The translations under genes were made by a program, and so were the position numbers. From NCBI GenBank assembly GCA_965224085.1, contig CBDCYI010000011.1:1312001-1376000 (forward strand): 64,000 nt of DNA, written 5' to 3'. This document shows positions 1 through 64,000 of the stretch, in pieces. The stretch is from Candidatus Marinacidobacterales bacterium. Lineage in GTDB: Bacteria > Acidobacteriota > Vicinamibacteria > Marinacidobacterales > SMYC01. Numbering within the stretch: the stretch's first letter is position 1; every line of letters begins with the position of its first letter. The notes beneath the pieces were generated by a model that was not told the DNA's origin, did no database searches, and saw nothing but the letters and a program-made list of their open reading frames with translations.

Positions 1-20
1 ATCTCTGTCGGCAGGTGGTC

Positions 21-58
21 TCCGCACGGCGGCCTCAACTCAGAGACCGCCGTGCAGA
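21..58 (-). terminator. GC-rich stem-loop 3' of the 17-aa micro-ORF (terminator or stabilising hairpin)
   Basis: Minus strand TCTGCACGGCGGTCTC...GAGGCCGCCGTGCGGA forms a long stem starting ~10 nt after the TAG; no clear U-tract. Confidence 0.45.
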
Positions 59-67
59 GGTAGAACT

Positions 68-121
68 CTAGTCGTGGACCATCCAGCGCACACCGGCCTG
101 GATCCGGGTTCTGACTTTCAT
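68..121 (-). CDS. Putative 17-aa peptide MKVRTRIQAGVRWMVHD (below the ORF-track cutoff)
   Basis: ATG at 121-119 and TAG at 70-68; SD-like AGGGGT 5 nt upstream; upstream promoter and downstream hairpin. Confidence 0.55.
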   Translation of the reverse strand: MKVRTRIQAGVRWMVHD

Positions 122-377
122 AGGGCACCCCTACAAGTTCGGCGTCGCTGGTCGCGCAGAGGTGTCGCCGGGAGGTGCGTCGCCCCGCGCTGGACGCCGG
201 TTTCTTGTTCTTGCCTGCCTCCCCCCAGCGCTTCAGTGGGGGGCACGGAAGCCTGGCTCCTCACAACGGCAGCCGAAGACTCCAGCCGCCGAAGTTGGTC
301 GAGTTCCCAAGTTAGGGGGAACGCCAGCCAGTAGGGCCCGCGTTAGGGGCTAGACGAACATCTAGATTTTTGGGTAA
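122..377 (-). ncRNA. Candidate structured 5' leader or cis-regulatory RNA
   Basis: Several stems (CTAGA/TCTAG, GTTCCC/GGGAAC, CGGCGGCTG/CGGCTGCCG, CCCCCCA/TGGGGGG, CGGCGTC/GACGCCG) with an A-rich linker; no credible ORF on this strand. Confidence 0.4.
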
Positions 378-383
378 CAAACC

Positions 384-413
384 ACTATACCATCGGTCCG
401 CTGTGTTCGACAA
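384..413 (-). promoter_or_regulatory. sigma70-type promoter
   Basis: TTGTCG (413-408), 18-nt spacer, TATAGT (389-384) with extended -10 TGn. Confidence 0.55.
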
Positions 414-605
414 GCTCGCCAGATTCGAAGAGATTCAACAGGCGCCCCGAAAACAGGAATCGCGTGTGACTTTCTCGAGCTAGGAACCGACTCTACAAAC
501 GAGCAGCGACAAAGTTTAGGCGCCTTGCTGCCAGCTTGGACTTTTTTCAAAACGCGCGCTGGGGTTCGCACGACGTGTGATCGACTATCACGAAAGGCTC
601 AATAT

Positions 606-1349
606 ATGGCGCACCAGGATTTTGTCCCAACGCTGCTACTCGTCGAGCGCTCCGGGAAAGAGTCCGAAAGGTACCGAACGCTAGCGAAACGCGCCGGTTT
701 CCGAGTCTTGACGGCGAAGTCCGCACCCATGACGCGCGTCGTCGCCCAGCGCTCCCGGCCGGGTCTCGTATTGTTGTCTCCTTTGACGGGGCCGCCAGGT
801 GCCTCGGAGATCGCGCGCAGCATCAAGGAAGACCCCAAGACGAGCGACATTCCAATCATGATCCTCGTCGATCGCGCTGGTCCACCCCTGTCCCGCGTCT
901 ATCCGACCGAAGCGTGCGCGTCTACAGCGGCGAGTGACGAAGACCTCGTCCAAACGATGCGAGCGGTCCGCAGTCGCCGACGGACGGAGCGCCGCGAACC
1001 GGAGCCTTCGAGCCCACTCGAGGGAGATCTCGCGGACGACACCCTCCCCGGTGTGCTCGAGTTCCTGTTTGCGACCGAACGTACGGGCCGCATAGTCGTA
1101 CTCGAGGGAAGCAGACGGCCGGGACATATCTACGTCGAAGAAGGTAATGTCGTTCATGCCGAGATTGCCCAACAACGCGGTCTCGACGCGTTCAAAAGGA
1201 TGTGTTTTCTCACCCACGGCCGATTCAAATTCGAGCCCGAGTTCCGTGCGGGTGTGAGGACCATGACGGAGAACGGCATGAAGATGCTCTTGGAGAGCGC
1301 CCACCAGCGCGACGAGCTCGATCGAGCGAGGAGCGTCGCCCGCGGCTAA
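606..1349 (+). CDS. Atypical receiver domain plus DUF4388 (PATAN-like) domain protein
   Basis: Receiver-like N-terminus (LLLVE...PGLVLLS...IKEDPKTSDIPIMIL); C-terminus LEGDLADDTLPGVLEFL...TGRI...GHIYVEEGNVVHAE. Start moved to ATG 606. Confidence 0.75.
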   Translation: MAHQDFVPTLLLVERSGKESERYRTLAKRAGFRVLTAKSAPMTRVVAQRSRPGLVLLSPLTGPPGASEIARSIKEDPKTSDIPIMILVDRAGPPLSRVYPTEACASTAASDEDLVQTMRAVRSRRRTERREPEPSSPLEGDLADDTLPGVLEFLFATERTGRIVVLEGSRRPGHIYVEEGNVVHAEIAQQRGLDAFKRMCFLTHGRFKFEPEFRAGVRTMTENGMKMLLESAHQRDELDRARSVARG

Positions 1350-1369
1350 GGGCTCTCAGGAAATTGTCT

Positions 1370-4141
1370 TTAATGGATCCCGGCTAGCGCCTCGATGTCG
1401 GCACGGGTCGAAGCACTCCAGCCGGAGAACGCGTCGATCACGCTCCCACGGGCGTCGAGTACGAGGGTGAGAGGAACCGTGAGCGACGAGCCGGCGAAGA
1501 TCTTCCCGAAATCAGACTCAGCGAGCGTGTAGTTGGGGTAGGAAATCTGCCGCGCCTCCAGGTAGCCTGGCACCGCGCCCGTATCGGTGTCGACGCTGAT
1601 ACCAACGAGCTCGACACCCGCCGCCTCGAGCTTCGGAAATAGTCTCTCGAGCTCGGGCATCTCCACGGCGCACGGCACACACCAAGTCGCCCAGAAGTTG
1701 ACGAGCATCTTTCGCCCGGAAATACCGAGAGCAGCCCTCGGGTTTGCGCCGACGGACGTGAGCGCGAGCTCTGGAAACGACTCGCCAACGCCTACCGCCA
1801 GGGTCTTGAAGAGCCTTTCCGATGGCGTTCGCGGCCGGGGCAGCTCCAGCCGGTCGAGATCGAGCTCTGAGAGGCCTTCACCCTCGACGAGACGCACGCT
1901 CTCGCCGCTGTGAACGTCGTAGCGCTCTTCGAGCCCCGACGGCCAAAGCACCGATAGCGGATAGGGTCCATCGGGTGCGTTGGGCCCGAGCCCAAAAAGA
2001 AGGCGCGCGTCGCTAAAGGAGAGAAAGCCGCTCCCACCGGATTTGATTTTCGTCTGCGTCCCGCGCGACGTTTCGAGCTTCACGACCGCGCCAAAGGCGT
2101 CGGACGCTGATCGGGTCCCGCGAAGGGTAACGCGCACGAAATCGTTGTCCTGGCCCACGTTGTTGCGATAGACGAGACGGGCGGTCTCTTGCACGGGCAC
2201 GATCACGACATCGAGATCCCCGTCATTGTCGAGATCGCCAAAGGCAAGACCGCGTCCATCGCTGATGGAATCGAGGCCGGAGACACCGGAGACGTTTATA
2301 TAGGTGCCGTCGCCTTGGGCCAGGTAGAGCGCGTCGCGCTCGAATCCGCTGAAAGACATCCCCTCCTCGAACAGCTGCGCCATGTGCTCGTTCTGATAGG
2401 TGCTGTTGCCTGCCTTCTCCTGCTCGCTCGCGGACGCCACGACGTGGCGCCAGAAGAGGCTTCACGTGTCCTTCATCGTCTTGCCCGAGACGAAGCCGTT
2501 CACCGAGAACGCGTCCTCCCAGCCGTCATTGTCGAAATCGAAAAAACCCCCGCCATAGGCCCAACCGGCGCCGAAGCCGCCCGCCGCCGAGGCGACGTTC
2601 ACGAACGTGCCATCGCCCTGGTTCTCGAAAAGCGAGTTCCCTGCGGCAAGCTTTTTCAACAGCGCGGTATCTGCAGTTGCAGTGGCATCGGGCATGAGAC
2701 GAGCGAGAATGCGATTACCCGCGGTGGAGGACATGTTCGTAACGTGGAGGTCCAGGTCGCCATCGTTGTCATAGTCGCCGAACGACACCCCCATACCGTT
2801 TCCAGGATCCACCGCACCGCGTAGGGCGGCCTCGTCTTCGAAATCGTCACCTCGATTCATGAAGAGCGCGTTTTCTCCGAAATCGTTGGCGACATAGAGA
2901 TCTTGGCGCCCATCGCCGTCGACATCGGCGAACGCTGCGGCGTAGCTCCACCGACGATCGGCCACGCGCCGCGAGCGCGCCTCTTCGCGAAACGTGCCGT
3001 CGCCCTGATTGATGAAGAGCAAGTTCGGCGTACCGTTTTCAGCCCGGCTCCACGAGTCCGGCATGATCTGCCCGTAGAGATTGTAGGAGCTCACATAGAG
3101 GTCCGTATAGCCATCTCCGTTCACATCCGCCGCGGACGTGCTGAAGCCCACCGCACGATGGTCGACACCCGCCTCCACCGAGACATCGAGAAACTCTAGC
3201 TTTCCCGAAGGCCGCAGCTGGTTTTGTAGCAGAATCTGCTCGCCAACAGCCGCCATGAAGATGTCCCGATCTCCATCGTTGTCGTAGTCGACTAGGAGCG
3301 TCCCCGTACCTCTGCGGCTGAAGAGAACGAGCGTCTCGTCGGAAACGTCGCGAAAGGTCGAGCCACTATCGAGCGTGTTCAAAAAGAGGCGGTTTCCGAG
3401 AACGCCGCTCGTGAAGAGATCGGCGCGTCCGTCGCCATCGACATCGCCAATCGCCGCGCCATGGGCCACGAAGCCATCGTTCGGCGCGACCCCGAACCGT
3501 GGGACGTTCTCCCAGAGGCCCAAAGGTTCGCTCACCTCAGAGAACAGATCTTGCCGCGAGATGAGTGAATCGAGGTTCTGGAATCGCCAATAGTCGACGA
3601 CCCACCGCTCCTCGGGACCGAGGTGCACGCGGGCTTCGATATTGCCTCGCACCCACTCGCGATGACCCGCAGGATCACGTCCGATAAGAAAGAAGAAGAC
3701 AGAGGCCTGACCGCGGACCGGCTGAGAGAGCTCGAAGTCGGCCTTTATGACTTTGAAGCGAACATCTTCGAGGTGCGTGAAATGAGCGAGAAAGCCTTCG
3801 AGGCTCGCAAGGAACACTTCGCGCCCGACGGGCCGAGCCTCGCGATCGAGCTCCCACCCATGACTCTCGATCCACTTGACGACACGGAGGCTAGGCCCGG
3901 CTTTGGAGGGAAAGAGAGTGGCTTCGAACGGTTTGCGCTCGCCGAAGCTCGCTGCGACTTGGGCGAGGTCCTGCCCGCGCAAAGACACGGAAAGCTCGAG
4001 AAGCTGATTGGCGAGCGATTCGGACAGGTCTTCCACGCGCTCCAATTGGGCGCGGTCGAGCTCGATGGGCTGCGCCGATGCCGAGAGCGCGACACCAGCA
4101 AAAAACCACGCGAGCACACACGACCCTACCCTGCGCATCAC
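1370..4141 (-). CDS. Secreted FG-GAP repeat / ASPIC-UnbV / TlpA-thioredoxin protein with in-frame UGA at codon 560 (candidate selenoprotein, ~923 aa)
   Basis: Signal peptide; repeated DxDxDGxxD motifs on both sides of TGA 2464-2462; seven in-frame codons (SLFWRHV) bridge to the ORF at 2440; ASPIC-UnbV-like region; C-terminal NFWATWCVPC. Confidence 0.75.
2433..2451 (-). promoter_or_regulatory. Putative bacterial SECIS hairpin
   Basis: mRNA UGA-AGCCUCUUCU-GGCGCCAC-GUC-GUGGCGUC: 8-bp stem, loop starting with G, 18 nt after the UGA. Confidence 0.6.
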
Positions 4142-4192
4142 TCAGAATAGCGGCAAGAATCGATCCCCGCAAGAGCACCCAGCAGAGGGGGC

Positions 4193-5986
4193 TCAGCGTT
4201 TCGCAGGAGCCAGCTTCCGCAGCTCCTCTCCCAGAAAGGCGGAGACCTCTTTCACCGTGGCGAGACGGAGAGCTTCTTCCGCAATGGCCCGGGCTTCGCT
4301 TGCGGACAACCGCCGGATCAAGTTTTTGACGGTCGGGATCGAGACCGCGTTCATCGAGAGCTCATCGAGGCCAAAGCCGACGAGGAGTGTTATGAGGAGC
4401 GGATCCGCTGCCATCTCGCCGCACATACCGACTTTGATCCCACCTTCATGCGCGGAGTCGATGACGAAGCGGAGGGTTCGGAGAACGGCGGGATGAAGCG
4501 GCTCGTAGAGATACGACACCCGGTCGTTGCCGCGATCGACGCCAAGCAGATATTGGATCAGATCGTTGGTGCCAATGCTGAAAAACGCCGCCTCTTTCGC
4601 GAGAAGGTCCGCCGTCGCCGCCGCCGAGGGCACTTCGAGCGTCACGCCGCAGGGCAACTCGTCGCTGAAATCGAGCCCGTCGCGCCGAAGCTCGTGCTTC
4701 GCCTGTTCGACAACGCTCATCGCCTCGCGGAACTCACCGACACCACTCACCATTGGAAACATCACTTTGATGTTCCCATGGACCCTGGCGCGCCACAGTG
4801 CGCGGAGCTGTTCTTTGAACAACGTCCGATGCCTGAGCAATAATCGCACCGCTCGCAGTCCGAGCGCCGGATTGGCCTCGGAGCCAGAAACGTCGTCTCC
4901 CAGTTGCTCAGCGGAGAGATCGAAAGCACGCACGATGACGGACCACGGCTTCATCCGCTCCGCCATCTTGCGATAGACGACATATTGCTCCTCTTCGCCC
5001 GGAAACGCTCCGCGGCTTCTGGTGAGAAACCACTCCGAGCGAAAAAGACCAATGCCTTGCGCGCCGTTTTTCTCCGCCGAAGTGCACTCCTCGGGAAACT
5101 CGATATTGGCTTGAAGCACGACTTCGAAGCCGTCCGTCGTCTCCGCGGGCAAATCGCGCAAATGCTCGAGCTTCTGCCCGAGCGCTTTCTCACGGCGCCG
5201 CTTCGCACGGTATTCCCGCAGCGTCCCGCGATCGGGGTTGACCACGATGATCCCTTCGCTTCCGTCGAGGATGAGAGGCGCTCCGTGGTCGACTTTCTTC
5301 ATTAGATCCCGAACCCCGACGACACAGGGAATGCCAAGGGAACGGGCAATGATGGCGGTATGGTAGGTGCGGCTTCCGACTTCCATGCCGAGGCCCGCCG
5401 TGTGGTCCCAGTCGAGCTGCGCCGTATCGGACGGCCGCACGTTCTCGGCGAGGAGGATGTAATCCCTCTCCAGCTTTACGAGACTCCGGTTAGGCGCACC
5501 AGCGATATTGCGCACGAGCCGTCCGGCGACGTCGAAGATATCGCCGCGCCGCGCCCGGAAGTAATCGTCTTCCACACGATCGAAAACCGAGGCGAGCTCC
5601 TCGAGCGTGACCTTCACCGCCCATTCGGCGTTCACGCGCTGCTCGCGGATCACTTGCTCGACCCGCCCGATGAGAAGCGGGTCGTCCAGCATGAGGATTT
5701 GGGCATCGACGATATAACCATGATCTTCACCCAAAGCATCGACCGTGCGCGCTTTGACGGCTTCGAGCTGTTTCTTCGTGAGCTCCGTGGCGTTTTCGAG
5801 CCGCGCGACCTCAGGCTTCACCTCCTGGCGCCCTAGGGGGATGCGAAAGAACGGGACTTCTTGGTAGTCGAAAACGAGCGCGCGGGCGATGACGATTCCT
5901 GGAGCGACGCCGATGCCGTGCAGGACCAGGGGCTCTGGCCGGTCGGCACGGTCCAGAGGCGGTGACGTCGGCGCGCTCGTCGTCAT
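4193..5986 (-). CDS. ptsI: PEP-protein phosphotransferase (PTS Enzyme I)
   Basis: GSRTYHTAIIAR active His; GIGLFRSE; EANPALGLRAVR; SIGTNDLIQY; GMCGEMA. Confidence 0.95.
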   Translation of the reverse strand: MTTSAPTSPPLDRADRPEPLVLHGIGVAPGIVIARALVFDYQEVPFFRIPLGRQEVKPEVARLENATELTKKQLEAVKARTVDALGEDHGYIVDAQILMLDDPLLIGRVEQVIREQRVNAEWAVKVTLEELASVFDRVEDDYFRARRGDIFDVAGRLVRNIAGAPNRSLVKLERDYILLAENVRPSDTAQLDWDHTAGLGMEVGSRTYHTAIIARSLGIPCVVGVRDLMKKVDHGAPLILDGSEGIIVVNPDRGTLREYRAKRRREKALGQKLEHLRDLPAETTDGFEVVLQANIEFPEECTSAEKNGAQGIGLFRSEWFLTRSRGAFPGEEEQYVVYRKMAERMKPWSVIVRAFDLSAEQLGDDVSGSEANPALGLRAVRLLLRHRTLFKEQLRALWRARVHGNIKVMFPMVSGVGEFREAMSVVEQAKHELRRDGLDFSDELPCGVTLEVPSAAATADLLAKEAAFFSIGTNDLIQYLLGVDRGNDRVSYLYEPLHPAVLRTLRFVIDSAHEGGIKVGMCGEMAADPLLITLLVGFGLDELSMNAVSIPTVKNLIRRLSASEARAIAEEALRLATVKEVSAFLGEELRKLAPAKR

Positions 5987-6258
5987 CCGGTCCTCTTTTC
6001 GCCGAGCCCTTCCGAGACGAGCGTCACGAGCGCGTTCACCGCAGCTTCCTCGTCCTCGCCGGTCGCGGAAATGGTGATGACGCTGCCTACTGCCGCTACG
6101 AGAAATAGTATGCCGAGGATACTCTTGCCGTCCGTCGTTGTTCCGTCTTTCGTAATGGTGACTTTCGAGCGGAACTTCGTGGCGGTCCGCACGAACCGAG
6201 CCGCGGGCCTCGCATGAAGGCCGAGAACATTTACGATCTCGACGCGTCGTTCAACCAC
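5983..6258 (-). CDS. ptsH: Phosphocarrier protein HPr
   Basis: GLHARPAA (His15) and DGKSILGI (Ser46); GTG start 6258. Confidence 0.93.
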   Translation of the reverse strand: MVERRVEIVNVLGLHARPAARFVRTATKFRSKVTITKDGTTTDGKSILGILFLVAAVGSVITISATGEDEEAAVNALVTLVSEGLGEKRTG

Positions 6259-6691
6259 TCTCGGCGTCCTGCTCTTTCTTTTCCTTCCGCGCCAGCAGAT
6301 CGCCAGCAAGGTAGATACTGTCTTTACCTTCTCGCGCCGCTTCGGAGGCGAGCTCCAAGAGGCCGTCCCCCTCTTCCTCTTCGCGAAGGCTCGCGAGTCG
6401 TATGAGCATTGGCAGGTTCACACCCGTCACGACCTCGACCCGACTTTTCTCGAGAAAGGTCAAGCTCAAATTCGAGGGCGTGCCACCGAACATGTCGGTG
6501 AGGACGACGGTGCCTTTGCCAGAATCGGCGCGCAGGATGGCTTCCTCGATCTCTCTTTGCGCATCGTCCGGGCTCTCGTGCCAGCCGATGGAGACCGCGG
6601 TCACGTTCGGAATTTCCCCGATGATCATCTCGGCCGCCGAGACGAGTTCGCGCGCGAGCTGGCCATGGGTAACGACCACGATGCCGATCAC
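6251..6691 (-). CDS. PTS mannose/fructose-type EIIA component
   Basis: IVVVTHG; LTDMFGGTPSN; GVNLPML. Confidence 0.92.
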   Translation of the reverse strand: MIGIVVVTHGQLARELVSAAEMIIGEIPNVTAVSIGWHESPDDAQREIEEAILRADSGKGTVVLTDMFGGTPSNLSLTFLEKSRVEVVTGVNLPMLIRLASLREEEEGDGLLELASEAAREGKDSIYLAGDLLARKEKKEQDAESG

Positions 6692-7573
6692 TCAGACGGT
6701 CTCCACATCTCTATGCGAGATCCGCACACGCTGACGGGCGCTCTCGAGTCGCTTGCCGATATGGTTCGAAATCGCCACTGAACGATGTCTACCACCGGTG
6801 CACCCAATGCCAATCGTAAGATTGCTCTTGCCCTCCGCCGCGTAGTGCGGCAGCAGATAGTCGAGAAAGGACGAGAGCCGGTCGAGAAACTCCTCTGTCT
6901 GCGGTTGCGCGAAAAGAAAGGACTCCACCTCCGCGTCGCTCCCCGTCTTCTCTCGGAGATCCGTCTCGAAGTATGGATTGGGAAGAAAGCGCACGTCAAA
7001 CAAGAGGTCCGCACCCAAAGGAATGCCGTTCTTATAGCCGAAGGACAAAACGTGAATCGCCGGCCCCGCGCGCTCCGCAGTGTCGACAAAGCTCTCGAGC
7101 ACGTGTTGACGAAGCTCGTGGACCGTCAAGTTCGACGTATCCACGATCCGATCCGCGATCTTCCGAATCGGCGCGAGCTCTGCCTCTTCCCGCTGAACCG
7201 CGTCCTCCAGTGTGTCTACGTCACCATCGCCTTGAAGCGGATGCGGGCGGCGGCTCTCGCTGAAACGCCTGACAAGGACGTCGTTACGCGCCAGTAAAAA
7301 GATGACTGTCGTGGGAAAGCCGCGCTCTTTGAGCTGTTCATGCGCTTCGGGAAAATCTTCGAGAAAGCCTCGTTCCCTGATGTCAGTGACGATGGCGACG
7401 CGGTCGATCTCGCCGCCTTTCGCGGTGAGCTCGGCGAAGGGCAAGATGAGCTTCGCCGGCAGGTTGTCGACGCAGAAAAAGCCCGTATCTTCGAGCGCTT
7501 TCATCGCCAGGGTCTTCCCGGAGCCGGAAAGCCCGGTAATAAAAACGAATCGCGCTCGCGCTGGCTGCGACAT
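6692..7573 (-). CDS. rapZ: RNase adapter RapZ (YvcJ/YhbJ)
   Basis: ITGLSGSGKT P-loop; FCVDNLP; DVRFLPNPYF; GCTGGRHRSV. Confidence 0.95.
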   Translation of the reverse strand: MSQPARARFVFITGLSGSGKTLAMKALEDTGFFCVDNLPAKLILPFAELTAKGGEIDRVAIVTDIRERGFLEDFPEAHEQLKERGFPTTVIFLLARNDVLVRRFSESRRPHPLQGDGDVDTLEDAVQREEAELAPIRKIADRIVDTSNLTVHELRQHVLESFVDTAERAGPAIHVLSFGYKNGIPLGADLLFDVRFLPNPYFETDLREKTGSDAEVESFLFAQPQTEEFLDRLSSFLDYLLPHYAAEGKSNLTIGIGCTGGRHRSVAISNHIGKRLESARQRVRISHRDVETV

Positions 7574-7608
7574 TCAACCGGTCCACATGGGGCTTGTGGT
7601 CGCGCGGC

Positions 7609-8154
7609 TTACTCCGGGTCGATCAGCCCCAGATTCCCGTCGGGCCTCTGATAGAGAACGTTGGTGCGATCGTTGCTGGCATTTTTGAAGACGAGAAACT
7701 CCCCGCCACCCTCTTCGAGTGCTAACACCGCCTCTTCGACCGTCATCGGTTTGATGAGGAAGCGCCGGCTCTCGATCACATTCCGCGACTCCGGGCCCGA
7801 GCCCTCGCCGCCGGCGAGAACGTTCAACGTGCCCTGACCATCACTCTTTGGAGCGCGCCGTCGTTTCTTGTCGATGCGCTTGGCGCGGTGCTTTTTCGCT
7901 TGACCTTGAATCTTTTCGAGCGCCTTGGTTACCGAGGACTTCAAGTCATCGGTCGCTTCGGTCGCAGACATATGGACGCCCCCACGACTATGAACGTTGA
8001 GCTCGGCAATCTGGCGATACTTTTCCGTCGACAGAGTGACACGGACATCGGTGATGCCATCGATAAATTTGTCAAGCTTTTCCACGCGATTCTCGATATA
8101 GGACTTCAACTTCGGTGGCACATCCATATGCCGAGCCGTGATTTGAATCAACAT
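7609..8154 (-). CDS. hpf: Long ribosome hibernation promoting factor
   Basis: MLIQITARHMDV...KLDKF; C-terminal KPMTVEEA...NVLYQRPDGNLGLI; directly downstream of rpoN. Confidence 0.92.
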   Translation of the reverse strand: MLIQITARHMDVPPKLKSYIENRVEKLDKFIDGITDVRVTLSTEKYRQIAELNVHSRGGVHMSATEATDDLKSSVTKALEKIQGQAKKHRAKRIDKKRRRAPKSDGQGTLNVLAGGEGSGPESRNVIESRRFLIKPMTVEEAVLALEEGGGEFLVFKNASNDRTNVLYQRPDGNLGLIDPE

Positions 8155-8206
8155 GGCGCACTCCGACGACCGGAGCGAACGCGCGCGACGAGCATGGATG
8201 GTCGTG

Positions 8207-9721
8207 TCACGAAGCGAACGGGCTGCTATAGAGGTTCTTTCTTTGGTTCGAAGGTGGGATCCGCAGCTCTTCCCGATATTTGGCGATCGTACGACGCGCC
8301 AAAACGAGGCCTTCGTCCTCGAGGATCTTGACGATCTTGGAATCGGAGAGAGGTTTTTTCGGGTTCTCCTCGTCCACGATTTTCTTGATTCGCCGCTTAA
8401 TGGTGACCGACGAGACATTGTCCCCGCCTATGCTGGCGATGCCGCTATGGAAGAAATACTTCATGTCGAAGACACCCTGGGGCGTGTGGATGTATTTGTT
8501 AGCCACGACACGCGAGACGGTCGATTCGTGCATGCCGATATCGATCGCGACATCGCGTAAGACCATCGGCTTGAGGTGCTCGACACCGTTATCGAGAAAA
8601 TCCTGTTGCTGGCGCACGATGCTATTGGCGACTTTGTAGATCGTTTTCTGCCGCTGGTCCACCGACTTGATCAACCATAGAGCGCTTCGCAGCTTCTCTT
8701 TGACATATTCGCGGGTCGAGTGGTTCTCCTCGGACTTGTTCTCGAGCATGCGCCGGTAGATCGGGCTGATGCGAAGCTGCGGCAGCCGGTCTTCGTTTAA
8801 CACGATCTCGTATTTGCCGTCGACTTTGACCACATAGACGTCCGGCGTGACGTAGAAGCTTTTTTCGGTCGTGAACTTCGAGCCGGGCTGTGGGTCGAGC
8901 CGCCGGATGATTTCGCAGTGATGGATAACCTCTTCTAGCGGCAGGCGCATCGCTTTCGCAATTTCGTTAAAACGGTGGTTTTGCAAGTGGTCGAGATGCT
9001 CGTTCACCATCGTTTCCACGGGCGTGTTGCCGACCTCGAGGCGACAGAGCTGAATCAGGAGGCACTCCTTCAGATCGCGCGCGCCGACACCGACGGGGTC
9101 GAAGGCTTGCACCATCGCGAGTGCGTCCTCGACGTGCTTTTGCTCGTAAGGGCCCATCTTACATAGCTCTTCGATCGACGCTTGTAGATAACCATGCCCG
9201 TCGATGTTCCCGATAATGGCCTCGCCAATCTCGGCGATCTTCGCCTCCACCGTGACCATGCGCAATTGCCAGTCCAAATGGTCCGCGAGCGAGTTCGTCG
9301 TGGAGAGCGTGTTCTCGATGGGTGGAAGGTCCGGGACTTCGTGGCTCGTCCGCGGGCGATAGCCTTCGTCGAGATAGTCGCTGAAGAAAGACTCGTAGTC
9401 GATCTCGCTCAGCGAGTCGTCGGTCTTCGCGTCGGGCTCGGGCTCAGCATCGACCTTGGCATCGGGTGCTTGAGCTTCGGTCGTGCCTTCGCTCGCAGCG
9501 TCGCTCGTCGAGTCATTCGCGTCATTGGCGGGTTCCGTCGTCGCTTCCGTTCGCTGTTGCTCGAGCTCTTCCTCGAGAAGCGGGTTCTCCGTGATCTCTT
9601 GCTGGAGCATGTCCGCGAGCTCGAGGGTGGACATGGGAAGAAGCTTGATCGCCTGCTGCAGCGAAGGCGTCAGGATCAGCTTCTGCTGAAGTTTGACCTG
9701 AAGTGTTAGCTTTTGCTGCAC
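8207..9721 (-). CDS. rpoN: RNA polymerase sigma-54 factor
   Basis: TPSLQQAIKLL; MHESTVSR; RpoN box ARRTIAKYR. Confidence 0.97.
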   Translation of the reverse strand: MQQKLTLQVKLQQKLILTPSLQQAIKLLPMSTLELADMLQQEITENPLLEEELEQQRTEATTEPANDANDSTSDAASEGTTEAQAPDAKVDAEPEPDAKTDDSLSEIDYESFFSDYLDEGYRPRTSHEVPDLPPIENTLSTTNSLADHLDWQLRMVTVEAKIAEIGEAIIGNIDGHGYLQASIEELCKMGPYEQKHVEDALAMVQAFDPVGVGARDLKECLLIQLCRLEVGNTPVETMVNEHLDHLQNHRFNEIAKAMRLPLEEVIHHCEIIRRLDPQPGSKFTTEKSFYVTPDVYVVKVDGKYEIVLNEDRLPQLRISPIYRRMLENKSEENHSTREYVKEKLRSALWLIKSVDQRQKTIYKVANSIVRQQQDFLDNGVEHLKPMVLRDVAIDIGMHESTVSRVVANKYIHTPQGVFDMKYFFHSGIASIGGDNVSSVTIKRRIKKIVDEENPKKPLSDSKIVKILEDEGLVLARRTIAKYREELRIPPSNQRKNLYSSPFAS

Positions 9722-9773
9722 GTCGTCCTAGCTGTGGTCTACCAGTCGCCTCAGTCTCTAAGCATGTTCCGTC

Positions 9774-10499
9774 TTAATCGAGTCGAAAATCCTCACCGAA
9801 GTAAACCCGGCGAACATCTTCGTTCTCGGCTAACTCCTCGGGAGTTCCTGCACAAAGAATCTTCCCGTCATTCATTATATAGGCTCTATCGGTGATCTTC
9901 AGGGTTTCTCTGACATTGTGATCCGTCACGAGGATACCGATACCTTTCGATTTCAGATGATGGACGATTTCTTGGATGTCGCCGACCGCGATCGGGTCGA
10001 TGCCGGCGAACGGCTCGTCGAGGAGCATGAAGGAAGGAGAGGTGACCAGCGCGCGCGTGATTTCGGCGCGGCGGCGCTCGCCGCCGGAGAGCGTGTAGCC
10101 ACGGGACCGAGATTTGTCTGCAATTCCAAGCTCATCCAACACTTCCGCCAGTTTGCGCCGCCTCTCCCGAGGGGTTAGAGGCAGTGTCTCCAAGATCGCT
10201 AGAACGTTCTCTTCTACCGTCAGTTTTCGAAAAATCGACGGCTCCTGCGGCAAATAACTGATGCCACCCCGTGCCCGCAGATACATCGGCAGCGAAGTGA
10301 TGTCCTCGTCGTTCAGGAAAACCTTACCGTAATCGGGCCGCGTCAGCCCGACCACAATATGAAACGATGTCGTTTTGCCCGCACCGTTGGGCCCGAGCAA
10401 TCCGACCACCTCGCCCTCGCGCACTTCGAGGTCGACAGCGTCAACAACCTTTTTCTTACGAAAAGATTTGGCGAGCGCTTCGCCCCGCAGAACCTGCAT
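9774..10499 (-). CDS. lptB: LPS export ABC transporter ATPase
   Basis: GPNGAGKTT; [12 protein letters not shown]; LSGGERRR; [11 protein letters not shown]. Confidence 0.96.
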
Positions 10500-10505
10500 C
10501 AGAAA

Positions 10506-12536
10506 TTAAAAAGGGCGAGGTTTTGATGAGTACGTGGTCTTGGTTCGGTTCTGTTCTTGACCGTCGACCAAGATTTTATCATTCGATAAAAAGAAAGTCA
10601 ACTGCTTGCCTTCTGTGAGTTTACCGTCATTTTGGAGCCAAGCTTGCTCTCCTTCGAGGGTCATACTTTGTTCGTCCGGCAAGTATCTTGCGTGCTCGCC
10701 GGCGGCCTTTCCGTCGGCGGTAGAAATTTCCACTCCGCCCTCGGCATAGATCTCCTCGACCCCGCTTCCGCCTTTGCCGAGCCGAACCTCGACACGGTTG
10801 CCTTGAAGCGTCATCTCGGTCGAGCGCATTAGAACGCCGTCTTGATATTCCAGCACTTCGTCTGCCGCACGGTAGTGAAGGCGCGCCGCGTTCGTCACCG
10901 TAGGCTCTACCGGACTACCCGCTTCCCCGTCGCCGCTCCGGACTAGCTCCTGCAAGAGAACCGTTCGTACATCGCCTTCCGCAATAAGATCACCCACCTT
11001 CTGGAAGATCTGGATGGTATCGGCTTCGACACGGCCCCGTCCCTGGAAGCCGCGCGCGCCTCCGGTATAGACCGCGAGCTCTCGGCTCCGATCGTAGACA
11101 AGATGATCCGCGACAAAGTACACCGGTTCTTTTTCGGTGGAAGGAAACAACCCTACGCCCGGCTCGCCCGCCGACGAGGAGCCCGCTGACAAGGAGCGGA
11201 CTTCCTCGATGCCCTCGACGTTGCCGCTGTCCAGATCCACGATGATCCTTCGAGCTTCGAGGCTCGCCCGCGGGTCCCAGAGTCGAGGCGACTTTCTCAG
11301 AATGAGTCTCGAGTTGGCCGCACGGAAAATGCCTTCCTCCGCGGTCGCGCGAACATCGCCTTGCTCGAACTCCACAGCGCGCGTACACCGAGCCTCCACG
11401 AGGTCACCGGTCGCTGGGTCGAATTCGCTTTCGATCTGCCGCGACCTCACAATCTTGCGCGCGCCGTCATCGCCACTCGGCGGGATCAGAACAAGCGTCA
11501 CACCGCCGCGCCCGCGGAGTTTGGTGAGCTCGCCTTGCTCATCGAAGTCGAAGGCGAGCGTGTGGCCACTCAGCTCCTTGTGATAGCCCTCGGTCGCGTT
11601 GTCGGGGAGCCGCAACTCGAGCCGCGCGCCATTGAGAGCGCGCATCCGCTCGAGGTCTTCGCCCGAGGGGCGAAAAAGCATCTCGAGGCGCTCGGTCGAA
11701 AGGCGCTTCGTTCCGGCCTCCGCGGTCAAAGCGCCCGACATCTGGCTATCGTCCTCGCCGACTTCTTCTTCCGACACTTGCATGTTCATGACAACTTTCT
11801 CGAAGGCATGGATGCGCTCGACGCCATCGTGGTCGTCGTTCAAGAAGATCTGAAGGTCATCGCAAGTCAAGGACTTGTTTTTCTGTCGCACGTCGACGCT
11901 GTCGAAATATTGGACCCAGTGGCGGTTTCTGTGCATGAAGGCCGTCTCGCTCTTGATGTGCACGGGAGCTTCGGAGCTTGGGAGAAGGGTCATATCCACG
12001 CCGTCGCCGAGGTCGAGCTCGCCCCGCTTGATGATGTAGATCATGCTGCCGGCATCGCCGACGATGTCATCTTTGAAATAGCGCACCGGCGAACGGCTCC
12101 ATACCCGATCCGGGAACCGGCGAAACTCGAGGGACTTCGCCTCTAGGCGGAGCGAGGTGTTGTCGCGCACGACGACGTTACCCTGAAGATGGACGGAGCT
12201 GTCCCGGCGGACATTACATAGATCCGCAGTCACCACGACGGGCGTGTCGTCCGCGCCTACGTTGAAGTGGATCTCCGCGTCGCGAAACTGCTGGCCAGAC
12301 TCCGTCTGACCGACGCTCTCGGCCGCTTTCAAGGTCCAAGCCGTGTTTCCGTCCGAGTCGAGCTGCTCGAGCTCCACCTGGCGCGACGTAATGCTTTCCG
12401 GCTCGTCAGGGATGTCCAGTGTGGCTACCGTAGCCGAGCGCATCCCAGCGCGGAGGTGATGAACAACATAGCCGCCACAGACGAAAAAGAGCGCGAGGAG
12501 CATCCACTTGATGATGCGGATTTGCGTGAAGGTCAT
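10506..12536 (-). CDS. LptC/LptA (OstA-like) multi-beta-jellyroll LPS transport protein
   Basis: N-terminal TM helix followed by repeated OstA-like segments; ATG 12536 overlaps the accA stop; upstream of lptB. Confidence 0.8.
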   Translation of the reverse strand: MTFTQIRIIKWMLLALFFVCGGYVVHHLRAGMRSATVATLDIPDEPESITSRQVELEQLDSDGNTAWTLKAAESVGQTESGQQFRDAEIHFNVGADDTPVVVTADLCNVRRDSSVHLQGNVVVRDNTSLRLEAKSLEFRRFPDRVWSRSPVRYFKDDIVGDAGSMIYIIKRGELDLGDGVDMTLLPSSEAPVHIKSETAFMHRNRHWVQYFDSVDVRQKNKSLTCDDLQIFLNDDHDGVERIHAFEKVVMNMQVSEEEVGEDDSQMSGALTAEAGTKRLSTERLEMLFRPSGEDLERMRALNGARLELRLPDNATEGYHKELSGHTLAFDFDEQGELTKLRGRGGVTLVLIPPSGDDGARKIVRSRQIESEFDPATGDLVEARCTRAVEFEQGDVRATAEEGIFRAANSRLILRKSPRLWDPRASLEARRIIVDLDSGNVEGIEEVRSLSAGSSSAGEPGVGLFPSTEKEPVYFVADHLVYDRSRELAVYTGGARGFQGRGRVEADTIQIFQKVGDLIAEGDVRTVLLQELVRSGDGEAGSPVEPTVTNAARLHYRAADEVLEYQDGVLMRSTEMTLQGNRVEVRLGKGGSGVEEIYAEGGVEISTADGKAAGEHARYLPDEQSMTLEGEQAWLQNDGKLTEGKQLTFFLSNDKILVDGQEQNRTKTTYSSKPRPF

Positions 12537-13501
12537 GAACCGTCTTGGACGTCGAGCCCGACCTCCCCCATTCGCCGAAACTTCTGGTAGCGGGCTTCGA
12601 CCCGCTCTTCCGGGCTCAGCCGCTCCACCCGCTCGAGGGCTTCGACGAGATATTTGTTCAAGATCTGGGCCGTCTGGCGATGAGCCGTATGGGCCCCTCC
12701 CACCGGCTCGGGCACGATGCGATCGACGAGACCGAGCTCGAGCAGGTCCGTCGCGGTGAGCTTCAAGCCATCTGCGGCTGCTTCGGCGCGGCCGGCATCC
12801 TTCCAAAGGATCGCCGCGCATCCTTCGGGTGAGATGACCGAATAGATCGAGTGCTCCATGATCAGTATCTCGTCGCCGACCGCGACCGCGAGCGCTCCGC
12901 CGCTTCCGCCTTCTCCAGTGACAGCCACGATAATGGGAACTCGGATCCGCGCCATCTCCCGAATGTTTACAGCAATGGCTTCGGCCTGTCCTCTCTCTTC
13001 GGCGTCGATCCCCGGATAGGCGCCCGGTGTATCGACGAAACAAAAGATGGGGCGCTCAAACTTGTCCGCCATCTGCATCACACGGAGTGCTTTCCGATAG
13101 CCTTCTGGCCGCGGCATCCCGAAATTACGCCGAATCTTCTGCTTCGTGTCGCGCCCTTTCTGGTGGCCGACGACCACGACCGGCTTGTCGTGAAACCAAG
13201 CCATACCGGTGACGATGGCCGGGTCTTCTCCGAAGCGGCGGTCGCCTCGGATCTCGATGAAATCCGTGAACAAATGCTCGATGAAATCCAGCACATAGGG
13301 TCGTTGCGAATGGCGCGCGACCTGAACGGTCTGCCACGGTGTGAGCTTCGAATAGATCTCACGCCGCATCTCGTCGAGTTTCGTCGAAAGCCGGGCGATC
13401 TCACGCTCTTTGCCGGCATCAGCCGGGTATCCCGTAAGCGACTCGATTTCTTTTTGGAGCGCCGCTAGGGGCGCCTCGAAATCCGATATTTCTATACTCA
13501 C
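12533..13501 (-). CDS. accA: Acetyl-CoA carboxylase carboxyltransferase alpha subunit
   Basis: RNFGMPRPEGYRKA; DTPGAYPG; GEGGSGGALA. Confidence 0.97.
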   Translation of the reverse strand: MSIEISDFEAPLAALQKEIESLTGYPADAGKEREIARLSTKLDEMRREIYSKLTPWQTVQVARHSQRPYVLDFIEHLFTDFIEIRGDRRFGEDPAIVTGMAWFHDKPVVVVGHQKGRDTKQKIRRNFGMPRPEGYRKALRVMQMADKFERPIFCFVDTPGAYPGIDAEERGQAEAIAVNIREMARIRVPIIVAVTGEGGSGGALAVAVGDEILIMEHSIYSVISPEGCAAILWKDAGRAEAAADGLKLTATDLLELGLVDRIVPEPVGGAHTAHRQTAQILNKYLVEALERVERLSPEERVEARYQKFRRMGEVGLDVQDGS

Positions 13502-13773
13502 GACGCGCCCAGTGTAGCAAAAGGGTCAATCGGAGTGTGGTATCGTCGAAGGACGGCACAAAAAGATGCTATTTTCCATCCATGCCTTAATGTCGCTCAC
13601 GCTCGCCGGAGAGAGCGATCATAAGTCGTAGTATCTCGAGCTCGCTCAGGCGACTCTTCAAAACCCCGTTCGCACGGCAGAGCTCCGCGCGGCTGTGCTC
13701 TCGCCACTTTTCTAGGACGCGAAGACGTGTCTGAGGTCGAGCGCATCTCGTACCGGTCCGAGGATTGGGGGCC

Positions 13774-14700
13774 TCATTTTCTCTCGCGGCTACGCTCGGC
13801 CCACGGCGCAAGCACGCCGTAGACGGCCTCGCTCATCGGCGCGGGAATGCCGAGCTCACGGGCTCGACGACGGACGGTGCCGTGCAGCGCTTCGAGCTCC
13901 ATCGGCTTACCATGAACCATGTCGTAGTGGAGCGAGGAGTACCACTCGGCCGGAAGGGTCTGGAAGACTTCCATGATTGTGTCGATGGTGTCGTCCGGCA
14001 TCTTTACGCCGGTTGCGTTCGCCACGGAAACGACTTCCAAGACTAAATCGCGATACATCGTTCGTGAAGCTTCTGACGCGCGGATGGCCCCGAGAGGAAG
14101 CCGCACGGCAGCCGTCATGCCGGCGGTCGCGCAAATCATCGCGAGCTTCTTCCACAGCTCTTTTCGAATGTTCTTCGAGAGGTCGGCATCAACACGGCTC
14201 GCGTGGCAAAGGGCGACGAACGCCTCGAGCCGCGCGCTCTTGCTCCCGTCGAGCTCGCCTACGACCATGCGCGCGAGCGTACCGTGATGGGTCACAACGC
14301 CCGGCTCCGTGATCGTCGCGAGAATGTAGGCGACGCCGGAAACGACATGGTCGGAGGAGACGACCGAAGCGATCGTCTCCTCGTTGTCCACACCGTTTTG
14401 AAGCGTAATGACGGCGGTGCTCTCTTTCAATAGCGGCTCGAGGCGCCGTGCCGCGTCGACGGTGTCGGTGGACTTCACGCAAAAAAGAACGACATCAGCG
14501 CTACCGATATCTTCCGGACGATCGCTCGTGGGAAGCGCGAGATGAAGATCCCCGTTCGCGCTCACGATGCGCAAACCCTCGCTTCGGAGAGCCGCAAGAT
14601 GCGCGCCACGGGCAATGAGATGCACGTCGCCGCCGCCCGCCGCGAGTCGCGCTCCGAAATATCCCCCGATACCACCGGCACCGAAAACGGCAACCTTCAT
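13774..14700 (-). CDS. panE: 2-dehydropantoate 2-reductase (ApbA/PanE family)
   Basis: GAGGIGG; TLQNG; LWKKL; SSLHYD...MELE. Confidence 0.85.
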   Translation of the reverse strand: MKVAVFGAGGIGGYFGARLAAGGGDVHLIARGAHLAALRSEGLRIVSANGDLHLALPTSDRPEDIGSADVVLFCVKSTDTVDAARRLEPLLKESTAVITLQNGVDNEETIASVVSSDHVVSGVAYILATITEPGVVTHHGTLARMVVGELDGSKSARLEAFVALCHASRVDADLSKNIRKELWKKLAMICATAGMTAAVRLPLGAIRASEASRTMYRDLVLEVVSVANATGVKMPDDTIDTIMEVFQTLPAEWYSSLHYDMVHGKPMELEALHGTVRRRARELGIPAPMSEAVYGVLAPWAERSRERK

Positions 14701-14714
14701 ACGCCGCGACCCGT

Positions 14715-15152
14715 TTAGCGGAAAGGACTCCGGACATCGAGAAAGTCAAACTTCTTGAAGTCGTCGATGTCGTTGGTGTACAGAGTTGGGACTCCGTGTT
14801 GTCGAAGAATAGACGCCAGGTGTGCGTCGGGGACGAGGTTGGCGCGCACGGACGTGTCCTTGGTCACGCCACGATAGACATCCAGGAAGCCATCTCGCTC
14901 AGAGATGAGGCGCACGTGGGCCAGTCGCGAAAGTCTCTCCGCGTTTTGAAGCGCTTCACTGGGGGTCAATGGATTCGTGAAAATGCGCGGGTGAGTAGAA
15001 ATTCGCACATAAGACATCAGGGTGAGATAGCACAAATACAGAGGCTCATCTCGACCCGCGCAAGTGTTCATGAACGTCTGCGCTCTAGACTGAAAAGGAC
15101 TCGATTCGTCCGACGCATAGAGGAGGATGTTCACGTCGAGCGAGTAGCTCAC
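14715..15152 (-). CDS. vapC: VapC PIN-domain toxin
   Basis: LDVNILLYA; THPRIF; NLVPDAHLA; LYTND. Confidence 0.9.
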   Translation of the reverse strand: MSYSLDVNILLYASDESSPFQSRAQTFMNTCAGRDEPLYLCYLTLMSYVRISTHPRIFTNPLTPSEALQNAERLSRLAHVRLISERDGFLDVYRGVTKDTSVRANLVPDAHLASILRQHGVPTLYTNDIDDFKKFDFLDVRSPFR

Positions 15153-15153
15153 G

Positions 15154-15396
15154 TCAGTCCGGACGCTCGTCGAGCAGAGCGAAGACCGCCTCCTTGTCGG
15201 AGATATCCACGCGAGCTCCCATCGAACGTGTCGTCCAACGCAATTCTTGCGGCTTCGACTGGCGCCGAGCGCGATGGGCCAACGCTTCCGCCACCAGCTC
15301 GGACACGAGCGCGCCCAGCGATTTGCGCTCTCGCAGGCGCATCTCGTGAAGCTCCTCGAGAAGCGGTGTGTCGAGGTTCAATGTGGTTCGTGACAT
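15154..15396 (-). CDS. vapB: VapB ribbon-helix-helix antitoxin
   Basis: RTTLNLD...SLGALVSELV...VDISDKEAV; directly upstream of vapC. Confidence 0.88.
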   Translation of the reverse strand: MSRTTLNLDTPLLEELHEMRLRERKSLGALVSELVAEALAHRARRQSKPQELRWTTRSMGARVDISDKEAVFALLDERPD

Positions 15397-15405
15397 GATG
15401 TGTTG

Positions 15406-15434
15406 ATGCTATTAGATAAAACATCTGATGTCAA
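15406..15434 (-). promoter_or_regulatory. vapBC promoter with palindromic operator
   Basis: TTGACA-17 nt-TAGCAT ending 9 nt before the ATG; inverted repeat ACATC-T-GATGT (15421-15431) overlaps the -35. Confidence 0.75.
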
Positions 15435-15528
15435 ATGACCCGCGCCGTTTGGAGCTCCGTGCCCGACAACCCGATGAAGTCACCGAAGAGTGGCACGGCG
15501 AAAGTACAAGGGGATAAACTCGGCGGCA

Positions 15529-16076
15529 ATGAGCGGCTTCTGGGGCGATGCTAGATGGGCTTTCCGCCAACTCCGAAGCCGACCCAGTTTTTCGATCACG
15601 GCCATCGGCATCCTGACGTGGGCTCTCGGGGCCAATCTAGCTTCGTTTACGATCGTCCACGCCTTGTTCCTCGGTCATGCGCCGCTGCCGCGAGCGGGCG
15701 AACTCGTTCGAATCTACAGCGACTTCGACAAAGGGATGGACCACTTTACGGTGTCCTATCCGAACTACGAAGATGTCGCGGCGCTCACGGACATTCTTAG
15801 TGCAGCGGTCGCCGAACAGCCTATGCCGTTCACCTGGCGCAACGACGATGGACCCCACCGCATTTGGGGCTCCATGGTCTCGCCAAACTACTTCGAGGGG
15901 CTCGAGGTTCCCATACGTCATGGCCGAGGCTTCAGTGCTGATGAGGCGGGCTCGAGCGGGCACATGTGCTTGTGGTCGTGTTCGGCGGCACCATGACCGC
16001 ATCGAGCTTGCTCGCGGCGCGCCGCGCTTTGCGAATCGACCCCGCCCGAGCGCTCGCTGCCGAGCCGCCCTACTGA
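15529..16076 (+). pseudogene. ADOP/MacB-type ABC permease with large internal deletion
   Basis: N-terminus DARWAFRQLRSRPSFS...VSYPNYED...VSPNYF joined out of frame near 15965 to the typical C-terminus ASSLLAARRALRIDPARALAAE. Confidence 0.8.
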
Positions 16077-16119
16077 TACAGGGGGCTAGGCTCCTGCGCC
16101 GAGCTTTCGAGGGGCCGAT

Positions 16120-16284
16120 GAGTTCGGCGGCACCAAGGTGCGGATCCCGCTCAAGGACGACGCGATCGTGAGCGAGAGAGGCGTCGAGTGGTTCTATCCG
16201 GTGAACCAGCGGATGTTGCTGATCAAGCAGCTTCGGGCTGCCGGGTATGCCGCCGAGCGTCCGCACGATGTATCCGGTGTATAA
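16120..16284 (+). pseudogene. C-terminal remnant of a probable M24 peptidase
   Basis: EFGGTKVRIPLKDDAIVSERGVEWFYPVNQRMLLIK resembles the M24 C-terminal RI-E-D-D motif region; no start codon. Confidence 0.5.
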
Positions 16285-16330
16285 AACCTCGTGAGGTGTA
16301 TTGTAAACTAGCCGCCCTGGAGGCAAAGCT

Positions 16331-18720
16331 ATGAAGTCCGCTATTTTGTTTCTGGCCCTCGTGCTTCCCGTGACCACGGCCGCGCAGCTCGCCGAGCAAT
16401 CGAAGCTGACGAAGGCCGATCGCGACGCGGCGTTTCAGCTCACGCTCGAACATCTCTCAGCCGAGACTTCAGAGCGTTCGGGATTTCACCGCGCGATATC
16501 ACCTGGTCGCCGTCGGGAGAGACTGTCTACTTCCGTTGGCGCGAAGACCCGGCTTCGGGGCAGCTTCCCGAGGCGGACCCATTCTACGCGGTGGACGCCG
16601 CGGGGACGAGCTTGCGCGTCGTCGATGCCGAGGAGGCGCGGCGCATCCCGGGCGACGACGTTTCATGGTCGGCGCAGCGCGATCTCGCCGCGTGGTCGCG
16701 CGAGGGGACGCTTTTCGTTTGGAGTCAGGCATCCGGAACGCGCGCCGTCTTCACGCACGCGAACGATCTCGGCAACCTGCGCGTCGCCTCCGATGGAGCC
16801 GAAGTCCAGTTCTCCACTAAGGGCCTCTCGATGCGCGGGGACGATCAAGGGGACCTCTGGAGCTACGATGTGGCGCCCGGCCACGTCCGCCAGATAGCGC
16901 TCGCGGCGGAGAAAGAGAAAGAGCCGAGCGAGCAAGCAAGTTGGCTGGAAGAGCAGCAGCTCGAGCTCGTCGACATCGTGCGCAAACGCAAGGATTTCGA
17001 CGAGCGAAAGGAGGCTCTCGCGAGAGAGCGCGAACCGTATCGTCCCCAGGAGATCCCCGTCGAGGAAGGCGCGCGGATTTTCGGCTTCGAGTCGAGCCCC
17101 GACGGTCGCTTCGTTACGTTTCTGTGGCAAAAAGAGCCCACCGAAGCGCCAACGCACTACATGGAGTTCGTGGAGCTCTCGGGCTACGCCACCGCGAAGA
17201 CGGCGCGGCCCAAGGTCGGCGAGGCGCTTGCGGCTTACAAGATGGGCATCGTGGCCGTCGATGCCGCCCGCGCGCGCGATGACGTCGAGATCGTCTGGGT
17301 CGACGCCGGTATCGCAAAAGACACCATCATCCACGGCCCCTTTTGGAACCCTCAAGGCACGCAAGCGGCCGTTCAGATCCTTTCGATGGATCACAAACAA
17401 CGGTGGATCTCGCTGTTGGATCTCGAAACGGGCAGGGTGACTCATCTTGATCACCAGACGGAGGAGGCGTGGATCGGAGGCCCGCTCGTCGAGGGGCGCT
17501 GGCGTCCGGGCTTTCTCGAATGGCTTCCCGACGGCGACGCCCTCGGTTTCGCCTCGGTGGAGTCGGGCTGGGCGATGCTCTACCTTGTGAACGTGGACGG
17601 CGAGCGGACCGCGCTCACGCGCGGCGAATGGGAAGTGCGGCGGGCGGAGCTCTCGCCCGATGGCACGACCTGGTATCTAACGACGAGCAAAGAGCACCCG
17701 GGCGAAGAACAGCTTTACCATCTTCCAGCGCGCGGGGGTGAGCTCGTGCGCATCACCGGGCGCGAAGGGAAAGTCCGAGCAACGCCGTCGCCCGACGGAA
17801 AACGGTTGGCGCTCCGCTTCGAATCTCCCGAACGTTTGCCGGATCTCTATCTTGCGGCGAACGCGCCCGAGGCGGATTGGAAACGCGTCACCAAGTCGGG
17901 CACCGACGATTTCTACCGCTACGCCTGGATCGATAGCGAGATCGTGAGCTACCCCGACAGCGCGGGCAATACAACGTGGGCCAAGCTCTGGGAGCGGCCC
18001 AGCGACGCGCACGGCGCCGCAGTCGTCTACGCTCATGGCTGCGGGGAGTGTGCACAAGGCGTCGACAAAGGCTGGACCCGCACGAGCGCGACCCTCTATG
18101 CGAACTACCTGTATCACAAGGGCTACGTCTCGGCTTCGATCGACTATCGAGGAAGCTCCGGCTATGGGCACGCGAACCGGACCTATGCCTATCGCCAAAT
18201 GGGAATCTCCGATATTGATAGCGGCATCCCCCTTCTCGACATCCTCGTCGAGCGCCGCGGCGTTGACGCCGGCCGCATCGGCGTCTATGGCGGGTCCTAT
18301 GGAGGCTTCTACACGCTCATGTCGCTCTTCCGGCACCCCGGAAAGTACCGTGCCGGGGTGGCGCTCTATCCCGTGACGGATTGGGCACACTACAACCAGG
18401 GCTATACCAACCGGATTCTGAACGGATCGCAGCAGACCGACCCCGAAGCCTATCGCCGCTCGAGCCCGATCTACTACGCCGACGGACTCGAGGACGCTCT
18501 CCAGATTCAGCACGGCCTCGTGGACGACAACGTCCAGATCCAGGACTCTTTCCGTTTGGCTCAGGTGTTGATGGAGAAAGAGAAGGACTTCGATCTCGTC
18601 GTCTATCCGATGGAAGACCACGGTTGGGACGAAGTCTCGAGCCGCCTCGACAGCTACAAGAGAATGACCCGCTGGTTCGACCAACACCTGTCGGGAGCGG
18701 AAGCCGCGACAGAGAACTAG
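16331..18720 (+). CDS. S9-family secreted peptidase (DPP IV-like), frameshifted near 16455
   Basis: Signal peptide at 16331; frame change at CATCTCTCAG; GGSYGG nucleophile, DDNV Asp, EDHG His. Confidence 0.85.
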
Positions 18721-19058
18721 ACAGCGGAGGCGCGGAGAACGCTTCCGGAAAGCTCGTTCGTGAGGCGGCCCTCGTTATAGACGCGGTCGTGCGCCGCGAG
18801 ACGTCGGGCGAGCAGGGCCAGCTCGTCCGTCGATGTGTACATACCCGGCGGGTAGATGAGCCCTGCCCGATGCCCAAGCATGGCAGGCAGCCATTCACAT
18901 GGCCAGCCGGCCGCTTCTAGAGGTCTGCGAACGATCCTGTCGAACGTTCGCTCTCCGTACTCCACAATGATCGTGCGAGTAGCGCCGCTCGTTGCATTCG
19001 AATCCGTGCGTTAATTGGAAAAACGCGAGATCCTCGATGACCACCTTGCTTTTCCGGG

Positions 19059-22000
19059 CTAGCCCGCGCTCGGGAGGCGATCTCTCGAAAGCTCCACCGA
19101 GCCTTCGCCGCACATCGCTTCGAGGCTCGTTACCAAATCTGGTGTGGGCTCGACCCGCAAGTACGGGTGCGGGCGCATCACGACTTGGAAGTCGTCCCGG
19201 GCGAGCTCGAACTCGATGTCACATTCCCCGCGGTGATTCTCGAGAAGCTCGCGCAGATGCGGCAGCGTGTCCTCGAAAAAACCGTCGAGCGCGATGCGCA
19301 GTTTCATGGAACCGGCTTCGCGCTGGCGCACTTCGTCGAGGGGAACGATCTTACTCGCGAGCACTTTCCCCGTGTCCTCGCCGATCTCCGGTTTGCCTTT
19401 GACGAGCACAGCGACATCGTTCGAGAGGATGCCAAAGCTGTCCCGGTAGAGATCGGGAAAGACCACAACTTCGGCACTTCCGTTATGGTCTTCTAGACGC
19501 ATGACCGCCATCGCGTCGCCTTTACGCGTGCGAAGGGTACGAATGCTCACGATGAGGCCCGCGATCGCGACCTCTCCCTCCTCGCCCTTGTCGAGAAGAC
19601 TCTTCGTATCGCAGGTCGCATACATCTCCAACTCGGTTTGATAGCTGTCGAGTGGATGCCCGCTCAAGAAGAAACCGAGGGTCGCTTTCTCGTTGGCAAG
19701 AAGCTCCGACTCGCTCCACTCCGGAACGTCTGGCAGGCGGTCGAGCTCGGGGCTCCGGCGGACCCCGCCCATGTCGCCGAAAAGGCTCCCCTGTCCACTC
19801 TCCCGCTCGCGCTGCACTTGCTGGCCGTAGTCGAGCGCGCGGTCCGCGACGGCCATGAGCTGTGCGCGCCTGGCGCCAAACCCGTCGAAGCTTCCTGATT
19901 TGACGAGGCTTTCGAGCACGCGCTTGTTCACAAGCCGTAGGTCGACCTCCTCGCAAAGATCCGCCGGTGAGCCAAAGTGCCCGCGCTCTTTGCGCGCGGC
20001 GAGGATCGATTCGATGGCGGACACCCCCACGTTCTTGACGGCCGCAAGACCAAAGCGGATTTTGTCGCCGACCACGGCGAAGTCGAGCTCACTCTCGTTG
20101 ATGTCCGGGGGCAGCACTTGGAGTCCCATCCCTTTGCAAGATCCCAAATATTGCACGACCTTGTCGGTGTTCTGTTTTTCCGACGTCAGAAGCGCAGCCA
20201 TGAAGAAGACCGGATAGTTCGCTTTCAAATAGCCCGTCTGATAAGCGAGTAGCGCATAGGCTGCCGAGTGCGACTTGTTGAATCCGTAGCCCGCGAAGTG
20301 CTCCATCAAGTCGAACACTTTCCTGGCCTTTTTCTCCGGCACCTCGTTCTTCAGCGCGCCGGCTATGAACTTCTCGCGCTGGTCCTGCATGACTTCGGCT
20401 TTTTTCTTCCCCATCGCGCGGCGTAGCATGTCGGCTTCGCCGAGTGTGAAGCCCGAGAGCTTCGAGGCGATTTGCATAACCTGTTCCTGATAAACGATCA
20501 CGCCGAGCGTATCTTCGAGAATCTCCTCGAGCGCCGGTAGCTCGTAGCGGACCGCGACCTTCCCCCACTTGCGCTTGATAAAGTCGTCGATCATCCCGCT
20601 CCGGATCGGACCGGGACGGTAGAGTGCGTTGAGCGCGGTCAAATCGCCTAGCTTTTCCGGTTTGAAGCGACGCAGGATGTCGCGCATCCCCTCGCTCTCG
20701 AACTGGAAGACGCCGAAGGTATCGCCGCTGGTGAAGAGATCGTAGGTCTTCTCGTCGTCGACCGCGAGCGTGTCGAGATCGATGTGGACGCCGAGCTGAC
20801 GCGCAATCATCTTGACGCAGTTATCGATGAGCGTGAGGGTCCGAAGACCTAGGAAATCCATCTTCAGAAGACCGATATCCTCGCAGTTCCTCATGTCGAA
20901 CTGCGTCGTGATCTCACCTTTGCTCCCGCGGTGGAGGGGCAGATATTCCGTGAGCGGCTTGGGAGCGATGACGACGCCGGCCGCGTGCGTCGACGCATGA
21001 CGGCTCACGCCTTCGAGACGCTTGGCGGACTCGACGAGCTTTTGGACCTGAGGCTCGTTCGCGATCGCATCCTTGAGCTGTGGGACTTCTTCGAGCGCCG
21101 ATTCGAGCGTAGCGTCGAGAGTCGCCGGAATCATTTTCGCGATGCGGTCGACATCGCCGTAAGGGATGTCGAGTACGCGGCCGACATCGCGGATCACAGC
21201 GCGCGCTTTCATCGTCCCGAACGTGATGATCTGGGCGACGTTGTCCCGGCCATATTTCTCCGTCACGTAGTCGATGACCTCGGCGCGCCGCGCCTCGCAG
21301 AAATCGATATCGATATCCGGCATGGTTAGGCGCTCAGGATTCAAAAAGCGCTCGAAGAGAAGGTCGTGCTCGAGTGGATCGATGTCGGTGATGCGCAAGC
21401 AATATGCGACGAGGCTCCCCGCCGCCGAGCCGCGCCCCGGTCCGACCGGAATTCCTTGCTCGCGGGCGAAGCGAATGAAATCCCAAGTGATGAGGAAGTA
21501 GCTCGGAAAGCCCATCTTGCGGATGATGCCGAGCTCGCGTTCGAGTCGTCGGTCGTAGTCGGAGCGGGAGTGCCGCCCGAGCTCTTCGATCGCCCGGCCG
21601 TGCAAGCGCCAGCGATCGGCCAATCCTTCCTGTACGACGCGCTCGAAATAGCTGTCGACGCTGTCCCCTTCGGGCACTTCGAAGCGAGGCAGCTGGAAAC
21701 CCTCGCGCTCGAGGCTTACGTCCACGCGTGCCGCGATGGCGAGTGTGTTGTCATAGGCTTCCTGGTAGCCCTGAAAAAGCGCCCCCATCTCCGCGGACGA
21801 TTTGAAATAGAACTGATCGCCTGGATAGCGCATGCGGTGCTCGTCGGCGACTTTCTTGCCGGTTCCGATACAGAGCAGAATGTCGTGTGCTTCGGCGTCT
21901 TCACGGCTGATGTAGTGGCAATCGTTGGTCGCGACAGTAGCGAGGCCTTCCTTGCGGGCGAGCTCCATCAAGCTCGTATTCACCGTCGTTTCATCTGCAA

Positions 22001-22550
22001 GGCCCAAATCGTGATCTTGAATCTCGAGAAAGAAATTATTCTCGCCGAAAATGTCGCTATAAACGCCAGCCGCCTTCATCGCTTTCGGCAAATCACCACG
22101 AAGCGCCGCTTGGGGAACCTCGCCTTTCAAACAGGCCGAGAGACCAATGAGCCCCTTAGAATGTTCGGCGAGAAGCTCCTTGTCGATCCGTGGCTTGTAG
22201 TAGAAGCCTTCGAGAAAACCCGCCGAGACGAGCTTGACGAGGTTGCCATAGCCCTCGTTGCTCTCCGCAAGTAATACGAGATGGTTATTGGTATCCGCAA
22301 CACTCCCGTTAGGGGATTTGTCGAAGCGACTCCCGGGCGCGACATAGATCTCGCATCCAAGAATGGGTTTGACGCCGGCTTTCTTGGCCGCGTTGTAGAA
22401 ATTGACGGCACCAAACATGTTCCCATGATCCGTGAGCGCCACCGCCGGCATCTCGTAGCGCGCCGCAAGCTCGACGATCTGCCCCACACGGCTAGCCCCA
22501 TCGAGCAGCGAAAAATCACTGTGATTGTGGAGATGTACAAACGGCCGCAT
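19059..22550 (-). CDS. dnaE: DNA polymerase III alpha subunit
   Basis: PHP HLHNHSDFSLLDG; GRGSAAGSLVAY; PDIDIDF; YGFNKSH. Confidence 0.98.
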   Translation of the reverse strand: MRPFVHLHNHSDFSLLDGASRVGQIVELAARYEMPAVALTDHGNMFGAVNFYNAAKKAGVKPILGCEIYVAPGSRFDKSPNGSVADTNNHLVLLAESNEGYGNLVKLVSAGFLEGFYYKPRIDKELLAEHSKGLIGLSACLKGEVPQAALRGDLPKAMKAAGVYSDIFGENNFFLEIQDHDLGLADETTVNTSLMELARKEGLATVATNDCHYISREDAEAHDILLCIGTGKKVADEHRMRYPGDQFYFKSSAEMGALFQGYQEAYDNTLAIAARVDVSLEREGFQLPRFEVPEGDSVDSYFERVVQEGLADRWRLHGRAIEELGRHSRSDYDRRLERELGIIRKMGFPSYFLITWDFIRFAREQGIPVGPGRGSAAGSLVAYCLRITDIDPLEHDLLFERFLNPERLTMPDIDIDFCEARRAEVIDYVTEKYGRDNVAQIITFGTMKARAVIRDVGRVLDIPYGDVDRIAKMIPATLDATLESALEEVPQLKDAIANEPQVQKLVESAKRLEGVSRHASTHAAGVVIAPKPLTEYLPLHRGSKGEITTQFDMRNCEDIGLLKMDFLGLRTLTLIDNCVKMIARQLGVHIDLDTLAVDDEKTYDLFTSGDTFGVFQFESEGMRDILRRFKPEKLGDLTALNALYRPGPIRSGMIDDFIKRKWGKVAVRYELPALEEILEDTLGVIVYQEQVMQIASKLSGFTLGEADMLRRAMGKKKAEVMQDQREKFIAGALKNEVPEKKARKVFDLMEHFAGYGFNKSHSAAYALLAYQTGYLKANYPVFFMAALLTSEKQNTDKVVQYLGSCKGMGLQVLPPDINESELDFAVVGDKIRFGLAAVKNVGVSAIESILAARKERGHFGSPADLCEEVDLRLVNKRVLESLVKSGSFDGFGARRAQLMAVADRALDYGQQVQRERESGQGSLFGDMGGVRRSPELDRLPDVPEWSESELLANEKATLGFFLSGHPLDSYQTELEMYATCDTKSLLDKGEEGEVAIAGLIVSIRTLRTRKGDAMAVMRLEDHNGSAEVVVFPDLYRDSFGILSNDVAVLVKGKPEIGEDTGKVLASKIVPLDEVRQREAGSMKLRIALDGFFEDTLPHLRELLENHRGECDIEFELARDDFQVVMRPHPYLRVEPTPDLVTSLEAMCGEGSVELSRDRLPSAG

Positions 22551-22645
22551 AAAATTCTCAGTCCTCAGCCGTCAGCGACGTTCTTGACAAGACGCGTGGT
22601 AGCCGATAACCGGCAGCTCGTAGCGACACTGAAAACAACTCCACC

Positions 22646-24184
22646 TCACTCCCATTCAATGGTGGAAGGCGGTTTCGAAGAAATATCATAGACCACCCGG
22701 TTGATACCGTGGACTTCGCCGGTGATGCGGCTAGAGATTCGCTCGAGAAGCTCCAGTGGCAATCGCGCCCAATCCGCGGTCATGCCGTCGCGGCTTTCGA
22801 CGGCGCGAATCGCGAGCACGTGCTCATAGGTACGCGCATCCCCCATGACCCCCACGGTCCGGATCGGCAGAAGCACGCCGAACGACTGCCACATGTCGTG
22901 GTAGAGCCCAGCTTTCTTGATCTCGCTCACGAGGATATCGTCCGCTTCTCTCAAGAAATCGAGGCGCTCTCGCGTCACTTCCCCGAGAACGCGGATCGCA
23001 AGGCCCGGGCCCGGAAAAGGCTGCCGGAACAATAGCTCGTCGTCGAGGCCGAGCTCACGGCCGAGCTCGCGCACTTCGTCCTTGAAGAGCTCGCGCAACG
23101 GCTCCACGAGCTCGAACTTCAAGCGCTCCGGAAGTCCGCCCACATTGTGATGGCTCTTGATGACGTGGGATGGTCCTTTGACCGATACACTCTCGATGAC
23201 GTCGGGGTAGAGGGTCCCTTGCACAAGGAAACGGGCATTGGGGATCGAGGCCGCTTCTTCGGTGAAGACGTCGATAAACTCACCCCCGATGATCTTGCGC
23301 TTTTGCTCCGGATCGATGACCCCGTCGAGCTTTTTGAGGAAGCGCTCGGATGCGTCGACAGCAATGACTTTGAGTGACAGCTTCTTCGAGAAACGCTTCA
23401 TCACTTGGGCAGCTTCGTTTTTTCGAAGTACGCCGTTATCTACGAAAATACAGGTCAACTGGTCGCCGACCGCCCGATGTGTGAGCGTCGCCGCGACCGA
23501 CGAGTCGACGCCGCCAGAGAGTGCACAGACGACATGGTCGCTCCCGACGCGATCGCGAATCCGTTGGATGGCCTCTTCGCTGTAGGAGCTCATGCGGAAG
23601 TCGCCGCGAAGCCCGCAAATCGCGAACGCGAAGTTACGAAGGATTTCCGTCCCGTGCTCCGTATGCGCCACTTCGGGATGAAACTGCACACCGTAGTGAC
23701 CGGCATCCGCGTTCTCGAACGCGGCGACAGGCGCAGCGTCGGAGCTCGCGGTCAAGTGAAAGCCTTCGGGAAGGGTCTCGATGCGGTCGCCATGGGACGC
23801 CCAGACTTTGAGCTCGGATCCGACATCTTTGAACAGCGCGCTTGCGTTGCGACACGCGATCACAGCGTGCCCGTACTCGCGATGTTGTGCCGGGCGAACG
23901 TCGCTGCCCAACACTTTCGCCATCAGCTGCATCCCATAGCACACACCAAGTGTCGGGACGCCGAGGCCGAAGACCTCTTCTTGGCAATGCGGGGCCCCTT
24001 CGGCATAGACGCTCTCCGGCCCCCCTGACAAAATGACTCCACGTACGTGCGCACCGTCGAGCCTCGACGTGGGGGTCGAAAATGGCAAGATCTCGCAGTA
24101 TACGGAGAGTTCCCGCAGGCGGCGCGCGATGAGCTGGGTATATTGGGAGCCGAAGTCTAAGATAAGGATAGTGTCTTGAGCCAT
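22646..24184 (-). CDS. guaA: GMP synthase (glutamine-hydrolysing)
   Basis: [15 protein letters not shown]; QFHPEV; SGGVDS; KPPSTIEWE. Confidence 0.98.
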
Positions 24185-24288
24185 CGATTGTCGCCCGAGG
24201 CCGGGAATTATAGTCATCCCCTTTCGGAATCACAAGACCTAGAGGCTCAGGAATTTGTCATGTCAACATATTGTGCTTTCGCTATAAA

Positions 24289-25917
24289 ATGACGACACCC
24301 GTGATCGGCAGATGGATGCTTCTCCTCACACTCCTGGCACCGCGTTTTGTCGCGGCCCAGCCGCCTCAAACGACGGAGGCGGCGGAGGCGACTGCCGAAA
24401 CCGGTGATTCTGAAACAAAGGCCGCCGCGGGAGAGGGCGATCTCCCCGCTACCGACGAGATCCCAGTCGAGGCACCTCCACCACCGAAACCTCCCGACGG
24501 TCTATTACCGGTGATGGAGCTCGCTCGGTTCGAATTTGCCCCGACGGACCGTCCGAAACCTCTACTCCACGGACGGGTCCTGCTCGTCGTCAGTGCATCC
24601 GGCTTCGTGGAGGCACACGACGCCGAGACGGGCGAGTTCGCGTGGAAACTCGGTCTCCCTGGAGAAGAGCTCTACGACCCCGTCGTTTTCGAGCCCGTCA
24701 AGGTAGACGAAGGCCCGGAGGCTCCCTTCGCGATTTTGCTCTCCGAACCCTCGGGTCACTTAATGGTCATCGACGGGCGAACCGGCGACATCCGACAAGA
24801 GATGCGCCTTCCCTTCGAGCTCGCACTGCCGCCCGTGCGCGGCCCAGAACAGATTCTATTCCTCGCCACGCCGTCCGGCGATATCTTCGCCTACGATCTC
24901 GAGCGGCGCGAGGTGGTGTTTCAAACCGCGACCGACGAGCCCCCGCTTGCGCTCGCGAGTACGGAAACTCTGTTGATCGTGTCCGGAGGCTCGCAAGAGC
25001 TGACAGCCATCGACCTCCCGTCCGGGAACTTGCGATGGAGCTTCGTCGGCCGGGCCGCTTTTCACGCGCCCGCTGCATTCGGGAGCGACGGCGAGCGCGT
25101 TTATATCGGCGACGACACGGGCGGGTTCTATGCGCTCGAGGCGTCGAGCGGCAAGGTTAAGTTTCGATGGTCGACGGGCGCGGCCATCCGCTCTCAGGCA
25201 CTCGTCGAGGGGAAGCGCGTTTATGTCGCGACCTTCGCGAACGCCGTCTACGCCTATCACGCGGCCAATGGCCACGAACAGTGGCGCTCGAATCTTCCCG
25301 GACGGCCCGCGACGCCGCCTTTTCGCGTCAACCAGCGACTGATGATCGCCACACTCGATGGATTGCTCGTCGAGTTGAACCCCGCGGGCGGCATCATCGG
25401 GAAACGCTACACGGCGCCCGGCGAGGTCGTGCACGCGCCCTCCTTCTATCTCGCGAAGCCCTCCCCAGAGGAACTCGACGCCGAGCTTCAAGCCGGGCTC
25501 GCCGAAGACGAGGACGGTGACGAAGACGACACGCTCGCACGAGTCGTCAACGATCCGCTGGCGCCACAGGATTCGAACTTCTTCGATCGGCTAGGGATGA
25601 CGGCCGACGAGCCCGAGATGGTCTTCGACGAAGATGCTGCCGACGCTCTCGCAGACGGCGAGAGTCTGGAGGACGCTCTTTTGGACGACGCGGAGGCGCT
25701 GCCGCCGCGCGAGCCTATGTGGTTCGAACGCTCGCGAATCGCCCTCTCCCTTCGAAACGGTGCGGTGCTCCTGCTCCAGCATCAAGTGCCCGGAGCCACA
25801 CCACCAGAAGCGACGGAAGAGCTTCCCGCGCCCGCCGAGGCAACTCCCGCACCAACGGAAACACTGCGCCCACCCCGTGTGCCCACGAAAGGACGCTCCC
25901 CCTCAGCGCAAAACTGA
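24289..25917 (+). CDS. PQQ-like beta-propeller repeat secreted protein (BamB-like) with acidic and Pro-rich regions
   Basis: Signal peptide; repeated A-x-D-xx-T/SG-xxx-W motifs. Confidence 0.75.
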   Translation: MTTPVIGRWMLLLTLLAPRFVAAQPPQTTEAAEATAETGDSETKAAAGEGDLPATDEIPVEAPPPPKPPDGLLPVMELARFEFAPTDRPKPLLHGRVLLVVSASGFVEAHDAETGEFAWKLGLPGEELYDPVVFEPVKVDEGPEAPFAILLSEPSGHLMVIDGRTGDIRQEMRLPFELALPPVRGPEQILFLATPSGDIFAYDLERREVVFQTATDEPPLALASTETLLIVSGGSQELTAIDLPSGNLRWSFVGRAAFHAPAAFGSDGERVYIGDDTGGFYALEASSGKVKFRWSTGAAIRSQALVEGKRVYVATFANAVYAYHAANGHEQWRSNLPGRPATPPFRVNQRLMIATLDGLLVELNPAGGIIGKRYTAPGEVVHAPSFYLAKPSPEELDAELQAGLAEDEDGDEDDTLARVVNDPLAPQDSNFFDRLGMTADEPEMVFDEDAADALADGESLEDALLDDAEALPPREPMWFERSRIALSLRNGAVLLLQHQVPGATPPEATEELPAPAEATPAPTETLRPPRVPTKGRSPSAQN

Positions 25918-26064
25918 AGAGTTTTGTGTCCCTTTTGACCGGAGATTGTCCCCTTCTTTGGAGGCCGAGAGGTCCAGGCCAGCTTTCGGGTTGGTACGAA
26001 ATGTGCCAGAGACCTATCCGGTCGAGAAGCTTCCAAAATACAGTGGCTTTGACACTTCTGTCAC

Positions 26065-26625
26065 ATGAAGGCTAACATGGAACAAATCATGAGAAGGCAG
26101 GCAGTTTTCGTCATATTCGGGCTGGTCTTTGCCAGCGCCGTCGCCTATGGCCAAAGGCCGAAATATCTCGAGAACCTCGAGCGGCTCATCAACAAGGCGC
26201 ACGCTCCCGAAGAAAAGACCGATGAGGAGGCCGAGGATTTTGAAGCCGACGATTTGTTGGTCGAACGGGCCATCGATTGCGTGGGCCGGGCTTTCGCCCG
26301 AGGCGAGGCGAGGGAGCTTGGGGATTGTCTGACGAAAAAGCCGAGAGTCTATCTTTCGGTCGAAGCCGGCGGCAAGAAAGCCGACAACTACGGAACGAGC
26401 CAGCTGAAGTTCATCTTCGATCAGATCTTCCGAGAAGTGAAGACGCAGTCCTTTCGGTACGACTCGCGCGATGTCGAGCGTTTCAAAGACATTGCGATGC
26501 TGACGGCAGAGTGGACCTATGTCATCTTGGATAAAGACGAAGAGGTCACCGAGTATTTGCAGTTCACGCTCGAAAAGGACGAGTCGGCCTGGAGGGTTTT
26601 CGAGATTCGCTCTGTGTCCCGCTAG
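26065..26625 (+). CDS. Secreted hypothetical protein (NTF2-like / DUF4783-like)
   Basis: Signal peptide; NTF2-like pattern ending in WRVFEIR. Confidence 0.55.
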   Translation: MKANMEQIMRRQAVFVIFGLVFASAVAYGQRPKYLENLERLINKAHAPEEKTDEEAEDFEADDLLVERAIDCVGRAFARGEARELGDCLTKKPRVYLSVEAGGKKADNYGTSQLKFIFDQIFREVKTQSFRYDSRDVERFKDIAMLTAEWTYVILDKDEEVTEYLQFTLEKDESAWRVFEIRSVSR

Positions 26626-26674
26626 ACTCGAGCTGTTTCACGGGCTAGGCTTTGGCTAAGGGTCCAGGGCCTGG

Positions 26675-27367
26675 ATGAAAGCCTTTTTCCGCTATTCGCT
26701 GCTCCTTCTCTCGCTCCTTCTTTTTGCGCTCGTCGTCGCCGACCTGCGCGCTGAGTTCCAGTATCTCGCCGAGGCGAGCGCTTGGATCTTGGTCGCGCTG
26801 GGCGCAGTCAGCCTCGTGGGGGTAAAACGCGCGTGGCCGAACCAGTCGGCCGGGCGCAGCGTAGTCGTGCTTCTGCTTTTCGGAGCTCTCTTGGCGCTCC
26901 TCGTACGAACGCTCGGCTACGAACGCGCCGCGCTCCGATCGGTCGCGGTGTGGGAAAGCGCTCGAAAAAGCGAGGGCGAGCGGATCGCCACCAAAGTCTC
27001 ATCCCAGTTCGAAGCGATTTGCGCCACTGCACGACGAGCCGCGCGTCAGCTCGCACGCTCATCCGTGATGGAGAACGCGCTCCATGCGTTGAACGGCGAA
27101 GGCGATGTCGCCATTTACGTGACGAAGAAAAAGATGAACGGAAGCGGCTTCGTAGAGATCGTCGTCTCCGATACCGGCGTCGGTATCGACCCGGAGCTCC
27201 GCGAGCGGATCTTCGAGCCTTATTTCTCCACGCGCGCAGCAGGCACCGGCCTCGGCCTCGCTATCGCCAAGAAGGTGGTCGAAGACCACGGCGGAACGAT
27301 CACTCTTGAAAGCGAGCGCGGCCAAGGCACTAGCGTTCGAATGCTTCTTCCAAGCGTTCGGCATTAG
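26675..27367 (+). pseudogene. Sensor histidine kinase with in-frame internal deletion (TM region fused to HATPase; no HisKA domain)
   Basis: Three TM helices, then directly MENALHA (N box), DTGVGI, IFEPYFST, GTGLGL; no H-box. Confidence 0.7.
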
Positions 27368-27416
27368 TGCTCAGTGCGCGCCTTCGCGCGCCTGTCGCCT
27401 CGCTCCTCGCTCGGCG

Positions 27417-28403
27417 TTACACGCGGGCTTTCACGAACTCAACCGCAGTAGATCCTGAATCGTACGTCGTGGTATCCGCGACCGCCCAAAGCCAGAAGCC
27501 AGGCTGCGACAGCTCGATCGGACGGCGAACTCCCCCGATGTGGATCTTGTTCGAATCGGCGGCATCTACCGGGGTCGGCGACTTGGCGCCGCGCCCCGTC
27601 TCGAGCGCGAACGGAGGCTCCTGGAAGCAGGCAAGGAGGGCGCGCTGTTCGACGGGAGCTTCGAGCTCGACCCAAATCGAAGCCGCATATCCGTGGAACA
27701 CCGGTACCTGAACGAGGCTCACCGAAAGCGCGTCTTCCATGTTCGCGAGCTTCGCAGCCTCGAGGGCCACGCTCTCGGCAAGCAACATCGACCGTACGCC
27801 CGAGCCGGCGATCATCACGTTGAAAGCAACCTTCTCTTGAAACATCTCAGTCGGTGGTGGTTTGAAGCTGAGGATGTTGACGACCTGCTGATGCAGCTCT
27901 CTCGCGCCGGCATCGCCTTGAACGCCCGCGGGCAGCAAAATGGTCGCGCTCGCGGACACCGCCGAAAGAGACTCCCGGGCGCGACGAAGAGTGGCCCCGA
28001 CAAAATACGACGCCATTCTCGGCACGACAAAAAGCCGATCCTCTGCATCACCGGAAGCCGTGGGACCTTCCGCGCCGTGGACGACGACCGGCGCTTCGAG
28101 ACCGATGGCCCCTTCGACGAGCGAGAGAATACCGTCGCCGCTCGCATCGACGGCCAGCCGGTTGAAGAGATCGCTTTCCTGCCCGGCGAAAAAAATCACA
28201 TCGAGATTCGTGAAGAGATCCGGATCGAGGGGTTGTGTTACCACCACATCATCTTGAAACTGCGTGAGCGTCGCTTCACCTTCGATCTCGCTCTCGAAGA
28301 GCTTCAGCTCGATGACCGAGAGAGACCCTTCGGAGAGCAGGGAGCGTACGCGGCTCCCGAAGGGGCTTCGCGGGTTAACGACGCCGACGCGAAGCCCCCT
28401 CAT
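27417..28403 (-). CDS. Aspartate-semialdehyde dehydrogenase-like (Usg-like) protein, degenerate
   Basis: ELHQQ, VAFNV, VQVPVFHG, IHIGGVRR and FWLWAVAD present; GATG and NPNC motifs lost. Confidence 0.75.
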   Translation of the reverse strand: MRGLRVGVVNPRSPFGSRVRSLLSEGSLSVIELKLFESEIEGEATLTQFQDDVVVTQPLDPDLFTNLDVIFFAGQESDLFNRLAVDASGDGILSLVEGAIGLEAPVVVHGAEGPTASGDAEDRLFVVPRMASYFVGATLRRARESLSAVSASATILLPAGVQGDAGARELHQQVVNILSFKPPPTEMFQEKVAFNVMIAGSGVRSMLLAESVALEAAKLANMEDALSVSLVQVPVFHGYAASIWVELEAPVEQRALLACFQEPPFALETGRGAKSPTPVDAADSNKIHIGGVRRPIELSQPGFWLWAVADTTTYDSGSTAVEFVKARV

Positions 28404-29161
28404 GTCTCTTTCGCGTCCGCTTGCTCCGCTGCCGGGGCTTTCGGAACCCTGACAAGAGACGAGATTTTCAAGACAAACCCGCTCACAAGGTAGGTCGATG
28501 CCATGATCAAAAGCATCGCTTGAGGATGCGTGAAGACGGCGACAATGAGAAATGCGAGGAACAAGATCGTGAGATGCGGCTGCCGGCGGCGGAGATCGAA
28601 ATCCTTGAAGCTGTAATAGCGCATCTTGCTCACCATCAGAAGCGATAGTACGAGCACGAGCACGAGCAACGGGAGCGCCTGCGAGCGTGACGTCACGGGC
28701 TCCGGAAAGCGATAGACGAGCGACGCGATGACGGCCGCGGCAGCCGGGATCGGAAGGCCGACAAAAAAGCGCTTGTCCGCCGACGATTGCTGTATGTTGA
28801 AGCGCGCGAGACGCATCGCACCGCAAATCACGAACAGGAATCCGATGAGCCACCCCATGCGGGGCCACAAGCTCATCCCCCACTCGTGGGCGAGCACCAC
28901 CGGAGCAACGCCGAACGACGTCTGGTCAGCGAGAGAGTCGAACTCTTTGCCGAATTGGCTGCTCGCGTTGGCGAATCGGGCCACGCGACCGTCGAGCGTA
29001 TCCATGAGGATGCCGAGGCCTATCAAGATCCCAGCGAGCGCGAGCTCGCCCCGGATGCTGCTGATGATGGAGTAGAAGCCGCAGAAAACATTCGCGACGG
29101 TGAACGCGGTCGGCAGAAGATAAATCCCTCGGCGCGGCAGCTTGGCGTTTCGACCCTTCAT
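28400..29161 (-). CDS. pssA: CDP-diacylglycerol--serine O-phosphatidyltransferase
   Basis: DTLDGRVAR...FGKEFDSLAD...SFGVAP; RLARFN; FVGLPIP. Confidence 0.94.
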   Translation of the reverse strand: MKGRNAKLPRRGIYLLPTAFTVANVFCGFYSIISSIRGELALAGILIGLGILMDTLDGRVARFANASSQFGKEFDSLADQTSFGVAPVVLAHEWGMSLWPRMGWLIGFLFVICGAMRLARFNIQQSSADKRFFVGLPIPAAAAVIASLVYRFPEPVTSRSQALPLLVLVLVLSLLMVSKMRYYSFKDFDLRRRQPHLTILFLAFLIVAVFTHPQAMLLIMASTYLVSGFVLKISSLVRVPKAPAAEQADAKET

Positions 29162-29775
29162 GGTCTCTCCGCGATTACCGTTTCGCCGCCCTTGACTCGA
29201 TCTCCTACCTTGACGCGAATCTTGATCTCCTTCGGAAGGATAATCTCCATACGTGAGCCGAACTGAATGAGACCAAAACGCTCGCCGCGCTCGAGCTCAT
29301 CGTTTTCCTCTCTCGCGCAGACGATCCGCCGCGCAACGACGCCCGCGATCTGCCGGACGATGACCGTGAAGTCTCCGTCGACGAGCTCGAGCTCGTTCTG
29401 TTCGTTCGAAATACCCGCGCCGCTGTTATAGGCAGCGAGGAACTTCCCCGGCGAATATCGGATGCGCCGCACGACCGCGTGCAGCGGCGAGCGATTGATG
29501 TGAACGTCGAAGATCGAGAGAAAAACGCTGATTTGCTGATGCTCGGGGTCGCGCTCCCCCTTACCCACGTAGACCACTTTGCCGTCGGCTGGCGAGACGA
29601 GCAGCTTTTCATCGGGCGGAGGCACCCGTTCCGGGTCGCGAAAAAAATACGCAACGAAGGCCGCGAGGACGAAAAACGGGATGGCATAGAGAGGGCTCGG
29701 GACCAAGGCGGTAACGAGGACGCCGGGGACCACGAGGATACCGATGTAGCGAAACCCCTGTCGGGCAATTTTCAT
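29158..29775 (-). CDS. psd: Phosphatidylserine decarboxylase
   Basis: FFRDPER; SPADG; DVHINRSP; FGSR self-cleavage site. Confidence 0.94.
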   Translation of the reverse strand: MKIARQGFRYIGILVVPGVLVTALVPSPLYAIPFFVLAAFVAYFFRDPERVPPPDEKLLVSPADGKVVYVGKGERDPEHQQISVFLSIFDVHINRSPLHAVVRRIRYSPGKFLAAYNSGAGISNEQNELELVDGDFTVIVRQIAGVVARRIVCAREENDELERGERFGLIQFGSRMEIILPKEIKIRVKVGDRVKGGETVIAERP

Positions 29776-29869
29776 GATTTACACCGATTGCCGGTGAACT
29801 CTCGACAGAAGCTCTGAAAATGGTGACACGGATGCCGGAATCCGTGGTCAGTGAACAGTTGGACGGTGA

Positions 29870-30106
29870 TTAGTGGCTTCGCATCATGAACGCCATCCGA
29901 TCTTTAATAACGAGCTTCTTCTTTTTGATGGTGACTTCCTCCAGCTTTTCTTCGGCACTCAAGAATCGCTGCTCCCCAAGAGCGCTCAACCGTTCATCGA
30001 GCTCGCGATGGCGCTGGAACAACTGCTGGAACTCTTCGCTCTCTCGCATGAGAACATCTTGGGCAGCGTGAGCCGGGTTGTTCATCAAGGGCTTCCCTCC
30101 TTGCAT
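29870..30106 (-). CDS. DUF465 (YdcH-like) small coiled-coil protein
   Basis: EFQQLFQRHRELD...IKKKKLVIKDRM; start may be 30085. Confidence 0.8.
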   Translation of the reverse strand: MQGGKPLMNNPAHAAQDVLMRESEEFQQLFQRHRELDERLSALGEQRFLSAEEKLEEVTIKKKKLVIKDRMAFMMRSH

Positions 30107-30169
30107 ACGGGTGCATCGGGCCGTGGTTAACTAAAAATATCACAGCCTCTTCGATGCCTGCAAGAATCT

Positions 30170-32038
30170 CTATTCGCCTCCGGGCCGGCGCCACGAAACT
30201 CGCGACAGCGTCAAGCGTGCACGTTGTTTCATTTCAAAAGCAAGATAATTTACACCTTGCAAGATAGGTGCGGAAGGCACAAAGACTTCTGCGCGGCCGT
30301 CGGCGCCGATTGTGAGCTCTCCGAGAGGGCGGCCGTTTAAGACGAGCTGCGCGCCGCCGCCGGGAGCCCCTTCGAACACAAGGCGATAGGCCGCGGGCTC
30401 GGCCAGAGCGACGAAGATCTCGGCTTCGCTCCCGCGCGTGCTACGGGTCGTCACCCGCCCGCGGCTCGGCAGGGTCCAGCCGCGCCCGAGGTAGAGCGCG
30501 TCATTGTCACCCATGCGGATATCCAAGTTATTCGAGAGCGCGAGCGCACCCTCGAGGTCGTACGTCGCTAGAGGCGTCCCCGAAGCCAGCGCACGCCTCA
30601 AAGTCGCCGGCCAGGACGGCGGATAGCCCGTCCGGTTGTAGACGAGCTCGATCCCATCCGCCGCCGCTTGCCGGAACGAGGCCGGCCCATCCGGAGGGAT
30701 GGCGCCTTCAAAATAGACGCCCATCAGCATTACGTTCCAAGCGACGAAAGGCCCGAGTAGAATGCCGGTGGCCACTAGCGGGCGTCGCTCGACCTGCCAA
30801 ACGATCCATTGGAGCGACACGGCGATCCCGAGCGCGAACGCAGGCAGCGCGGCATCGAAACGGCGCGAGCCGAAGGACGCTCCGGCCCACCAGTCATAAA
30901 CGGAGGCGTTGACGTACCAGGCCACGAGGATGGCACCGAGAAGCGACCCTCCGAGAACCGGCTTCCGGCGGAAAAAACCGGCGAGGCCAAAAACACCGAG
31001 CCACAACACCGGGGCCCAGGACAAAAGACCGTGGCGGGACGAAAACAGCACGGCCTCGAGCTCGGGCGCCGTCCAGTCGATGTAGCCGCCGCCCTGCGGG
31101 ATGAGAAAAAAACGTCCATAAAGCGCTTTCCAGTACAGGAACTGCGGCGAGAACACGAGGAAAAACGCCGCTCCAGCGGCCGCAATCTCTCTGACTTTCG
31201 GACGTCCGTGCATCGACCAGCTGACGGCGAATGCCACGGGAACAAAGACGACATTTTGCCAGCGCATGAGCGCGACGACACCGCCAAGCGCGCCGAGAAG
31301 AACGAAAGCTTTCACCCCGTGCGCTCCTTCGTGCGTCAACAGAAGGAAGCCGGCAACGCTCGCCATCGCCATGGCATGCGACATCGATGGCTCGAATACC
31401 ATGTACCAAACGTGGAAGGTTGCGAGCCACACGAGGAGCGTCGAGACAAAGGCAATACCCGAGGGAAAGTAGCAGCGTACGAAGCGAAAGAGACAAACGA
31501 CGCCGACGAAGCCCGCCACCACGGTACCCGTCGCGATCGCCGTGAAATAGGGATAGCCGAAGCCGGTCGGGCGGTAGAGGCCGAGCACGCCAAGAAGGTG
31601 CGCGAGCACAAACCACGGGATCCACACGAGCGCGGGCCCGATGCTGAAATTATTAGGAAGTCGCCCGGTCTCCGTTCGCTGGAAATAGCCCGCCGGTGCG
31701 CCGAGCACCCGATACTCGTTCTCGAAGTCGAGATCGCCGTCCACGACGAGCGAGTGGAGCGGCGAGTAATAAAAGATGCCGTCGCTCGCGACCCGCTGAG
31801 GCTGCAAGTAGAGGGCGGCTAAAACGAGAGGCAGAAGCATGAGCAGATAAGCTTCGAGGCGCTCCTCGCGCGTCTCTCGAGACCGCGCCCACAAAAGCAC
31901 GACGCCGAAAGTGACCGCGGCGAGGGCGATGACCCAGCCGCTCCAGTGGTCGCGAATCGCTTCGGGTACAGACCGCCTGAGAACGCCAAGCGTGACGAGC
32001 GCAGAAAACAAAAGAGTCAGAAGGCGCGAAAGCGTCAT
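30170..32038 (-). CDS. GT-C type membrane glycosyltransferase-like protein
   Basis: SDGIFYY...DGDLDFENE; multiple TM helices; HGLLSWAP; WWAGASFGSRRF. Confidence 0.75.
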   Translation of the reverse strand: MTLSRLLTLLFSALVTLGVLRRSVPEAIRDHWSGWVIALAAVTFGVVLLWARSRETREERLEAYLLMLLPLVLAALYLQPQRVASDGIFYYSPLHSLVVDGDLDFENEYRVLGAPAGYFQRTETGRLPNNFSIGPALVWIPWFVLAHLLGVLGLYRPTGFGYPYFTAIATGTVVAGFVGVVCLFRFVRCYFPSGIAFVSTLLVWLATFHVWYMVFEPSMSHAMAMASVAGFLLLTHEGAHGVKAFVLLGALGGVVALMRWQNVVFVPVAFAVSWSMHGRPKVREIAAAGAAFFLVFSPQFLYWKALYGRFFLIPQGGGYIDWTAPELEAVLFSSRHGLLSWAPVLWLGVFGLAGFFRRKPVLGGSLLGAILVAWYVNASVYDWWAGASFGSRRFDAALPAFALGIAVSLQWIVWQVERRPLVATGILLGPFVAWNVMLMGVYFEGAIPPDGPASFRQAAADGIELVYNRTGYPPSWPATLRRALASGTPLATYDLEGALALSNNLDIRMGDNDALYLGRGWTLPSRGRVTTRSTRGSEAEIFVALAEPAAYRLVFEGAPGGGAQLVLNGRPLGELTIGADGRAEVFVPSAPILQGVNYLAFEMKQRARLTLSRVSWRRPGGE

Positions 32039-32511
32039 CGCAGTATTTTTTGCAGGAGGACAGCGTCCTCACGCGGTCGTGAGTAATATTTTTTGCGCTC
32101 CCCGACCGCACTAAATCCAAGGGTCTTATAGAGGCTTTGCGCGACGACGTTGCTCGCGCGAACCTCGAGCTGGACCGCCACAACGCCATTGAACCTACAG
32201 TCCTCGATGGCGCGCAGAAGCAAATACCGCGCAAGGCCGCGGCGGCGGTGCCGCGGATGGACCGCCACGTTTTGGATGTGCAGCGTTTCGAAGACGATCC
32301 AGGAGATGCAATAGCCTGCGACGTCACGCGCGTCGTCTGTCGTGACGGCGACTCTTGGACGTGAGAACGCGTTCACCTCGATCTCGTGCACGAAGGAGTC
32401 GCGCGGCCACGGGTTCGAGTAGCTCAACCGCTCAATCACCTCGACCTCATCGAGGTGATCGGTAATCATCGGGATGAGGGCGTAGCACGACAAGAGGTCG
32501 ATAGCGCTCAC
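32035..32511 (-). CDS. rimI: Ribosomal protein S18-alanine N-acetyltransferase
   Basis: NVAVHPRHRRRGLA; LEVRASNVVAQSLY; KYYSRPREDA; follows tsaB. Confidence 0.9.
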   Translation of the reverse strand: MSAIDLLSCYALIPMITDHLDEVEVIERLSYSNPWPRDSFVHEIEVNAFSRPRVAVTTDDARDVAGYCISWIVFETLHIQNVAVHPRHRRRGLARYLLLRAIEDCRFNGVVAVQLEVRASNVVAQSLYKTLGFSAVGERKKYYSRPREDAVLLQKILR

Positions 32512-33206
32512 GACGTGGGGTCTTTCTGATTCAGCTGAGCATCGGACGGACGGATGTAGAGCGCGTGGAGTCCGCCGAGAGGCGCTCGCTCGCCACGCGC
32601 GAGCTTCTCCGCCCCGAGCCGGGCAACCTCTTCTGCGATAAAAAGAGACGGCTCTTCCAGCGCGACGCCAGCGGGATAGCGGGCCTCGAGCAAGGCGCGG
32701 TATTTCAGGATCGCGCTCCCCGCGATGAGCTGGGGTCGTTTCGGAAGCTCGTCGAGAAAGCGCTCGGGAGCCACGCACAGCGGCTCTCCCAGCGGATGCG
32801 TCCGCTCGCCGTCAGACGTGTAAGACCGGCCATAGACGTCGCCGCGATAAGCCCCCGCCAGCGCAACAATGAGGCCGCGGCGGCGGCGGAAACGATGCGC
32901 TGTTGCATCGAGCGTCGACACCCCAACGGCTGGCCGATCGAGCGCATAAGCGAGTCCTTCCACCGCCGCGATCCCAACCCTGAGGCCGCTGAAAGAGCCC
33001 GGGCCGATGGCAACGGCGAACGCTTCGACATCCTGGAGCCTTTTTTCGACGCCCGCGAGCAGGGCTTCGATGGACGGCAGGAGATTTTCGGCATGTCTCG
33101 GGCGTGCCGTCCAGAAGCCGAGGACCCCTATCAGCTCTTCGTCCTCCAAAAGAGCCAAGCTTCCATGGGCACTGGTCGTGTCCACGGCCAATACACGCGT
33201 CAACAT
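32508..33206 (-). CDS. tsaB: tRNA t6A biosynthesis protein TsaB
   Basis: LAVDTTS; GPGSFSGLRVG; LYIRPSDA. Confidence 0.93.
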   Translation of the reverse strand: MLTRVLAVDTTSAHGSLALLEDEELIGVLGFWTARPRHAENLLPSIEALLAGVEKRLQDVEAFAVAIGPGSFSGLRVGIAAVEGLAYALDRPAVGVSTLDATAHRFRRRRGLIVALAGAYRGDVYGRSYTSDGERTHPLGEPLCVAPERFLDELPKRPQLIAGSAILKYRALLEARYPAGVALEEPSLFIAEEVARLGAEKLARGERAPLGGLHALYIRPSDAQLNQKDPTS

Positions 33207-33261
33207 CAATGGTGCACGAATCTTACCTCCGTTTACGGCCCGCGGTACAATGCGCGCGACC

Positions 33262-35925
33262 ATGGCGACTTCGACGGGCCGAGCCCAGCATAAAACCACA
33301 AAAACGGCCACGCCTGCGATGCGGCAGTTCCACGAGATCAAAGCGCAAGCCGAGGACGCTATCCTTTTTTTCCGCATGGGCGATTTCTACGAGATGTTCT
33401 ACGACGACGCCCTCAAAGCCGCGCGCGCCCTCGAGCTCACGCTCACCTCCAGGCAAAAAGACCCCGCTGGCGCCGCGATCCCGATGTGCGGTATCCCCTA
33501 CCACGCCGCCGATACCTACGTGGGCCGGCTCATCCGCGGCGGCTTCAAAGTCGCCATTTGCGACCAGGTCGAGGATGCCAAGGAGGCCAAGGGCATCGTT
33601 CGCCGCGAGATCGTCCGCGTCGTCACCCCCTCGACCTATCTGCACCAAGGCTATCTCGAAGCCAAAGAGCCGAGCTATCTCATGGCGGTCTCCTCGACCA
33701 AGAGTGCTGTGGGCGCAGCGCTCGCGGATCTTTCCACTGGAGACTTCGTCGCCTTCGAGTTCGAAGGCGAGGAGCGGTGGCAAAAAATCGCGGAGACGCT
33801 CTCGACCTACCGCCCGCGCGAGATCCTCTATCCCGAAGGCAAACCCCTTTCCGACGACGTCTTCGCCCAATGGGGGCCTGAAGGCGACCCCCCCATCACG
33901 ACGGAGCGCGACAACTGGCGTTTCGAGCACGAAGCGAGCCGTAGCCTCTTGTTGCGTCAATTCGCGACACTGTCGCTCGAAGGCTTCGGCCTGGAGACGA
34001 AACCGCTCGCGGTCGGCGCGGCCGGCGCCGCCCTCCAATATTTGGAAGAAACGCAGCGCGGCGAGCTCACCCATATCTCTGGAATCCGCTGCCTGGAAGA
34101 AGCGGACTACCTGATCCTCGACCCGGTTACGCAAAGAAATCTCGAGCTCACGCACTCGCTCAGCGAGGGTGGCCGACGCGGCAGCCTCATCGACGTGCTC
34201 GACCGTACGACGACGTCGATGGGCGCGCGCACCCTAAAAAGTTGGCTAACGCGCCCGCTCGTCGATATCGAAGCCATCGGAAGGCGGCTCGACGCCGTCG
34301 AAGAACTCGCCTTCGACGTCATCCAAAGAGCCAAGATTCGAGAGACACTCAAAGACGTGCTCGATCTCGAGCGGCTTCTCAGCCGCGTCACGCTCAGCTC
34401 GGCGGGGCCTCGTGACTTCGTCGGCCTTCAAACCTCGCTCTCGAAGATGCCGGCCCTCCGCGGGCTCACCGCCGAAGCGAATGCCGTCCTCTTGCGCGAG
34501 CTTCACGAAGCACTCGATCCGGTCGAAGAGGTGCGAGACGACATCGAGCGGACACTCGTCTCCGAGCCCCCGGCTTTGCTCAAAGACGGTGGAACCATCC
34601 GCGAAAACGTCTCCGAAGCGCTCGACGAACTTCGCCGCCTACGTAGCGAAGGCAAGTCGACGCTCACCGAGATCGAGAAGCGCGAGCGCGCCCGCACCGG
34701 CATCACATCGCTCAAGATCCGCTTCAACAAAGTCTTCGGCTACTACCTCGAAGTCACCAAGTCGAAGCTCGACGCGGTGCCTGACGACTACATCCGCAAA
34801 CAGACGCTCGTAGGCGCGGAGCGTTACATCACGCCCGAGCTCAAGGAATACGAAGAAAAGATTCTCGGCGCCGAAGACCGTATCCAGGCGATCGAGCGGG
34901 AGCTTTTCGAGGCGCTGAATCAGCGGGTCAAATCTCACGCACCCCGGATCCGCGCTACGGCGCAAGCCGTAGCGGTGCTCGACGTCTTGACAGGACTCGC
35001 CGATGTCGCGACCGCTGGCAATCTCACCAAGCCGCGCCTTCACGACGGCTTCGAGATCGACGTCAAGGACGGACGCCACCCGGTCATCGAAGCCACGAGC
35101 CAAGAGCCTTTCGTTCCCAATGACATAGCACTGGACGAGAACCGCTACGTCGTCATCCTCACGGGCCCGAACATGGGCGGCAAGTCGACTTTTCTCCGGC
35201 AAACGGCGCTCATCTTGCTCATGGCGCAGATGGGCTCTTTCGTTCCGGCCGCAGAAGCGAAGCTCCCCATCGTCGACCGCATCTTCACCCGCGTCGGTGC
35301 TTCGGACAATTTGTTCCGCGGACGTTCGACCTTCATGGTCGAGATGCAAGAGACGGCGCACATCCTGCACCACGCAACCCCGAAGAGCTTGATCCTGCTC
35401 GACGAGATCGGGCGCGGCACGGCGACCTATGACGGGTTGTCGCTCGCATGGTCCGTCGCCGAGCACATCGCGACCGAGGCGAAGCTTAGGTCGAAGACCA
35501 TCTTCGCCACCCACTATCACGAGCTCACCGACCTCGCCGCCGAGCTTCCCGGCGTCGTGAACTACCACGTGTCGGCCCGCGAGTGGCAGGACGAGATCGT
35601 CTTCCTGCGCAAAGTACTCGAAGGCGGCTCCGACAGAAGCTACGGGATTCAAGTCGCGCGGCTAGCGGGTCTTCCGCCTTCGCTCATCCGCCGCGCACAG
35701 CAGATTCTCCTGAATCTCGAAAAGACGGAGTTCGATCTCGAAGGCCGGCCGCGGGTGACCGGAGAGAGCTCGCTTGGAAGCGGGGCGCGACAGATGTCGC
35801 TCTTCGCGGACGCCGAAGACCGCGTCGTCTCCGAGCTGCGGCGGGTGGAGCCTGAAACGATGACACCGCTCGAGGCGCTTCAGCTCGTAGCGCAGCTCAA
35901 AGAGCGGCTCGATGCGATGGAGTAG
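33262..35925 (+). CDS. mutS: DNA mismatch repair protein MutS
   Basis: FFRMGDFYEMF; TGPNMGGKST; DEIGRGT; FATHYHEL; SYGIQVA. Confidence 0.98.
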   Translation: MATSTGRAQHKTTKTATPAMRQFHEIKAQAEDAILFFRMGDFYEMFYDDALKAARALELTLTSRQKDPAGAAIPMCGIPYHAADTYVGRLIRGGFKVAICDQVEDAKEAKGIVRREIVRVVTPSTYLHQGYLEAKEPSYLMAVSSTKSAVGAALADLSTGDFVAFEFEGEERWQKIAETLSTYRPREILYPEGKPLSDDVFAQWGPEGDPPITTERDNWRFEHEASRSLLLRQFATLSLEGFGLETKPLAVGAAGAALQYLEETQRGELTHISGIRCLEEADYLILDPVTQRNLELTHSLSEGGRRGSLIDVLDRTTTSMGARTLKSWLTRPLVDIEAIGRRLDAVEELAFDVIQRAKIRETLKDVLDLERLLSRVTLSSAGPRDFVGLQTSLSKMPALRGLTAEANAVLLRELHEALDPVEEVRDDIERTLVSEPPALLKDGGTIRENVSEALDELRRLRSEGKSTLTEIEKRERARTGITSLKIRFNKVFGYYLEVTKSKLDAVPDDYIRKQTLVGAERYITPELKEYEEKILGAEDRIQAIERELFEALNQRVKSHAPRIRATAQAVAVLDVLTGLADVATAGNLTKPRLHDGFEIDVKDGRHPVIEATSQEPFVPNDIALDENRYVVILTGPNMGGKSTFLRQTALILLMAQMGSFVPAAEAKLPIVDRIFTRVGASDNLFRGRSTFMVEMQETAHILHHATPKSLILLDEIGRGTATYDGLSLAWSVAEHIATEAKLRSKTIFATHYHELTDLAAELPGVVNYHVSAREWQDEIVFLRKVLEGGSDRSYGIQVARLAGLPPSLIRRAQQILLNLEKTEFDLEGRPRVTGESSLGSGARQMSLFADAEDRVVSELRRVEPETMTPLEALQLVAQLKERLDAME

Positions 35926-36204
35926 GGTCGACTGAATAATTCGCCGTTCGTTGGCTAGCCTAAATCCGAATTCGTGTTCACATCCCGACCGGAACGCCAA
36001 TGGCGCGGAGGACGGCGATCTCCACCTGCGCGAGGAGCTTCCCGTCCAACCCGGCCTGTTCAGATCAACTGAGGGCTAATAGAGAAAGCTCGTCAGCGCG
36101 CGCTTCAATCCATGCGCTAGAACCGCAACTCAGACTCCCACAGCCGCAGCTTGTTTCCTAGAACCGCAGCTCATGCTACAAGAACCAGGCAGGAGCTCTA
36201 TCCG

Positions 36205-36435
36205 CAGGGCGCTCATCAACATCTCCGAGCTCCGCCGCGGGCCTGTCGATCCGAAAGACGTCTATTTCTTGGAACACTCTGGTCGTGCGGTAAAGACGCC
36301 CTCTGCGTGACACCGGATGGCAAGCGCTTTCGTGATGCTCTGGAGAGGGGATCCGAAAACGCCATCGCGGGCGGGAAAATCAACATCGACACCAACGCGC
36401 TCGAGGGAATGGACCGTCTCGATCCCAGCGACTAA
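36205..36435 (+). pseudogene. Decayed fragments: LytTR-like N-terminus and a TolB/Ser-Thr kinase propeller-like C-terminus
   Basis: RALINISELRRGPVDPKDVYFLE, then VTPDGKRF...KINIDTNALEGMDRLDP; recognised from motif memory only. Confidence 0.35.
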
Positions 36436-36494
36436 TCGTTCACGCCGAAAACGAACCTTACCACGGCCTCATGGGCGATTCGCCTGCGTATGTT

Positions 36495-36703
36495 CTTTTA
36501 GTTCAGCGTGAGCGGATCATCGCCAGTGGCTGGCCGCTCGCGAGAGCTCTAAGAAGCGGCCGAGTGGCTCACCTGAGGAAGAAGTTTTGGGGCCGGCACT
36601 TCTGGGCCCGAGGATATCTGGCGGTGACTCCTTTTAGTTCAGCGTGAGCTCGTACGGCATCATCGCCAGTGGCTGGCCGCTCGCGAGAGCTCTAAGAAGC
36701 GGC
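36495..36703. repeat. Degenerate direct repeat of the sppA 3' end
   Basis: 36495-36560 matches 36631-36703 apart from 7 missing nt. Confidence 0.9.
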
Positions 36704-38430
36704 GATCGACGGAGGAACTCCGTTGGCGAGAGCGCTCGTGCCGGGAGCTGCAACACGTCACGCGTCTGAATAAAGCTAGATAAAAGAGCCTCGAAGATAT
36801 TTTTCTTCTCCGGATAAATAACCAAAGCAACGCGATCCGTCGGATCGAGGTCGATTTTTTCCTTGGCAATGGCGATCGCGCGCTCGAGACCGCCGAGCTC
36901 GTCGACGAGCCCGTGCTCGAGGGCGGAGCGGCCCATCCACACGCGGCCTTGCGCCACGGCGTGGACTTCTTCCGTCGTTTTGCCTCGCGCCTCGGCGACT
37001 CTCTCGAGAAAAGCTTGATAGCCGGATTCGATCATCGTACGGAACTGCGCGCGCTCTTCAGGGGTGAAGCTCCGGTTGTCGCTAAAGAAGTCCGCATTGG
37101 CCGTGCTCGAGACGCCGTCGCGGGAGACGCCTACCTTCTCGTAGAGGCCGGACAAGTTGAACTTTCCGGCGTAGATCCCAATGGACCCGGTGATCGTTGT
37201 CGGTTCCGCCAAGATCGTGTCGGACGCCATCGCAATCCAATAGCCGCCCGAAGCCGCTACGTTGGCCATCGAAACGATGACGGGCTTTTTCTCGCGGGTG
37301 AGTTGGGCTTCGCGCCAAATTACATCGGAAGCCACGTCACTTCCGCCGGGGCTATCGATGCGGAAGATGACCGCGTCGATAGAGTCGTCTTCACGCACGG
37401 TCTTGAATGCGTCACCAATCGTGTCCGAGCCCATCACCCGGCCGAAGACAGAATCTTCGCGGTTGGTGCCGCCGACGATCGCTCCGACGCCGTAGATCAA
37501 CGCGACGCGTCCATCGACACTGAATGACGACCGGCGGCTGGCTTGGTAATAGTTTGCCACCGTCATCGTCTTCGGTTCTTCGCCCTCTTCGGCGAGCTTC
37601 GCGCGCACTTCGTCCATGTAGTGCAACCCGTTTACGAGACGATGCTCTATCGATTGCTCGGCTGTGAACGGTCCCGCAGCGATGAGGGCGTTCACTGCCG
37701 GCGGGTCGATGCCGCGGCCTTGCGCGATCGCGGTGATCATGGTTTCGTGGAGCGTGTCGACGACCTCGCCTATCGCTTCTCGGCTCGCCTCGCTCATGTT
37801 CTCGCGCAAGAACATGTCGGGCGCGTCCTTGTAATCACCGAACCGCTCGAACTCGGCTTCGACGCCGAGTTTGTCGAGCGCCGACTTCACGAACATCAGC
37901 TCTGCGCGCACGCCCCGCAGATCGATCATCCCGCGTGGATGGAGATAGATTTGATCCGCCGCTGAAGCGAGAAAGTAGTCGCGGTTTCCCGCATATTCGA
38001 TGAACGCAACGATCGCTTTGCCCGAGTTCTTGAAGTCGAGAAGCTGTCGGTGAAGCTCGAACATGTTCGCCCAACCGAGCCCAGTGCCGCGGACGTGCAA
38101 AAGGAGCTTCTCGATACGGGCGTCCTCTTTGGCGGTGCGCACCGCGAATAGAAGCTCGCGAAACGTGATGTCCTTGACTTCGACGAAGGGCCCGCTCATG
38201 TCGTAGAGCGGGTCTTCGGGGTAGGGGCGCGCGAGATCGATGCTCAAAGCCGTGCCGCTAGTGAGCGACGGCGCCCGAGGCCCCATGCTCCTGAAAAGCG
38301 CGTAGAAAGTCGCGGTAAGCAGGAACAACGTGCCCCCGGAAAAGATGACGAGCCACAACAGCCAGCTCGGCCGGCGCGCCCGCGGCTGCTCGGGCTCGGT
38401 ATACGGCCCCGGAGCTTCGGTTTCAATCAC
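36634..38430 (-). CDS. sppA: Signal peptide peptidase SppA (67K type)
   Basis: GDYKDA; RIDSPGGS; AASGGY; TGSIG; QGRVWMG. Confidence 0.93.
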   Translation of the reverse strand: MIETEAPGPYTEPEQPRARRPSWLLWLVIFSGGTLFLLTATFYALFRSMGPRAPSLTSGTALSIDLARPYPEDPLYDMSGPFVEVKDITFRELLFAVRTAKEDARIEKLLLHVRGTGLGWANMFELHRQLLDFKNSGKAIVAFIEYAGNRDYFLASAADQIYLHPRGMIDLRGVRAELMFVKSALDKLGVEAEFERFGDYKDAPDMFLRENMSEASREAIGEVVDTLHETMITAIAQGRGIDPPAVNALIAAGPFTAEQSIEHRLVNGLHYMDEVRAKLAEEGEEPKTMTVANYYQASRRSSFSVDGRVALIYGVGAIVGGTNREDSVFGRVMGSDTIGDAFKTVREDDSIDAVIFRIDSPGGSDVASDVIWREAQLTREKKPVIVSMANVAASGGYWIAMASDTILAEPTTITGSIGIYAGKFNLSGLYEKVGVSRDGVSSTANADFFSDNRSFTPEERAQFRTMIESGYQAFLERVAEARGKTTEEVHAVAQGRVWMGRSALEHGLVDELGGLERAIAIAKEKIDLDPTDRVALVIYPEKKNIFEALLSSFIQTRDVLQLPARALSPTEFLRRSPLLRALASGQPLAMMPYELTLN

Positions 38431-39172
38431 TGACGTTCGCGTCGCCTTCGAGCGAGAGCGAGAGGATCTCGCGTCGGGTCGTCGCCTCGCTGCTGAGTTG
38501 AGACGCCGGGTGCTCGGAAAGCATCCGGTCGTAATATTGCCGTGCCTGCTCCAAGTTTCCCGAGCGCTCTTCGAGCTTGGCGAGCGCGTAGAGCAACTCG
38601 TCTTTGGGAAGCGGATTGTCGGCGTCCTCGACTAGACTCCGGTAGATCTCTCCGGCAGCCGCGGGATCCCCGCGATCCGAGCGCACCGAAGCCAAAGTGC
38701 GCGACGCAAGGTACCAAATCAAATCACGATTACTCGAACGCACCGTCTCGAGCGAGCCGTCAGCGGCCACGAGGTCGGAGAGACCCACCTGGCAAAGCGC
38801 GACATAGTATCGAGCATGCCGGCCTTCGGCGTAGCGGCGATATTCGTTGGCCACCGCGTCGAAGAATTCGAGTGCGGTTCGATACTTCTCTTCCGTGGTG
38901 GCAAAGTTGACGACGTTCGGGTTCGGGAGCGCACCATCACCCGAGCGCACAACACCGTGATACTGCCTGAGGGCCTCGGTCAAGAGTACTTGTGCCGTCG
39001 TGGACTGCCGGCTACGGTGGATGGAGAGCCCGCCAAGAAGGAGCGCCGCCCCCACGACCACGAGGACGCCATTGATGAGGTTCTTCTGGTGGGTCATCCC
39101 CCAGGCCAGGACATGGTCGAGCCAGTGAACGAACTCGTCCTGCTTCAAATGATGTCGTTCCGCTCGCTTCAC
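38423..39172 (-). CDS. Membrane-anchored TPR protein (YfgM-like)
   Basis: MKRAERHHLKQDEF, one TM helix, TPR-like helices. Confidence 0.75.
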   Translation of the reverse strand: MKRAERHHLKQDEFVHWLDHVLAWGMTHQKNLINGVLVVVGAALLLGGLSIHRSRQSTTAQVLLTEALRQYHGVVRSGDGALPNPNVVNFATTEEKYRTALEFFDAVANEYRRYAEGRHARYYVALCQVGLSDLVAADGSLETVRSSNRDLIWYLASRTLASVRSDRGDPAAAGEIYRSLVEDADNPLPKDELLYALAKLEERSGNLEQARQYYDRMLSEHPASQLSSEATTRREILSLSLEGDANVSD

Positions 39173-39318
39173 GCACTTACCTCCGAAACTTCAACCCAAA
39201 ACTTTAACATTGAGTCTCCCTCGCGGCCGTTCGGCTGTCAACTCGCGAAGCCGCTCCCCTCTATGGTAAGACTGCGCGACCTTTCTTACTAGCAGCACTC
39301 TGGAGACACTTAGTCAAC

Positions 39319-41244
39319 ATGACGTTGTTCGGCGAGCAGGACGCCTATTTGTTCCGGGAGGGAACGCATACCCGGCTTCACGACCGCCTCGGCGCCCATC
39401 TCGGTGAGCACGATAATACCGCGGGGTGTTTCTTTTCGGTTTGGGCTCCGGGCGCCGCCGAGGTTTTTGTGACCGGCGATTTCAATGCATGGGAGGCGGA
39501 CGCTGCACCGATGGGGATCGACGAATCCACCGGCATCTGGACGCGGTTCGAGCCGGGAGTCCGCGATGGGAACTCGTACAAATACCACGTCCGGTCGCGC
39601 CTCAAAGGGTATCGCGTCGACAAATCGGATCCGTTCGCTTTCTTTCGCGAGGTGCCTCCGGAGACCGCATCGATCGTGTGGCCGCTCGATTACGACTGGA
39701 ACGACGCGGCATGGATGGACTCCCGAGAGACACCGAACGCGCTCGACGCGCCCTGGTCGATTTACGAGGTTCATCTTGGTTCATGGCGCCGGAGCGCCGA
39801 CGGGACAGAGCCACACTATCGTGAGCTCGCGAAAGCACTTGCGGACTACGTGCTCGATCTCGGCTTTACCCACGTCGAGCTCCTACCGGTCATGGAGCAT
39901 CCTTACTATCCGTCCTGGGGTTATCAAACAACGGGCTATTTCGCGCCGACGAGCCGGTATGGCACGCCTCAGGACTTCATGTACTTCGTGGACGTTCTGC
40001 ATCAAGCCGGGATCGGCGTGATCCTGGATTGGGTGCCCTCGCATTATCCCTCCGATGCCCACGGGCTCGGTTTTTTCGACGGCACCTATCTCTACGAGCA
40101 CGCGGATCCGAGAAGACGCATCCACCCCGACTGGGACAGCTTGGAGTTCAACTACGCGCGCGGCGAGGTCCGCAGCTTTCTTTTGAGTAGTGCCGCCTTC
40201 TGGCTCGACTATTACCACGCCGACGGTCTGCGTGTGGACGCCGTCGCCTCGATGCTCTATCTCGACTATTCGCGGGGCGAAGGCGAGTGGACGCCGAATC
40301 GCTTCGGCGGCCACGAGCATCTCGAAGCGATGGATTTTCTTCGCCGCTTCAACGTTTCGAGCTATCGCGATCGTGGCGGCACCCAGACGATTGCGGAAGA
40401 ATCCACCGCGTGGCCGCTCGTCTCGCACCCGACTTATGTCGGCGGGCTCGGCTTTGGCATGAAGTGGGACATGGGCTTCATGCACGACACGCTCGACTAT
40501 CTAAAGGAAGCTCCGCGCTTTCGCAAGTTCCATCAGGAAAAGCTCACGTTTAGACCCATGTACGCCTTCTCGGAGAACTTCACGCTCCCTCTCTCGCACG
40601 ACGAAGTCGTGCACGGCAAAGGCTCGCTTTTGACCAAGATGCCTGGAGATGAGGACTGGGAGCAGTTCGCCAACCTCCGTCTCCTCTATGCCTACATGTG
40701 GGGTCAGCCCGGGAAGAAGCTCCTATTCATGGGCGGCGAACTGGGCCAGCGCCCCGAATGGGATCACGACCGAGCGCTCGAGTGGTTTGTGCTCGACGAG
40801 CCTCTTCATAAAGGTATCCAAAACTGGGTGCGCGATCTGAATAGGTTGTACAAAAGCGAAGCCGCGAGCCACGAGAAAGACTTCGCCGCGGATGGGTTCG
40901 AATGGGTCAACTGCCAGAACACGGGGACGAACGTGCTATCGTTTCTACGCAAAGGAGAAAAAAGCGCGAGGCCCCTTCTTCTCGTCTACAATTTCAGCAC
41001 CGAAGTCTACCGCGACTTTCGGGTCGGGGTTCCCATCGAAGGACGTTGGGACGAGCTTCTGAACAGCGACAGCGAACATTATGGAGGGCGTGGCGAAGGC
41101 AATCTGGGCGGTGTGGACACCGAGGACGTGCCATGTGACCAGCACCCGTATTCTCTATCACTTACCCTGCCCGCCCTGTCTGGGCTCTTTTTCGGGGCCG
41201 CGAGCGAGCGCAAGAAGCGAACCATTACTGTGCGCCGCAAATGA
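39319..41244 (+). CDS. glgB: 1,4-alpha-glucan branching enzyme
   Basis: IYEVHLGSW; DWVPSH; GLRVDAVASM; AEESTAW; LSHDEVVHGK. Confidence 0.97.
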   Translation: MTLFGEQDAYLFREGTHTRLHDRLGAHLGEHDNTAGCFFSVWAPGAAEVFVTGDFNAWEADAAPMGIDESTGIWTRFEPGVRDGNSYKYHVRSRLKGYRVDKSDPFAFFREVPPETASIVWPLDYDWNDAAWMDSRETPNALDAPWSIYEVHLGSWRRSADGTEPHYRELAKALADYVLDLGFTHVELLPVMEHPYYPSWGYQTTGYFAPTSRYGTPQDFMYFVDVLHQAGIGVILDWVPSHYPSDAHGLGFFDGTYLYEHADPRRRIHPDWDSLEFNYARGEVRSFLLSSAAFWLDYYHADGLRVDAVASMLYLDYSRGEGEWTPNRFGGHEHLEAMDFLRRFNVSSYRDRGGTQTIAEESTAWPLVSHPTYVGGLGFGMKWDMGFMHDTLDYLKEAPRFRKFHQEKLTFRPMYAFSENFTLPLSHDEVVHGKGSLLTKMPGDEDWEQFANLRLLYAYMWGQPGKKLLFMGGELGQRPEWDHDRALEWFVLDEPLHKGIQNWVRDLNRLYKSEAASHEKDFAADGFEWVNCQNTGTNVLSFLRKGEKSARPLLLVYNFSTEVYRDFRVGVPIEGRWDELLNSDSEHYGGRGEGNLGGVDTEDVPCDQHPYSLSLTLPALSGLFFGAASERKKRTITVRRK

Positions 41245-41254
41245 TTTCTGAGCC

Positions 41255-43603
41255 GTGAACAAATACGTCTGCGTTCACGGGCATTTTTACCAGCCGCCGC
41301 GGGAAAACCCATGGCTCGAGGCGATCGAGCCGCAGGACTCGGCCGCGCCTTACCACGACTGGAACGCGCGCATCAGCGCCGAGTGCTACGAGCCGAACAC
41401 CGCTTCGCGCATCCTCGACGACGAAGATTGGATCGTCTCGATCGTAAACAACTACAGCCGGATCAGCTTCAACTTCGGTCCGACGCTTCTTTCGTGGATG
41501 GAGCACAAAAACCCTTCCGTCTACCGCGCCATCTTGTCGGCCGATCGCGAGAGCCGCGCGCGGTTCGGAGGCCACGGCTCGGCCCTCGCGCAAGCGTATA
41601 ACCACGTCATCCTGCCGCTCGCGAACGACGAGGACAAAGCGCTCCAAGTCCTCTGGGGCTTGCGAGATTTCGAGCATCGTTTCGGCCGGAAGCCGGAGGG
41701 GATGTGGCTACCTGAGACCGCCGTGGACCTCGGCACGCTCGAAGCGCTAGCGGCACACGATATCCGGTTCACCGTGCTTGCTCCGTCTCAAGCCGCGCGC
41801 ATCCGCCCCATGGGCGCCGCCGGGTGGACAGACGTTTCCGACGCACGTATCGATCCTTCACAGGCTTACGTTCAGCGGCTGCCGTCCGGAAAAAGCATAG
41901 CGCTGTTCTTCTATGACGGTGTTTTGTCACGCGGCGTGGCTTTCGAAGGACTGTTGCATCGCGGCGGGCTCTTCGCGGCACGCCTGGCCGGCGCCGTGCC
42001 GGACGATCGCCCGCGTCTGTCGCACATCGCGACCGACGGCGAGAGTTACGGCCATCACCATCCGCATGGCGACATGGCACTCGCCTATGCGCTCCACGCG
42101 ATCGAATCGCGCGGGATGGCCGAGCTCACCAACTACGGCGCGTTTCTCGAGCGCTTCCCTCCCGAACACGAGGTTGAAGTATTCGACAACACCGCTTGGA
42201 GCTGCGCCCACGGCATCGAGCGTTGGCGGAGCGATTGCGGCTGTCACACCGGCGGGCCAGGCGGCTTCAACCAGAGCTGGCGCGGCCCGCTGCGCGCGGC
42301 GCTCGACCAGCTTCGCGTGCGCGCGCTAGCGGTTTGGGAGGCCGAAGCGTCAGGGCTATTCCGCGAGCCGTCCGAAGCCCTCGACCACTACATCGACGTC
42401 ATCCTGGACCGCTCCCGGCGAACGGTTGACGACTTCGTCGCGACGCATGTCAGCCAAGAGAATCGCGTACCCGCGCTCAAGCTTCTCGAGATGCGTCGCC
42501 AGTTGCAGCTGATGTATACGAGCTGCGGCTGGTTCTTCAGCGATCTCGCCGGCATCGAGACGGTGCAAATCCTGCAATATGCGGGACGCGCCGTCCAGCT
42601 CGCCGAGGATCTCTCGCAAAACGCCACGATCGAGGACGACTTTCTCGGAGCCCTCGAAAAAGCGCGCAGCAACCGCGCGGACGCCGGCAGCGGCCGCGAC
42701 ATCTACGAGAAAAGCGTCAAGCCTTCCAAAGTCACTTGGGAGATGCTCGGCGCACACTACGCGATCAGCTCCGTGTTCGAAGGGTACCCAGACACGACCC
42801 GTCTTTACTGCTACGACATCGAGCGCGAGCAGTTCGAGACCTTCGAGATCGGTCAGCGCAAGCTCGGCATCGGCTGCGCCCGGCTCACTTCCACGATCAC
42901 AGGTTCTTCGGAGCGATTGAGCTTTGCTGTCTTGCACGAGGGCAATCACGAGATCACGGCGGAAGTGCGACGCGGCCGTCACGGCTTTGAAGCGCTCAAG
43001 AAAGCGTTTCATGACAATGGTACGCTCGACCGTTATTTCGGCGACCAAACGTTCGGATTGAGCTCGTTGTTCGGCGACGAGCAGCGCCGCATTGTCGACG
43101 TTCTCACCCGATCGGGGCTGAAGGACGCGGAGGCGACGCATCGAAGTTTTTTCGCGCACCACCAAAAGACGATGAGATTTCTCGCCGAGCTCGGTGTCCC
43201 CCCGCCGAAAGCACTGTCCGTCGCCGCCGAGGTCGTCTTGAACGGGAACCTCCGCCGCGCGCTCGTGCACGAGCCCATCGACGCGGAGACCGTCTCTGAC
43301 CTGTTGAGAAACGCTATCGCGGAAGGTGTACCCCTGGATGAAGCTTCACTCGTCTACGCGGCACGAGAGAGTCTCCATGCCAAAGCGGAGAGCTTTTTTG
43401 AGTCGCCCGAAAACCTCGACCGCCTCGAAGAGCTCCGGCGAAGCGTGGCGGTGATGCTGTCGCTTCCGTTCGAAGTCGATCTGCGGAAGGTGCAGAACCT
43501 CTATTTCCGCTTCTTGTCGGAGAGCGCAGCGGGGTCGAGCGCGTTTCAAGAGTCCTTTCGCACGCTCGGCGAGCAGCTCTCGATCCGGCACCCACGTCCG
43601 TAA
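41255..43603 (+). CDS. GH57 family / DUF3536 glycoside hydrolase
   Basis: HGHFYQPPRENPW; GMWLPETAV; ATDGESYGHH; MYTSCGWFF. Confidence 0.9.
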   Translation: MNKYVCVHGHFYQPPRENPWLEAIEPQDSAAPYHDWNARISAECYEPNTASRILDDEDWIVSIVNNYSRISFNFGPTLLSWMEHKNPSVYRAILSADRESRARFGGHGSALAQAYNHVILPLANDEDKALQVLWGLRDFEHRFGRKPEGMWLPETAVDLGTLEALAAHDIRFTVLAPSQAARIRPMGAAGWTDVSDARIDPSQAYVQRLPSGKSIALFFYDGVLSRGVAFEGLLHRGGLFAARLAGAVPDDRPRLSHIATDGESYGHHHPHGDMALAYALHAIESRGMAELTNYGAFLERFPPEHEVEVFDNTAWSCAHGIERWRSDCGCHTGGPGGFNQSWRGPLRAALDQLRVRALAVWEAEASGLFREPSEALDHYIDVILDRSRRTVDDFVATHVSQENRVPALKLLEMRRQLQLMYTSCGWFFSDLAGIETVQILQYAGRAVQLAEDLSQNATIEDDFLGALEKARSNRADAGSGRDIYEKSVKPSKVTWEMLGAHYAISSVFEGYPDTTRLYCYDIEREQFETFEIGQRKLGIGCARLTSTITGSSERLSFAVLHEGNHEITAEVRRGRHGFEALKKAFHDNGTLDRYFGDQTFGLSSLFGDEQRRIVDVLTRSGLKDAEATHRSFFAHHQKTMRFLAELGVPPPKALSVAAEVVLNGNLRRALVHEPIDAETVSDLLRNAIAEGVPLDEASLVYAARESLHAKAESFFESPENLDRLEELRRSVAVMLSLPFEVDLRKVQNLYFRFLSESAAGSSAFQESFRTLGEQLSIRHPRP

Positions 43604-43608
43604 CGCTC

Positions 43609-45414
43609 ATGGTGACGCATGCTCTCCGAAAGCTTGCCCGGAGCTACGGCGTCCAGACGAACTATCGCGACGTCGATGCGCGCCGCATCGAAGTCGAGCC
43701 CGACGTCCTCACCGCCGTGCTGCGAACGCTCGGCGCTTCGATCGAGCACGCCCAACATACTCAAGATGCAGACGACGCATTGCGGCGCAAACGGCGCACG
43801 TCATGCCAACGCATACTCGAGCCGGTCACCACAATATGGGATGGCGACGTCGGCGGCGTGCGCATGGTCCTGCCCGCCGAGCTGTCGTCAAAGACCTTCA
43901 AAGCGACGCTCTATCTCGAGGACGGCCAGGAGCGCGACTGGTCTCCGAGCGCCCGCACGCTCGTGCGCGCCCGCGAGGTCGATGGGACCCGCTATTTGTG
44001 GACACGGCTTCCTCTTCCCTCGCTTCCCTACGGCTACCATCGACTACATGTCTCGATGGGGTCCATCGACACAGAAACTTTTCTCCTTCGCGCGCCGACG
44101 CGTGCCTATCTAGATCCCGCGCGCGGAAAACGGTGGGGGCTCTTTGCGCCGCTCTACGCGCTCCACAGCAACCACTCCGCGGGCATTGGTAACTTCGGTG
44201 ACCTCCGGCGCTTCGCGGAGCTGACGCTCGCGCATGGCGGCGCGTTCGTCGCCACGCTGCCGTTGCTCGCGTCCCATCCCGACGAGCCGAGCCCCTACGC
44301 GCCGGTGAGCCGCCTCTTCTGGAACGAGCTCTACGTCGATGCCGGTACGGCGGCTCCCAAGACGCCGAGCAAGCTCCTCGACTACCCCGAGCTCCATGCC
44401 GCGACGCGTCGCACGATGGGAGACGATGGGAGGCGCGCGAGTGACGTCGCGGCTTTCCAAGCACGATTTCCGCTAGCGCTCGACTATGCTCGGTTCCGCG
44501 CGGCCGCGGAAGCGCACGGCACCAACTGGACGCACTGGCCGGACAAGCTCCGCGACGGGCTCATTGAGGAAGCCGAAGCCGGCGTCGACGACGACGCCGT
44601 TCGCTATCATCTTTATAGCCAAATGCTCGCCGAAGAGCAGCTCGCCCAGATCGCGGCCGGAAACGCCCAGCTCTGCTTCGACTTACCGCTTGGCGTCCAC
44701 CGCTTCGGCTACGACACGTGGCGTGAGCAAACGCTCTTTGCCCACGATATCGACGTCGGAGCGCCCCCCGACGCCGCCTTTCCGGACGGCCAGAATTGGA
44801 ACTTCCCTCCCGTTCTGCCCGAAAAAAGCCGTGCGCAAAACCACCGGCACGTCCGCCTCGTTTATCGGCACGCGATGCGTCACGCCGACATCCTCCGCAT
44901 CGACCACGTCATGGGACTTCACCGCCAGTTCTGGATCCCGCGCGGTGCAGGCGTCGCCGACGGCGTCTATGTCCGTTATCCGGCTGAGGAGCTCTACGCA
45001 ATACTCAGCATCGAATCCCATCGCGCGCGCTCGGAGCTCGTCGGCGAGAATCTAGGTCTCGTCCCGAACGTGGTCACCGAGTGTCTCGCCCGTCACGGCT
45101 TCCGCGGGCTCTACGTGGCGCAGCTAACACCCGACGCGCCGATCCCGCCGGGCTCGGTGGCGAGCTTGAACACGCACGATACCGCTCTTTTCGCAACGAC
45201 TGGAGACGATCTCGAGACTGCGCTCGAAAAGCTCCTGAAGAGCGAAGCGGATCTCGTCAGCGTGACGGTCGAAGATCTTTGGCACGAAACCCGTCGGCAA
45301 AACGTCCCGGGCACCAAGGACGAACACCCGAACTGGCGGCGCCCGCTAAGCCACACACTCGAGGAGATCGAAGCCCAGCTCGGAGCAACCCTCGATCGTC
45401 TGACTCGCGACTGA
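43609..45414 (+). CDS. malQ: 4-alpha-glucanotransferase (GH77)
   Basis: GAPPD; GQNW; LRIDHVMG; VGENLG; THD; NVPGT...NWRR. Confidence 0.92.
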   Translation: MVTHALRKLARSYGVQTNYRDVDARRIEVEPDVLTAVLRTLGASIEHAQHTQDADDALRRKRRTSCQRILEPVTTIWDGDVGGVRMVLPAELSSKTFKATLYLEDGQERDWSPSARTLVRAREVDGTRYLWTRLPLPSLPYGYHRLHVSMGSIDTETFLLRAPTRAYLDPARGKRWGLFAPLYALHSNHSAGIGNFGDLRRFAELTLAHGGAFVATLPLLASHPDEPSPYAPVSRLFWNELYVDAGTAAPKTPSKLLDYPELHAATRRTMGDDGRRASDVAAFQARFPLALDYARFRAAAEAHGTNWTHWPDKLRDGLIEEAEAGVDDDAVRYHLYSQMLAEEQLAQIAAGNAQLCFDLPLGVHRFGYDTWREQTLFAHDIDVGAPPDAAFPDGQNWNFPPVLPEKSRAQNHRHVRLVYRHAMRHADILRIDHVMGLHRQFWIPRGAGVADGVYVRYPAEELYAILSIESHRARSELVGENLGLVPNVVTECLARHGFRGLYVAQLTPDAPIPPGSVASLNTHDTALFATTGDDLETALEKLLKSEADLVSVTVEDLWHETRRQNVPGTKDEHPNWRRPLSHTLEEIEAQLGATLDRLTRD

Positions 45415-45418
45415 GACG

Positions 45419-45796
45419 CTAGTCGATCGTCGCGATCGCTTCGATCTCGATTTGAAAGCCGTGGTGAAGTTCCTTTACTGGCACGGCCGCGCGCGCAGGT
45501 CGAAACAAGCTGAAGAACCCCGCGTAAACGTCGTTCACGCTGTCCCACAAATCGATGTCCGAGACATAGACGGTTGTCTTCAAGATCCTCGACTTGTCTG
45601 AGCCGGCCGCCTCGACCACGGCCAATACGTTCTCGAGCACTTGTTGGGTTTGCTCTTCGATCGAGCCCTTAATCTTTTCTCCCGTCTCGGGTACGATTGG
45701 AAGCTGGCCGGACACGAAGAGGAAGCCGCCTTGCGACACGCCTTGGGCGTAGTGTCCCCCCGGCTTCGGAGCTTTGTTGGTCTCGATGCGTCTCAC
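45419..45796 (-). CDS. RidA/YjgF family deaminase
   Basis: GHYAQG; VSGQLP; PARAAV; IEIEAIA. Confidence 0.9.
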   Translation of the reverse strand: MRRIETNKAPKPGGHYAQGVSQGGFLFVSGQLPIVPETGEKIKGSIEEQTQQVLENVLAVVEAAGSDKSRILKTTVYVSDIDLWDSVNDVYAGFFSLFRPARAAVPVKELHHGFQIEIEAIATID

Positions 45797-47496
45797 TCCG
45801 CTCCTCTCGTCGGCGCCGACTTCGGGGAATAGTCGAGCTTTTTACCGTCCACCGTGAGCTCGGGGCCATGGGGCCGTGCGAGACGTCCGCCGGGGCCGAA
45901 GGCCACGACCGAGGAAGCGAGCTTGTCGTTCGAGCGCTTCTTCCCAACGGCGCGTGGCTCGTCGCCATAGAAGCTGTCCACGTGGATCGTTTGCGTGGGG
46001 AAAGCGAACTCGACGCCAACCTCGTCCGCAAGCCGAAGAATTTCGAGAAAAAAGTTGTGTTTTTCGCGAAGTTCTTCGGTCCAGTTTTGAACGTCGAGAA
46101 AGCAATAGACCATCACGTTCAGCGAAGAATCACCGAAGCCGTTGAAGTGGATCTCGTGGAAGTCCTGGCGCATGTACCCATTCGCTTGAATGGCCGCGCG
46201 AATACCTTCGACGAAAGCCTGCATCTGCTCCGCCGTCGTACTGTAAGTGAGGCCGATCACTTCCTTGATGCGACGGTAGCGCCGCATGCCCATGTTGTCG
46301 ACATCGGTGTTGGCGAGCTTCGAGTTGGGGATGCTCACGACGGAGTTATAGAACGTCCGGACGCGTGTCGAGCGGAAGCCGACTTCTTCGACGGTGCCTT
46401 CGACGTTTCCCATCACGATCCAATCTCCGATTCGAAACGGCTTGTCGGCGAAGATCGTGACCGAGCCGAAGAGGTTCGCGAGCGTATCTTGAGCGGCGAG
46501 CGCAACAGCGACGCCGCCAATCCCGAGCCCCGCGAGGATAGAGCTCACCGAATAGCCGAAGCTCTGTACGAGGACGAGGGCGCCGATGGTGAACGCGAAA
46601 ACTTTGAGCGACTTTCGCAACATCGGAACGAGCTGATCGTCGAGCTTGGTCTCGGTCCGGGCAGTGATACGGAGCAAGTGATCGCAGAGAAAGTCGACGA
46701 TTTTGAACGAAAGCCAGAGAAGGCTAGTCGCCACCATCAAGTCGAGGACGAACTTGATGGCCGCGTTCATGCGTACGGGAAGCTGCAAATCCGCGTAGAA
46801 AGCCAGGAGAATAAGAGTGAAGACGAGAAAAGCGAGCGGCCGGACCGATTGCAAGACGATGTTCTCGTCCCAGGTCGGCGGTGTGTGCTTCTCGAGCCAT
46901 TTTGCGATCTTGCGAAGAAAGAACTCGGAAATTTTGCGGATGACGAACGCGAAGAGCAGAAGAAGAAAAACGCCCACCAATTGCCAAAGCGCCATGCCGA
47001 GAATTCGCGTCTGGAAGATTGCGGGCAGGTTGCCGATCAGATATTGCGCGGACGCACTGAACGATCGTGCATAGAGAGCGGGCGTGGCCGACAAGGTCTC
47101 GCGCGAGAAGAGCCAGCGCTCATCGACCTTGATGAGATAGACCCCAGGCAGACGTACGGGGAACAACCCGTACCGGCTCCGGCCGCTCGACTCGTCGACA
47201 TAGTCCGGATCGGACGGGATGTCTTCCACCCGAACGATGAGTCCACGAGCATCGAGCACGGCCTTCAGCTGGCGCGCGAGCTCTCGACGGCGCTCGGCAG
47301 AGTGGTTCGGGTTGATGGCCATGCCCTCGGCAGCGATATCCATTTCGATGGTGGGCGGGTTCTGCCAGGCCAGGAAGTTTTGGATGACCGATTGCGGGTT
47401 AGCGAGCCGTTCGGCAGCACCGTCACTTTGGCCGGAAGCGACAGCCGCTAGACACAAAGCCGCGGCAAAAGTCAGGAACAATACGCGTGGTCGCAT
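45793..47496 (-). CDS. MscS family mechanosensitive channel with N-terminal periplasmic domain
   Basis: GLGIGGVAVALAAQD; DKPFRIGD; GFRSTRVRT; FAFPTQT. Confidence 0.92.
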   Translation of the reverse strand: MRPRVLFLTFAAALCLAAVASGQSDGAAERLANPQSVIQNFLAWQNPPTIEMDIAAEGMAINPNHSAERRRELARQLKAVLDARGLIVRVEDIPSDPDYVDESSGRSRYGLFPVRLPGVYLIKVDERWLFSRETLSATPALYARSFSASAQYLIGNLPAIFQTRILGMALWQLVGVFLLLLFAFVIRKISEFFLRKIAKWLEKHTPPTWDENIVLQSVRPLAFLVFTLILLAFYADLQLPVRMNAAIKFVLDLMVATSLLWLSFKIVDFLCDHLLRITARTETKLDDQLVPMLRKSLKVFAFTIGALVLVQSFGYSVSSILAGLGIGGVAVALAAQDTLANLFGSVTIFADKPFRIGDWIVMGNVEGTVEEVGFRSTRVRTFYNSVVSIPNSKLANTDVDNMGMRRYRRIKEVIGLTYSTTAEQMQAFVEGIRAAIQANGYMRQDFHEIHFNGFGDSSLNVMVYCFLDVQNWTEELREKHNFFLEILRLADEVGVEFAFPTQTIHVDSFYGDEPRAVGKKRSNDKLASSVVAFGPGGRLARPHGPELTVDGKKLDYSPKSAPTRGAE

Positions 47497-47521
47497 GTTT
47501 CTCCTCTCCTAGAGGCCTGTA

Positions 47522-48967
47522 TTATGTGCGATCCGACCGGCGCCACAACGAAGCGAAGAGACAGAGCGCCGCGACGACCCAAATCGCGACCGAAAGACGA
47601 CTCGAAAACAGGATCTCCCAGCCGCCACCACTGATGGCCATGGCTCTGCGAAGACTCTTCTCCATCAATCCTCCGAGCACGAAACCGAGCACGACCGGCG
47701 CGAGCGGAAAACCGCCTTTGCGAAGCGCGTAGCCCACGATGCCGAAAAGCCCCATGAGCCCGATGTCGAAACTGCTTCGATTTACGGCGTAGACCGCGAC
47801 GACGCTCAGCACGACGATCATCGGTTGGAGAAACCAGCGCGGGACGGACAAAATGCGGATGAAGACGCCGACGAGTGGCAAGTTGAGCGCGAGTAGAACG
47901 ACGTTACCGATGATCATCGAGCCGACGAGCGCCCAGAACACGTCGGGATGGTGGGTCAAGAATAGTGGGCCGGGACGCACCCCAATCGCGAGGAGCGCGC
48001 CGAGGAGCACCGCTGTCGTCCCGCTCCCGGGAACGCCGAGCGTCAGAAGCGGGATCATCGCCCCTGTGCTCGCGGCGTTGTTCGCCGCTTCGGGCGCCGC
48101 AACGCCTTTGAGCCCGAGGGGCCGATTGTTATTGAGGCGCTTCTCCGCCGCATAAGCAGCAAAGCTCGCTATCGTGCCGCCGGCTCCGGGTAAAACGCCA
48201 ACCAAGAAACCGAGGATCGTGCCGCGCAACATCGTGCCCTTGGCCGTGAACCATTCTGTCAGCTTGGCCCGGTGCACATTTACCGGCCTCTGTTTCTCGT
48301 CCGGGCTCTCGAGAGCGAGCAGCACTTCGCTCATCGCGAACAGGCCAATCGTGAGCACAACGAAGTCGATCCCGTCGAGAAGACGCAGCTCCCCGAAAGT
48401 GTAGCGCGCGACGGCGCTGTTCGGGTCGAAGCCCACCGTCGCGAGTGCCAGACCGAGCAAAGTCGCCACCGCACCTTTCAAAACGCTCGCGCCCGAAAGC
48501 GAGGAAAGGACCGAGAGTGCTAAAACCATCAGAGAAAAATATTCCGCGGGGCCGAAGCGGAGCGCCCATGAACAGAGCAGTGGCGCGAACAAAGCCAGGC
48601 CGAGAATCGATAGCGTCCCGCCGAAGAAAGACGCGACCGCCGACATCGCGAGCGCGCTCCCTCCTTCACCTCTTTGCGTCAGAGCATAGCCGTCGATCGC
48701 CGTCACCGTCGCCGATGCCGTGCCCGGCACATTGAGCAGGATTGTGCTGATCGAGTTTCCGTATTGCGAGCCGTAATAAATCGCGGTGAGCACGATGAGA
48801 ATCGATTCGGGCGGCAAGTCGAGTGCGAGTGCTAAGGGTATGAGAATGGCGATGGCATTGATGGGGCCGATACCGGGAAGCATTCCGACGCTCGTGCCGA
48901 CGAACGCGCCGAACGTCGCGAGAGCAACGTTCAGCGGCTTCAGCGCAAGCGCAAGACCCTCCCCCAT
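47522..48967 (-). CDS. tctA: Tripartite tricarboxylate transporter TctA
   Basis: GMLPGIG; ILLNVPG; PEAANNA; LTLGVPGS. Confidence 0.92.
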   Translation of the reverse strand: MGEGLALALKPLNVALATFGAFVGTSVGMLPGIGPINAIAILIPLALALDLPPESILIVLTAIYYGSQYGNSISTILLNVPGTASATVTAIDGYALTQRGEGGSALAMSAVASFFGGTLSILGLALFAPLLCSWALRFGPAEYFSLMVLALSVLSSLSGASVLKGAVATLLGLALATVGFDPNSAVARYTFGELRLLDGIDFVVLTIGLFAMSEVLLALESPDEKQRPVNVHRAKLTEWFTAKGTMLRGTILGFLVGVLPGAGGTIASFAAYAAEKRLNNNRPLGLKGVAAPEAANNAASTGAMIPLLTLGVPGSGTTAVLLGALLAIGVRPGPLFLTHHPDVFWALVGSMIIGNVVLLALNLPLVGVFIRILSVPRWFLQPMIVVLSVVAVYAVNRSSFDIGLMGLFGIVGYALRKGGFPLAPVVLGFVLGGLMEKSLRRAMAISGGGWEILFSSRLSVAIWVVAALCLFASLWRRSDRT

Positions 48968-49377
48968 CAAAAGCCCCGCGGGAGTGGAATCGAGAGGACG
49001 TACACGAACAGCACGAAGATGGAAAGGCTCAGCAGAAAGCTCAGGACGACGCCGCGGCGAATCGGTCCAAAGAAGAGAGCGACCACAGCGCTCGAGAGCA
49101 TCGTCGTCGCAACTACAAAACCCAAACGATCCACCACGACGACATAAACGAAAAGCCCGGCGACAAGAGCGACGTGGCGCCATGACACAGGCGGCAGCCC
49201 ACCCGAAGGCTGCTTTGCCGAGAGCGCCACGCTCGTCGCCAACAACAGCGTGCCGATCGCGTACGGAAAAGCGCTCGGTCCGATAGGGTCCGCGATGAAG
49301 CCGGCCTCGAATCCGCGCGCAAGCCACACATAGCCGAGCGCCCCAACGAAGACAAGCCCCGCGACGAGCCTGTCCAT
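48967..49377 (-). CDS. tctB: Tripartite tricarboxylate transporter TctB
   Basis: DPIGPSAFP; four TM helices; LSIPLPRG; lies between tctC and tctA. Confidence 0.88.
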   Translation of the reverse strand: MDRLVAGLVFVGALGYVWLARGFEAGFIADPIGPSAFPYAIGTLLLATSVALSAKQPSGGLPPVSWRHVALVAGLFVYVVVVDRLGFVVATTMLSSAVVALFFGPIRRGVVLSFLLSLSIFVLFVYVLSIPLPRGF

Positions 49378-50303
49378 CACGGCACGAGCCCGAGCGCGGC
49401 CGTGAGCACTTCGAAGCTCGCGACTTGCTCGTCGACGAACGCTTCGAACGCCTCGCCCGCAAGGAAGAACTCCGAGAGTCCGGTGCGTGCGCGCAGCGCT
49501 TCCCACTCCGGTGAAGCTGCTACGCTTTCGAGCACCTCTACCCAGTGATCGTAGCGCGCCTCGTCGATCCCGGTGGGCGCGTAAAAACCGCGCCACACGA
49601 TCCAACTGACGTCGTAGCCGAGCTCGCGTGCCGTGGGAATGCCGTCCAAAGCGTCGAGCCGGTCGGGAGAAAGCGCCGCAAGCACACGCACCTCGGAAGC
49701 TTCGAAAAGACTCAGGATTTCCGAGACATCGAGGGGCACAACCGACACGAAGCCGCCGAGAAGTGCCGTGACCGCTTCGCCCCCTCCATCGAACGGTACG
49801 TAGCGGATCGCCCTTGGATCGATGCCGGCCTCGCGCGCGAGCACGAGAAGCTTCATGTGATCTTGTCCGCCAACCGGGCTCCCGCCCGCGGCAACGATCT
49901 CGGACGGCGCCCGACGCCACGCATCGAGGAGTTCCTCGAAACTCCTCCACGGCGCGTCGCGACCGACGGCGATGACACCGTAGTCCGCCGCGACCGCGGC
50001 AAGCCAACGCACGTCTTCAGCTTGGAAGGCGCCGAACTGTCCTTGCGCAAGGCGAAGCGTCGTCGCGGGGCTCGCTGCGACGATGAGGTTCGGATCGCCC
50101 TCACGCTCCGCCACGACGTGGGCAAAGGCGATGCCACCGCCGGCACCCGGGACATTCCGCACACGCATCGATGTGCCGTCGAGAACTTGTGCTACGGCGC
50201 GACAGGTGAGATCCCATCCGCCACCCGGGTTCGCGGGCGCGAGACATTCGGGACCCGGCTCGACACAGCTACCTGAGATCAGTGCGAGACACGCGATAGC
50301 CAT
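49377..50303 (-). CDS. tctC: Tripartite tricarboxylate transporter substrate-binding protein TctC
   Basis: PANPGGGWDLTCR; NVPGAGG; YVPFDGGGEA; lipoprotein-like signal. Start may be GTG 50324. Confidence 0.9.
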   Translation of the reverse strand: MAIACLALISGSCVEPGPECLAPANPGGGWDLTCRAVAQVLDGTSMRVRNVPGAGGGIAFAHVVAEREGDPNLIVAASPATTLRLAQGQFGAFQAEDVRWLAAVAADYGVIAVGRDAPWRSFEELLDAWRRAPSEIVAAGGSPVGGQDHMKLLVLAREAGIDPRAIRYVPFDGGGEAVTALLGGFVSVVPLDVSEILSLFEASEVRVLAALSPDRLDALDGIPTARELGYDVSWIVWRGFYAPTGIDEARYDHWVEVLESVAASPEWEALRARTGLSEFFLAGEAFEAFVDEQVASFEVLTAALGLVP

Positions 50304-50320
50304 GAGCCTCGCCACGAAAC

Positions 50321-50716
50321 TCACTTTTTCGCGGGCAACGGTCGTCTGTCTTCGGCGAGCGCCGCGACCAGCTTCTTGGGCGCCACTGCCCGATAACTCT
50401 CCTCGACCCATTCGCAAAGCATGTCCTTGGGAGGTTTCTCTTGCGGATCGAACCGGGCCGTGACCCAGCCGCTCTTGCCGAGACCGTAGCCCGTCGACTC
50501 GGTAAACGGCAGCATCAGCGCGATGATCTGGGATTCTGGGAGCTTGACGGATAGCGACAGCCCACCGTCACCGAGTCCCATGAAAACGAATACTTTTTTG
50601 CGGACCTTGATGACACGCTCGCCCCACGGGAAGTCTTCATGCGTCTCGGGAAAGCCGAGCGCGAAGCCGCGAAGCGCCGCTTCAACTCTTTGTGCCGGGC
50701 TCGTTCGTTTTGCCAC
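50321..50716 (-). CDS. MmcQ/YjbR family protein
   Basis: EDFPWGERVIKVRKKVF; YGLGKSGWV; ESYRAVAPKKL. Confidence 0.88.
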   Translation of the reverse strand: MAKRTSPAQRVEAALRGFALGFPETHEDFPWGERVIKVRKKVFVFMGLGDGGLSLSVKLPESQIIALMLPFTESTGYGLGKSGWVTARFDPQEKPPKDMLCEWVEESYRAVAPKKLVAALAEDRRPLPAKK

Positions 50717-50846
50717 GCGTCATAGTACAAGACGAGGCGAAACCGGCGCAGCACGCTCCCGCGGACAGGCTTTCTCATGGCTCGCCGTCGTGCGAAAATA
50801 GGCGAGGTTCGAGAGCACGATCTTCGCCGTCACTTGCGACACCGAT

Positions 50847-50923
50847 GCGCCTGTAGCTCAGTAGGATAGAGCGACGGATTCCTAATCCGTAGGTCGCAGG
50901 TTCAAGTCCTGCCAGGCGTACCA
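50847..50923 (+). tRNA. tRNA-Arg (anticodon CCT)
   Basis: Cloverleaf GCGCCTG...; anticodon arm ACGGA-TTCCTAA-TCCGT; T arm GGTTCAAGTCC; encoded CCA. Confidence 0.97.
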
Positions 50924-50983
50924 TTTACAGGCCTTGAAGAAGCGTGATGTGACGAATGGAATCCTCTCGTCCAATAGCGCCCC

Positions 50984-51046
50984 CTAGGCACGGTCGTCGC
51001 TGAGAATCCACTTGGCGTAGTGGTCGAGCGTCGTCGTTAAGCTCGA
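50984..51046 (-). mobile_element. Remnant of a tyrosine integrase C-terminus next to the tRNA
   Basis: Translates SSLTTTLDHYAKWILSDDRA*, matching the box II (LGH)S...TT..Y catalytic-Tyr region; converges on the tRNA 3' end. Confidence 0.65.
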
Positions 51047-51198
51047 ACAAGACGCCGTGATACTATCAGCCCGCAGCGGTAAGGAAGCGCTCTCGACGTT
51101 CGCTTCCATTGGGCGAATCTTTTCTTGGCTCGCTCTTCGACAGATTCGTCCGTCGCACTAGGGCGCAGAGCTTCGACGCGCCCGAAAACAAACTTCGC

Positions 51199-51978
51199 CT
51201 AATCGTCCGAGCTGTCGTCGTCCGAGCTGTTGTCATCGTTCCGCACGCGCTCGATCACGATCTTGGCTACGGGATCACTCCAGCCATGAACATTAGGAAG
51301 CAGATCGACGCCTCCAATAATTCCAACGTGGGGTATGATGACCCCGTCCTCAACAAGCATAGGGTCACTCATGAACGTTCCCATGTCAGGCGACGAAACG
51401 CCAATGAGTCCCTGGCAGGGTGGCACCATATCTTTGAAGTCTTCTGTGTTCGGCTCCTTTCTAGCGTCATAGGCGACCGAAAAAACAGTCAGCTTTTTCC
51501 TAGGTAGCCTAATGCTGTCGAGACCCGTAAACCCATCATTGGTGCAGATGAGCATGCTTGCAAAGGACAAATACCTAGCGCTTCCGCGAGCTCTAATCAT
51601 GAAAGTCGCTGAGCTATCAAACCCTGTTCCACCCGGGTTATTGGCTGGAACAATGGGGACCGCGCCGTCTACGACATCATGCACAGCAGGATCCCCACCG
51701 AGAGTGGCCAAGAGGGGCATATTGTTTCCGTTTTCTGCGATGGCTTGTATGTCTGTGCTAGCGGCTTCTCCAATAGTGAAAATCCCAGTCGTTGCGCGAT
51801 GAGTTAGTACGACGGGCGGCGTAAACGGCTGCCCCGGCGTGAGATTGGTTATTGTTATTCTGTATTTATCGCCCCCGTCCGTCTTTGCGCGGCCAGGCAC
51901 AAGTAGGATTGAGGCGATACCGACGATGATTAGAGTGGTGACAGTTCTTTGTTTTGGATGCACGAGAAATCTCCCCAT
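51199..51978 (-). CDS. Spondin_N domain secreted protein
   Basis: YRITITNLTPGQPFTPP; IAENG; SMLICTNDGFTG; YDA...EPN. Confidence 0.8.
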   Translation of the reverse strand: MGRFLVHPKQRTVTTLIIVGIASILLVPGRAKTDGGDKYRITITNLTPGQPFTPPVVLTHRATTGIFTIGEAASTDIQAIAENGNNMPLLATLGGDPAVHDVVDGAVPIVPANNPGGTGFDSSATFMIRARGSARYLSFASMLICTNDGFTGLDSIRLPRKKLTVFSVAYDARKEPNTEDFKDMVPPCQGLIGVSSPDMGTFMSDPMLVEDGVIIPHVGIIGGVDLLPNVHGWSDPVAKIVIERVRNDDNSSDDDSSDD

Positions 51979-52223
51979 GAAGTAGTCTCAAAAGTTGTCG
52001 AAGTATTACTCAGAATTATCACGAAACAATCACGCTTAGGCCAAAAGATGCCGGGCTCGAGATATGGGATGAGGACGGGCTCGTGCACCGATCCTCCCGA
52101 GGCGACGCCATCGCCCGTCGCCGAACACACTTCGCGTTAATGTGACCTTTCGTGCGACAAAGCCCCGTGCAAACAAACCTCGAGTCTGGATTGAGAAAAT
52201 TCCGTTTCACGGTCCTCGTCCGG

Positions 52224-53354
52224 ATGACGGAGATCTACTGGTGCATCAGGAATCTCTTCGCGCGCCAGAGCGGCGCCAAGAGACGAATCCTCCTCATCGG
52301 CTCGTCAAATATGACGGGCAGGTATTTGAAAACGGTTGTCGATATCTATCGGGATGATCCCGATATCACCCTGGCCGCCACGCTGAATCGCAGTTCGATA
52401 AAAAAGGGATATGAAACTGGACCCTTCGCTGAGATCTGTGAAGCTGCTCCGATTAATTGGCTAAAGGCCGTTTTCTGCCATTGGGACTTGATGGTTTTTG
52501 GATCTTTTTCCCCAGCTTTTTACGGAAACCGCGCGTGTCCCAAGGTCTTTCATGGGCATGGCGTCGTCAGTATGAAACCTGCTGTTGGCAGCGAAAACAC
52601 CTTCCCGAATGACATGGTCTTTTTCCGCGGCGAGCCGGTTTTTGACTCCATTCTCGCCGGGGGACCGCTGGCAAAGCTCGAGCTCTCCAAACAGATGCCC
52701 AGAATTGCTCCCACATGCGATATAGCCGGCGACCCGATTGTAGATCGCTTGCTGGAGATGCAGGCCCGCCGGGACGAAATTCGCAAAGAACTTGGTTTCT
52801 CAGAACATGAGAAAGTTATTCTGTCCATGTCAACCTGGGGCCCGAATTCTCTCTTCGGCCATCATGGCAAGGGTCTGATCGATACCTACAGAAGCTTTCC
52901 TGACGAATATAGCTTCATCGTATGTATTCACCCGAACAATTTTTCAAACTATGTAGCGAGGGACATTCAGGAAGCTGCCGATATTGTCTTCAGAGAATCG
53001 GACGAAAGAATTATGGTCATGCATCCGGACCTGCCATGGGAGAAGCAAATGGTTGCCTCCGATGCCGGAATTACCGACCACTCCTCAATCGGCCTGTATT
53101 ATATTCAGCTTTACCGGCCGACTATTCCTGCAATCGTACCGGATTCGGGTATGCCGAAGGAATCGCCCTTTGGAAGGATGCTGGATATCTGCCGGACTTT
53201 TTCCGAGCTCGATCAGGTTGAATCTGCTGTCAATACCGCCCTCGAGGATTTTGATCATGAAAAACTGAAGGAACTGGCCAATCAGGTCATACAACCTCGG
53301 GGAGAGTCCTCCCAGGTGAGAAAAAAGCTTTATGACCGACTCATGAAGCGCTGA
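52224..53354 (+). CDS. CDP-glycerol glycerophosphotransferase-like (GT-B) protein
   Basis: FHGHG, GDP, STWG, IHP and SDAGITDHSSI motifs; visibly more AT-rich; start uncertain. Confidence 0.6.
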   Translation: MTEIYWCIRNLFARQSGAKRRILLIGSSNMTGRYLKTVVDIYRDDPDITLAATLNRSSIKKGYETGPFAEICEAAPINWLKAVFCHWDLMVFGSFSPAFYGNRACPKVFHGHGVVSMKPAVGSENTFPNDMVFFRGEPVFDSILAGGPLAKLELSKQMPRIAPTCDIAGDPIVDRLLEMQARRDEIRKELGFSEHEKVILSMSTWGPNSLFGHHGKGLIDTYRSFPDEYSFIVCIHPNNFSNYVARDIQEAADIVFRESDERIMVMHPDLPWEKQMVASDAGITDHSSIGLYYIQLYRPTIPAIVPDSGMPKESPFGRMLDICRTFSELDQVESAVNTALEDFDHEKLKELANQVIQPRGESSQVRKKLYDRLMKR

Positions 53355-53516
53355 TGGTCTTTGACTCCCTTTATCCAGGAGGTGGACGGGCAGCGGATGG
53401 CGGACGGTCGGATACCCGATACGCCATCTAGCGTTGCCGGCGAAACGAACAACTCTGGAAAGCGGTCGATTTCATCTTTACGATAGAGTAGCGCTTCAGA
53501 ACGTTTGGAGGGTCAT

Positions 53517-54515
53517 ATGGGCATTTCAGTAATTAAAAAACGGGTTCCGATCGGGCTCTTCGTGATACTGGTTTCCGCTGCCAGCAGCCTTGCGGGAGGT
53601 GTTCAGAAGGATTCCACTATAGCCGCGTCCGTGGCTGTAACGATCCTCTCTTCCAATTTGGCGAACGGTTCGACCGTTGGAGAGTGGGGATTTTCGGCGT
53701 TGGTGGAAGTTGATGGGCGCTGCGTCCTATTTGACGCTGGGCGGCATCCGGATACCGTACTGAGAAATGCCGAGGCGCTCAACGTTGATCTTTCCTGTGT
53801 GACGGATGTCGTGCTCAGCCACTTCCACTCTGACCACAACACGGGCCTCATACCGATACTCGACGACGTTCGTCCGAACAACCCCGACGCCATGCGTCGC
53901 ATACACGTCGCGCAAGGGTTTTTTCTTCTGCGACGCAGGCCAACAGTGACCGGATACGAGGAACGCAACGTAATGATTGCGACGCGAGTTCCGCTCGAAG
54001 CGGCAGGCGTCGAGTTCATAGAGCACTCGGAGGCTGCGCAGATCTTGCCCGGTGTTTGGGTCACGGGCCCGGTAGAAAGGCCTCATCCCGAAAAGAACTA
54101 CCCTCAGAGGATGCAAGTCAACATGGACGGCGAGTGGATTGAAGACTACGTTCCTGACAGTCAAGGATTGACCGTCGTTACGGCCGAGGGACCCATCGTC
54201 TTGCTCGGTTGCGGCCACTCAGGCGCTGTTAATCTGCTGGAACAGGTGCAATCGTCGATTCAAGACCAGCCGATTCATGCACTCATGGGAGGGATGCATC
54301 TGTTTGGCGCTGATGATCAAACCCTTGGCTGGACCGCAGATCGGTTGCGCGCGATCGGTGTGCAGCATTTGATGGCAGGACATTGCACCGGCGTCGAACC
54401 ACTCTTTCGACTGCGGACCGGTCTCAATCTTAGTCTACGCACAGCCGTCGTCGGAGCCGTGGGATCGCGTTTCGTCTACGGTGAGGGAATCCATCCGACC
54501 GCGATCGCGCAGTAG
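53517..54515 (+). CDS. Secreted metallo-beta-lactamase-fold hydrolase (COG1237-like)
   Basis: GEWGFSALV; LFDAG; SHFHSDH; GCGHSG; GGMHL; GHCTG. Confidence 0.85.
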   Translation: MGISVIKKRVPIGLFVILVSAASSLAGGVQKDSTIAASVAVTILSSNLANGSTVGEWGFSALVEVDGRCVLFDAGRHPDTVLRNAEALNVDLSCVTDVVLSHFHSDHNTGLIPILDDVRPNNPDAMRRIHVAQGFFLLRRRPTVTGYEERNVMIATRVPLEAAGVEFIEHSEAAQILPGVWVTGPVERPHPEKNYPQRMQVNMDGEWIEDYVPDSQGLTVVTAEGPIVLLGCGHSGAVNLLEQVQSSIQDQPIHALMGGMHLFGADDQTLGWTADRLRAIGVQHLMAGHCTGVEPLFRLRTGLNLSLRTAVVGAVGSRFVYGEGIHPTAIAQ

Positions 54516-54533
54516 TTTGGCGAAGACGAACTA

Positions 54534-55484
54534 TCAGAACGGAACGAGCTGCTTCGATTCTTCGTCCCACATGACGTTTCTGATCGAAGCAAGACTGCGC
54601 CAGAGGTTTGGCGTCGTGACGTCGCGCCACATTTCCGGACGTGCTTCGCGGTGGCAACGTGCAAGCGCATAACTCGGGACCTTCGTGTTCATGTGATGGA
54701 TGTGATGAAACTGGATCCCGAAGGTGAACCAGGTGAAGGGCCGCGGGATGGGAAGGTAGGTCGAGCCCAATAACGACGCTTCAGTGGGATTCCATTCCGC
54801 TCTTGGCTCGCGATAGCCCCGGTTCACTGCGTGCTGCAGGTGAAACAATATGAGCCCCGCTATGGCACCCAAGTAAACCGCGAACAGGTGCCACCAGGAC
54901 AGTTGCCAGGCGATCAGCAAGTGCACGGCGTGCCCTAGCCAGAGGATCGGGTTGGCGTACTGGATGGGGTATTGGACCCACCACTGAGCCACTGGAGCGA
55001 ACAAGAAAAATACGATCGGATCGCGCAGGATTCGAGCGAGCACGCGTTTGTGCAGCGGGTAGGATTCGTATTTCTGCCGGGTGAAGAAGACGGTGTCCGC
55101 TTCGTCGAAAACGGCGAGGTTGCCGAACCATTTGTGATGGTAAGAATGGTTTCGGCGCCAGAAGTCGACGGGCGTGATGATCCACGCCTGAAGCAAGGTG
55201 GCCAAACGCTCGTTCGCTTCGGTGCGGCGATAGAAGGAATAGTGGATCCCGTCGTGATAGATGATGAAAACGCGCACGATGATACCGGCGTCCAAAATCA
55301 CAGCGAGCACGACTTGATCTACGGCATACAGGGCCAAGGCCACGAGTAAGACGAGAGTCGTCTGCACCAGGACCCACGTTGCCCGCCGGTCGTCTGCCAC
55401 CGCGTACTGCTTGATGTGTGCGCCGATATCGGCGAGAGCGACAGGAGCCGAAGCGTCGCCGCTGGACGAAGCTGGCGTTGTCAT
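54534..55484 (-). CDS. Membrane fatty acid desaturase
   Basis: His boxes HDGIH, HSYHH and HHIHH; FHLQH. Confidence 0.9.
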   Translation of the reverse strand: MTTPASSSGDASAPVALADIGAHIKQYAVADDRRATWVLVQTTLVLLVALALYAVDQVVLAVILDAGIIVRVFIIYHDGIHYSFYRRTEANERLATLLQAWIITPVDFWRRNHSYHHKWFGNLAVFDEADTVFFTRQKYESYPLHKRVLARILRDPIVFFLFAPVAQWWVQYPIQYANPILWLGHAVHLLIAWQLSWWHLFAVYLGAIAGLILFHLQHAVNRGYREPRAEWNPTEASLLGSTYLPIPRPFTWFTFGIQFHHIHHMNTKVPSYALARCHREARPEMWRDVTTPNLWRSLASIRNVMWDEESKQLVPF

Positions 55485-55669
55485 TTACACGCTATCTCGA
55501 ACAGGCCGCGGTCAATTGGGATCGATTCGACGTAGGAAAACAGGCAACGGGGTGCCGGCACACATCCAGAGATGATATCCCTTTGAGCCGCCTGGGGTCT
55601 ACTATTTCATTCGCGCCGAATTCCGAATCCGCGGGCGCGGCGCGCCATCTAGGTTACTCGGTGTGCCGT

Positions 55670-55768
55670 CTACGCTTGACGGCGGCTACGGTCGCCGGCC
55701 TCTTGGACTTGCTCCCAGCCTCGTCGGATCTTGAGCCTGAGTTTTTGCCGGGCGTCGCGCTCGGCCAT
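55670..55768 (-). CDS. Possible 32-aa basic peptide
   Basis: ATG 10 nt after the upstream ORF stop; MAERDARQKLRLKIRRGWEQVQEAGDRSRRQA. Confidence 0.3.
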   Translation of the reverse strand: MAERDARQKLRLKIRRGWEQVQEAGDRSRRQA

Positions 55769-55778
55769 GGTCAGGAAG

Positions 55779-56042
55779 CTATAGGACGGCCTTCGTGAGC
55801 TTTTGGAGAAAAGAAATCTCGAGCTGCGTGAGGAACAGGTCGACGCCTCCGTCGGCGCTTCCGGGAAGCGTGATGTCTGACAGCTTTCTGCCAAAGGCCT
55901 GGCGTGCGTGTCGCTCTTCTTCCACGATGAAGTGGTATTCCGACCGCAGGAGCTTTTGTAAGAACGTCAGCTCCGAGTGCGTGAGTCGGATAGTGGCCCG
56001 TCGATTGTTCCCTATCGCCATGTTTGCCTCTGTCTTGTCCAT
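55779..56042 (-). CDS. Hypothetical protein with an internal repeat
   Basis: Operon-like spacing; LTHSELTFLQKL and LTQLEISFLQKL repeat. Confidence 0.6.
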   Translation of the reverse strand: MDKTEANMAIGNNRRATIRLTHSELTFLQKLLRSEYHFIVEEERHARQAFGRKLSDITLPGSADGGVDLFLTQLEISFLQKLTKAVL

Positions 56043-56051
56043 TCCCGTTCA

Positions 56052-57074
56052 CTACGCAAGCGGGGCTGACGCAGCTCCGATTTTGTAATAGTTCTGATCG
56101 TCCGGCGTGGGCTCGTACTCGCGGCCGTGCTTTCTCGCCCGCTCGTAGACCTCTTCCTCCGTCGTCCCGAACACCATGAACGGGTGTTTCACGTTGGGAT
56201 GGGTCACATCGACGAGGATCACTCGCTCGCCGACCTTTACCAGGTTCCACGCGTGCCGGCCCTTGAAGATGTAGAAACGAAGATCGCCTTTCACAACCCG
56301 GCACTCGATCCCAGCCTCTTGAAGATAGAGCTGATAAAAGATTGATAGGTGCCTGCAGACGCCCATGCCTTTTTCTAGATATTTCGTGAGCACGATGCTC
56401 TCGTTGCCGAACTCGCGCGAGAGCCTTTCTACGCCCGATTCGTCGAACTCGATGTCGCGCCGCACGCGCGCGTAGTACCAGCCAAGCAACCGCTCGAGAT
56501 TTTCGTTGTCGACGACCCCGCGCCGTTTGCACTCGGAAAGCCGGTCCACGAGGCTCACTTTGTCGACTTTGATCTTCTCCCGGCCCGCGCGCTCCGTCGG
56601 CGATGCGTGGCTTCCCATATCGGTGTAGCCATGCATCAAGTAGTCGGGTAGGCCGCGATACACAACGCCGTCATCGAACCACGATTGACGGTCCATCACG
56701 ATCTCGAGCTCGACCGCCGCTGTGACATAGCGCTCGAGTCGCCCGCGCTCCGTGATCTGGCTCACGGCCTTGTTCATGGCGCGGATACACTGCATCGGCT
56801 CCGTACCCCAGCCAGTGGCGAAACTCATGAGCTCGTCGGCCGCGAGCTCGTGAGCGATGCGTTTGCCCGAGCTCGAATCGAGATAGTATGACTGGCTGAG
56901 ATATTCGGGCGCGTTGAGCGCGACCGAACGCACGAGCGAAGTTTGTTGCGCGCTAAGACGATCCATCAAATCGCGCTTTTCCTTCGAGCCGAGAACTCGC
57001 CGTGTCGGCGAGATGCGCGTGATCGTGGAGCTCGCCGAGGCGTCCGAATTTTTTTCTTTTTCTTCGGCGTCCAT
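56052..57074 (-). CDS. Transglutaminase-like / EDR1-related Cys-His-Asp domain protein
   Basis: GVCRH...GIECRVVKG...HAWNLV...LVD. Confidence 0.75.
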   Translation of the reverse strand: MDAEEKEKNSDASASSTITRISPTRRVLGSKEKRDLMDRLSAQQTSLVRSVALNAPEYLSQSYYLDSSSGKRIAHELAADELMSFATGWGTEPMQCIRAMNKAVSQITERGRLERYVTAAVELEIVMDRQSWFDDGVVYRGLPDYLMHGYTDMGSHASPTERAGREKIKVDKVSLVDRLSECKRRGVVDNENLERLLGWYYARVRRDIEFDESGVERLSREFGNESIVLTKYLEKGMGVCRHLSIFYQLYLQEAGIECRVVKGDLRFYIFKGRHAWNLVKVGERVILVDVTHPNVKHPFMVFGTTEEEVYERARKHGREYEPTPDDQNYYKIGAASAPLA

Positions 57075-57103
57075 TGGAATTCGGCGGCTCGAGATGTAAC
57101 CTT

Positions 57104-57619
57104 TCAGAAGTTCAGCACCGACCGGATCTTGTAATCGGCGATGCGCTCACGGCCTTTCAGAAAATCGAGCTCGATGAGGAAGCTGAACGCTTCCACTTTG
57201 CCTCCTACTTTCTCGACTAGGTCCGCCACCCCGCGCGCGGTGCCGCCCGTCGCGAGCACGTCGTCAACGATGACGATGCGCTGTCCCGGCTCGATGGCGT
57301 CCGCGTGCATCTCGAGGGTGTCGCTCCCATATTCGAGATCGTACGACACTTGCACGGTGTAGGCGGGAAGCTTGCCGGGCTTGCGCACCGGAATGTGGCC
57401 TTTGTGTAGCTCGTAGGCGAGCGCAGCAGCGAAGATGAAGCCTCGACTCTCGATCCCGATGAGGGCGTCAAACTCGAGCTCGGCTAAGGGCTCCGCCATG
57501 AAGCTGATGGCTTTGCGGAACGAGGCAGGATCGCGTAGAAGCGGCGTGACGTCCTTGAAGACAATACCCTTTTGCGGGAAGTCGGGCACGTCTCGAATGA
57601 TTCGGCGCAATTGTTCCAC
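57104..57619 (-). CDS. apt: Adenine phosphoribosyltransferase
   Basis: PDFPQKGIVFKD; ESRGF; RKPGKLP; VDDVLATGGT. Confidence 0.97.
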   Translation of the reverse strand: MEQLRRIIRDVPDFPQKGIVFKDVTPLLRDPASFRKAISFMAEPLAELEFDALIGIESRGFIFAAALAYELHKGHIPVRKPGKLPAYTVQVSYDLEYGSDTLEMHADAIEPGQRIVIVDDVLATGGTARGVADLVEKVGGKVEAFSFLIELDFLKGRERIADYKIRSVLNF

Positions 57620-57637
57620 GAAACCCCCTATGAATAA

Positions 57638-57973
57638 TCAGAATCGAACATGAAACCTGGGCATCGCCTCATCCACTTCGACGGCCATCTTCTGAATTTC
57701 CTCGACGCGGGAAGCGCGCGGCCCACGATAGAGCGTTTTGAAAAAAGCCTGAAGCGTCTCGGTATCGGCCTGCGCCAGCACTTCTACGCGCCCATCCTCG
57801 AGATTGCGCGCGTAGCCGCACACGTCCCGAGCATGCGCTTCTCTCTCGATAAACCAGCGGAATCCAACGCCTTGAACGCGACCAGAGATGAGCAGCACGT
57901 AAGCCTCCACGCGTCCACTCGGTCTCGCTACTCGATTGTTGTCTTCGGCGCCGGAGGGTCGCTCTCGCCCCAA
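57638..57973 (-). CDS. acyP: Acylphosphatase
   Basis: GRVQGVGFR; GYARNLEDGRVE; start uncertain. Confidence 0.92.
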   Translation of the reverse strand: MGRERPSGAEDNNRVARPSGRVEAYVLLISGRVQGVGFRWFIEREAHARDVCGYARNLEDGRVEVLAQADTETLQAFFKTLYRGPRASRVEEIQKMAVEVDEAMPRFHVRF

Positions 57974-58034
57974 AAGGCTCGAGCGGCTCTCCCCAACTTT
58001 CTGTATACCCAGTAATTATACCAAGAAACGGAGG

Positions 58035-59255
58035 TCACGCCGCGTCCCAACGCGAGAGCGCGAGCACGGCGTTGAGGCCTCCGAAGGCGAAAGAGTCCGA
58101 GACGGCGTGCCGGATCGCCTTTTCGCGGGCAGTATTCGGGACAACGTCGAGAGGGCATTCGGGATCGGGCCCAAGATAGCCAGCGGTCGGCGGTACGACC
58201 CCGTTCTCGAGCGCGAGCGTGGTCACAACCGCTTCAATCGCCCCGGTCGCCCCCAACGTGTGCCCATGCATGGACTTGGTCGAGCTCACGAGAAGCGCGG
58301 CCGCGTGGTCACCGAAAACAGTTGCGAGGGCCTCCGACTCGGTGGAGTCGTTCAGGAGCGTACCCGTACCGTGCGCGTTCACGTATTCGACCTCGTGAGG
58401 ATTCAGCCCGCCATCTGCCAGTGAAGCCGCGATAGCACGCGCGGCGCCTTTCGCCGAAGGCCGCGTGATGTGGCCAGCATCGGAGGACATGCCGAAGCCG
58501 CGCACTTCCGCGTGGATATGCGCGCCGCGCGCGCGCGCATGCTCGAGCTCTTCGAGGACGAGAGCCGCGCCCCCTTCGCCGAGCAAGAGTCCTTTGCGAT
58601 CCCGCGAGAACGGCCGGCAGAGGTCCGGCGCCATGACGCGCATGGCATCCCACGCTTTCAGGTGGCCGAGGCTGAAAGGCGCTTCGCTTCCCCCTGTGAG
58701 TGCTACGGCCGCCGCGCCGTGAGCAACCATCCAATAGGCCATCCCAATCGCGTGGTTCGACGACGAGCACGCGGTCGAGATCGTCATGCCCGGGCCTTCG
58801 ATGCCGAGCTCCATCGACGCTTGGCTCGCTCCCGAGCTCGACATGATGCGCGGGACCGCGAAAGGGGTAAAACGGCGCTTGTTCTCGCGATAGAGCGCAA
58901 CGAAGAGCTCGTCCTGGGTCGTCTGCCCCGCGAGCGCCGTTCCGGTGATGACCGCGGCATCCTCGAGGTCTTTCGACGCGATCCCGCTCGCCTCCACCGC
59001 TTGTCGCGAGGCAAGAAGCCACAGCCGGGCAAAGCGATCCAGGAGCGACTTCACGGAGTCGTCGAACGGGGTCTCCAAGTCCAAATCGCGCACCTCGGCG
59101 CCGATGTGGAACTGGAGGGTTGATGTATCCGCAAGCTCGATCTCGCGAAAGCCGTGCTGTCCAGCGCACAAAGATTCCCAAAACGTTTTCAAGTCGTTCC
59201 CGATCGCGGAAACGACACCGAGACCGGTGACAACGACGCGGTGGGGTGCTCGCAT
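58035..59255 (-). CDS. fabF: Beta-ketoacyl-ACP synthase II family
   Basis: TACSSS; NAHGTGT; KSMHGH; SFAFGG. Confidence 0.88.
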   Translation of the reverse strand: MRAPHRVVVTGLGVVSAIGNDLKTFWESLCAGQHGFREIELADTSTLQFHIGAEVRDLDLETPFDDSVKSLLDRFARLWLLASRQAVEASGIASKDLEDAAVITGTALAGQTTQDELFVALYRENKRRFTPFAVPRIMSSSGASQASMELGIEGPGMTISTACSSSNHAIGMAYWMVAHGAAAVALTGGSEAPFSLGHLKAWDAMRVMAPDLCRPFSRDRKGLLLGEGGAALVLEELEHARARGAHIHAEVRGFGMSSDAGHITRPSAKGAARAIAASLADGGLNPHEVEYVNAHGTGTLLNDSTESEALATVFGDHAAALLVSSTKSMHGHTLGATGAIEAVVTTLALENGVVPPTAGYLGPDPECPLDVVPNTAREKAIRHAVSDSFAFGGLNAVLALSRWDAA

Positions 59256-59274
59256 TCTTTTTTCAGACGATTTT

Positions 59275-59523
59275 TCAGGATTTCTTCGCGAGGAGAGGCT
59301 CGACGACAGCGATCACGTCGCTCACCTTCGTGATCTCTCGGGCATCATCATCGGGAATGACGATCTCGAGCTCTTCTTCGAGCTCCCAGAGAAGCTCCAA
59401 TCCGTTCAGAGAGTCGACCCCGAGCTCCTCGAACGTGCTGTCCACGTTGACTTTGTCGGGCGTTGTCTTTTGCATCTTCGCAATGCGCGCAATAACCTGC
59501 GTGGCGAGCTGTGCTCGATCCAT
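59275..59523 (-). CDS. Acyl carrier protein
   Basis: ELGVDSL phosphopantetheine motif; acidic, 82 aa. Confidence 0.9.
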   Translation of the reverse strand: MDRAQLATQVIARIAKMQKTTPDKVNVDSTFEELGVDSLNGLELLWELEEELEIVIPDDDAREITKVSDVIAVVEPLLAKKS

Positions 59524-59577
59524 AGGGCCAAAAGTCTACCACAGCGTCGATCTCGGATCGGTTAAACTCGCGCCCCC

Positions 59578-60486
59578 ATGCACGCTTTGTGGGTTTTTCT
59601 CGCCTTCGGGGCCGGGCTTTTCCAAAGCGCCCGGAACGGTCTCGCGAGAAGCCTTTCCAGCGTGATCTCCCCGGCGCTGAACAGCTGGTGCCGCTTTGCC
59701 TTCAATCTGCCCTTCTCGACGGCGCTTGTCGCTGTACTCCTCGCCACGCACGGCATGCTCCAGGTCTCACCGCTCTATTTCATGCTCTGCCTCGGAACAG
59801 CCGTTACGCAGCTCCTCGGAAACGTCGCTCTCATCGCCGCTTTCCGGCACACGAGCTTCGCTCAGGCCATCGTGCTTCACAAGCTCGAGATCGTCTTCAC
59901 CGCGATCATCGGCGCGCTGATTTTCTCCGAGCTCCCGACACCGTTCGGATGGATCGGCGTCCTTCTGAGCGCCGCAGGCGTCGTCTTCATCCAGCTCGCG
60001 CGGGTGCCAGAAAAACGCCGTGTCTTCCACCGGGACCTGGGCTCTTTGTTGGCCATCCTCGCCGGGATTCTCATCGTCTTCGCGAGCTTTCTTCTCAAAG
60101 AAGCCAACCACGTGCTCGTCGAGCTCAACTCCCGGGTCGGCGAGAGCCGTTTCGAAGTCGCGGGCCACACCCTCTTTCACGTCACCTGGATGGAAGTCGT
60201 GTTGCTCACGCTTTGGCTGCGTCTTCGGCGCCCGGGTGAGCTGTCTCGCGTCCCGACACATTTTCGTCGCATGCTGCTCATCGGCTTTTTCGGCTTCGTG
60301 GGAAGCCTCGGCTGGTTCTGGGTCTACTCGCTCACGCTCGTCGCCTACGTGAAAGCCGTCGGCCAAGTCGAAGCTATCGCGGCCGTCTTCTTGTCGCTGC
60401 TCATTTGGAAGGAGCGTGAAGTGCTGCCCCAGCTTCCAGGGATGGCGCTCGTAGTGCTCGGTATCGTGCTCGTCCTCCTTGGATAG
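59578..60486 (+). CDS. EamA/DMT family transporter
   Basis: About 10 TM helices; FQSARN; VAYVKAVGQVE. Confidence 0.85.
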   Translation: MHALWVFLAFGAGLFQSARNGLARSLSSVISPALNSWCRFAFNLPFSTALVAVLLATHGMLQVSPLYFMLCLGTAVTQLLGNVALIAAFRHTSFAQAIVLHKLEIVFTAIIGALIFSELPTPFGWIGVLLSAAGVVFIQLARVPEKRRVFHRDLGSLLAILAGILIVFASFLLKEANHVLVELNSRVGESRFEVAGHTLFHVTWMEVVLLTLWLRLRRPGELSRVPTHFRRMLLIGFFGFVGSLGWFWVYSLTLVAYVKAVGQVEAIAAVFLSLLIWKEREVLPQLPGMALVVLGIVLVLLG

Positions 60487-60489
60487 ACG

Positions 60490-61331
60490 ATGGACGCGAC
60501 GGTCACCACCATCGTGCTTCTGGCCGCGCTCATGCACGCGGTTTGGAACGCGCTCTTGAAGTCGAGCGCAGATCGTCTCGTGGAGCTACTGCCCTGAACC
60601 TCTCAGCTGGGGTCGTGGCGCTCGCGGCGCTCCCGTTCGTCGGCTTCCCCGCGAAAGAGAGCTTGCCCTTTCTCTTGGCCACGCTCTTGTTTCACGGCGG
60701 CTACTACGCTTTCCTACTTCTCTCTTATGCTCGTGGCGGCCTCAGTCTCGTTTACCCGATTGCGCGCGGCGGCTCCCCTGTGCTCGTCGCTCTCGCCTCG
60801 GCGCTTTTCTTCGGCGAGGTTCTGAACGGCGCCCAAGCTCTCGGCGTTGTCGTCATTACGGCGAGCATTGCAGGTCTCGCCTTCGCGGGCGGTGTCACGG
60901 ATTTGAGCTCGAAAGCTGTTCTCTTCTCTCTCGGAACGAGTGTCATGATTGCGGGCTACACGATCGCGGACGGCTCAGGCGCGCGCGTTTCCGGAGCGCC
61001 CATCGCCTATATAGCAAGTCTCTTCGTGATCAACGCCTTGCCTCTCTTACTCGTGCTGCCATTCCTTCGGCCGGGTCTCGGGGTGCGCGGGCTCGCGCGA
61101 CAGTGGAAGAGGGGAATGCTCGGCGGCGTTTTGTCCGTCGGCGCCTATGGGCTCGCGATTTGGGCGATGACGCGAGCGCCCATAGCCGTCGTCTCAGCGC
61201 TACGAGAGACGAGTGTCGTGCTCGCGGCGATCGTTGGCGCCACATTTCTTCGCTAGCCTTTCGGGCCGCGCCGAGTGCTGGCGTCTATCGGCGTCGCGCT
61301 CGGCATCATCGTCTTGCGGCTCGCGGGCTGA
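60490..61331 (+). pseudogene. EamA/DMT transporter pseudogene
   Basis: LAALMHAVWNALLK start; frameshift near 60588; in-frame TAG at 61254 inside LR*PFG; frame continues to TGA 61329. Confidence 0.8.
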
Positions 61332-61350
61332 ACCGGTACTCTTCGACAGC

Positions 61351-61651
61351 ATGAGAGATGTATCCAGACGCGACGCGCTGAAACGACTCGCCGCGAGCCC
61401 GCTTCTGCTAGCGTCGCTCCCTCAGAGCGACGCTCTCCTGGAGGCGGTCGACGACGCACGTGGGCGCCGTCGCCCCCTATCGCTACTACGGAAGCGACGC
61501 GAGCCATTTGCAACATCTCGCTGGCGCCAAAGGCATCGTTTGCGGCGCCGGCGGGAAGTACAACACGATGCCCGATGAGCGCGTCGAGCGTTCTCAGTTC
61601 TACGCGTGCACGCGCGTTTACGCGCTGGCGGCACAGGCGATTTGTGGATAG
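61351..61651 (+). pseudogene. Tat-exported M20 peptidase/ArgE-like gene with internal deletion
   Basis: Tat motif SRRDALK, then out of frame the C-terminus YYGSDASHL...GIVCGAGGKYNTMPDERVE...RVYALAA. Confidence 0.7.
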
Positions 61652-61886
61652 CGAAAAAGATAGATTCCTCGACATCGATTACAAGCTGCTGAGCACCGAA
61701 GCGCTTCGCGGCGTCGTCGAAGAGTTCATCACCCGCGAAGGCACGGAATACGGGCAGCGCGAGTTCTCACTCGACGACAAAGTGCGCCACGTCGAACTCC
61801 AGCTCGAAGCGGGCGAAGCGAAGATCGTGTTCGACACGATCGAGGAATGCGCCAACCTCGTTTCCACCAAAGAACGTTCCACTTAG
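61644..61886 (+). CDS. YheU (UPF0270) family protein
   Basis: LSTEALRGVVEEFITREGTEYG...GEAKIVFD. Confidence 0.88.
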   Translation: MDSEKDRFLDIDYKLLSTEALRGVVEEFITREGTEYGQREFSLDDKVRHVELQLEAGEAKIVFDTIEECANLVSTKERST

Positions 61887-62069
61887 GGTCCGCGAAGAAT
61901 AAGTTTGCGTTTTCCGGCGCCGAGGCGCCCGCGTGGCGAGGCGCCACCTTCGAAGGCGCACAACCAGGCACTCATCGCATCAGCGCTCGAAAAAGCTTGA
62001 ACACCGCTGGCGCTCGTGCTTCAGCACGCGCTTCATCACGAGAACCGAGCTACTGCTTTTTTGGGCCAC
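61883..62069 (-). pseudogene. SRPBCC/Aha1 domain remnant
   Basis: VLVMKRVLKHERQR, frameshift, then AFSSADAMSAWL; truncated; immediately downstream of the ArsR gene. Confidence 0.6.
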
Positions 62070-62397
62070 CTTTGCCTCCGGATCGTCGATCCAGGTAGCG
62101 CTCCAGCGCGTCGAGCTTCTCCCGCCAGAAGTCGCGATATTCGTCGATGGTCCTCGACGCGCGGTCGAGCGGGCGGACGTCGAGCCGGCAACGTTGCGTA
62201 CGTCCGTCGCGCGTCTTTGTCACCACGCCGGCATCTTCGAGGACTTTTACGTGCTTCGAGACCGCCGCGAAGCTCAAGTCATACGGCTTCGCGAACTCCG
62301 TAACCGTGTAGGATGAAACTTTCGCGAGACGCTTCACCATCGAGCGGCGGGTCTCGTCTGCGAGGGCATGAAAGACGCGATCCAAGCTCACCGACAT
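62050..62397 (-). CDS. ArsR/SmtB family transcriptional regulator
   Basis: VFHALADETRR; AVSKHVKVLEDAG; FWREKLDALE. Confidence 0.92.
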   Translation of the reverse strand: MSVSLDRVFHALADETRRSMVKRLAKVSSYTVTEFAKPYDLSFAAVSKHVKVLEDAGVVTKTRDGRTQRCRLDVRPLDRASRTIDEYRDFWREKLDALERYLDRRSGGKGGPKKQ

Positions 62398-62401
62398 AAT
62401 A

Positions 62402-62458
62402 AACCAGTCGGTTGAATATTAGCGGTACGGATTAAGAAACTGTCAACCCAACGGTTGA
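62402..62458. promoter_or_regulatory. Two AACC-N4-GGTT palindromes (probable ArsR auto-operators) overlapping a TTGACA -35
   Basis: AACCAGTCGGTT at 62402-62413; TCAACCCAACGGTTGA at 62443-62458; TTGACA on the minus strand at 62446-62441. Confidence 0.7.
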
Positions 62459-62470
62459 ATATCGTTCGGG

Positions 62471-62857
62471 CTACTGGAACAACGGGAAAGCCACGTTGTC
62501 CGGCTCTGGGGTGTAGACTTTGATCGAAGGCGTCGTGAGCGGCATGAAGATCACGGCACCCACGTCGAGCTGACGGGCAGCATAGGCGACCACTCGCGCG
62601 TGATTGCCTGCGCTCGCCGCAACCACGCCCTTTTTGAGCTCGTCCTCCGATAGATGCGCCGTCTTGTTGTAAGCGCCACGGACTTTGAAGCTGAAAACGG
62701 GTTGCAAGTCTTCGCGCTTGAGAAGAATTTCATTGCTTGGCCGGCGCGAAAGCTTCGCGGCCGGCTCGAGCGGCGTCTCTCGCGCGACATCGTAAACGCG
62801 ACTCGTCAGGATCGCTCGGAAGAGATCATCGATGGTTTTTTTTCGCTTTTCGGTCAT
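62471..62857 (-). pseudogene. ilvA: Threonine dehydratase IlvA with in-frame internal deletion
   Basis: [34 protein letters not shown], then directly [14 protein letters not shown], which resembles the IlvA C-terminus. Confidence 0.8.
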
Positions 62858-63021
62858 GAATGGAACCATTGTAAGTGTCTTCCGATCAATTTTCCGGCCC
62901 CGAGCTGGCACGCGCTACAGCACATCCAGAAGGAGACGCCGATGGGAAGCACACGCCACAGGTACGCACTCGCTTTCTCGCCATGGATCGAACATGGTAG
63001 GTCTGTAACGGAGGAGAGATC

Positions 63022-63402
63022 ATGGCTGGTGAGATCGAGCTTGCAACGGGTGTCGTGCTTTTGAGCTTCGGGCTGTCCTTCGTTTTGAACCCCGGCTACT
63101 GGGCCACGGCATTCCGGAAGATGTTCACCACGCCCGAGAACACGTTCACTATGTTCCTCGTGCTACTCGTGCTCGGCATCGTTGTCGTACGGAGCCACAA
63201 CCTCTGGGTGGGCGACTGGCGCGTCATCGTCACCATTACCGGCTGGGGTCTGCTCTTGAAAAGCATCGTGGTACTGCTCGTGCCGAGCACCATTGACCGC
63301 TACGCGAAGTGGACCGACGGGATGATGGGCGCGTGGGTTCGCTTTGGCGGAGCGGTGTGGCTCGTCGCGGGAGCCACGGTGACCGTTCTCAGCTGGCCGT
63401 GA
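63022..63402 (+). CDS. Small four-TM membrane protein
   Basis: Good SD (GGAG); HNLWVGDWRVIVTITGW; hydrophobic. Confidence 0.7.
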   Translation: MAGEIELATGVVLLSFGLSFVLNPGYWATAFRKMFTTPENTFTMFLVLLVLGIVVVRSHNLWVGDWRVIVTITGWGLLLKSIVVLLVPSTIDRYAKWTDGMMGAWVRFGGAVWLVAGATVTVLSWP

Positions 63403-63415
63403 CGCGTTGCCGCCC

Positions 63416-63442
63416 GGCCCGGACGCTTCGAGCGTCCGGGCC
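63416..63442. terminator. Hairpin between convergent genes
   Basis: GGCCCGGACGCT-TCG-AGCGTCCGGGCC perfect 12-bp stem. Confidence 0.65.
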
Positions 63443-63460
63443 AACGTTCAAAAAGGGTTT

Positions 63461-64000
63461 CTAGTCTTCCGTGGTAGGCCAGACTACGCCCTGATTTTTC
63501 TCGTCCACCGGTCCGAGGCCTTTGTACACGAACTTCTGCACGCGCTTGCCTTCGTAGGTCTCCACTGTATAGATGTTGCCCTTCGAATCCGTGGCGACGT
63601 TGTGCACGGCGAAGAACTGCCCAGGCTGACGTCCGCCATCACCGAAGCTCGTGAGGATCTCGAGCGATTCGCGCTCCATGATATAGACCTTCATGTTCTT
63701 GCCATCGGCGACAAAGATGTACTTCTGCTCGGGGTCTTTGGAAAAGGCGACATCCCACACGGCGCCGTCGCCGAGGGTGTTCTTCGCGATGCGTTTTTCT
63801 TTCACAAAGGTTCCGTCGAGGTTGAAGACCTGAATCCGGTCGTTCGGTCGGTCGCAGACGTAGACGAGACCATCATGCGACGGCTCCGCGCAGTGCACGG
63901 GATTCCGGAACTGCTTCGCGAGCGGCGCGTCGGGGTTGTAGCGGCCCAGGTCCTCGTCGCTCGGCTCCTTGCCATAGGCGCCCCAGTAGCGTTTGAACTC
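63461..64000 (-). CDS. NHL-repeat protein (5' end outside the window)
   Basis: GLVYVCDRPNDRIQVF; GRQPGQF...HNVATDSKGNIY. Confidence 0.85.
   Translation of the reverse strand, partial: EFKRYWGAYGKEPSDEDLGRYNPDAPLAKQFRNPVHCAEPSHDGLVYVCDRPNDRIQVFNLDGTFVKEKRIAKNTLGDGAVWDVAFSKDPEQKYIFVADGKNMKVYIMERESLEILTSFGDGGRQPGQFFAVHNVATDSKGNIYTVETYEGKRVQKFVYKGLGPVDEKNQGVVWPTTED

Follow-up and report, generated by a model that had tools for sequence, protein, structure and literature searches.

Two adjacent open reading frames (ORFs) on the minus strand of the window (the whole 64,000-nucleotide stretch of DNA that was analysed) almost certainly form one gene, which codes for an exported protein of 923 residues with a conserved in-frame TGA read as selenocysteine (Sec). 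ORFs 2462-4141(-) and 1370-2440(-) join into one 923-aa frame whose sole internal stop is the TGA at codon 560, in line with the single uninterrupted frame claimed in the original prediction. The start codon is GTG at 4141, with ATG next at 4138, and the codons around the site are AAG GAC ACG TGA AGC CTC TTC TGG CGC CAC GTC GTG GCG TCC. Comparison of homologous sequences shows that the UGA, a hairpin downstream of it and the coding signal of both flanks have been conserved, and the genome possesses the Sec machinery.

Gene and domain layout

The features assigned to the gene are as follows.

1370..4141, minus strand: whole gene, 923 codons plus stop, with a single TGA read through
4070..4141, minus strand: probable signal peptide MMRRVGSCVLAWFFAGVALSASA/QP, inferred from the n-region, h-region and ASA motif
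3557..4054, minus strand: N-terminal alpha+beta domain, residues ~30-195 (local HMM and predicted secondary structure)
2162..3469, minus strand: FG-GAP beta-propeller with DxDxDG loops, residues ~225-660 (Pfam, AlphaFold2, fold match)
2462..2464, minus strand: in-frame TGA, proposed Sec560 (sequence, homologue column, and model, in which helix 560-571 starts with it)
2433..2451, minus strand: SECIS-like hairpin GGCGCCAC-GUC-GUGGCGUC, with an 8-bp stem and a GUC loop
1922..2098, minus strand: UnbV_ASPIC domain (Pfam, residues 682-740; local HMM, residues 660-757)
1388..1795, minus strand: TlpA/ResA-like thioredoxin-fold domain, residues 783-918 (Pfam, PDB sequence and fold matches)
1670..1681, minus strand: CVPC active-site motif (C821, C824), within WCVPC 820-824 (sequence, homologue alignment)

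Residues 1-20 of the predicted structure are of low pLDDT. The N-terminal domain is probably NTF2/SnoaL-like: it found no match in a Pfam search of the 923-aa protein, a local HMM of it matches most family members, and precomputed PF13577 is available for two relatives, one being named ‘ketosteroid isomerase-like’ by JGI. The propeller was recognised by Pfam as FG-GAP_3 (1.1e-36, six stretches) and FG-GAP (2.6e-19), with repeats flanking residue 560 on either side, which agrees with the earlier observation that a UGA acting as a stop would cut the propeller. In the AlphaFold2 model (pLDDT 92.3, pTM 0.90) a helix begins at residue 560 (Sec560), and the propeller is broken up by a two-helix insert comprising residues 560-592. 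Matches above the Pfam cut-offs and a CRTAC1-like propeller fold place the protein within the CRTAC1 / FG-GAP + UnbV_ASPIC group.

In the case of the C-terminal domain, Pfam AhpC-TSA and Redoxin exceed their cut-offs over residues 785-910, the PDB sequence matches include TlpA (1jfu) and ResA, and the Foldseek match to ResA has a TM of ~0.8. Both the thioredoxin fold and the CxxC motif of the TlpA/ResA-like thiol:disulfide oxidoreductase domains were found. The score against the TlpA equivalog model NCBIfam NF047696 was 62.1 bits, below the curated cut-off of 230, and the domain is TlpA-like but no TlpA orthologue.

Residue 560 and the CxxC motif

Fourteen orthologue matches (62-93% identity) extend over the site, and each of them contains exactly one TGA, in a common column; paralogues at 36-38% identity likewise have exactly one TGA and share the column. 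In the alignment of relatives and genomes of the same phylum, TGA occupies this column in 72 of 100 loci, in at least nine sequence contexts, and within the 401-genome phylum sample it was found in 45 of 46 best matches. A wider scan with the DNA pattern TGA-S-x-F-W-R-[HQ]-V-V yielded at least 110 additional stretches, located in genomes of other species titled Verrucomicrobiota, Planctomycetota, Acidobacteriota and Latescibacterota, and all 81 matches examined (80 loci) are in frame and lie within FG-GAP/UnbV genes. Overall, TGA was detected at the site in >150 loci from many genomes of several phyla. In the phylum of a Roseibacillus carrier, TGA forms were present in that one genome alone among the 201 inspected.

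The residues replacing Sec are varied. Non-TGA homologues mostly carry S, D, N, E, A or G at the column, the non-TGA paralogues reading D-L-[N/D/E/S/A/G/Q]-S-F-F-W-R, and the full-length database homologues have S in 13 cases, R in 6, D in 5 and C in 4. Cysteine was found in database proteins P0007, P0009, P0015 and P0026 and in loci L116 and L117, the latter being 2 of the 28 non-TGA loci. The original prediction, which gave the homologues as D-L-[S/C]-S-F-F-W-R and named TGA or Cys at the column as support, was half right about this motif; Cys is rare among the residues found. Selenoprotein families already known mostly have Cys counterparts. Judging from the alignments, the present one is not a classic Sec/Cys family because Cys homologues are rare, and it shows the usual Sec/Cys signature only weakly.

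The CxxC motif is kept in 64 of 64 TGA forms possessing the TlpA-like domain, as opposed to 3 of 15 non-TGA forms, while six of the eight TGA forms that lack the domain contain U-x-C. When all columns of the protein were scanned for a conservation of 85% or more among TGA forms combined with no more than 35% sharing by non-TGA forms, eight qualified, the Sec column included, and four of the other seven (N815, A818, C821 and E827) belong to the TlpA active-site motif. These comparisons lend support to the previously proposed functional link between Sec and the TlpA CxxC. A tree test of Sec/CxxC co-loss offered four independent pairs only, with one to three concordant and none opposite, and was not significant. 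In addition, CxxC is retained together with neither Sec nor Cys in loci L111 (E), L112 (A) and L114 (Y) and in database proteins P0003 (V), P0004 (S) and P0005 (L).

The retention of CxxC and the U-x-C variants support a putative Sec/CxxC redox relay, in which the CxxC may recycle Sec. The chances are roughly even that Sec560 is a helix-capping redox nucleophile on the propeller, serviced by the tethered TlpA domain. In such a relay, Sec560 would attack an oxidised substrate, putatively of the peroxide, sulfoxide or disulfide type, and the reacted Sec560 would then form a selenenylsulfide with C821 of the TlpA domain; C824 would resolve it, leaving a disulfide whose reduction would again be driven from the membrane, as it is in other periplasmic TlpA/ResA proteins.

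It is also conceivable, yet unlikely, that the protein is a real selenoprotein in which Sec560 serves as a soft-metal ligand or as a structural or regulatory residue, the TlpA domain acting elsewhere. TlpA proper serves copper-site maturation, a role that would suit this reading, as would the six homologues that retain CxxC with neither Sec nor Cys, and the D/N/E/S/H-type residues that replace Sec, seldom joined by Cys, could be ligand positions beside the DxDxDG loops. However, the presence of R, V, L, A and G at the same column implies no consistent ligand chemistry, and the retention of CxxC in 64 of 64 forms with Sec as opposed to 3 of 15 without it, the U-x-C of the domain-less forms and the identity of the columns most tied to Sec, which are TlpA active-site residues, all argue against this reading.

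Decoding of the UGA codon

The hairpin with a GUC loop beginning 18 nt past the UGA, as originally described, spans positions 14-32, taking the U of the UGA as position 1, and its folding energy is -12.8 kcal/mol compared with a shuffle mean of -7.5 (5 of 200 shuffles were as stable). The bSECIS model consists of an apical loop of 3-9 nt, a stem of 4-16 bp, a G in the first two loop positions, a UGA-to-loop distance of 16-37 nt and an MFE <= -7.5 kcal/mol (PMC13188914). The hairpin fits this published model throughout, with 8 bp, a 3-nt loop opening with GU, 18 nt and -12.8 kcal/mol. Among the relatives, the TGA column and the hairpin recur in 14 of 14 orthologue loci and 6 of 6 paralogue loci, the latter having a GGUCG loop, and this recurrence in all loci places both beyond chance.

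The hairpin is not only retained but also covaries. Among forms with the same peptide (WRQVV), at least six contiguous pairs can be formed in 18 of 20 distinct TGA forms, whereas at least four are found in just 3 of 14 non-TGA forms. Pair 18-28, the sole free pair, occurs as five pair types in 123 distinct sequences (CG 44, GU 32, AU 17, UA 17, GC 9, other 4), and its covariation of 0.231 compares with 0.083 for shuffled sequences (0 of 500 reach it) and 0.016-0.077 with the partners slid. The silent third base of codon 565 (Arg) changes in step with residue 568 (A/S/T/P), and the hairpin may be regarded as a case of RNA structure shaping protein sequence. TGA and non-TGA forms cannot be told apart by the total folding energy 3' of the codon (-13.2 vs -12.5 kcal/mol, respectively); position-specific pairing alone distinguishes them. 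The codons for R-[HQ]-V-V by themselves dictate part of the hairpin.

The selA/selB/selC/selD complement on which the original prediction depended was traced in the same genome in the form of selA, selB, selD and tRNA-Sec(UCA). The phylum sample includes 61 genomes with the TGA form, of which 56 have selA; in one more, selA is incomplete and lies at the end of a contig, and the remaining four have tRNA-Sec and selB. Outside the phylum, selA was found in 4 of 5 carriers; in a TGA-carrying 1.7-Mb MAG titled Flavobacteriaceae neither selA nor selB was detectable. One must bear in mind that selA is present in 40 of 41 relatives within the order, so that a contrast inside the order is uninformative, and that it is also common in the phylum sample (297 of 401 genomes), which makes its co-occurrence with TGA there weak evidence. 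In the mechanism proposed, SelB and tRNA-Sec would decode UGA560 as Sec, directed by the stem-loop within the codons for W-R-H-V-V-A just 3' of it, and the product would comprise a signal peptide, an NTF2-like domain, a CRTAC1-type FG-GAP propeller, UnbV_ASPIC and a TlpA-like CxxC domain.

Compared with four congeners, changes in the region 3' of the TGA concentrate at third codon positions (e.g., 22, 11 and 46, or 29, 18 and 91, at the first, second and third positions), and synonymous changes outnumber non-synonymous ones downstream of the TGA; on this pattern, the region is still coding and under purifying selection. The UGA is conserved in place, and the protein is conserved on both sides of it.

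A programmed stop or leaky read-through at the UGA, with the hairpin stimulating near-cognate read-through or with the 559-aa and full-length products both being made, is very improbable. Gene callers do give 540-603-aa products ending ...KDT (7 of 7 checked), and the replacement of Sec by residues other than Cys hints that it may be of little importance which residue stands there. In contrast, the 72 stop-bearing loci all have TGA and none has TAA or TAG, the spacing and the GU loop of the hairpin match the SelB-type SECIS model, a Sec-machinery marker is present in each of the 61 carriers in the phylum sample, and termination would cut the propeller and drop the UnbV and TlpA domains, which are under purifying selection. 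The split of the frame under table 11 and the GTG at 2440, seven codons past the TGA, could also be read as two genes (one of 559 aa and a 356-aa ORF from this GTG), as a pseudogene or as the result of a nonsense mutation or sequencing error; these readings were rejected as exceedingly improbable in view of the identical TGA in >150 loci of several phyla, the coding-type substitutions downstream and the junction peptide S-L-F-W-R-H-V between TGA and GTG, which is conserved as protein in TGA and non-TGA homologues; the simple nonsense mutation that the original prediction had itself considered falls with them. With good confidence, the two ORFs are best explained as a single gene whose product is an exported selenoprotein of 923 aa with UGA560 as Sec.

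Family extent and comparison with known systems

The gene ptsI lies upstream in the window and in close relatives, elsewhere the neighbours are unrelated, and in two loci titled Pyrinomonadaceae a DUF6851/VCPO-like gene adjoins; the neighbourhood is not conserved across the loci compared and gave no functional hint. The gene belongs to a large family found in several phyla, the members of which annotation pipelines cut in two: among the best 120 database clusters, 53 represent a truncated form of 540-600 aa (hand count), and 7 of 7 checked end ...DT. Tentatively, and with slightly less than an even chance, these genes make up a large family of exported selenoenzymes built on a beta-propeller that has so far gone unrecognised and spans at least four phyla, with up to eight paralogues per genome, in which Cys is essentially no substitute for Sec and the CxxC tends to decay once Sec is lost.

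Such a family would be a major part of the selenoproteome in Acidobacteriota, Planctomycetota and marine Verrucomicrobiota, would help to explain the retention of the Sec machinery in these largely aerobic lineages and would carry out an extracytoplasmic redox reaction so far assigned to no selenoprotein. Genes of soil and marine bacteria would be misannotated as ‘FG-GAP/VCBS repeat’ fragments and orphan downstream ORFs, and the selenoproteomes of Acidobacteriota, Planctomycetota and Verrucomicrobiota would be undercounted. This would also be the first beta-propeller selenoprotein, as far as the literature searched reaches, and one of the few families with many more Sec than Cys forms, with a bearing on what Sec can do beyond Cys; a concrete mechanism is suggested by the U-x-C variants and by the fusion to a TlpA domain.

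As anticipated, the protein belongs to no established selenoprotein family in the resources consulted. The sole match among the selenoprotein models of NCBIfam release 20 was NF041054 (34.6 bits vs a cut-off of 300), the 119 families in Table 1 of a 2026 catalogue of prokaryotic selenoproteins include no matching one, and FG-GAP, ASPIC, CRTAC1, VCBS, propeller and Acidobacteri are mentioned nowhere in the review containing that catalogue or in the BSepDB paper. No matching family was found in the literature searched.

The closest PDB match both by sequence (E 2.5e-20) and by fold (TM 0.73, target-normalised) is murine CRTAC1 (9etn_A), which likewise has an FG-GAP propeller with DxDxDG loops followed by UnbV_ASPIC, and non-TGA relatives are named ‘CRTAC1 family protein’ by NCBI. 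The alignment with 9etn near residue 560 is too weak for naming an equivalent residue. The NTF2-like domain, the Sec-headed two-helix insert and the TlpA-like CxxC domain are additional to CRTAC1, which is not known as a selenoprotein or as a redox enzyme.

The hairpin, like the fdhF-type SECIS of E. coli, is a stem-loop in the coding region 3' of the UGA with G-U in a small apical loop, and its UGA-to-loop spacing falls inside the 16-37 nt of the model, as for bacterial SECIS elements. The GGUCG loop of the paralogues presumably resembles the GGUC loop of fdhF, whereas the hairpin sequence is otherwise unrelated and an Rfam search gave no relevant family match. The catalogued TlpA-like selenoproteins also have an extracytoplasmic TlpA-like domain of the thioredoxin fold, but their Sec lies within the thioredoxin motif (UGC), while the protein described here has an all-Cys WCVPC and its Sec ~260 residues upstream, in another domain. 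With GPX-like/Prx selenoproteins it may share the proposed logic of a lone Sec at a helix start regenerated by a thioredoxin-fold dithiol; here, in contrast, the fold is an unrelated beta-propeller, the reductant is fused in cis and the protein is predicted to be exported.

The gene and its predicted read-through product

The stretch 1370-4141 (-) is parted by a single TGA into two ORFs, 2462-4141(-) and 1370-2440(-), which lie in one frame, and translation of the joined frame yields a product of 923 residues without any other stop, as the original prediction had proposed. The FG-GAP repeats found on both sides of residue 560 bear out its placing of the UGA inside the propeller, and the C-terminal thioredoxin-type domain with a CxxC motif was likewise recovered.

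Features of the gene and its surroundings (window coordinates or residues of the read-through product; basis in brackets)
2462-2464, minus strand: in-frame TGA, proposed Sec560 (sequence)
Positions 14-32 from the U of the UGA, minus strand: hairpin GGCGCCAC-GUC-GUGGCGUC (sequence and folding)
Both sides of residue 560, minus strand: FG-GAP repeats (Pfam)
Residues 682-740, minus strand: UnbV_ASPIC (Pfam)
Residues 785-910, minus strand: AhpC-TSA/Redoxin (Pfam)
Residues 821-824, minus strand: CVPC, the CxxC motif (sequence)
4193-13043, minus strand: rpoN-type cluster of LptD_N/LptC-like gene, ABC ATPase, sigma-54, ribosome hibernation factor, RapZ, PTS EIIA-Man and enzyme I (ptsI)

Judged from sequence, the protein probably starts with a signal peptide. 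This is followed by an alpha+beta domain common to the family (residues 30-195), which on weak evidence is probably NTF2-like. The AlphaFold2 model of the whole protein (42-row alignment) reached a pLDDT of 92.3 and a pTM of 0.90; among solved structures it comes closest to murine CRTAC1 (9etn_A; Foldseek E 2.2e-28, TM 0.73 by target), and the C-terminus superimposes on ResA/TlpA structures with a TM of about 0.8. In the model, Sec560 begins helix 560-571 of a two-helix insert (560-592) between propeller blades.

No full-length close relative was found in a collection of 5.8 billion proteins, and 53 of the 120 best clusters (hand count) consist of proteins of 540-603 aa spanning only the part before the TGA, named hypothetical, FG-GAP-like or VCBS repeat proteins by their sources; all seven such proteins inspected end in ...[KE]DT. 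NCBIfam release 20 gave sub-threshold TlpA/ResA-type matches only, and no propeller, FG-GAP, VCBS or CRTAC1 family stands among the 119 prokaryotic selenoprotein families and subfamilies in Table 1 of a 2026 review, in keeping with the original remark that this is not known as an established selenoprotein family. Full-text literature searches returned nothing relevant joining selenoproteins with FG-GAP, ASPIC, CRTAC1, VCBS or UnbV, or on selenoprotein families in Acidobacteria, Planctomycetes, Verrucomicrobia or prokaryotic metagenomes. The family terms are absent from the 2026 review and the BSepDB paper; the search covered open main texts, and an earlier mention may exist elsewhere. To the extent of these searches, a CRTAC1-type propeller with UGA/SECIS recoding and a TlpA-like domain is undescribed.

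The gene lies 51 nt from the end of ptsI, on the same strand as the rpoN-type cluster upstream. In two close relatives (loci L173 and L175) ptsI is also found upstream, which is not the case in other lineages, and no functional lead was found among the neighbouring genes. At two related loci titled Pyrinomonadaceae, a gene with DUF6851 and a VCPO second helical-bundle domain (vanadium haloperoxidase-like) adjoins the family gene (L148:4040-5581, L156:2708-4273); this neighbour, seen at these two loci only, could hint at peroxide chemistry.

Conservation of the UGA and its hairpin

Among 40 relatives, all 14 matches covering residue 560 at 62-93% identity (the window's own copy counted) carry exactly one TGA, and so do paralogues at 36-38% identity, one of which lies in the source genome. 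These TGAs share one alignment column, reading KDT-TGA-SLFWRHVV in orthologues and KDL-TGA-SFFWRQVV in paralogues. In a second, longer paralogue of the source genome (L034, G000:C5:2082025-2084142, outside the window; frame of about 1200 codons) the TGA again falls in this column (KDL-U-SFFWRQVV); the gene has a hairpin of its own and encodes a TlpA-like domain with CAPC, and database proteins related to it bear TPR repeats. Compared with four congeners, changes 3' of the TGA are concentrated at third codon positions (e.g. 22/11/46 and 29/18/91) and synonymous codon changes outnumber non-synonymous ones (43/33 to 77/39), as expected where translation continues; the substitution pattern upstream of the TGA is the same as downstream.

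In an even sample of the phylum, 109 of 401 genomes gave a match at E<=1e-25, and one TGA was present in 45 of the 46 best matches. Eighty loci fetched from these matches were combined with 20 earlier loci, and in 72 of the resulting 100 a TGA stands at the column, in at least 9 sequence contexts including ADG-U-RC-VWQ, PDG-U-TC-LWR and DDF-U-LPFIVSA. Of the remaining 28, just two have C; the residues seen in the others are E, N, A, D, S, G, Q, L and Y. Of the two states that the original prediction looked for in this column, TGA proved conserved and Cys rare.

The published bacterial SECIS model (PMC13188914, section 5) comprises a loop of 3-9 nt with G in its first two positions, a stem of 4-16 bp, a UGA-to-loop distance of 16-37 nt and an MFE <= -7.5. 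The window hairpin, with a 3-nt GUC loop, a stem of 8 bp, a UGA-to-loop distance of 18 nt and an MFE of -12.8 kcal/mol (shuffle mean -7.5), falls within these ranges, as had been anticipated for its G-initial loop; Rfam gave no match for it. The stem falls within the codons for W-R-[HQ]-V-V-[ASTP], so that the peptide itself accounts for some of the pairing, and homologues without TGA that encode the identical WRQVV peptide served as a control. At least 6 contiguous pairs were formed in 18 of 20 distinct TGA sequences with WRQVV, whereas only 3 of 14 non-TGA sequences formed even 4 or more; pair 18-28 was present in 18/20 and 3/14, respectively.

In the alignment of 123 distinct TGA sequences, 87.7% of cells pair compared with 80.1% in shuffles, a value reached by 0 of 500 shuffles, although this count is not a probability since the sequences share ancestry. 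Pair 18-28 occurs as CG (44), GU (32), AU (17), UA (17), GC (9) and other (4), with a covariation score of 0.231 against 0.083 when shuffled and 0.016-0.077 with partners slid; covariation is confined to this one pair because the peptide fixes the others. The downstream hairpin is conserved with the TGA, as predicted, and mostly missing from the WRQVV-encoding homologues that lack the TGA. Column 28 being the first base of codon 568, residue 568 (A/S/T/P) tracks the base at the silent third position of Arg565 across the family; that is, RNA structure sets a protein residue, the third base of Arg565 pairing with codon 568 in the SECIS stem (window 2437-2449). UGA/SECIS recoding at this site, in a propeller of CRTAC1 type joined to a TlpA-like domain, is genuine and conserved.

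Distribution and Sec machinery

A scan of one genome per species with the DNA pattern TGA-Ser-x-Phe-Trp-Arg-[His/Gln]-Val-Val matched at least 110 stretches. Among the matches listed, 80 loci carry the titles Roseibacillus, Akkermansiaceae, Verrucomicrobiales, Pirellulaceae, Planctomycetaceae, Phycisphaerae, Pyrinomonadaceae, Blastocatellia, Holophagales, Vicinamibacteria, Thermoanaerobaculia, Bryobacterales, Chloracidobacterium and Latescibacterota, and in one case Flavobacteriaceae. All 81 pattern matches in these loci are in frame, and 76 match our own UnbV profile; four of the other five are frames cut by the locus end or very short. Locus L147 (titled uncultured Planctomycetales), where the frame around the TGA stays open for no more than 95 codons on one side and 91 on the other, looks like a decayed family copy. 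The 3.6-Mb genome G441, titled Roseibacillus, holds 8 separate matches with one TGA each; of 200 other sampled genomes of its phylum, 4 have any match at E<=1e-25, and no TGA was found in those.

The Sec machinery that the original prediction made a point of is present in the source genome: selA (E 7.9e-137), a SelB wing domain in a 649-codon frame, tRNA-Sec (74 bits; called SeC by ARAGORN, anticodon UCA) and selD (279.6 bits, above cut-off). The selD match (G000:C5:1545162-1546073) lies within a 774-codon open frame, far longer than plain SelD, which may encode a fusion protein. Since selA is widespread in the phylum (297/401 genomes, E<=1e-60) and the order (40/41), the co-occurrence contrast is weak. 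TGA forms are carried by 61 phylum-sample genomes among the matches listed (hand count; 16 further matches lie beyond them), of which 56 have selA, both figures counting the unpublished genome G089. One of the remaining five shows only part of selA, located at a contig end; in the other four, tRNA-Sec scores 68-76 bits and selB is above cut-off. As the tRNA-Sec model also matches control genomes which we take to be Sec-less, weight is placed on score level and selB. selA was found in 4 of 5 carriers from other phyla, and neither selA nor selB was detected in a 1.7-Mb carrier MAG titled Flavobacteriaceae, which is either incomplete or contains a mis-binned contig. With the UGA-plus-SECIS signature and the Sec machinery both in place, the window gene very probably encodes a selenoprotein.

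The proposed Sec560 and the CxxC motif

Local profiles from the family alignment A2 were run over the 100 loci. The 64 TGA forms in which a TlpA-like domain was found all show C-x-x-C at the active-site position; the motif is lost, usually at the first Cys, from 12 of the 15 non-TGA forms that have the domain, being kept in L111, L112 and L114. Eight TGA forms have no TlpA-like domain: six (L090-L092, L121, L122 and L094 of genomes G425, G433 and G133; about 830-910 aa) have a Cys two residues past Sec (U-R-C, U-T-C), and two have neither the domain nor this Cys. G433 has three copies of this U-x-C subfamily and G425 two, and its candidate hairpin begins nearer the UGA. A whole-protein scan gave 8 columns conserved in at least 85% of TGA forms and shared by at most 35% of non-TGA forms: the Sec column, N815, A818, C821 and E827 of the TlpA motif, and F533, N538 and S598. 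In other phyla, 63 of 81 frames have a TlpA-like match, with CxxC downstream in 60, and 15 of the 18 without one run off the locus (own counts).

Some proteins speak against a strict link: CxxC is retained in P0003 (V), P0004 (S) and P0005 (L) from the databases and in the Cys forms P0007 and P0026, where, U being printed as C, the 'C' could conceivably stand for U in the source record. A quick maximum-likelihood tree (100 rows, 544 columns; Sec column masked) requires 6 changes of the TGA state, at least 4 of these forced by well-supported branches. It offers only 4 independent pairs; in 1-3 of them CxxC changed together with TGA and in none did it change the opposite way, a non-significant result. 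TGA forms hold most deep clades, so that several Sec losses are the simplest reading, gains and losses being indistinguishable on an unrooted tree. Where Sec is lost, nearly any residue except Cys takes its place and CxxC usually decays as well, a pattern which suggests that the redox function is then given up rather than passed to Cys.

Sec insertion at UGA560 is predicted with high confidence, and a specific relay between Sec560 and the CxxC seems to us an evenly balanced proposition. Sec560 would act as the redox nucleophile at the helix N-terminus, with the tethered TlpA-like domain supplying C821 and C824 for its regeneration, a role that the vicinal Cys would take in the U-x-C forms. Periplasmic TlpA/ResA proteins draw electrons from the membrane, and by analogy the relay could be supplied in the same way. 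The protein has a propeller like that of CRTAC1 and adds to it a fused TlpA-like domain.
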